A stretch of 24,000 nt of DNA from Bacillus sp. JCM 19034. GTDB taxonomy: Bacteria; Bacillota; Bacilli; Bacillales; Bacillaceae_D. The number at the start of each line of letters is the position of its first letter. Positions within the stretch are counted from its first letter, which is position 1. This document shows, one piece after another, positions 1 to 24,000 of the stretch. Below the pieces are notes generated by a model that had not been told where the DNA came from, searched no databases, and saw only the letters and a list, made by a program, of their open reading frames with translations. Position numbers and translations under genes: made by a program. The DNA lies in assembly GCF_001310635.1 (NCBI RefSeq), contig NZ_BAXR01000003.1:22261-46260 (forward strand), read 5' to 3'.

Positions 1-135
1 GGAAAAAATTCAGTGCAAGCGATGCTTGTTTTTGCTGCCATGAACCTAAAAAAATTAGCCAACTGGCACTGGAGAAACACACATCCTCCAGTGTCACCAA
101 CAGAAAATAGAAGAAATAACGTAAAACGCTTTTGA
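1..135 (+). CDS. transposase, C-terminal fragment (IS1182-type, DDE_Tnp_1_6-like); 5' part lies outside the window
   Basis: Frame 1 is open from nt 1 to TGA 133-135 and reads GKNSVQAMLVFAAMNLKKLANWHWRNTHPPVSPTENRRNNVKRF. The FAAMNLKKLANW motif is the C-terminal signature I recall for IS1182-family transposases of Bacillaceae. Only 44 codons are visible. Confidence 0.55.
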   Translation, partial: GKNSVQAMLVFAAMNLKKLANWHWRNTHPPVSPTENRRNNVKRF

Positions 136-159
136 GAATCAACTTCTCAAAGGCGTTTT
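124..159. other. stem-loop spanning the transposase stop codon (possible IS end structure or weak terminator)
   Basis: AAAACGCTTTTGAG (124-137) pairs with CTCAAAGGCGTTTT (146-159), giving a 14-bp stem with one G.U. It is followed by only a short T stretch. Confidence 0.35.
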
Positions 160-171
160 GTCTACGGTCTG

Positions 172-413
172 AAGAGGATGGGACATAACAAAAGTGTTTA
201 GCTGAGAATCCGAACAATTTAAAAACGTAGCGGATGAAATATACGTAGACTCCTGCGGGATGGAAAGTAAAGGTGAGACCCCGCAGTGCGTAGCACGAGG
301 AGCTCGCCAGCTTCCCGCGGAAAGCGAAGTGTATTTCAGGAGCGGTGAATGTGCTCCACCCTGTATTTGTTCGGATTCTCATTTATTAAAATACTTTTTG
401 TCCCAACCTCTTT
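172..413. repeat. MITE-like long imperfect palindrome with ~45-bp terminal inverted repeats, non-coding
   Basis: The left arm AAGAGGATGGGACATAACAAAAGTG...GAGAATCCGAACAA (172-217) matches the reverse complement of TTGTTCGGATTCTC...CTTTTTGTCCCAACCTCTT (367-413). The inner arms also mirror each other: TGAAATATACGTAGACTCCTGCGGGA versus the reverse complement TGAAATACACTTCGCTTTCCGCGGGA. The core (CTCCTGCGGG...GTGAGACCCCGCAG...CCCGCGGAAAGCGAAG) resembles a dispersed intergenic repeat family I recall from Bacillaceae genomes. Confidence 0.55.
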
Positions 414-598
414 GATTTATTGGTTGAAAAGAATGGAAACCAATTTTCCCTTACCTTACCTTCGCAATTGATTTTCATAAATGACGATAAACGTATATGA
501 AAAGATCTGTTTATAAAATCTTTAAAGGGAAGAAATAAGGTTCTTAATTTCACCTTTATCACATAGGTTGTACAAAGTGAGTGTATTGGGGTGGCAGG

Positions 599-880
599 AT
601 GAAAACATGGTTTTTTTCTATTGAGATAGCATTATTAATAATGGTTGGCTTACGAGTGGTATCAGGTTTAATTGAATTAACAGCAGCAATGCTAATGATG
701 CGCTTTAATAGTGTCGAAAAAGCAATTGCAATAAATGCAGCATTAGCAATAATTGGACCAACAGTTTTAGTTCTATCGATTACGATTGGTTTAATTGGGA
801 TGAAAGATCAGCTTTCTTTCATGAAAATTGCATTTATTGCATCAGGCGTATCGCTCATTTTAGTTGGTCTTTCAAAATAA
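599..880 (+). CDS. yqhV: YqhV-like small membrane protein (DUF2619)
   Basis: This is ORF 581-880, with ATG 599 preferred because of the SD-like GGGGTGG at 588-594. The product is hydrophobic and multi-TM. The segment GLRVVSGLIELTAAMLMM...AIIGP resembles B. subtilis YqhV, which also sits directly upstream of spoIIIAA. Confidence 0.7.
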   Translation: MKTWFFSIEIALLIMVGLRVVSGLIELTAAMLMMRFNSVEKAIAINAALAIIGPTVLVLSITIGLIGMKDQLSFMKIAFIASGVSLILVGLSK

Positions 881-896
881 GAAAGGAGGAGAAGAC

Positions 897-1829
897 ATGA
901 TCCACGAAATTCATCCTATTTTACCTGATTCGATAAAACAATTGCTTAAGCAACTGGATCAAACGGTTTTCTCAAAAATAGAAGAAATACGCTTACGAGT
1001 CCATAAACCATTAGAGGTAATTGCAGCTGGGCTTCCTCATTACCCTCGCTATAGAGGTGATGTTTATGTTGTAACACGAGAGGAGGCCAAGTATGTGCTC
1101 AATCAACTAAGTCAATATTCAATTTACGCCTTTGAAGAAGAGCTACGTCGTGGCTTTATAACGATAAAAGGTGGTCATAGGGTTGGTTTGGCGGGGAAAG
1201 TTATTTTAGAAAAAGGTCATGTAAAAACGTTACGAGATATAAGCTCATTTAACATACGGATCGCAAGACAAGCTATTGGTTCAGCAGAGCCTTTAGTATC
1301 AAAGATCTATGAAGGACGCTGGTGTAATACGCTTTTAATCGGACCACCACAAACAGGAAAAACGACACTATTGCGAGATTTAGCACGAATTGTTAGCAAA
1401 GGATTTGATAAGAGAAAAATACCAGCATTAAAGGTTGGGATAGTCGATGAGCGCTCTGAAATTGCAGCAAGCTTACACGGTGTTCCTCAACTAGAGCTAG
1501 GTGCACGTGTTGATGTGTTAGACGGTTGTCCGAAGGCTGAAGGAATGATGATGCTTATACGTTCGATGAGTCCAGATGTTCTCATCGTTGATGAAATTGG
1601 AAGAAAAGAAGATGTGTTAGCCGTTCAAGAGGCACTTCATGCAGGTGTAAAAGTAATGACAACGGCACACGGGTATTCACTAGAAGAGATTGAGAAACGT
1701 CCGTCGTTAAAGCCATTATTTGAAATGAATGCCTTTGAGCGTTGTATAGAATTAACTCGAACCCATAAGCCAGGTGTAATAAGAAGAATTAGAAACCAGG
1801 ATAAGAAAGATTTGGTGACCGTGTCGTGA
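897..1829 (+). CDS. spoIIIAA: stage III sporulation protein AA (ATPase of the SpoIIIA-SpoIIQ channel)
   Basis: ATG 897 lies 7 nt after AAGGAGG (883-889). The protein has a Walker A motif GPPQTGKTT and a Walker B-like LIVDEIG. It is the first gene of an eight-gene spoIIIA series. Confidence 0.9.
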   Translation: MIHEIHPILPDSIKQLLKQLDQTVFSKIEEIRLRVHKPLEVIAAGLPHYPRYRGDVYVVTREEAKYVLNQLSQYSIYAFEEELRRGFITIKGGHRVGLAGKVILEKGHVKTLRDISSFNIRIARQAIGSAEPLVSKIYEGRWCNTLLIGPPQTGKTTLLRDLARIVSKGFDKRKIPALKVGIVDERSEIAASLHGVPQLELGARVDVLDGCPKAEGMMMLIRSMSPDVLIVDEIGRKEDVLAVQEALHAGVKVMTTAHGYSLEEIEKRPSLKPLFEMNAFERCIELTRTHKPGVIRRIRNQDKKDLVTVS

Positions 1830-2338
1830 AACTATTAGGTTCTCTGATGATCATTATCGTGACAACGTGGATTGGATTTGAATATGCCAAACGTTTAAGT
1901 GACCGGCCAAAACAATTAAGACAATTAAAGGTTGCCGTTCAATCGTTGGAAGCGGAAATGATGTATGGCCTTACACCTCTAGCAGAAGCTGCAGATCACA
2001 TTGCGAAACAACTTCCGAAGCCGGTAAGCACGCTTTTCCAACGTTTTTCTGAAAAGCTTTTTGAGAAGGAGTGCAGTGCTTTTGAAGCTTGGCAAGCTAG
2101 CATTAAAGATGTATGGAATACAACTGCTCTATTAGATAGTGAGCGTGAAGTGATGCTGCAGTTTGGTTCAACACTTGGCCAACACGACCTTGAGCAACAG
2201 CAAAAGCAAATTCATTTAACATTAGCACATTTGGCAAGAGAGGAACAGGAAGCAAGAGAGAAGCAGCATCGTTATGAAAAGATGGTGAAAAGCTTAGGCT
2301 TCTTAGCTGGGTTATTGGTCGTCATCTTATTGGTGTAA
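1826..2338 (+). CDS. spoIIIAB: stage III sporulation protein AB
   Basis: GTG 1826 overlaps the spoIIIAA stop (GTGA). The 170-aa product starts MKLLGSLMIIIVTTWIGFEYAKRLSDRPKQLRQLKVAVQSLEAEMMYG and is collinear with B. subtilis SpoIIIAB (171 aa). Confidence 0.9.
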   Translation: MKLLGSLMIIIVTTWIGFEYAKRLSDRPKQLRQLKVAVQSLEAEMMYGLTPLAEAADHIAKQLPKPVSTLFQRFSEKLFEKECSAFEAWQASIKDVWNTTALLDSEREVMLQFGSTLGQHDLEQQQKQIHLTLAHLAREEQEAREKQHRYEKMVKSLGFLAGLLVVILLV

Positions 2339-2353
2339 GGAGGAGGAGAGGTT

Positions 2354-2560
2354 GTGATGTATGATGTGAACACCATCTTTCAAATTGCGGGAATTGGCAT
2401 CGTCGTCGCGATGATTCACACGGTCTTAAAGCAGATGGGAAAAGAAGATTGGGCACATTGGGTGACATTAATAGGTTTTGTTGTTGTATTGTATATGGTC
2501 GCAACGATCGTTGATGATTTATTCCAAAAAATTAGAGGCGTGTTTTTGTTTCAAGGGTGA
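2354..2560 (+). CDS. spoIIIAC: stage III sporulation protein AC
   Basis: The 68-aa product reads DVNTIFQIAGIGIVVA...VATIVDDLFQKIRGVFLFQG, nearly collinear with B. subtilis SpoIIIAC. A strong SD (AAGGAGGAGG, 2337-2346) precedes GTG 2354 and ATG 2357. Confidence 0.9.
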   Translation: MMYDVNTIFQIAGIGIVVAMIHTVLKQMGKEDWAHWVTLIGFVVVLYMVATIVDDLFQKIRGVFLFQG

Positions 2561-2571
2561 GGTGAGTAGCG

Positions 2572-2960
2572 ATTGATATTATTCAAATTGTTGGGTTAGG
2601 TTTAATCGCAACCTTCCTAGCCTAGTAGTCAAAGAGCAAAAGCCGATGTTTGCCTTTATGCTGACGGTATTTGTAGGTGTATTAATCTTTTTATTTCTTA
2701 TCGATGAGGTTGTCAAAATCATTGATATGCTAGAAGGTATAGCCGAGCGTGCGGATCTCAATATGATGTACTTACAGACGATTTTAAAGATTATTGGGAT
2801 CGCCTATATTGCCGAGTTTGGGGCACAGATTGCAAAAGACGCTGGACAAGCTGCTATAGCTTCTAAAATTGAACTAGCTGGGAAAATCTTGATACTTGTC
2901 CTTGCGATTCCTATTTTAACAGCTGTGATTGAAATGGTGTTGTCATTATTGCCAACCTAA
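2572..2960 (+). pseudogene. spoIIIAD: stage III sporulation protein AD, interrupted by a frameshift (possibly two)
   Basis: The conserved N-terminus IDIIQIVGLGLIATFLA is encoded in frame 1 (2572-2622) and runs into TAG 2623-2625. The rest, LVVKEQKPMFAFML...IAYIAEFGAQIAKDAGQAAIASKIELAGKILIL, is in frame 0 (2622-2960). Adding one C at GCC|TAG would restore ATFLALVVKEQKP. No canonical start is in frame with the N-terminal piece. TTG 2573 (7 nt after AGGTGA) is 1 nt out of frame. Confidence 0.8.
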
Positions 2961-2983
2961 AAAGAAGGTTGAGGTGCTCTTTA

Positions 2984-4162
2984 TTGAAGCGAATATTGTT
3001 CATTATACTAGTTGCTCTTTTTTATTTAGTAGTACATCCAATCGTTACGTTCGCTGAAGAAGAAGGAATACAGGAAGAAGGGTTTATTGAACAGCAAGTT
3101 GACAATTTACAATTAGATGAGATAGGGGAATACTGGGAAGAATTATCACGCGATTACGGCGGATTTCTCCCAGAAAGCCAAAAAGGATCACTCATGGAGT
3201 TTATAAGAGGGGACAAGCAATTTTCAATAAAAGAATGGGGAATTGGCTTCATTAAATATTTTCTCCATGAACTACTTGTAAATGGGAAATTGCTAGGATC
3301 GCTCATTCTTTTGACCGTTTTTTGTATGATTCTTCAATCACTGCAAAATGCATTTGAACAACAAACAGTCAGTAAGGTTGCTTATGCCATGACGTATATG
3401 GTGTTAATGATTATTGCCTTAAATAGTTTTCGTGTGGCCATAACGTATGCAACAGAAGCGGTTAATTCGATGATTCATTTTATGATTGCCTTACTTCCAC
3501 TTATGCTGGCGATGATGGCGGCGATTGGAAATATTACAACAGCTGCTCTTTTTCACCCGTTAATCATTTTCCTTGTGAATATAAGCGGTTTGTTAATTCA
3601 AAAAATCGTTTTACCGTTATTGTTTCTATCAGCGGTTTTAAGCATAGTTAGTACCCTTACAAACCATTACAAAGTGTCGAAGCTCGCAACCTTTCTAAGG
3701 AATGTAGCTGTTGGGGCTTTAGGAATATTCTTAACCGTATTTCTTGGTGTTATTTCCGTACAAGGTGCAGCAACAGCGGTTACAGACGGTGTTACAGTTA
3801 GAACTGCGAAGTTTTTAGCTGGAAACCTCGTACCAGTTGTAGGAAGAATGTTCACTGATGCAGCAGATACGGTCATGAGTGCTTCACTATTGCTAAAAAA
3901 TACGGTCGGGTTAGCGGGACTTGCGATTTTGTTAATGTTATGTGCTTTTCCAGCACTAAAAGTCCTTTCACTTGCGATTATTTTTAATTTATCAGCGGCT
4001 ATTTTACAACCGCTCGGAGGTGGACCAATTATTGAATGCTTATCGATCATTGGTAAAGCGGTAATATTTGTATTTGCGGCTTTAGCTGTTGTTTGTTTGA
4101 TGTTCTTTTTAGCTATTACAATCATGATCGCAGCTGGTAATGTGTCATTAATGGTTAGGTGA
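2984..4162 (+). CDS. spoIIIAE: stage III sporulation protein AE (polytopic membrane protein)
   Basis: This is ORF 2969-4162, with TTG 2984 preferred (GAGGTG 2971-2976, 7-nt spacing). Long collinear matches to B. subtilis SpoIIIAE include LPESQKGSLMEFI, GKLLGSLILLTVFC, VSKVAYAMTYMVL, VQGAATAVTDGVTVRTAKF and ILQPLGGGPII. Confidence 0.9.
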   Translation: MKRILFIILVALFYLVVHPIVTFAEEEGIQEEGFIEQQVDNLQLDEIGEYWEELSRDYGGFLPESQKGSLMEFIRGDKQFSIKEWGIGFIKYFLHELLVNGKLLGSLILLTVFCMILQSLQNAFEQQTVSKVAYAMTYMVLMIIALNSFRVAITYATEAVNSMIHFMIALLPLMLAMMAAIGNITTAALFHPLIIFLVNISGLLIQKIVLPLLFLSAVLSIVSTLTNHYKVSKLATFLRNVAVGALGIFLTVFLGVISVQGAATAVTDGVTVRTAKFLAGNLVPVVGRMFTDAADTVMSASLLLKNTVGLAGLAILLMLCAFPALKVLSLAIIFNLSAAILQPLGGGPIIECLSIIGKAVIFVFAALAVVCLMFFLAITIMIAAGNVSLMVR

Positions 4163-4174
4163 GGAGGTAAACAT

Positions 4175-4831
4175 GTGGGAAGCTTAACAGGATGGTTGAC
4201 GACGATAATTTTAATTATTTTGTTAGCAACAATTTTAGAGATGATCCTTCCAAATTCACATATGCAACGATATGTGAAGATGGTCGTTGGACTGTTATTA
4301 TTAGTTGCTATGTTGCAGCCGTTGTTGTCGATTTTTACCGAGGATGTGGATGAATGGCTAGTTTCATTATCGATTCAAACGGATGAAACAGAAAAAATCG
4401 TGCATGAAGCAATAAATTTGCAAAAAAAAGAGATAGAGTTGGGACAACGTGCATATATTTCTGAACAGATGGCTGTCCAATTAGAGAATCAAGTAAAAGA
4501 AGGATTAAAAGAAGGATATGATTTGGAATTGGCAAGTGTTGAGGTTGAACTAGTATGGAAAGAAGGTCTTGAAACGATGCACGATGCGATGGAGGCTTTA
4601 GAGAGTATTCATACGTTTGTTTCAAAGGAATTAGAAGAACAGCAAGAGACAGAGGTAGAGATCGTTCAACCTGTTCATATTCAAGTCACACAGACAAATC
4701 ATAAAGAAGACGTAGAAGAAAAAGAGGAAGAGGATCCATTGGAAGAAGTTCAACAATTCCTTGCTCATAATTGGGATGTGCCAGAAGAAAAGATTATTGT
4801 TGCTTGGGAAGGGGGGAAACAAGCAAAGTGA
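4175..4831 (+). CDS. spoIIIAF: stage III sporulation protein AF
   Basis: GTG 4175 lies 7 nt after GAGGAGG (4161-4167). The N-terminus LTGWLTTIILIILLATILEMILPNSHMQRYVKMVVGLLLLVAML matches B. subtilis SpoIIIAF. The C-terminal half is acidic. Confidence 0.85.
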   Translation: MGSLTGWLTTIILIILLATILEMILPNSHMQRYVKMVVGLLLLVAMLQPLLSIFTEDVDEWLVSLSIQTDETEKIVHEAINLQKKEIELGQRAYISEQMAVQLENQVKEGLKEGYDLELASVEVELVWKEGLETMHDAMEALESIHTFVSKELEEQQETEVEIVQPVHIQVTQTNHKEDVEEKEEEDPLEEVQQFLAHNWDVPEEKIIVAWEGGKQAK

Positions 4832-5498
4832 AACAAAATGAAGAAAAGGATCAAAAATGGCTCCAGTCTTTAATGAAAAAACCTGATAACGGAAAAAAAC
4901 GTCGGCTCCCTCTCCATTATTTGGTCTTGCTTGGTTGTTTAGGTGTTGCCTTATGATTACAGGAAACCTTCTAACCCATCAAGATAATAACGATCAAACT
5001 TTGCCTGTTTATAACGAAGAAAAAGATGAATCGGCTCAGGTTGAGGAAGCGTTTAAAAGGGACAGTTCTCCAGAGCCAAACTCAATGGAAGATTATGAAA
5101 TGCGCTATGAAAATCAACTCAAAGAGTTATTGGAGCAAATGATTGGGTTATCAGATGTTTCCGTCATGGTGAATTTAGCTGAAACGGAACGAGCGATTTA
5201 TGAAAGAGATAGTGTGACGAAAGAACAGCTAACAGATGAAACAGATCGCGAAGGTGGTCAGCGATCTGTAGACGATCGTACGAAAGAGGAGCAAGTTGTC
5301 ATTATTCGAGAAGGTGATAAGGAAGTTCCAATCCTTACTCATAAAGAAAAACCAGAAGTAAAAGGGGTGCTCGTTGTTGCTCATGGAGTAGATAATGCCA
5401 ATACAAAAAGTCAAGTTGTTGAAGCAGTAAGCCGAGTATTAGATGTACCAACACATCGTATTTCTGTAATGCCAAAGAAAACTAAGGAGGGTTCTTAA
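4828..5498 (+). pseudogene. spoIIIAG: stage III sporulation protein AG, split by a -1 frameshift inside the TM segment
   Basis: GTG 4828 overlaps the spoIIIAF stop. Frame 1 encodes VKQNEEKDQKWLQSLMKKPDNGKKRRLPLHYLVLLGCLGVAL and stops at TGA 4954-4956. Frame 0 continues MITGNLLTHQ... from ATG 4953 through the conserved C-terminus KGVLVVAHGVDN...VLDVPTHRISVMPKK. The combined length (~224 aa) and layout match B. subtilis SpoIIIAG (229 aa). TTATG in place of TTAATG would explain the shift. Confidence 0.8.
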
Positions 5499-5533
5499 AT
5501 GGTCTTAAAAAACAAACAGTTTGGTTATTAACG

Positions 5534-6145
5534 ATGCTTAGTCTTATTATTGTCCTATCAGTCTATTATGTTATTCCGTCAGATCCATCGCAAAACGATT
5601 TTGCTTATTCCGATGAGGATCTAGACACGGCCCCAGAAAGTGAAGCAAATGAAACTGATGGTGAAAATATAGAAGAAAGCGAAATTGAAAATAATGATGC
5701 TAATGCTGTTTTAGGTAATATCGCGGATGAACTTGATTTAAATTTTGAAGAAGGAGAATATGGGGAAATATCAACGATTTCATCCAATGAAACGTTTACG
5801 ACGATCCGCATGGAAATGCAAGCAAACCGTGACCGCCTAAAAGAAGAATATACGAAAATTCGGGCATCTGAAGAAGCAACTGCTGAAGAAAAGGCAGAAG
5901 CTCATCAGTTAGAGGCAGATTTGCACCAACTTCAAAATGATGAAGTTGTTTTGGAGCAATTGATTATTGCCAAAGGGTTTGATGATGCACTAGTGTTAGC
6001 AGATCAGGAGCAAGTTCGAGTGCTCGTTCAAGCAGAAGAGCTCACGAGAGAACAGGCAAATGAACTATTACAATTAACTATTTCACAGCTAAGCCTTAAC
6101 TTAGATGAAACAAGTGTTGCTGTTGGACATACAGGTGGCCAATAA
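5534..6145 (+). CDS. spoIIIAH: stage III sporulation protein AH (N-terminal codons displaced by a frameshift)
   Basis: MLSLIIVLSVYYVI matches the SpoIIIAH TM anchor, and an acidic linker and C-terminal domain follow. Upstream, ATG 5499 (SD AAGGAGG 5484-5490) opens a 10-codon frame-0 ORF. With one more A in the A6 run at 5507-5512 it would read MVLKKQTVWLLTMLSL, identical to the B. subtilis N-terminus LKKQTVWLLTMLSL. Confidence 0.8.
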   Translation: MLSLIIVLSVYYVIPSDPSQNDFAYSDEDLDTAPESEANETDGENIEESEIENNDANAVLGNIADELDLNFEEGEYGEISTISSNETFTTIRMEMQANRDRLKEEYTKIRASEEATAEEKAEAHQLEADLHQLQNDEVVLEQLIIAKGFDDALVLADQEQVRVLVQAEELTREQANELLQLTISQLSLNLDETSVAVGHTGGQ

Positions 6146-6168
6146 TAAGGTGTTATGATTTAGAAAGG

Positions 6169-6197
6169 CTCTATCTGTTTTTCAGATAGAGTTTTTT
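6169..6197 (+). terminator. rho-independent terminator of the spoIIIA operon
   Basis: CTCTATCTG (6169-6177) pairs with CAGATAGAG (6183-6191) across loop TTTTT, followed by a T6 run (6192-6197). Confidence 0.8.
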
Positions 6198-6279
6198 CTA
6201 CCATATGAAATAAAGACTTTTGTAACAACATACCACCATACTTAGAAGAAAAACAGATAGCGTTTTTTTTCAAGTAAAG

Positions 6280-6308
6280 ATGACTGTACGATCGTTCTTT
6301 GATATAAT
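6280..6308 (+). promoter_or_regulatory. putative sigma-A promoter with extended -10
   Basis: The -35 is ATGACT (6280-6285), followed by a 17-nt spacer and TGaTATAAT (6300-6308). Confidence 0.4.
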
Positions 6309-6342
6309 ACGCAAAGATCATAAAATGAGGAGCGATTATGAA

Positions 6343-6710
6343 ATGGAATGGAATGATTTAACTGAAGGAGCGAAAGCAGTACTTGAGCAAACGCGTAATA
6401 TGAAAAATGACCATATTCAAATTGTAGAGTTTGAAGTTGGCTTTGAGCAACAAATTGAAGATGAGGAAGAAGGTACATATAAAGTATCGATCAAGAGGAA
6501 GATTATCAAAGCTTAAAGCGATATACGCAAGAAAACGAGTATGGCGATAAATATCATATGGCCCGCAATAAAAATATTGTTAAAATCATCTTATTAGAAG
6601 ACGGAAAGATCCCTGAAAATTTATCTGAGTTTCCAGTATTCCGTCAATATAAGAAAGATTATACTCCTCGTACAGCTGATATCGAGGTAAGCGAGGAAGA
6701 GTCATCTTAA
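6343..6710 (+). pseudogene. small acidic protein of unknown function, -1 frameshift mid-gene
   Basis: ATG 6343 lies 10 nt after GAGGAG (6327-6332). Frame 1 reads MEWNDLTEGAKAVLEQTRNMKNDHIQIVEFEVGFEQQIEDEEEGTYK and then stops at 6514-6516 after unrelated residues. Frame 0 is open from 6483 to TAA 6708-6710 and reads SIDQEEDYQSLKRYTQENEYGDKYHMARNKNIVKIILLEDGKIPENLSEFPVFRQYKKDYTPRTADIEVSEEESS. One extra A in the AAA run at 6481-6483 fuses the two. I do not recognise the family. Confidence 0.5.
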
Positions 6711-6852
6711 AAAAGCATAAGCAGGATTATACGTCTGTTTTGTCGAATGTAAGTAAAATCAATTTTTAGATGAAATTAATTATTGATAAGACGTAGCAAA
6801 ACTGCTAATAAGCTGTTTTTACGTTTTTCAAATAAAGGAGTGCAAATGTGAA

Positions 6853-7362
6853 ATGTTAACAGTAAATGAATTAAAGGATTTAATTAAAGCATTAGATGAA
6901 TCAAATGTGGATGAGTTGAAATTTGAGCAAGAAGGTTCAAAGCTTGTATTAAGAAAACAAAAAGAGGTTCAAGTAGTTGGACAAGCACCAGTAGCTATTC
7001 AGCAAACGGCTGCTCCAACACCGGTAGTTCCACATGCTTCACCTACACAAGCAGCTCAAGCTCCTCAAACTTCAAAAAGTGAAGGTGAAAAAGTGCAAGT
7101 AACACAAGCAACAAACGACAATTTACATACTATTACATCACCGATGGTTGGAACGTTTTATTCTGCTCCGTCACCTGATTCTGACCCATATGTGTTAAAA
7201 GGTGATCAAGTACAAGCTAATTCTGTAGTATGTATTGTTGAGGCAATGAAATTAATGAATGAAATTGAGGCTGAGGTAAGCGGCAAAATTGTTGAAATTT
7301 TAGCTGAGAATGGGGAGCTTGTTGAATACGGTCAACCATTATTTGTAGTGGAGCCTGCATAA
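6853..7362 (+). CDS. accB: acetyl-CoA carboxylase biotin carboxyl carrier protein
   Basis: The product has the biotinylation motif [12 protein letters not shown], a Pro/Ala/Gln-rich linker, and an N-terminus collinear with B. subtilis AccB. The SD is AAAGGAG at 6834-6840. Confidence 0.95.
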
Positions 7363-7379
7363 AATAGGAGAGAGAGCAC

Positions 7380-8747
7380 ATGATTAAAAAAGTATTAATT
7401 GCTAATAGAGGGGAAATTGCGGTACGAATTATTCGTGCATGCCGCGAAATGAATATTGAAACGGTAGCGGTTTATTCGGAAGCGGATAAAGATTCGTTAC
7501 ATGTCCATTTAGCAGATGAAGCGTATTGCATTGGTCCTACTGCTTCAAATCAGAGCTATTTAAATGTCACAAATATTATGAGTTTGGCAACTTTAACTGA
7601 AGTAGATGCCATCCATCCAGGGTACGGTTTTTTAGCAGAAAATGCTGATTTCGCTGAAATCTGTGCTGCATGTAATATTACATTTATCGGCCCGAGCCCA
7701 AGTGCAATTAGTCAAATGGGAACAAAGGATGTTGCCCGAAAAACAATGGAAAAAGCGGGTGTACCGATTGTTCCTGGTTCAAAAGGAATCGTGGAAACTG
7801 TAGAAGATGGGCTAGAGGTGGCTAATGAAATCGGATTCCCTGTTATTATAAAAGCAACAGCTGGGGGCGGCGGAAAAGGGATACGTGTTGCCCGGACACC
7901 AGAGGAGTTAAAAAAGGGAATGAACATTACCCAACAAGAAGCTGCAACAGCTTTTGGAAACCCAGGCGTTTATATAGAAAAATATATTGAAGATTTTCGC
8001 CATGTTGAAATTCAAGTATTAGCGGATTTACATGGAAATACAATTCACTTAGGTGAACGTGATTGTAGTATTCAACGCCGATTACAAAAGCTTCTAGAAG
8101 AAACACCTTCTCCGGCTATTTCCGAACAGAAAAGACAGGAGATGGGTGAAGCGGCTGTGAATGCTGCTAAGGCAGTTCAGTACGCGGGTGCTGGTACAGT
8201 TGAATTTATTTATGATCATAATAATGGTGATTTCTATTTTATGGAAATGAATACCCGTATCCAAGTAGAACATCCTGTTACAGAAATGGTTACAGGAATT
8301 GATTTAATAAAAGAGCAAATTCGCGTAGCTAGTGGCGAAGAACTTTCCTATAAGCAGGAAGATATTACGTTTTCAGGCTGGTCAATTGAATGCCGTATAA
8401 ACGCTGAAAACCCAGCTAAGAATTTCATGCCAGCACCAGGTCGGATCCAGCAATATTTGGCACCGGGTGGTTTAGGTGTTCGTGTGGATTCCGCTGCTTA
8501 TCCAAATTATATGATAACACCATATTATGATTCGATGATTGCAAAAGTCATTACCCATGGTGCAACTCGAGAAGAAGCAATCGCCAAAATGATTCGTGCT
8601 TTAGAAGAATTTGAAGTAGAAGGACCAGGAGTTGAGACGACCATTCCATTCCATTTACGATTATTGCGTCATGAAACATTTGTTTCAGGCCACTTTAATA
8701 CAAAATTCTTAGAAGAACATGACGTTATGTCGGTTTCACTCGATTAA
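7380..8747 (+). CDS. accC: acetyl-CoA carboxylase biotin carboxylase subunit
   Basis: The 455-aa product starts [20 protein letters not shown] and has ATP-grasp motifs including GGGGKGIRV and [14 protein letters not shown]. Confidence 0.97.
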
Positions 8748-8769
8748 ATACTAAGTAGGAGGGAAGACT

Positions 8770-9168
8770 ATGAACGAAAACAATGGTTTAGAGTTGGAAG
8801 AGCAAAAATCAGAGCTTGGGAAAGTAGAAATTTCTCCAGAAGTTATTGAAGTGATTGCGGGGATTGCTGCCTCAGAAGTTGATGGTGTGGCGACAATGCG
8901 CGGGAATTTTGCTACAGATGTTGCCGAGAAGCTTGGACGAAAGAACCACGGAAAAGGGGTTAAAGTCGAGCTTGAGGAAGATGGTATTATTATTGATGTA
9001 TCAGTAGTGATAACTTACGGGGTAAGCGTTCCTAATGTAGCTAACTTGATTCAATCGAACATTAAGCAAGCATTACAAACGATGACTGCAATTGACGTTC
9101 AAGCAATAAATGTTCACGTTGTTGGCGTTCAATTTGAGACCATTGAACAAAATCCAGAGGAAGTGTAA
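8770..9168 (+). CDS. yqhY: Asp23/Gls24 family envelope stress protein (YqhY-like)
   Basis: The 132-aa product contains ISPEVIEVIAGIAASEVDGVA, typical of Asp23 family proteins. Its position after accC matches B. subtilis yqhY. Confidence 0.85.
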   Translation: MNENNGLELEEQKSELGKVEISPEVIEVIAGIAASEVDGVATMRGNFATDVAEKLGRKNHGKGVKVELEEDGIIIDVSVVITYGVSVPNVANLIQSNIKQALQTMTAIDVQAINVHVVGVQFETIEQNPEEV

Positions 9169-9178
9169 TCATAGAGTT

Positions 9179-9216
9179 GGAGACAGCCTTGGGGGAACCT
9201 TAGGCTGTCTTCTTTT
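9179..9216 (+). terminator. rho-independent terminator after yqhY
   Basis: AGACAGCCT (9181-9189) pairs with AGGCTGTCT (9202-9210), followed by TCTTTT. Confidence 0.75.
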
Positions 9217-9590
9217 ATCAGTTGGTCACTCTGTGAGTACATTTTAGTTCCTTAATGCCGGGAGTTTTCCTTCCAAATGACTTAGGGGAATAAAATAAAA
9301 AAAGTACAGAATATTAAAGGAGGAGAAATGAAAAGCCTGAAATGAAGTTAATATATTTTACTATTCAATATTTGGTAGGTGTGTTAGTGAAAAATAATCA
9401 ACGATCCAACTAATGTCTTACTATAAGCAAATTAGTGATTATAAACATTACCTTGAGAATTACTGGTCTCCTAAAATGCATCGGACCAATAAACAAATTA
9501 GTCAAGATACTTTTAGTAAGGGAATACTTTTTTACGATTAACTGAAATAATGCTTTTATAAATGTTAATGCACGTAAAAGGCGTTGTTCT

Positions 9591-9618
9591 TTGAAAAGAA
9601 AACATGGTATGCTATCAA
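9591..9618 (+). promoter_or_regulatory. putative sigma-A promoter for the nusB-folD-xseAB-ispA unit
   Basis: TTGAAA (9591-9596), a 16-nt spacer, then TGcTATCAA (9610-9618). Confidence 0.3.
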
Positions 9619-9657
9619 CATAACAAATGCAAGTTAACGGTAAAAGGAGTCAAACGA

Positions 9658-10059
9658 ATGAATCGAAGAGTAGCGAGGTTACGAGCTGCGCAGGCTTTGT
9701 ACCAAATGGATCTAGCAAAAAGTGATAAGGAACAGGCAATCGAAAGTGTCTTAGATGAGGGAGAAGAAGCTAGTGAGTTTTTCTTAGAGCTAGTTAATGG
9801 GACGAGTAATTATTTACCTGAAATTGATGAAATCATCACACACAGTTTACAAGGCTGGACAATTAGTCGAATGGGACTTGTTGATCGTGCAATTGTGAGA
9901 ATGATGGTATTTGAAATGAAATACATAGATGATATTCCTGTCAATGTCACATTAAATGAGGCGATTGAGCTTGCAAAAGCGTTTGGCGGTGAAGAATCAG
10001 GGAAATTTGTGAATGGTGTGCTATCTAAAGCACTTGAAACAATTAAGGGGGAAGAGTAA
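9658..10059 (+). CDS. nusB: transcription antitermination factor NusB
   Basis: ATG 9658 follows AAAAGGAG (9641-9648). The sequence MNRRVARLRAAQALYQMD...IPVNVTLNEAIELAKAFGGEESGKFVNGVLS is collinear with B. subtilis NusB. The upstream extension to 9604 lacks an SD. Confidence 0.95.
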   Translation: MNRRVARLRAAQALYQMDLAKSDKEQAIESVLDEGEEASEFFLELVNGTSNYLPEIDEIITHSLQGWTISRMGLVDRAIVRMMVFEMKYIDDIPVNVTLNEAIELAKAFGGEESGKFVNGVLSKALETIKGEE

Positions 10060-10904
10060 TGAGTGCACAATTATTAAATGGAAAAGAGCTGGCTTCAAAA
10101 AAAAGAGAGCAGATGAAAGAAAAGGTTCAAAAATTAATTTCTCAGGACATTACGCCTGGACTTGCTGTTATATTAATTGGGGAAAATCCGGCTTCACAAA
10201 CCTACGTTCGAGCAAAGCAAAAGGCTTGTGCTGATGTTGGTATTTATTCGAAATTAATTGAACGTTCGGATCGTATTTCTGAAGAAGAACTGTTAAATGA
10301 AATTGATCTATTGAATCAAGACCCAGCGATTGATGGTATATTAGTACAATTACCTTTACCGTCTCACATTTCTGAACAAGCAGTTATTGAGCGAATTGCA
10401 CCTGAAAAAGATGTTGATGGTTTTCATCCGATTAATATTGGAAAAATGATGACGGGTGAAGATACTTTCTTACCGTGTACACCTTATGGCGTTGTCGAAA
10501 TGCTTAAAGAAGCTGAGCTTCCGTTAGAAGGAAAACATGTTGTTGTCGTTGGCCGTAGTAATATTGTCGGAAAGCCAGTAGGTCAATTGCTGTTAAATGA
10601 AAATGCAACGGTTACTTATTGCCATTCACGTACAAGGGATATGAGAGCTTTAACAACTCAGGCAGATATCTTAATTGTTGCAGTAGGGCGTCCAAAATTT
10701 ATTAAAGCAGATGACGTGAAAGAAGGATCCGTAGTTGTTGATGTCGGGATTAACCGTGTTGATGGGAAGCTTTGTGGAGATGTAGACTTTGATGAAGTGA
10801 AGGAGAAAGCATCTTATATTACACCAGTACCTGGCGGTGTTGGACCGATGACGATTACGATGCTTTTAGAAAATACGATACAATCCGCACAACAACGGAA
10901 ATAG
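10059..10904 (+). CDS. folD: bifunctional methylenetetrahydrofolate dehydrogenase/cyclohydrolase
   Basis: ATG 10059 overlaps the nusB stop (TAATG). Motifs: GENPASQTYVR, DGILVQLPLP, VVVGRSNIVGKP, PVPGGVGPMT. Confidence 0.95.
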   Translation: MSAQLLNGKELASKKREQMKEKVQKLISQDITPGLAVILIGENPASQTYVRAKQKACADVGIYSKLIERSDRISEEELLNEIDLLNQDPAIDGILVQLPLPSHISEQAVIERIAPEKDVDGFHPINIGKMMTGEDTFLPCTPYGVVEMLKEAELPLEGKHVVVVGRSNIVGKPVGQLLLNENATVTYCHSRTRDMRALTTQADILIVAVGRPKFIKADDVKEGSVVVDVGINRVDGKLCGDVDFDEVKEKASYITPVPGGVGPMTITMLLENTIQSAQQRK

Positions 10905-10912
10905 GTGATCAG

Positions 10913-12268
10913 ATGTCCGCTAAATCGATATTTACGATTACGGAGTTAACTCGATATATTAAAAATCAATTTGAGTATGACCCTATTTTACAAAACGTTT
11001 GGATAAGAGGAGAGCTTTCAAATGTCAAGCGCCATAGTCGGGGACATATTTATTTTACTGTGAAGGATGAAAACTCACGTGTTCAAGCGGTCATGTTTGC
11101 TGGTCATAACCGTTATTTAACGTTTGATCCTGAAAGCGGAATGAAAGTTTTAATCCGTGGAGAAATGAATGTCTATGAGCCTTATGGTCAATATCAGCTT
11201 TATGCAAAAGAAATGCAGCCTGATGGAATCGGGAACTTATTTCTTGCATATGAAAAGCTGAAGCAAACGCTTGAAAAAGAAGGGTTGTTTGCAGAGGAAA
11301 GAAAGAAGCCTATACCACGTTTTCCTGAGCGAATTGCTGTCATTACGTCACCAACAGGAGCTGCAATACGTGATATTGTGACAACGATAAAGCGTCGGTA
11401 CCCAGTTGCCCAAATAACGCTACTCCCTGCACTCGTCCAAGGAGAACAAGCACCAGCGTCTATTCAGAAGGCGATTCAGCGTGTTGAAATTGCAGCCTGC
11501 TTCGATGTATTAATTATTGGGCGTGGTGGTGGATCTATAGAAGAGCTTTGGGCTTTTAATGATGAAAGTGTAGCAAGAACAATTGCTGCTGCTCGTGTTC
11601 CTATCATTTCAGCTGTCGGCCATGAGACAGATTTTACGATTAGTGACTTTGTAGCAGATTTACGTGCACCAACTCCGACAGGTGCAGCCGAATTAGCTGT
11701 ACCTGATATTCTAGAGTTAAAACGGCAATTAAACGATTTGACATTACGGCTTAACAGAAGAGTTAATGAAGTGATTTCCCGGGAAAAAGAGCGTCATCGG
11801 AGAGCTTCAAGGTCGTATGCGTTCCGTTATCCTGAGCAATTACTCAAACAAAAGGAGCAACAGTTGGATGTGACATTAGATCGTTTAAAACGAGCAATGG
11901 AAAATCGCCTCGTTCAGCCAGTACATATACTACAAAGGCTTGATCAGCAATTAGTATCTGTACACCCACAACATCAATGGAAACAAGTAAAGGAACAACA
12001 ACAAAGGCTAAAAGATCGATTAAAAGTCTCGATGCTAGAACAGCTTAAACGTAAGCAGATTCCTTTTGAACAGAAAATGAATGAATTAAAGCTTTTAAGT
12101 CCCCTACGATTAATGGAACGTGGTTATAATCTGACTTATGATGAGAATAATAAGTTAGTTAAATCTGTGAAAAATGTAAAGAGGGGTTCACAAATAACGG
12201 TCAGATTAAAAGATGGGTTTGTTCACAGCAATGTCGAAAAGGTAAGTTCGTTTATGGAGGAGGAATAA
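10913..12268 (+). CDS. xseA: exodeoxyribonuclease VII large subunit
   Basis: The 451-aa product has an OB-fold N-terminus ([25 protein letters not shown]) and the catalytic core [15 protein letters not shown]. Confidence 0.95.
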
Positions 12269-12272
12269 AGCT

Positions 12273-12512
12273 ATGATAGAACAGAAGGAAAAATCATTTG
12301 AAGAAGCGATGTCAGAACTAGAAAAAGTGGTTGATAAGCTCGAACAAGGTGATGTACCTCTTGAGGAAGCGATCTCGATGTTCCAGGAAGGAATGCTATT
12401 GTCGAAGCTATGCCATGAAAAACTTGAAAAGGTCGAGAAACAAATGGATCAAATTTTGCACGAGGATGGCGAAGTAGAAATCTTGAGCTTCCAGGAGGAA
12501 GAATCATCGTGA
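12273..12512 (+). CDS. xseB: exodeoxyribonuclease VII small subunit
   Basis: The 79-aa product contains [33 protein letters not shown], typical of XseB. It lies directly after xseA. Confidence 0.9.
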
Positions 12513-13393
12513 AGGAGCTTACTACCTTTTTAAAGTGCAGTAAACAACTTATAGAAAAACGACTTCCCGAGCATATAAATGCGATACAGGCACCTGAACA
12601 ATTAAAAGAAGCAATGCTATATTCTTTAAATGCAGGAGGGAAGAGAATTCGTCCTGCATTTGTATTTGCAACTTTACAAAGCTTTGGCGTTTCAATGGAG
12701 AAAGGTCTTGATGTAGCTTGTGCATTGGAGATGATTCATACATATTCGCTTGTACATGATGATTTGCCTGCAATGGACGATGATGATTTGCGAAGAGGGA
12801 AACCTACAAATCATAAAGTGTTTGGTGAAGCATTGGCAATATTAGCTGGAGATGCATTGCTAACGTATAGCTTTGAGGTTATTGCTAATTTAGATGCAGC
12901 TGTTTCCACTACTCAGAAAGTAGAGCTAATTCGTGAAATTTCACAAGCTGCCGGCCCAGCAGGTATGGTTGGCGGTCAGGTAGCTGATATGGCAGGTGAG
13001 GATCAGCAACTTACATTAGATGAACTCATCTTTATCCATCAACATAAAACAGGTGATTTATTAACAGCATCTGTTATGTCTGGAGCCATTTTATCTGGAG
13101 CAAATGTAGATGAAATGAAGCAATTGCGGAACTTCTCCAGGGAGCTTGGGCTGATCTTCCAAATTAAAGATGATATTCTAGATGTTGAAGGTGATACGGT
13201 ATTAATTGGAAAGCCTGTTGGGAGTGATCAAAACAACAATAAAAGTACATATCCCAATTTACTAGGATTAGATGCAGCAAAACAAAAACTTTCTGAGCAT
13301 ATCAAGTTAGCAAAGGAATATATATACGATATCGAGATAGATTCTAAGCTGTTAGTGGATTTAACTGAATATGTAGCAAATCGTGACCACTAA
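12509..13393 (+). CDS. ispA: farnesyl diphosphate synthase (polyprenyl synthetase family)
   Basis: GTG 12509 overlaps the xseB stop (GTGA). The first Asp-rich motif is [18 protein letters not shown] and the second is FQIKDDILD. The C-terminus ANRDH matches B. subtilis YqiD/IspA. Confidence 0.9.
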
Positions 13394-13408
13394 GTCCACC
13401 TATTACCA

Positions 13409-13438
13409 TTGAGATTTTCATAGACAGCGTGATATAAT
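13409..13438 (+). promoter_or_regulatory. strong sigma-A-type promoter (extended -10) driving the OLE RNA region
   Basis: TTGAGA (13409-13414), an 18-nt spacer, then TGaTATAAT (13430-13438). The predicted start is near 13445. Confidence 0.55.
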
Positions 13439-13444
13439 GGTCTA

Positions 13445-14045
13445 ACACGAGAGTGGTGCAGTATTCTAGTCAGTCCTCCAATTTTGAAGGCGGGCCTAAA
13501 AATCCGCCAAAGGGCACATCGATGAAGCTCCTTGTTTTGGCTTGAGGCGCCAGCCTTGGGTTTAAGCTGGGAGAAAAGGTAAAAGGGCGATCCACAAAGG
13601 CATGTGGGCGTTGACCCTTTTACTGTGGAGGCCTAAATATCCGTTCAATATTATATTGAGTAAGGAATTTGGGTATGAACCTGTAAGGCAAGTAGGGACT
13701 TGTCTGCAGCGTAGCCTGCCTTGAGTGGAGAACGAGGGGATTATAGAACAAGAAATATTTTGATTGTCGGCCAACAATCAAATATTTTACCTATATGAAA
13801 TCGTCTCTGCAAAAGAGGATAAAAGATTGGCACGGGATTGCTGAGGAAAACTCCTAGACTGTTCGAACGACATTTAAAGAGGATTGCAGTGTAGACTAAG
13901 TGGTAATCCAGTCTGGCGACTGGCGACAGCGCCAATCTCAGTTTAAAGGGAAACCACCAGTGCGGCGACGCATTGGAACTGAGATGGGAAATCCTACTGG
14001 ACCTAAGCTACAGAGTTTACTCTTTAAATGACCACTCTCTTACAT
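13445..14045 (+). ncRNA. ole: OLE (ornate, large, extremophilic) RNA; boundaries approximate
   Basis: This ~600-nt stretch has no ORF with an SD. It is G+C-rich relative to other spacers here and lies between ispA and a 4-TM protein gene followed by dxs, which is the published OLE context. It contains many local helices: 13579-13587/13615-13623 (9 bp), 13592-13596/13603-13607, 13685-13690/13717-13722, 13760-13767/13774-13781 (8 bp) and 13935-13943/13977-13985 (9 bp). I could not run a covariance model. Confidence 0.75.
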
Positions 14046-14076
14046 AAAATCCCTTAAAAAGGTGACGACTAAATAA

Positions 14077-14685
14077 ATGAAACATATTCAAAAATCGATA
14101 CATTGGAGTATTTGGATTGCCGTTATCACATTGGTGCTAGCGGCTATTTTTTCAGTTATTTCAACGTTCATATTAAGCGGTGTAACGTGGGCTATTGGAA
14201 CTATTATTGTGTTTATGATTGTTGTTATAGGTGTCTTCTTTGATACAATAGGTGTAGCAGCTACGGCTGCAGATGAAAAACCATTTCATGCAATGGCATC
14301 TGAACGATTAAAAGGTGCGAAACAGGCTGTTCAAATAACACGGAATGCCGATCGTTTCGCTAATTTTTGTAACGATGTCATTGGAGATATTTCCGGTATT
14401 ATTAGTGGTACCGCATCTGCCTATGTAGTTCTTCAGATAGCTATGCGTATAGGATACGGAGATACATCTGTACAATACTTAGCGATTTCTGTATTATTTA
14501 CTAGTGTGGTGGCAGCACTTACAGTTGGTGGAAAGGCGATCGGAAAAACACTTGCTATACATTATTCGACGCCGATTATTTTCCAGGTTGGTAGATTATT
14601 ATATCTTTTAGAGGTAAGATTAAAGATTAAAGTATTCTCTACTAATAATGGGAAAAAGAAAAAAGATAAATTGACGCGAAAGTGA
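14077..14685 (+). CDS. oapA: OLE-associated protein A (OapA)-like integral membrane protein
   Basis: The 202-aa product has four hydrophobic segments (approximately residues 10-33, 38-62, 105-123, 135-152) and a lysine-rich tail [13 protein letters not shown]. It lies immediately downstream of the OLE-like region and upstream of dxs, as described for oapA. Confidence 0.7.
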
Positions 14686-14695
14686 GGGTTCCTTT

Positions 14696-16582
14696 ATGAA
14701 TCTAGAGGAATTTACAGACCCAAGCGAATTAAAGCATTATTCTAATGAACAGCTTAAGCAACTAGCGAATGAAATTAGACAATTTTTAATTGAAAAACTA
14801 TCCGTAACAGGTGGTCATTTAGGACCCAATTTAGGTGTAGTTGAATTAACACTTGTATTGCATCAGTTATTTGAAAGTCCAAAAGATAAATTTATTTGGG
14901 ATGTTGGGCATCAAGCGTATGTTCATAAAATTTTGACGGGAAGGGCAGGTCAATTTGACCAACTTCGTCAATATAAAGGTTTGTGTGGTTTTCCAAAGCG
15001 TAATGAGAGTGAGCATGATGTTTGGGAAACAGGTCATAGTTCTACATCGCTATCTGCAGCTATGGGAATGGCGACTGCTCGTGACTTAAAGGGTAGTGAT
15101 GAATCCGTTGTTGCTATTATTGGAGATGGTGCCCTAACGGGTGGTATGGCTCTAGAAGCATTAAATCATATTGGTCACGAGCAAACAGACATCATTGTTG
15201 TCCTCAATGATAATGAAATGTCGATTGCTCCTAATGTTGGTGCTCTTCATAATGTTCTTGGGCGTCTTCGTACGGCAGGGAAGTATAAAAAGGCGAAAGA
15301 GGAGCTAGAGCAATTAATTAAAAAAATACCGGCGTTTGGTGGTAAAATAGCTGCAACAGCAGAGCGTGTGAAGGATAGTTTAAAATATTTATTAGTATCA
15401 GGAATATTCTTTGAAGAATTAGGCTTTACGTATTTAGGTCCTGTTGATGGACATGATTTAGACGATTTGGCTGAAAATATGAAATACGCGAAAAAAACAA
15501 AGGGGCCAGTGCTGGTTCATGTACTTACGAAAAAAGGAAAAGGCTACAAGCCGGCTGAATTAGATGCAAAAGGGACTTGGCATGGGTTAGGTCCGTATAA
15601 AATGGAATCTGGTGAAGTTGTTAAAAAGCCAGGTCCACCTAGCTATAGTGGCGTTTTCGCTGAAACGTTGAAAAAGATTGCACGAGATGATAAGCGAATT
15701 GTCGCCTTGACAGCTGCAATGCCTGGTGGGACGAAATTGGATGTTTTTGCGAAGGAATTTCCAGATCGGATGTTTGATGTTGGAATTGCTGAGCAGCACG
15801 CAACAACGATGGCGGGCGGTTTAGCTACACAAGGGATGAAACCAGTCTTTGCTGTCTATTCAACGTTCCTGCAACGTGGGTATGATCAAGTTGTACATGA
15901 TATTTGCCGACAAAATTTAAACGTTATGTTTGCAATTGATCGTGCTGGTTTAGTAGGAGCAGATGGTGAAACGCATCAAGGCGTGTTTGATATAGCATTT
16001 TTACGTCATTTGCCGAATATGAGAATTTTAATGCCGAAAGATGAGAATGAACTTCAGCATATGATTTATACAGCAATACAATACGACGATGGACCGATTG
16101 CTGTTCGTTATCCGCGTGGAAATGGTTATGGCGTGAAAATGGACAAGCAACTTAAAAACGTGCCGATAGGTAAGTGGGAAGTTCTAAACGAAGGTTCAGA
16201 TGCTTGTATTTTGACATTTGGTACGATGATTCCTGTTGCGGAGGAAGCGATCAAAACGTTAGAAAAGCAAGGTGTATATGTTAAGTTAGTAAACGCTAAC
16301 TCCGTTAAACCGCTTGATGAAGCATTGTTACATGAAATAGCAAAGCAAAATATTCCTGTACTTACGATTGAAGAAGCAGCATTACAAGGTGGTTTTGGTA
16401 GTGCGGTGCTTGAGTTTTTCCAAGAAAATCAATATATGGTAACGATGAAGCGTATGGGAATTCCTGATGAATTTATTGAGCATGGTAGTGTAAAGGAACT
16501 ACTTGAAGAAGTAGGATTAACTTCAGCTAATGTAGTCGATCAGCTGGATACTTTATTGCCAAAGCGTAGACAAAGGGCGTAA
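14696..16582 (+). CDS. dxs: 1-deoxy-D-xylulose-5-phosphate synthase
   Basis: The 628-aa product contains [14 protein letters not shown], the ThDP motif [15 protein letters not shown] and [15 protein letters not shown]. It is collinear with B. subtilis Dxs. Confidence 0.97.
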
Positions 16583-16586
16583 TATA

Positions 16587-17411
16587 ATGGCTAAGAAAGA
16601 AAGAGTTGATGTATTACTAGTTGAACGTGGTTTAGTTGAAACGAGAGAAAAGGCGAAGCGAGCAATTATGGCTGGCCTCGTTTTTTCTGGTACTGAACGA
16701 CTCGATAAACCAGGTTTAAAAGTTGAGCAAACAACACCATTACTAGTAAAAGGAAATGTTATTCCATACGTTAGCCGTGGTGGGTTGAAATTAGAGAAGG
16801 CTCTTCACGTTTTTTCAATCACACTTCAAGATAAGCTCGTCATTGATATTGGTGCATCTACTGGCGGCTTTACCGATTGTGCTTTGCAAAATGGTGCTAA
16901 AAAGGTTTATGCGATTGATGTCGGTTATAATCAACTCGCTTGGAAACTGAGACAGGATGAGCGTGTGATCGTAATGGAGAGAACAAACTTCCGTTATGTT
17001 AATCGAACTGATTTACAAGAGGGGTTACCAAACTTTGCTTGTATGGACGTTTCATTTATTTCACTTCGCTTAATCCTTCCTGTATTAAAGCAATTGTTGC
17101 AACCTTCGAGCGATGTTATTGCGTTAATTAAGCCACAGTTTGAAGCAGGCCGTGAGCAGGTTGGGAAGAAAGGAATTGTACGAGATCCTAACGTACACCG
17201 AACTGTTATTGAACAAATGACGACGTTTGCTGTAGAAGTGGGGTATTCAGTATTAGGACTGGACTATTCGCCGATCAAAGGTGGAGAAGGGAATATTGAG
17301 TTTTTACTACATTTACAAGTGCAAGAGGAAGCGAGTAAAGCGAAGATTAGTCAAGCTGTATCGATTGAGACGGTTGTAGAACGGGCTCATAATCAGTTAA
17401 AATCGGTTTAG
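16587..17411 (+). CDS. yqxC: TlyA family rRNA 2'-O-methyltransferase (YqxC)
   Basis: The 274-aa product has an N-terminal S4-like segment (RVDVLLVERGLVETREKAKRAIMAG) and a SAM-binding motif DIGASTGGFTD. Its position after dxs matches B. subtilis. Confidence 0.9.
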   Translation: MAKKERVDVLLVERGLVETREKAKRAIMAGLVFSGTERLDKPGLKVEQTTPLLVKGNVIPYVSRGGLKLEKALHVFSITLQDKLVIDIGASTGGFTDCALQNGAKKVYAIDVGYNQLAWKLRQDERVIVMERTNFRYVNRTDLQEGLPNFACMDVSFISLRLILPVLKQLLQPSSDVIALIKPQFEAGREQVGKKGIVRDPNVHRTVIEQMTTFAVEVGYSVLGLDYSPIKGGEGNIEFLLHLQVQEEASKAKISQAVSIETVVERAHNQLKSV

Positions 17412-17438
17412 AAGAGGTGCTATGGCACTTCTTTTTTT
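17412..17438 (+). terminator. rho-independent terminator after yqxC
   Basis: AAGAGGTGC (17412-17420) pairs with GCACTTCTT (17425-17433), with one G.U pair. A T-run extends to 17438. Confidence 0.7.
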
Positions 17439-17465
17439 AATAAGAAGTGTTTCTAGATTTTCTTA

Positions 17466-17494
17466 TTGTATTCTGTCTAATTTATGTAGATAAT
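17466..17494 (+). promoter_or_regulatory. putative sigma-A promoter of argR-recN
   Basis: TTGTAT (17466-17471), a 17-nt spacer, then GATAAT (17489-17494). Confidence 0.35.
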
Positions 17495-17533
17495 GAAAGT
17501 AGTGAGATATGAAGAGAAAATAGGTGAATGGTT

Positions 17534-17983
17534 ATGAATAAAGGACAACGTCATATTAAAATTCGCGAAATTATTACGAATAATGAAGTGGAGACTCAAG
17601 ATGAATTAGTCGAACAATTAAGACTAGCTGGCTATAATGTGACACAGGCAACGGTATCCAGAGATATTAAGGAGCTCCACCTTGTAAAAGTTCCGATGAT
17701 GGATGGGCGTTATAAATATAGCTTGCCGGCTGACCAACGTTTTAATCCTTTACAGAAATTAAAGCGTTCCCTTATGGATAGCTTTGTTAGTATTGATCGG
17801 TCTGAGAACTTAATAGTCATGAAAACACTGCCAGGTAATGCAAATGCGATTGGGGCGTTAATTGACAACTTAGATTGGCCTGAAATTATGGGGACGATTT
17901 GTGGAGATGACACGATATTAATTATATGTAAAACGAAAGATAAAGGTTTGTCATTAACTGAACGCTTTTTAGAAATGCTTTAG
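17534..17983 (+). CDS. argR: arginine repressor
   Basis: ATG 17534 gives [15 protein letters not shown]..., identical at the N-terminus to B. subtilis AhrC. Other matches are [18 protein letters not shown] and [13 protein letters not shown]. Confidence 0.95.
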
Positions 17984-17996
17984 GAGTGATGTAGGC

Positions 17997-19715
17997 GTGT
18001 TAGTCGAACTGTCGATTAAACATTTTGCCATTATTGATCAAGTAACGGTAACCTTTGATAAAGGGCTAACGGTTCTTACTGGAGAAACGGGAGCAGGGAA
18101 ATCAATGATTATCGATGCGATTGGTTTATTATTAGGTGGGCGAGGTTCATCCGATTATGTTCGATATGGTGAACAACGTGCAGAAATTGAAGGCCTTTTC
18201 CAGGTTGATGAAGGTCATAGAACGTTAGAAAAAGCAAAAGAGCTAGGAATTGACGTATCTGACCAAATGTTTATTCTACGCCGGGATATTACAGCTCAAG
18301 GGAAAAGTATTTGCAGGATTAATGGGAAGTTAGTAACGATTGCCATTTTACGAGAGGTTGGACAAGCACTTGTTGATATTCACGGCCAGCATGAGCATCA
18401 AAGCTTATTACAGCCAGAATATCACATTCAAATGTTAGATGAATTCGCTAAGGAACCTTTGGCGAGGACGAAGCAGGAATATAAGGAGTTATACCAAAAA
18501 GTCCTTCAGCTTCAGAAAAAAATCAAACAATTTAGTACAAATGAACAAGAAATGGCTCAAAAAGTTGATTTGTATCAATTTCAGCTAAATGAAATTGAAG
18601 AAGCGAAGCTCGAGCCATTAGAGGATGAGCGGCTCCTAGAAGAACGATATAAATTGCAGCATAGTGAAAAGTTATTTACATTGTTGCAAGATAGTTACCA
18701 AAGCTTATACGGAGAAAATAGAGGGTTAGATTTTCTATCAAATGCTTCAGCTCATTTGGAGGAAGCAGCAACGATTGACAGTGAGCTTGCTGATTTACAT
18801 GAATCAGTCAGTAACAGCTTTTATTTATTAGAGGAAGCGGCATTCACAATTAGGAATAAGATGGAACTTATAGAATTTGATCCTGCGAGATTAGAAATTG
18901 TAGAAAGTCGTTTACATGAAATCACACAGCTTAAGCGGAAATACGGGTCAACAGTTGAAGAAATAATGGAATATGCCGCCAAAATCGAAGAAGAACTTGA
19001 CTCAATTGTACATAAAGATGATCGTTTAACAGAAATACAAGCTGAATTAGATGCAACTTGGAAAGATTTATATGTCGAAGCTCAAACATTAACAAAATTA
19101 AGAAAAAAATCAGCTCAAACATTAAAAGAAGAGATTCATGCTCAGCTAAGGTCACTTTATATGGAAAAAACGCAATTTGATGTTTCGTTTAAACCACACC
19201 CAATTACAAAAACCTCACCAACTATTGATGGTCAAACAATAACATTTACTGAGGATGGCATAAATGAGATTGAGTTTTATCTATCAACAAATCCAGGCGA
19301 ACCATTAAAGCCTTTAGCAAAAGTTGCATCTGGTGGAGAAATTTCTCGGATTATGCTTGCAATTAAATCAATATTTTCCGATCAGGAAGGGATAACATCG
19401 GTTATCTTCGATGAAGTTGATACAGGAGTAAGTGGTCGGGTTGCTCAAGCCATTGCAGAAAAAATACACCGAATATCAAGTGGTTCCCAAGTGCTTTGTA
19501 TTACTCATTTACCACAAGTAGCTGCAATGGCAGATACTCATTTGTATATTTCAAAGGAAGAAGTTGACAATCGTGTAAAAACATATGTCAATACGCTAAC
19601 TAAAGAAGAGAAAGTTAATGAAATAGCACGAATGATTTCAGGTGTAGAAGTAACTGAATTGACGAAACAACACGCAAATGAACTTATTCAGTTAGCGGAA
19701 ACGTTAAAAGTGTAA
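17997..19715 (+). CDS. recN: DNA repair protein RecN
   Basis: The 572-aa product has a Walker A motif GETGAGKSMIIDA, a long coiled-coil middle, and the signature and Walker B region ASGGEISRIMLAIK...IFDEVDTGVSG. Confidence 0.95.
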   Translation: MLVELSIKHFAIIDQVTVTFDKGLTVLTGETGAGKSMIIDAIGLLLGGRGSSDYVRYGEQRAEIEGLFQVDEGHRTLEKAKELGIDVSDQMFILRRDITAQGKSICRINGKLVTIAILREVGQALVDIHGQHEHQSLLQPEYHIQMLDEFAKEPLARTKQEYKELYQKVLQLQKKIKQFSTNEQEMAQKVDLYQFQLNEIEEAKLEPLEDERLLEERYKLQHSEKLFTLLQDSYQSLYGENRGLDFLSNASAHLEEAATIDSELADLHESVSNSFYLLEEAAFTIRNKMELIEFDPARLEIVESRLHEITQLKRKYGSTVEEIMEYAAKIEEELDSIVHKDDRLTEIQAELDATWKDLYVEAQTLTKLRKKSAQTLKEEIHAQLRSLYMEKTQFDVSFKPHPITKTSPTIDGQTITFTEDGINEIEFYLSTNPGEPLKPLAKVASGGEISRIMLAIKSIFSDQEGITSVIFDEVDTGVSGRVAQAIAEKIHRISSGSQVLCITHLPQVAAMADTHLYISKEEVDNRVKTYVNTLTKEEKVNEIARMISGVEVTELTKQHANELIQLAETLKV

Positions 19716-19722
19716 AGATTAC

Positions 19723-19752
19723 AAAAGCTAACCAATTAAGGTTAGCTTTTTT
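19723..19752 (+). terminator. rho-independent terminator after recN
   Basis: AGCTAACC (19726-19733) pairs with GGTTAGCT (19740-19747), followed by a T-run to 19752. Confidence 0.75.
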
Positions 19753-19849
19753 CTGTTTCAGAAGTTATAAATGTGGAGTCGCAAGGCAACATTAGTATTA
19801 CAGCCATCTTTGGAGGTGTGTGGGCAAAGGAGCTAGGAGAGTGAAGTGG

Positions 19850-21088
19850 ATGAGAGGCGATGTAATTAGAAAGGGAATCGGAGTTGTTTTGCTTATTTTT
19901 GTTTTAAGTATAGGACTTTCAGAAAACGTCCAAAAATGGGGTCAAGTCCCTACTAGTATGACCGTTTTTGAAGGGGATGTTACGCCCATTACTGAGGCAG
20001 TTAGTGAATTAAATGCTGTTCCTGTTTCAACTGAGTCCGTTGAAGAGACAGGCCAAGTAAAGCTAGAGGTTGGAAATTTCCCTATAAAAAATATCGATGT
20101 ATCAGTAATACCAAAATTAGAAGTCATACCAGGTGGTCAATCAATTGGCGTTAAATTAAATACAGAAGGTGTTCTCGTTGTAGGTCATCATCTAGTTGAA
20201 ACGGATGATGAAAGTATATCACCTGGTGAAGAGGCTGGAATTCAAGTTGGAGATATGATTACTCATATTGATGGGGAAGAAATCCAACATATGAGCCAAG
20301 TTGGGGAATATGTTCAGTCAGCTGGTGATGAAGAGCGTACATTAGATATTCGTTTAAAGCGTGATCAAAAAATATATGAGAAAACATTAACTCCTGTAAA
20401 AGCGAAAGGAGAGCATTCGTATCGGATGGGCTTATACATTCGCGATTCGGCAGCAGGTGTCGGCACGATGACTTTTTACGATCCAGATACAATGAAATAT
20501 GGTGCACTAGGACATGTCATTTCTGATGTGGATACGAAAAAACCAATAGTCGTTCATGATGGTCAAATTGTACGTTCATCAGTAACGTCAATTGAAAAAG
20601 GAAGTAATGGTGACCCAGGCGAAAAATTAGCAAGTTTAACAAAACAGCGTGAAAAGTTAGGTTCAATTGAAAAAAATAGTTCTTTTGGCATTTTTGGCAC
20701 GTTAGATAAAGTCAATTTGAAGAATAAATTATATGATGAAAAAATGCCTGTATCATTATCAACGCATGTTAAAGAAGGACCTGCCAAAATATTAACCGTT
20801 GTAGAGGGAGAAGAGGTTCAAGAGTTTGACATTGAAATAATCAGTTCCGTTCCACAACAACAACCAGCTACAAAAGGGATGGTAATTAAAGTAACGGATC
20901 CGAAACTTCTTGAGGCTACAGGAGGGATTGTACAAGGGATGAGTGGAAGCCCAATTATTCAAGATGGGAAACTAGTTGGAGCTGTCACTCATGTTTTTGT
21001 AAATGATCCGACATCTGGGTATGGTTGTCATATTGAATGGATGCTTGAAGAAGCAGGTGTACTTCAACAAGAAGCTAAAGCGAGTTAA
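19850..21088 (+). CDS. spoIVB: SpoIVB peptidase (sigma-K checkpoint serine protease, PDZ domain)
   Basis: ATG 19850 is preferred (AGGAGA is 9 nt upstream); the ORF opens at 19820. Matches to B. subtilis SpoIVB include [60 protein letters not shown] and [15 protein letters not shown]. Confidence 0.9.
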
Positions 21089-21110
21089 TCGTTTTAGCTT
21101 CTTGTTTTTT
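21068..21110 (+). terminator. rho-independent terminator overlapping the spoIVB stop codon
   Basis: CAAGAAGCTAAAGCGA (21068-21083) pairs with TCGTTTTAGCTTCTTG (21089-21104), giving a 16-bp stem with one G.U. A T6 run follows (21105-21110). Confidence 0.8.
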
Positions 21111-21165
21111 AATATTTTTCTATTTGTTTTAATCATGGTGTGATATGATGATAATATAAAGATTA

Positions 21166-21172
21166 TTCGACA
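21166..21172 (-). promoter_or_regulatory. Spo0A box (TGTCGAA on the minus strand)
   Basis: TTCGACA is the reverse complement of the 0A-box consensus TGNCGAA. The context TTCGACAAAT parallels the B. subtilis spo0A upstream region as I recall it. Confidence 0.5.
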
Positions 21173-21198
21173 AATACGATAAAAAGATAGATGTCAAA

Positions 21199-21205
21199 TG
21201 ACGAA
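21199..21205 (+). promoter_or_regulatory. Spo0A box (TGACGAA)
   Basis: It matches TGNCGAA. A weaker TATCGAA lies at 21209-21215. Confidence 0.4.
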
Positions 21206-21279
21206 TGATATCGAAAACGTGAGGAATCTGAAGAAAAACACAGTATTTATAAAAAAATCAAAATAAAAATAAAAAAATT

Positions 21280-21308
21280 AGAGGAAATGTAGCGTTGATG
21301 TCGAACTT
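21280..21308 (+). promoter_or_regulatory. sigma-H-dependent sporulation promoter of spo0A (Ps), with an overlapping perfect 0A box TGTCGAA at 21299-21305
   Basis: AGAGGAAAT (21280-21288), 11 nt, then GTCGAACTT (21300-21308). This has the same architecture and spacing as the B. subtilis Ps sequence AGAGGGTAT-11-GTCGAATGT as I recall it. It fits the sigma-H consensus (AGGAwww at -35, GAAT-like at -10). Confidence 0.6.
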
Positions 21309-21354
21309 ATAGTGTAGAGTATGAATTATTACTGTAAACCAGAGGAGGATTTTT

Positions 21355-22169
21355 GTGCAAAAGGTGAAAGTTTGTATTGCAGACGATAATCGAGAATTAG
21401 TTCATTTGTTAAATGAGTATATTTCAGCTCAGAGTGATATGGAAGTGATTGGAACAGCCTTTAATGGTCAAGAATGTGTTAGTTTAGTGGAAGATAAGGA
21501 GCCTGATGTTTTAATTTTAGATATTATTATGCCACATTTAGATGGTCTCGCTGTTTTAAAGCGATTAAATACATTAAAGCTAAAAAATAAACCAAATATT
21601 ATTATGTTAACCGCGTTTGGACAAGAGGACGTAACAAAAAAAGCTGTTGAATTAGGTGCGTCATATTACGTTTTAAAACCATTTGATATGGATGTGTTAA
21701 TTACAAATATTCGTGATATTGGTGGTCAAAATCAATCGTTTGTCCAACCTACTACATCTTCCAATTCGTCATCATTTATTTCATCAAAATCTGATGGTTT
21801 ACAATCAATGGTGGCTTGAATTTAGATGCGAGCATTACGAATATTATTCATGAAATCGGTGTACCAGCTCATATTAAAGGGTATATGTATTTAAGAGAAG
21901 CGATTACAATGGTTTACAATGATATTGAATTGCTTGGTTCGATTACGAAAGTATTATATCCAGATATCGCTAAAAAGTTTAATACAACTTCAAGTCGAGT
22001 TGAACGAGCTATTCGTCATGCGATTGAAGTTGCTTGGAGTAGAGGGAACATTGATTCCATATCGTCATTATTTGGGTATACGGTGAGTCATTCAAAAGCA
22101 AAGCCGACTAATTCTGAATTTATTGCAATGGTTGCAGATAAATTAAGAATTGAGAATAAAGTATCCTAA
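21355..22169 (+). pseudogene. spo0A: sporulation master regulator Spo0A, split by a -1 frameshift in the inter-domain linker
   Basis: GTG 21355 follows GAGGAGG (21342-21348). The receiver domain ([12 protein letters not shown]...[14 protein letters not shown]...[28 protein letters not shown]) runs in frame 1 to TGA 21817-21819. The DNA-binding domain ([22 protein letters not shown]...[19 protein letters not shown]...[15 protein letters not shown]) is in frame 0 up to 22169. The shift must lie within 21795-21816. B. subtilis Spo0A is one 267-aa chain. Confidence 0.9.
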
Positions 22170-22183
22170 TTTGTTTCATGAAG

Positions 22184-22233
22184 TAAGGCAGCAAAAAAGG
22201 TTAAATCCTTTTTTGCTGCCTTATTCTTTTTTT
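22184..22233 (+). terminator. rho-independent terminator after spo0A
   Basis: TAAGGCAGCAAAAAAGG (22184-22200) pairs with CCTTTTTTGCTGCCTTA (22207-22223), a 17-bp stem, followed by a T-rich tail. Confidence 0.85.
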
Positions 22234-22348
22234 ATAAAAAGAAAAATAGAGATAGCTTAAACAAATCCAAAATTAGCTTTCAAGTTAACTCATAAGAATG
22301 GCTGTATTCGTTCATATTATAGACAAACGATTAAAGAGGGTAATGAGT

Positions 22349-23467
22349 ATGAACGAACCAATTTATGGAGTAGTATATGAACATCAACAAACTAAGAAAT
22401 TACTCCAATATGTACCGAAAAAAAGTATCGTTTTTCTTTGGCATTGTGATTTAGATGGAGTGGCTGTAAATGGGTTACTCGAAGCAGAAGTAAAAGCAAT
22501 TATTAATATGTACCCGACGTATAGTGGTACATTCCAACATCGCCATGTTGAAACCTTATTAGAAGCAGGTGTAGCGGTGTTTGATGTGAAGGATATGTAT
22601 CGAAAAAGAGTAAAACTATATCATGGTCAAGAAATGATGATTGACCGAAACGAACTCTACCTCATTGAAGGCTTAAAATCATATAAAGTAGCTACATTAG
22701 AAGCATATGATGAAACATTATTACGCAAGAAAGATGTTGATGCACGTCAACACTATTCTTCGTGCTATGAGCAATTCGTTCTAAATACAATTGACTTTGC
22801 TAAAAGAGAGCGTCACTGGTTTCAATCAAAGCCAGAGCTGCCTAAAAGTTTAGACCAATTAAGAGGCGAGCAAGTGTTTATTGTCGCTCGCAATACTGAC
22901 TATGAAAAAGATATTGAAGCACTTCGTCCGATTCTTAAGAAAAAAGAAATCATCGTTATTGCTGTTGATGGGGCAGCGGACGGGCTTTTAAAACATCAAA
23001 TCAAGCCTAACTTTATTACTGGAGATATGGATTCCATTAGCAAGAACGCCCTATTTTGCGGAGCTACGATCATTTGTCATCAACATCCATCTGGCAGGTC
23101 ACCAGGGAAAGAACGTGTTGACGAATTAGGTTTAGATGCAGAGAGTATCCGTTTTGTTGGTACAAGCGAAGACGTCGCCATTATGGCATCCTATTGGTCT
23201 GAAGCGAGTCGAATTTTCCTCATTGGTTGTCGTATAGGTATGGAGGAGTTTCTTGAAAAAGGACGTCATGGCATGGGAGCAACCTGGTTAGCACGTGTAC
23301 AAGCTGGAGAGAAAATAACAGATCTAAAAGGAATACATCATGTTGCTTCAAACTCCCTTTTGAATGTTGGCCTATCTGAAAAAGCGGAACGTTCTAAAAT
23401 ACTTGATTATGTTCGTTCATTTTTTCAAGAACGCTTTTATGCATGGAAGAAAAAAGAGGTGCTATAG
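22349..23467 (+). CDS. steA: SteA-like protein (putative cytokinetic-ring protein family with a thiamine-pyrophosphokinase-like domain)
   Basis: ATG 22349 lies 8 nt after AAGAGGG (22334-22340); the ORF opens at 22298. Motifs IAVDGAADGLL...ITGDMDS, GTSEDVAIM, EEFLEKGRHGMGATWLARVQAGEKITDLKG and the N-terminal FLWHCDLDGVAV match my recollection of the SteA family consensus. Confidence 0.65.
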   Translation: MNEPIYGVVYEHQQTKKLLQYVPKKSIVFLWHCDLDGVAVNGLLEAEVKAIINMYPTYSGTFQHRHVETLLEAGVAVFDVKDMYRKRVKLYHGQEMMIDRNELYLIEGLKSYKVATLEAYDETLLRKKDVDARQHYSSCYEQFVLNTIDFAKRERHWFQSKPELPKSLDQLRGEQVFIVARNTDYEKDIEALRPILKKKEIIVIAVDGAADGLLKHQIKPNFITGDMDSISKNALFCGATIICHQHPSGRSPGKERVDELGLDAESIRFVGTSEDVAIMASYWSEASRIFLIGCRIGMEEFLEKGRHGMGATWLARVQAGEKITDLKGIHHVASNSLLNVGLSEKAERSKILDYVRSFFQERFYAWKKKEVL

Positions 23468-23468
23468 C

Positions 23469-24000
23469 ATGTCAGTATCGATTGTTATTCCAGCATATAA
23501 TGAAGAGAAGTATATCGTAGAAACGTTACAATGTTTAAAAAAACAAGAGCAAAAGAATATAGAGGTCATCGTTGTTGATGATGGAAGCGTTGATCAAACA
23601 GCAGAGCTTTCAAAAGAGTTTGCTGATCAAATTATACGTCTTCCTAGTAACCAAGGGAAAGGCTCTGCCTCCAAGCGGGCTGGGCAAAAGCGGAAGGACA
23701 ATATATCGTTTGTTTAGATGCTGATTTACAATCAAGTGCGTTAGAATATGTGGAATTGTTGAAACCTGTTCAAGCAAATCATGCAGATGTTTGTTTATCA
23801 ATCATACAACCGAGGGGAAAAGCGGGATTTGGTGTTGTTAAAAGAAGGGTACAAACATTAATTCATCAAAAAACAGGGGTGCGACTGCAAGCTCCGCTAT
23901 CTGGGCAGCGTGCCTTTCATCGAAAATGGTTACCGATTTTATTAAAGAGGTGCTATCAAGGATTTGCTGTCGAAGCACAAATGACGGTTGATTTACTCGA
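23469..24000 (+). pseudogene. family 2 glycosyltransferase, -1 frameshift, 3' end outside the window
   Basis: ATG 23469 follows AGAGGTG. Frame 0 reads MSVSIVIPAYNEEKYI...VIVVDDGSVDQT...NQGKGSASK and then stops at 23715-23717 after unrelated residues. Frame 2 reads AGWAKAEGQYIVCLDADL...QAPLSGQRAF and stays open to the window end. One extra A at 23673-23674 would give NQGKGSASKAGWAKAEGQYIVCLDAD, a canonical GT2 core. Confidence 0.75.

Follow-up and report, generated by a model that had tools for sequence, protein, structure and literature searches.

The stretch of DNA analyzed in this work (24 kb, referred to as the window) is from Bacillus sp. JCM 19034. Its genes are arranged in the order spoIIIAA-AG, accB, accC, an Asp23-like gene, nusB, folD, xseA, xseB, ispA, ole, oapA and dxs, followed by tlyA, argR, recN, spoIVB, spo0A and steA; within the window, spo0A is split by a frameshift. 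We take this arrangement to be that of Bacillus subtilis, except that ole-oapA has been inserted after ispA and before dxs. OLE RNA, the product of ole, is a large membrane-associated bacterial RNA that was described in 2006. The original prediction for this locus had named an OLE neighborhood consisting of folD, xseA, xseB, ispA, ole, oapA, dxs, tlyA and recN, and all of these genes are present in the expected order. The gene set from nusB to recN, together with sporulation genes, is the neighborhood reported for OLE (PMC12265935), and a catalogue of OLE RNAs covering all GTDB genomes has been published (PMC11332333).

The spacer between ispA and oapA and its promoter

The gene ispA, encoding an FPP (farnesyl diphosphate) synthase (NCBIfam NF045485, 428 bits), ends at position 13393, and the next plus-strand ORF preceded by an SD sequence begins at 14077, leaving a spacer of 683 nt (13394-14076). 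Both coordinates had been given beforehand, together with the statement that ispA ends without a terminator, and they were borne out: an intrinsic-terminator-like site was found neither between ispA and the OLE RNA nor between the OLE RNA and oapA. The spacer has a G+C content of 44.1%, compared to 38.2% over the full 24 kb and only 30.5% at 9217-9590, an AT-rich spacer, in agreement with the claim that it is richer in G+C than other spacers; at 13512-13571, where about 34 G or C residues had been counted, a recount gave exactly 34. A search of the AT-rich spacer (9100-9650) against Rfam at a permissive threshold, together with an ORF listing, returned nothing. Folding of the OLE RNA yielded an MFE of -224.9 kcal/mol, as compared to -169.8 +/- 7.5 kcal/mol for dinucleotide shuffles (z = -7.3).

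When the whole window was scanned against Rfam 15, the OLE model RF01071 matched positions 13437-14051 of the plus strand with a score of 533.2 bits (E = 5.6e-154; the gathering threshold is 50 bits). The match extends over model positions 1-616 of 616, is not truncated, and is the sole Rfam 15 match in the whole window; GOLLD, ROOL and the raiA motif were not detected in the window by the same scan. Canonical base pairs are formed by the window sequence at 148 of the 157 RF01071 consensus pairs with residues on both sides. The cmsearch check of the predicted ole gene thus came out clearly in its favor. Within the matched region, a conserved core of 591 nt (13449-14039) is bounded by the helix P1 described below.

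A predicted promoter of the sigma-A type for ole is located at 13409-13438 on the plus strand. It consists of a -35 element, TTGAGA (13409-13414), an 18-nt spacer and an extended -10 element, TGaTATAAT (13430-13438), with TG at 13430-13431 and TATAAT at 13433-13438. This site agrees with the consensus at 11 of 12 positions and is the best one in the scanned region, just as a near-consensus extended -10 promoter had been anticipated at the start of the spacer. As the -10 box ends at 13438, transcription is predicted to start at about 13444-13446, approximately 4 nt before P1. Conservation of the promoter was evident from an alignment of ispA-oapA spacers (A2) that comprised the window, Halalkalibacter sp. 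APA_J-10, H. alkalisediminis and H. halodurans, the loci having been found via OapA (the OapA of H. akibai was not located on a contig): TTGAG of the -35 element and TGnTATAAT were kept in all four species, with the rest of the upstream spacer being 51-69% identical. For H. halodurans, the proximal ole promoter has been validated experimentally, with an effect on expression of more than 100-fold and an induction of about 7-fold by short-chain alcohols; the OLE RNA of that organism accumulates as one stable species of about 600 nt, its half-life being about 3 h, and RACE placed its 5' ends where P1 begins, adjacent to the start predicted for the proximal promoter (PMC3413148). As there is no terminator between OLE and oapA, oapA (and possibly dxs) should be transcribed by readthrough, starting either at the ole promoter or in the operon upstream, in which case a discrete OLE RNA would have to result from processing or from its own stability.

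Structure of the OLE RNA and its conservation

Homologues were sampled by searching for the conserved segment GGAAANCNCCTAGACTGT in one genome per GTDB species, which yielded at least 120 loci. Among the 120 matches listed, 118 proved to be a full or partial OLE homologue in a sequence-only nhmmer search using the window RNA as the query; a Bathyarchaeota contig and a Sulfitobacter contig were chance pattern matches in which nhmmer found no OLE homologue. The window and 107 full-length homologues were then aligned by MAFFT (alignment A1, n = 108). More than 100 columns of A1 are invariant and more than 130 further columns are at least 90% conserved, and the window has the consensus base at all of these columns with the sole exception of a missing C in loop L5, which is considered below. 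This agrees with the OLE family, in which about a quarter of the positions are near-invariant.

The structure tested on this alignment comprised 157 pairs in 24 helices, OLE being known for an ornate fold of about 25 helices. With the Rfam structure, 84.9% of the cells in A1 were paired, compared to 40-45% when the 3' partners were slid by 1-3 columns. Compensatory changes, i.e., changes on both sides of a pair, were seen in 132 of the 157 pairs; the cells carrying such changes numbered 3244 versus 1196 +/- 39 after shuffling, and any observed measure was reached by none of the 500 shuffles. The covariation expected of an OLE structure was therefore present, the consensus helices being supported by an independent alignment of 108 sequences. 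It should be noted that the extent of pairing is underestimated with MAFFT where stems are variable (P7, P8 and distal P9); the low pairing of these stems, which are known to vary in length and are poorly aligned by MAFFT, is thus not evidence against the helices.

All seven helices listed in the original prediction are perfectly complementary in the window sequence, and five of them belong to the conserved structure: 13489-13493/13504-13508 is P4, 13579-13587/13615-13623 and 13592-13596/13603-13607 are P6 and P6.1, 13760-13767/13774-13781 is the tip of P9, and 13935-13943/13977-13985 is P14. The remaining two (13685-13690/13717-13722 and 13892-13897/13910-13915) fall outside it. They have no pair in common with the Rfam consensus, and in the 108 sequences they were 67% paired, with every measure falling short of the mean of the shuffles. 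They were rejected as fortuitous complementarities that use nucleotides of other, covarying helices. A candidate for the long-range P3 pairing, which would join the 5' region to the segment following P9, is CAGU/ACUG plus CUAG/CUAG (13459-13469 with 13854-13861); it is complementary, with all 16 of its positions invariant (n = 108), and its 3' strand is within the search pattern.

The two ends of the RNA are brought together by P1. Its 5' strand, GAGAGUGGU (13449-13457, plus strand), is the exact complement of its 3' strand, ACCACUCUC (14031-14039, plus strand), and 8 of the 9 pairs show compensatory changes, with 87.9% of the cells paired as compared to 30-41% after sliding. These positions are unpaired in the Rfam consensus structure; in other words, the RF01071 consensus structure omits a well-supported terminal helix. 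The region homologous to the 118 other OLE loci has its 5' limit at about 13449-13453 and its 3' limit at about 14036-14048. The covariation pattern and these limits indicate that P1 is the terminal helix marking the ends of the RNA. The OLE RNA is accordingly about 590 nt in length, occupies roughly 13445-14040 and is closed by P1, so that the spacer at 13394-14076 does contain OLE, as had been claimed, but the RNA does not fill the whole of it.

Several internal elements (all on the plus strand) can be related to known functions of OLE. The P4 hairpin (13489-13508), whose helix is 98.6% paired, carries an A-rich loop, CCUAAAAA, at 13495-13502 that is invariant in A1, and dimer bridge B1 is formed by the counterpart of this loop (L4) in clostridial OLE, as seen by cryo-EM (PMC12286853, PMC12265935). 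The J4a/5 segment, CGAUGAAG (13520-13527), would provide one strand of a predicted k-turn at P5, and the predicted partner strands are also present, namely a GGGAG-containing stretch after P5 and GUGGAG at 13625-13630. In H. halodurans, the k-turn at P5 is bound by OapC, and it is regarded as the site of OapC or bS21 (PMC9723947, PMC12286853); the sequence flanking P5 is the same in the window as in H. halodurans. The P5/P5.1 hairpin itself (13528-13573) is 95.9% paired, with compensatory changes at 15 pairs. It is followed by the P6/P6.1 hairpin (13578-13624), which has a conserved loop, AAGGCA (13597-13602), and in which helix 4 is 98.5% paired. The hairpins P7 (13632-13673) and P8 (13681-13709) align poorly across phyla and correspond to the known variable region of OLE (PMC12265935). 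Next is the long P9 arm (13718-13819), where helices 9-11 are 81-97% paired and the terminal loop contains the palindrome GGCC (13769-13772), which is nearly invariant in A1 and is known as the kissing loop of dimer bridge B3 (PMC12286853).

The 3' domain, i.e., the region of P10-P15 (13871-14030), shows many compensatory changes, with helices 19-24 being 88-99.8% paired. Within it, P13 (13914-13934) has a GCGA tetraloop at 13923-13926 and a bulged A at 13919, and P14.1 (13956-13977) has a GCGA loop at 13965-13968. Binding of OapB needs a GNRA loop together with a single-nucleotide bulge, and the GCGA loop of P14.1 corresponds to a weak second OapB site (PMC7936274). As read from the sequence, P13 carries both of the features needed. 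Taken together, all of the conserved sequence blocks are present, as are the features of the predicted protein sites.

We conclude that the spacer almost certainly carries the ole gene of an alkaliphilic member of the Bacillaceae, Bacillus sp. JCM 19034, which is close to Halalkalibacter; no finding speaks against this identification. The locus is a re-identification of a known RNA class, being a typical full-length copy and not a discovery, and in itself it adds nothing new to biology. Its value is that of a positive control, in which a known large non-coding RNA was recognized from sequence and gene context alone.

The downstream membrane protein OapA

The oapA gene (14077-14685, plus strand) begins 37 nt after P1 and encodes a membrane protein of 202 aa. 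It is preceded by a ribosome-binding site, AAAAGGUGA (14060-14068, plus strand), in which AAAAGGTG is invariant in the four species; AAAAGGUG, at the same site, is likewise invariant in the four-species A2 alignment. The protein is 71% identical over its full length to OapA of H. halodurans, so that the 4-TM protein gene predicted downstream of the spacer can be identified as the OapA orthologue. Among 4642 OapA homologues, it is 100% identical to a Bacillus sp. JCM 19034 protein and 85-93% identical to Halalkalibacter proteins. Halalkalibacter species are alkaliphiles, and OLE hosts are extremophilic or anaerobic members of the Bacillota. With these species as the closest relatives of Bacillus sp. 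JCM 19034, the earlier suggestion of an alkaliphilic, halophilic or thermophilic lineage holds, specifically for the first of these three.

An AlphaFold model of OapA, which is of low confidence (pLDDT 62.9, pTM 0.46), has helices at residues 2-33, 38-67, 81-125 and 132-182. The hydropathy profile gives clear support for residues 6-66, with room for two helices, and for residues 130-155, and the third helix is amphipathic. Hydropathy and the model thus agree on a helical membrane protein with, as predicted, about four spans. D100 and D104 of the DVIGD motif are invariant in 35 OapAs, and the C-terminal tail is rich in lysine, a basic cytoplasmic cluster being expected of an OapA.

Possible relatives of OapA were sought at the levels of both sequence and fold. 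The Pfam family CNNM (PF01595) gave 25.5 bits (E = 1.2e-5), which is below its cutoff of 28.4. No sequence-level link to CNNM/CorB structures was established, as a single-sequence search retrieved 7m1t at E = 0.66 only and a profile of 35 OapA sequences gave only chance matches to coronavirus spike when run against the PDB. In a fold search of about 350,000 PDB chains, the six best matches were CNNM/CorB/CorC membrane domains (MtCorB and TpCorC, with E values of 0.02-0.6), a ranking that serves as a hint only because of the low confidence of the model and the weak scores. With a sub-threshold Pfam score, no profile match in the PDB and weak fold scores, OapA would be a distant relative of CNNM and not a member of this family. 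The similarity, part of which depends on the model, seems weak but specific, and it is consistent with the literature without constituting independent proof.

Alternative readings, the OLE particle and known systems

Two other readings of the spacer can be weighed against a free-standing OLE RNA. One is that it codes for one or more small proteins, since ORFs of 25-71 codons are found on both strands. The two minus-strand ORFs that had been pointed out earlier (13562-13777, 71 aa, and 13741-13935, 64 aa) are both TTG-initiated, and neither has a match in Pfam; they had been described as devoid of a ribosome-binding site, and indeed the 64-aa ORF has no SD-like motif and the 71-aa ORF has only AGGT 11 nt upstream. 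No ORF in the spacer has a good SD sequence, the best being AGGT before two TTG-initiated minus-strand ORFs; moreover, the conservation takes the form of base-pair covariation without a codon-like pattern, and the variable stems freely gain and lose bases between species. Having neither a good SD sequence nor a family match, small-protein coding was rejected, and we give it practically no chance of being correct. According to the other reading, the structured region serves chiefly as a 5' leader (a riboswitch or an attenuator) that controls oapA-dxs in cis. The lack of a terminator before oapA, and hence co-transcription, is compatible with such a role, as is the position of the promoter upstream of both the RNA and oapA. 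However, OLE of H. halodurans accumulates as the long-lived species of about 600 nt mentioned above (PMC3413148), and as part of an RNP at the membrane it functions in trans (PMC12265935). In addition, P1 closes the RNA well upstream of the oapA ribosome-binding site, which is neither overlapped nor sequestered by the conserved structure. A leader function is thus extremely improbable, even if slightly less so than protein coding.

The remaining question concerns loop L5 of the OLE RNA, which reads GCCA (13549-13552) in the window, as compared to GCCCA in all 107 other OLEs of A1 and in all three close relatives; that is, its run of C is one base shorter than in other OLEs. L5 is one of the loops involved in dimer bridge B2 (PMC12286853), and a loop one base short, if real, could weaken this bridge. 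If true, GCCA would be the only altered L5-L6-L7 dimer bridge among the more than 110 OLEs examined, and would provide a natural test of the need for this bridge in OLE function. Between the window and a second assembly of the strain (Logan, run DRR018043), there are four differences, all of them homopolymer-length indels, and one of these, at 13932, is in the P13 stem of OLE, where the window version keeps the helix intact. Most likely, the missing C is a homopolymer sequencing error, as the assemblies differ only by homopolymer indels and spo0A contains a frameshift. For the same reason, single-base anomalies in the JCM 19034 assemblies should not be over-interpreted. We therefore consider it rather unlikely that the shortening is genuine in this strain. 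A still stronger reading would be that the deletion is real and disables dimerization, and that this is a decaying or defective OLE copy whose RNA is non-functional or being lost. It could draw on the departure of L5 from an otherwise uniform sequence, on the role of this loop in bridge B2, on the agreement of both assemblies on CC in L5, and on the fact that rare defective ole genes are on record (PMC11332333). However, the reported defective OLEs are in genomes lacking oapA (PMC11332333), and the locus is otherwise intact: the match of 533 bits is full-length, 148 of 157 pairs are canonical, the promoter is conserved and oapA is undamaged. An undercalled run of C is also the simpler explanation, given the homopolymer indels (one of them inside OLE) and the spo0A frameshift. 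Loss of function is thus very unlikely, and we retain an intact, typical OLE RNA as the preferred reading.

By analogy to the systems studied so far, the OLE RNA of this strain would be abundant and long-lived, as in the H. halodurans experiments, and would dimerize through L4, L5/L6/L7 and the GGCC loop of P9, as in the clostridial cryo-EM structures. OapA would bring it to the cell membrane, where P3 might span the bilayer, OapB would bind the GNRA hairpin of P13, and either OapC or bS21 would bind the k-turn at P5; such a particle might aid tolerance of short-chain alcohols, cold, excess Mg2+ and poor carbon sources. This outline follows the published model of the OLE RNP (PMC12265935, PMC12286853, PMC7936274, PMC9723947), and among OLE-bearing species, oapB occurs in about 60% and oapC in about 45% (PMC11332333). 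As to the biochemistry, the reading that we favor, speculative in the literature too, is that OapA would be a stripped-down divalent-cation transporter domain of the CNNM/MpfA type, with the OLE RNA supplying the regulation or sensing for which the all-protein relatives have their CBS and CorC domains. OLE would then be a class of possibly membrane-spanning RNAs regulating a partner that resembles an Mg2+ transporter. The class is among the most intriguing of bacterial RNAs, and the established H. halodurans system is as tractable as the present one, or better.

The closest experimental model for RF01071 is the OLE of Halalkalibacterium (Bacillus) halodurans C-125, with which the window shares the same P1-P15 architecture and 81.5% identity in the core; for comparison, the identity in the core reaches 93.1% with Halalkalibacter sp. 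APA_J-10. The surroundings of the P5 k-turn, L4, the GGCC loop and the GCGA loop of P14.1 are identical in the window and in H. halodurans. The gene likewise lies between ispA and oapA-dxs in both, the ribosome-binding site of oapA is the same, and the promoter is conserved. Differences are seen in P13, where the window has a GCGA loop instead of GUGA and a bulged A instead of U, both of which are within the tolerance of OapB binding (PMC7936274). In addition, P7 is shorter in the window, the tail that separates OLE from oapA measures 37 nt versus about 60 nt in H. halodurans, and L5 is one C shorter, probably as an artifact.

The OLEs of Clostridium acetobutylicum and C. botulinum, known as cryo-EM dimers, belong to the same family, and their dimer-bridge elements (the A-rich L4, L5/L6/L7 and the palindromic GGCC loop of P9) are present in the window. 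However, these organisms belong to another class of Bacillota, and the variable stems of their OLEs are unlike those of the window in both length and sequence. To our knowledge, there is no structure of an OLE from the Bacillaceae. The MpfA/CorB/CorC (CNNM-family) Mg2+ transporters have been proposed as all-protein analogues, and the modeled OapA resembles their CNNM membrane domain weakly; unlike them, OapA has neither a CBS pair nor a CorC/HlyC domain, and transport by OapA is putative. Finally, GOLLD, ROOL and the raiA motif resemble OLE in being large, highly structured and abundant non-coding RNAs, although they are unrelated to it in sequence and structure. GOLLD and ROOL are homo-oligomers as well (PMC12286853), but this group differs from OLE in forming nanocages rather than a flat dimer and in having no dedicated membrane-protein partner, such as OLE has in OapA.

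Structure and base-level accuracy of the OLE RNA gene

The terminal helix of the OLE RNA, P1 (window positions 13449-13457 with 14031-14039), is left unpaired in the consensus structure of Rfam RF01071, and it is among the best-covarying helices in the alignment of 108 OLE sequences. In loop L5, which belongs to the dimer bridge B2, the window carries CC at positions 13550-13551, giving GCCA, as opposed to GCCCA elsewhere: CCC is present in all 107 other OLEs as well as in the three close relatives (3/3). Most likely, the short C run is a homopolymer undercall. A second assembly of the same strain (L001; Logan, run DRR018043) differs from the window solely by homopolymer-length indels, located at window positions 13148, 13932 and 15132-15133. 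These indels cause frameshifts in ispA and dxs and break the OLE helix P13 in L001, whereas the versions in the window are intact.

OLE homologues on records labelled as other phyla

Clear OLE homologues were also observed on a 14-kb MAG contig labelled Actinomycetota bacterium (L076, approximately 45-634) and on a 1.6-Mb contig labelled Varibaculum timonense MGYG-HGUT-02421 (L077, approximately 3793-4365). As OLE is otherwise known only from Bacillota, both records are probably mislabelled or contaminated.

Sporulation genes and the spacer upstream of nusB

Spo0A is the master regulator of sporulation. Two ORFs occupy the place of a single spo0A gene (21355-22169), the first (21355-21819) matching Spo0A model positions 1-146 and the second (21816-22169) positions 147-262, with the reading frame switching near 21806-21820. 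This split could be due either to a sequencing indel or to a genuine pseudogene. The spoIIIA operon is flanked by ORFs of 99 aa (581-880) and 203 aa (5534-6145), neither of which has an NCBIfam match; the latter probably corresponds to spoIIIAH because of its position.

A 435-nt AT-rich spacer (9169-9603, about 30% G+C) precedes nusB; it gave no Rfam match even at E <= 1, and a search for ORFs within it found none that were convincing. On its other side lies an Asp23-like ORF (8770-9168) with a sub-threshold match to AmaP; yqhY occupies this position in B. subtilis.
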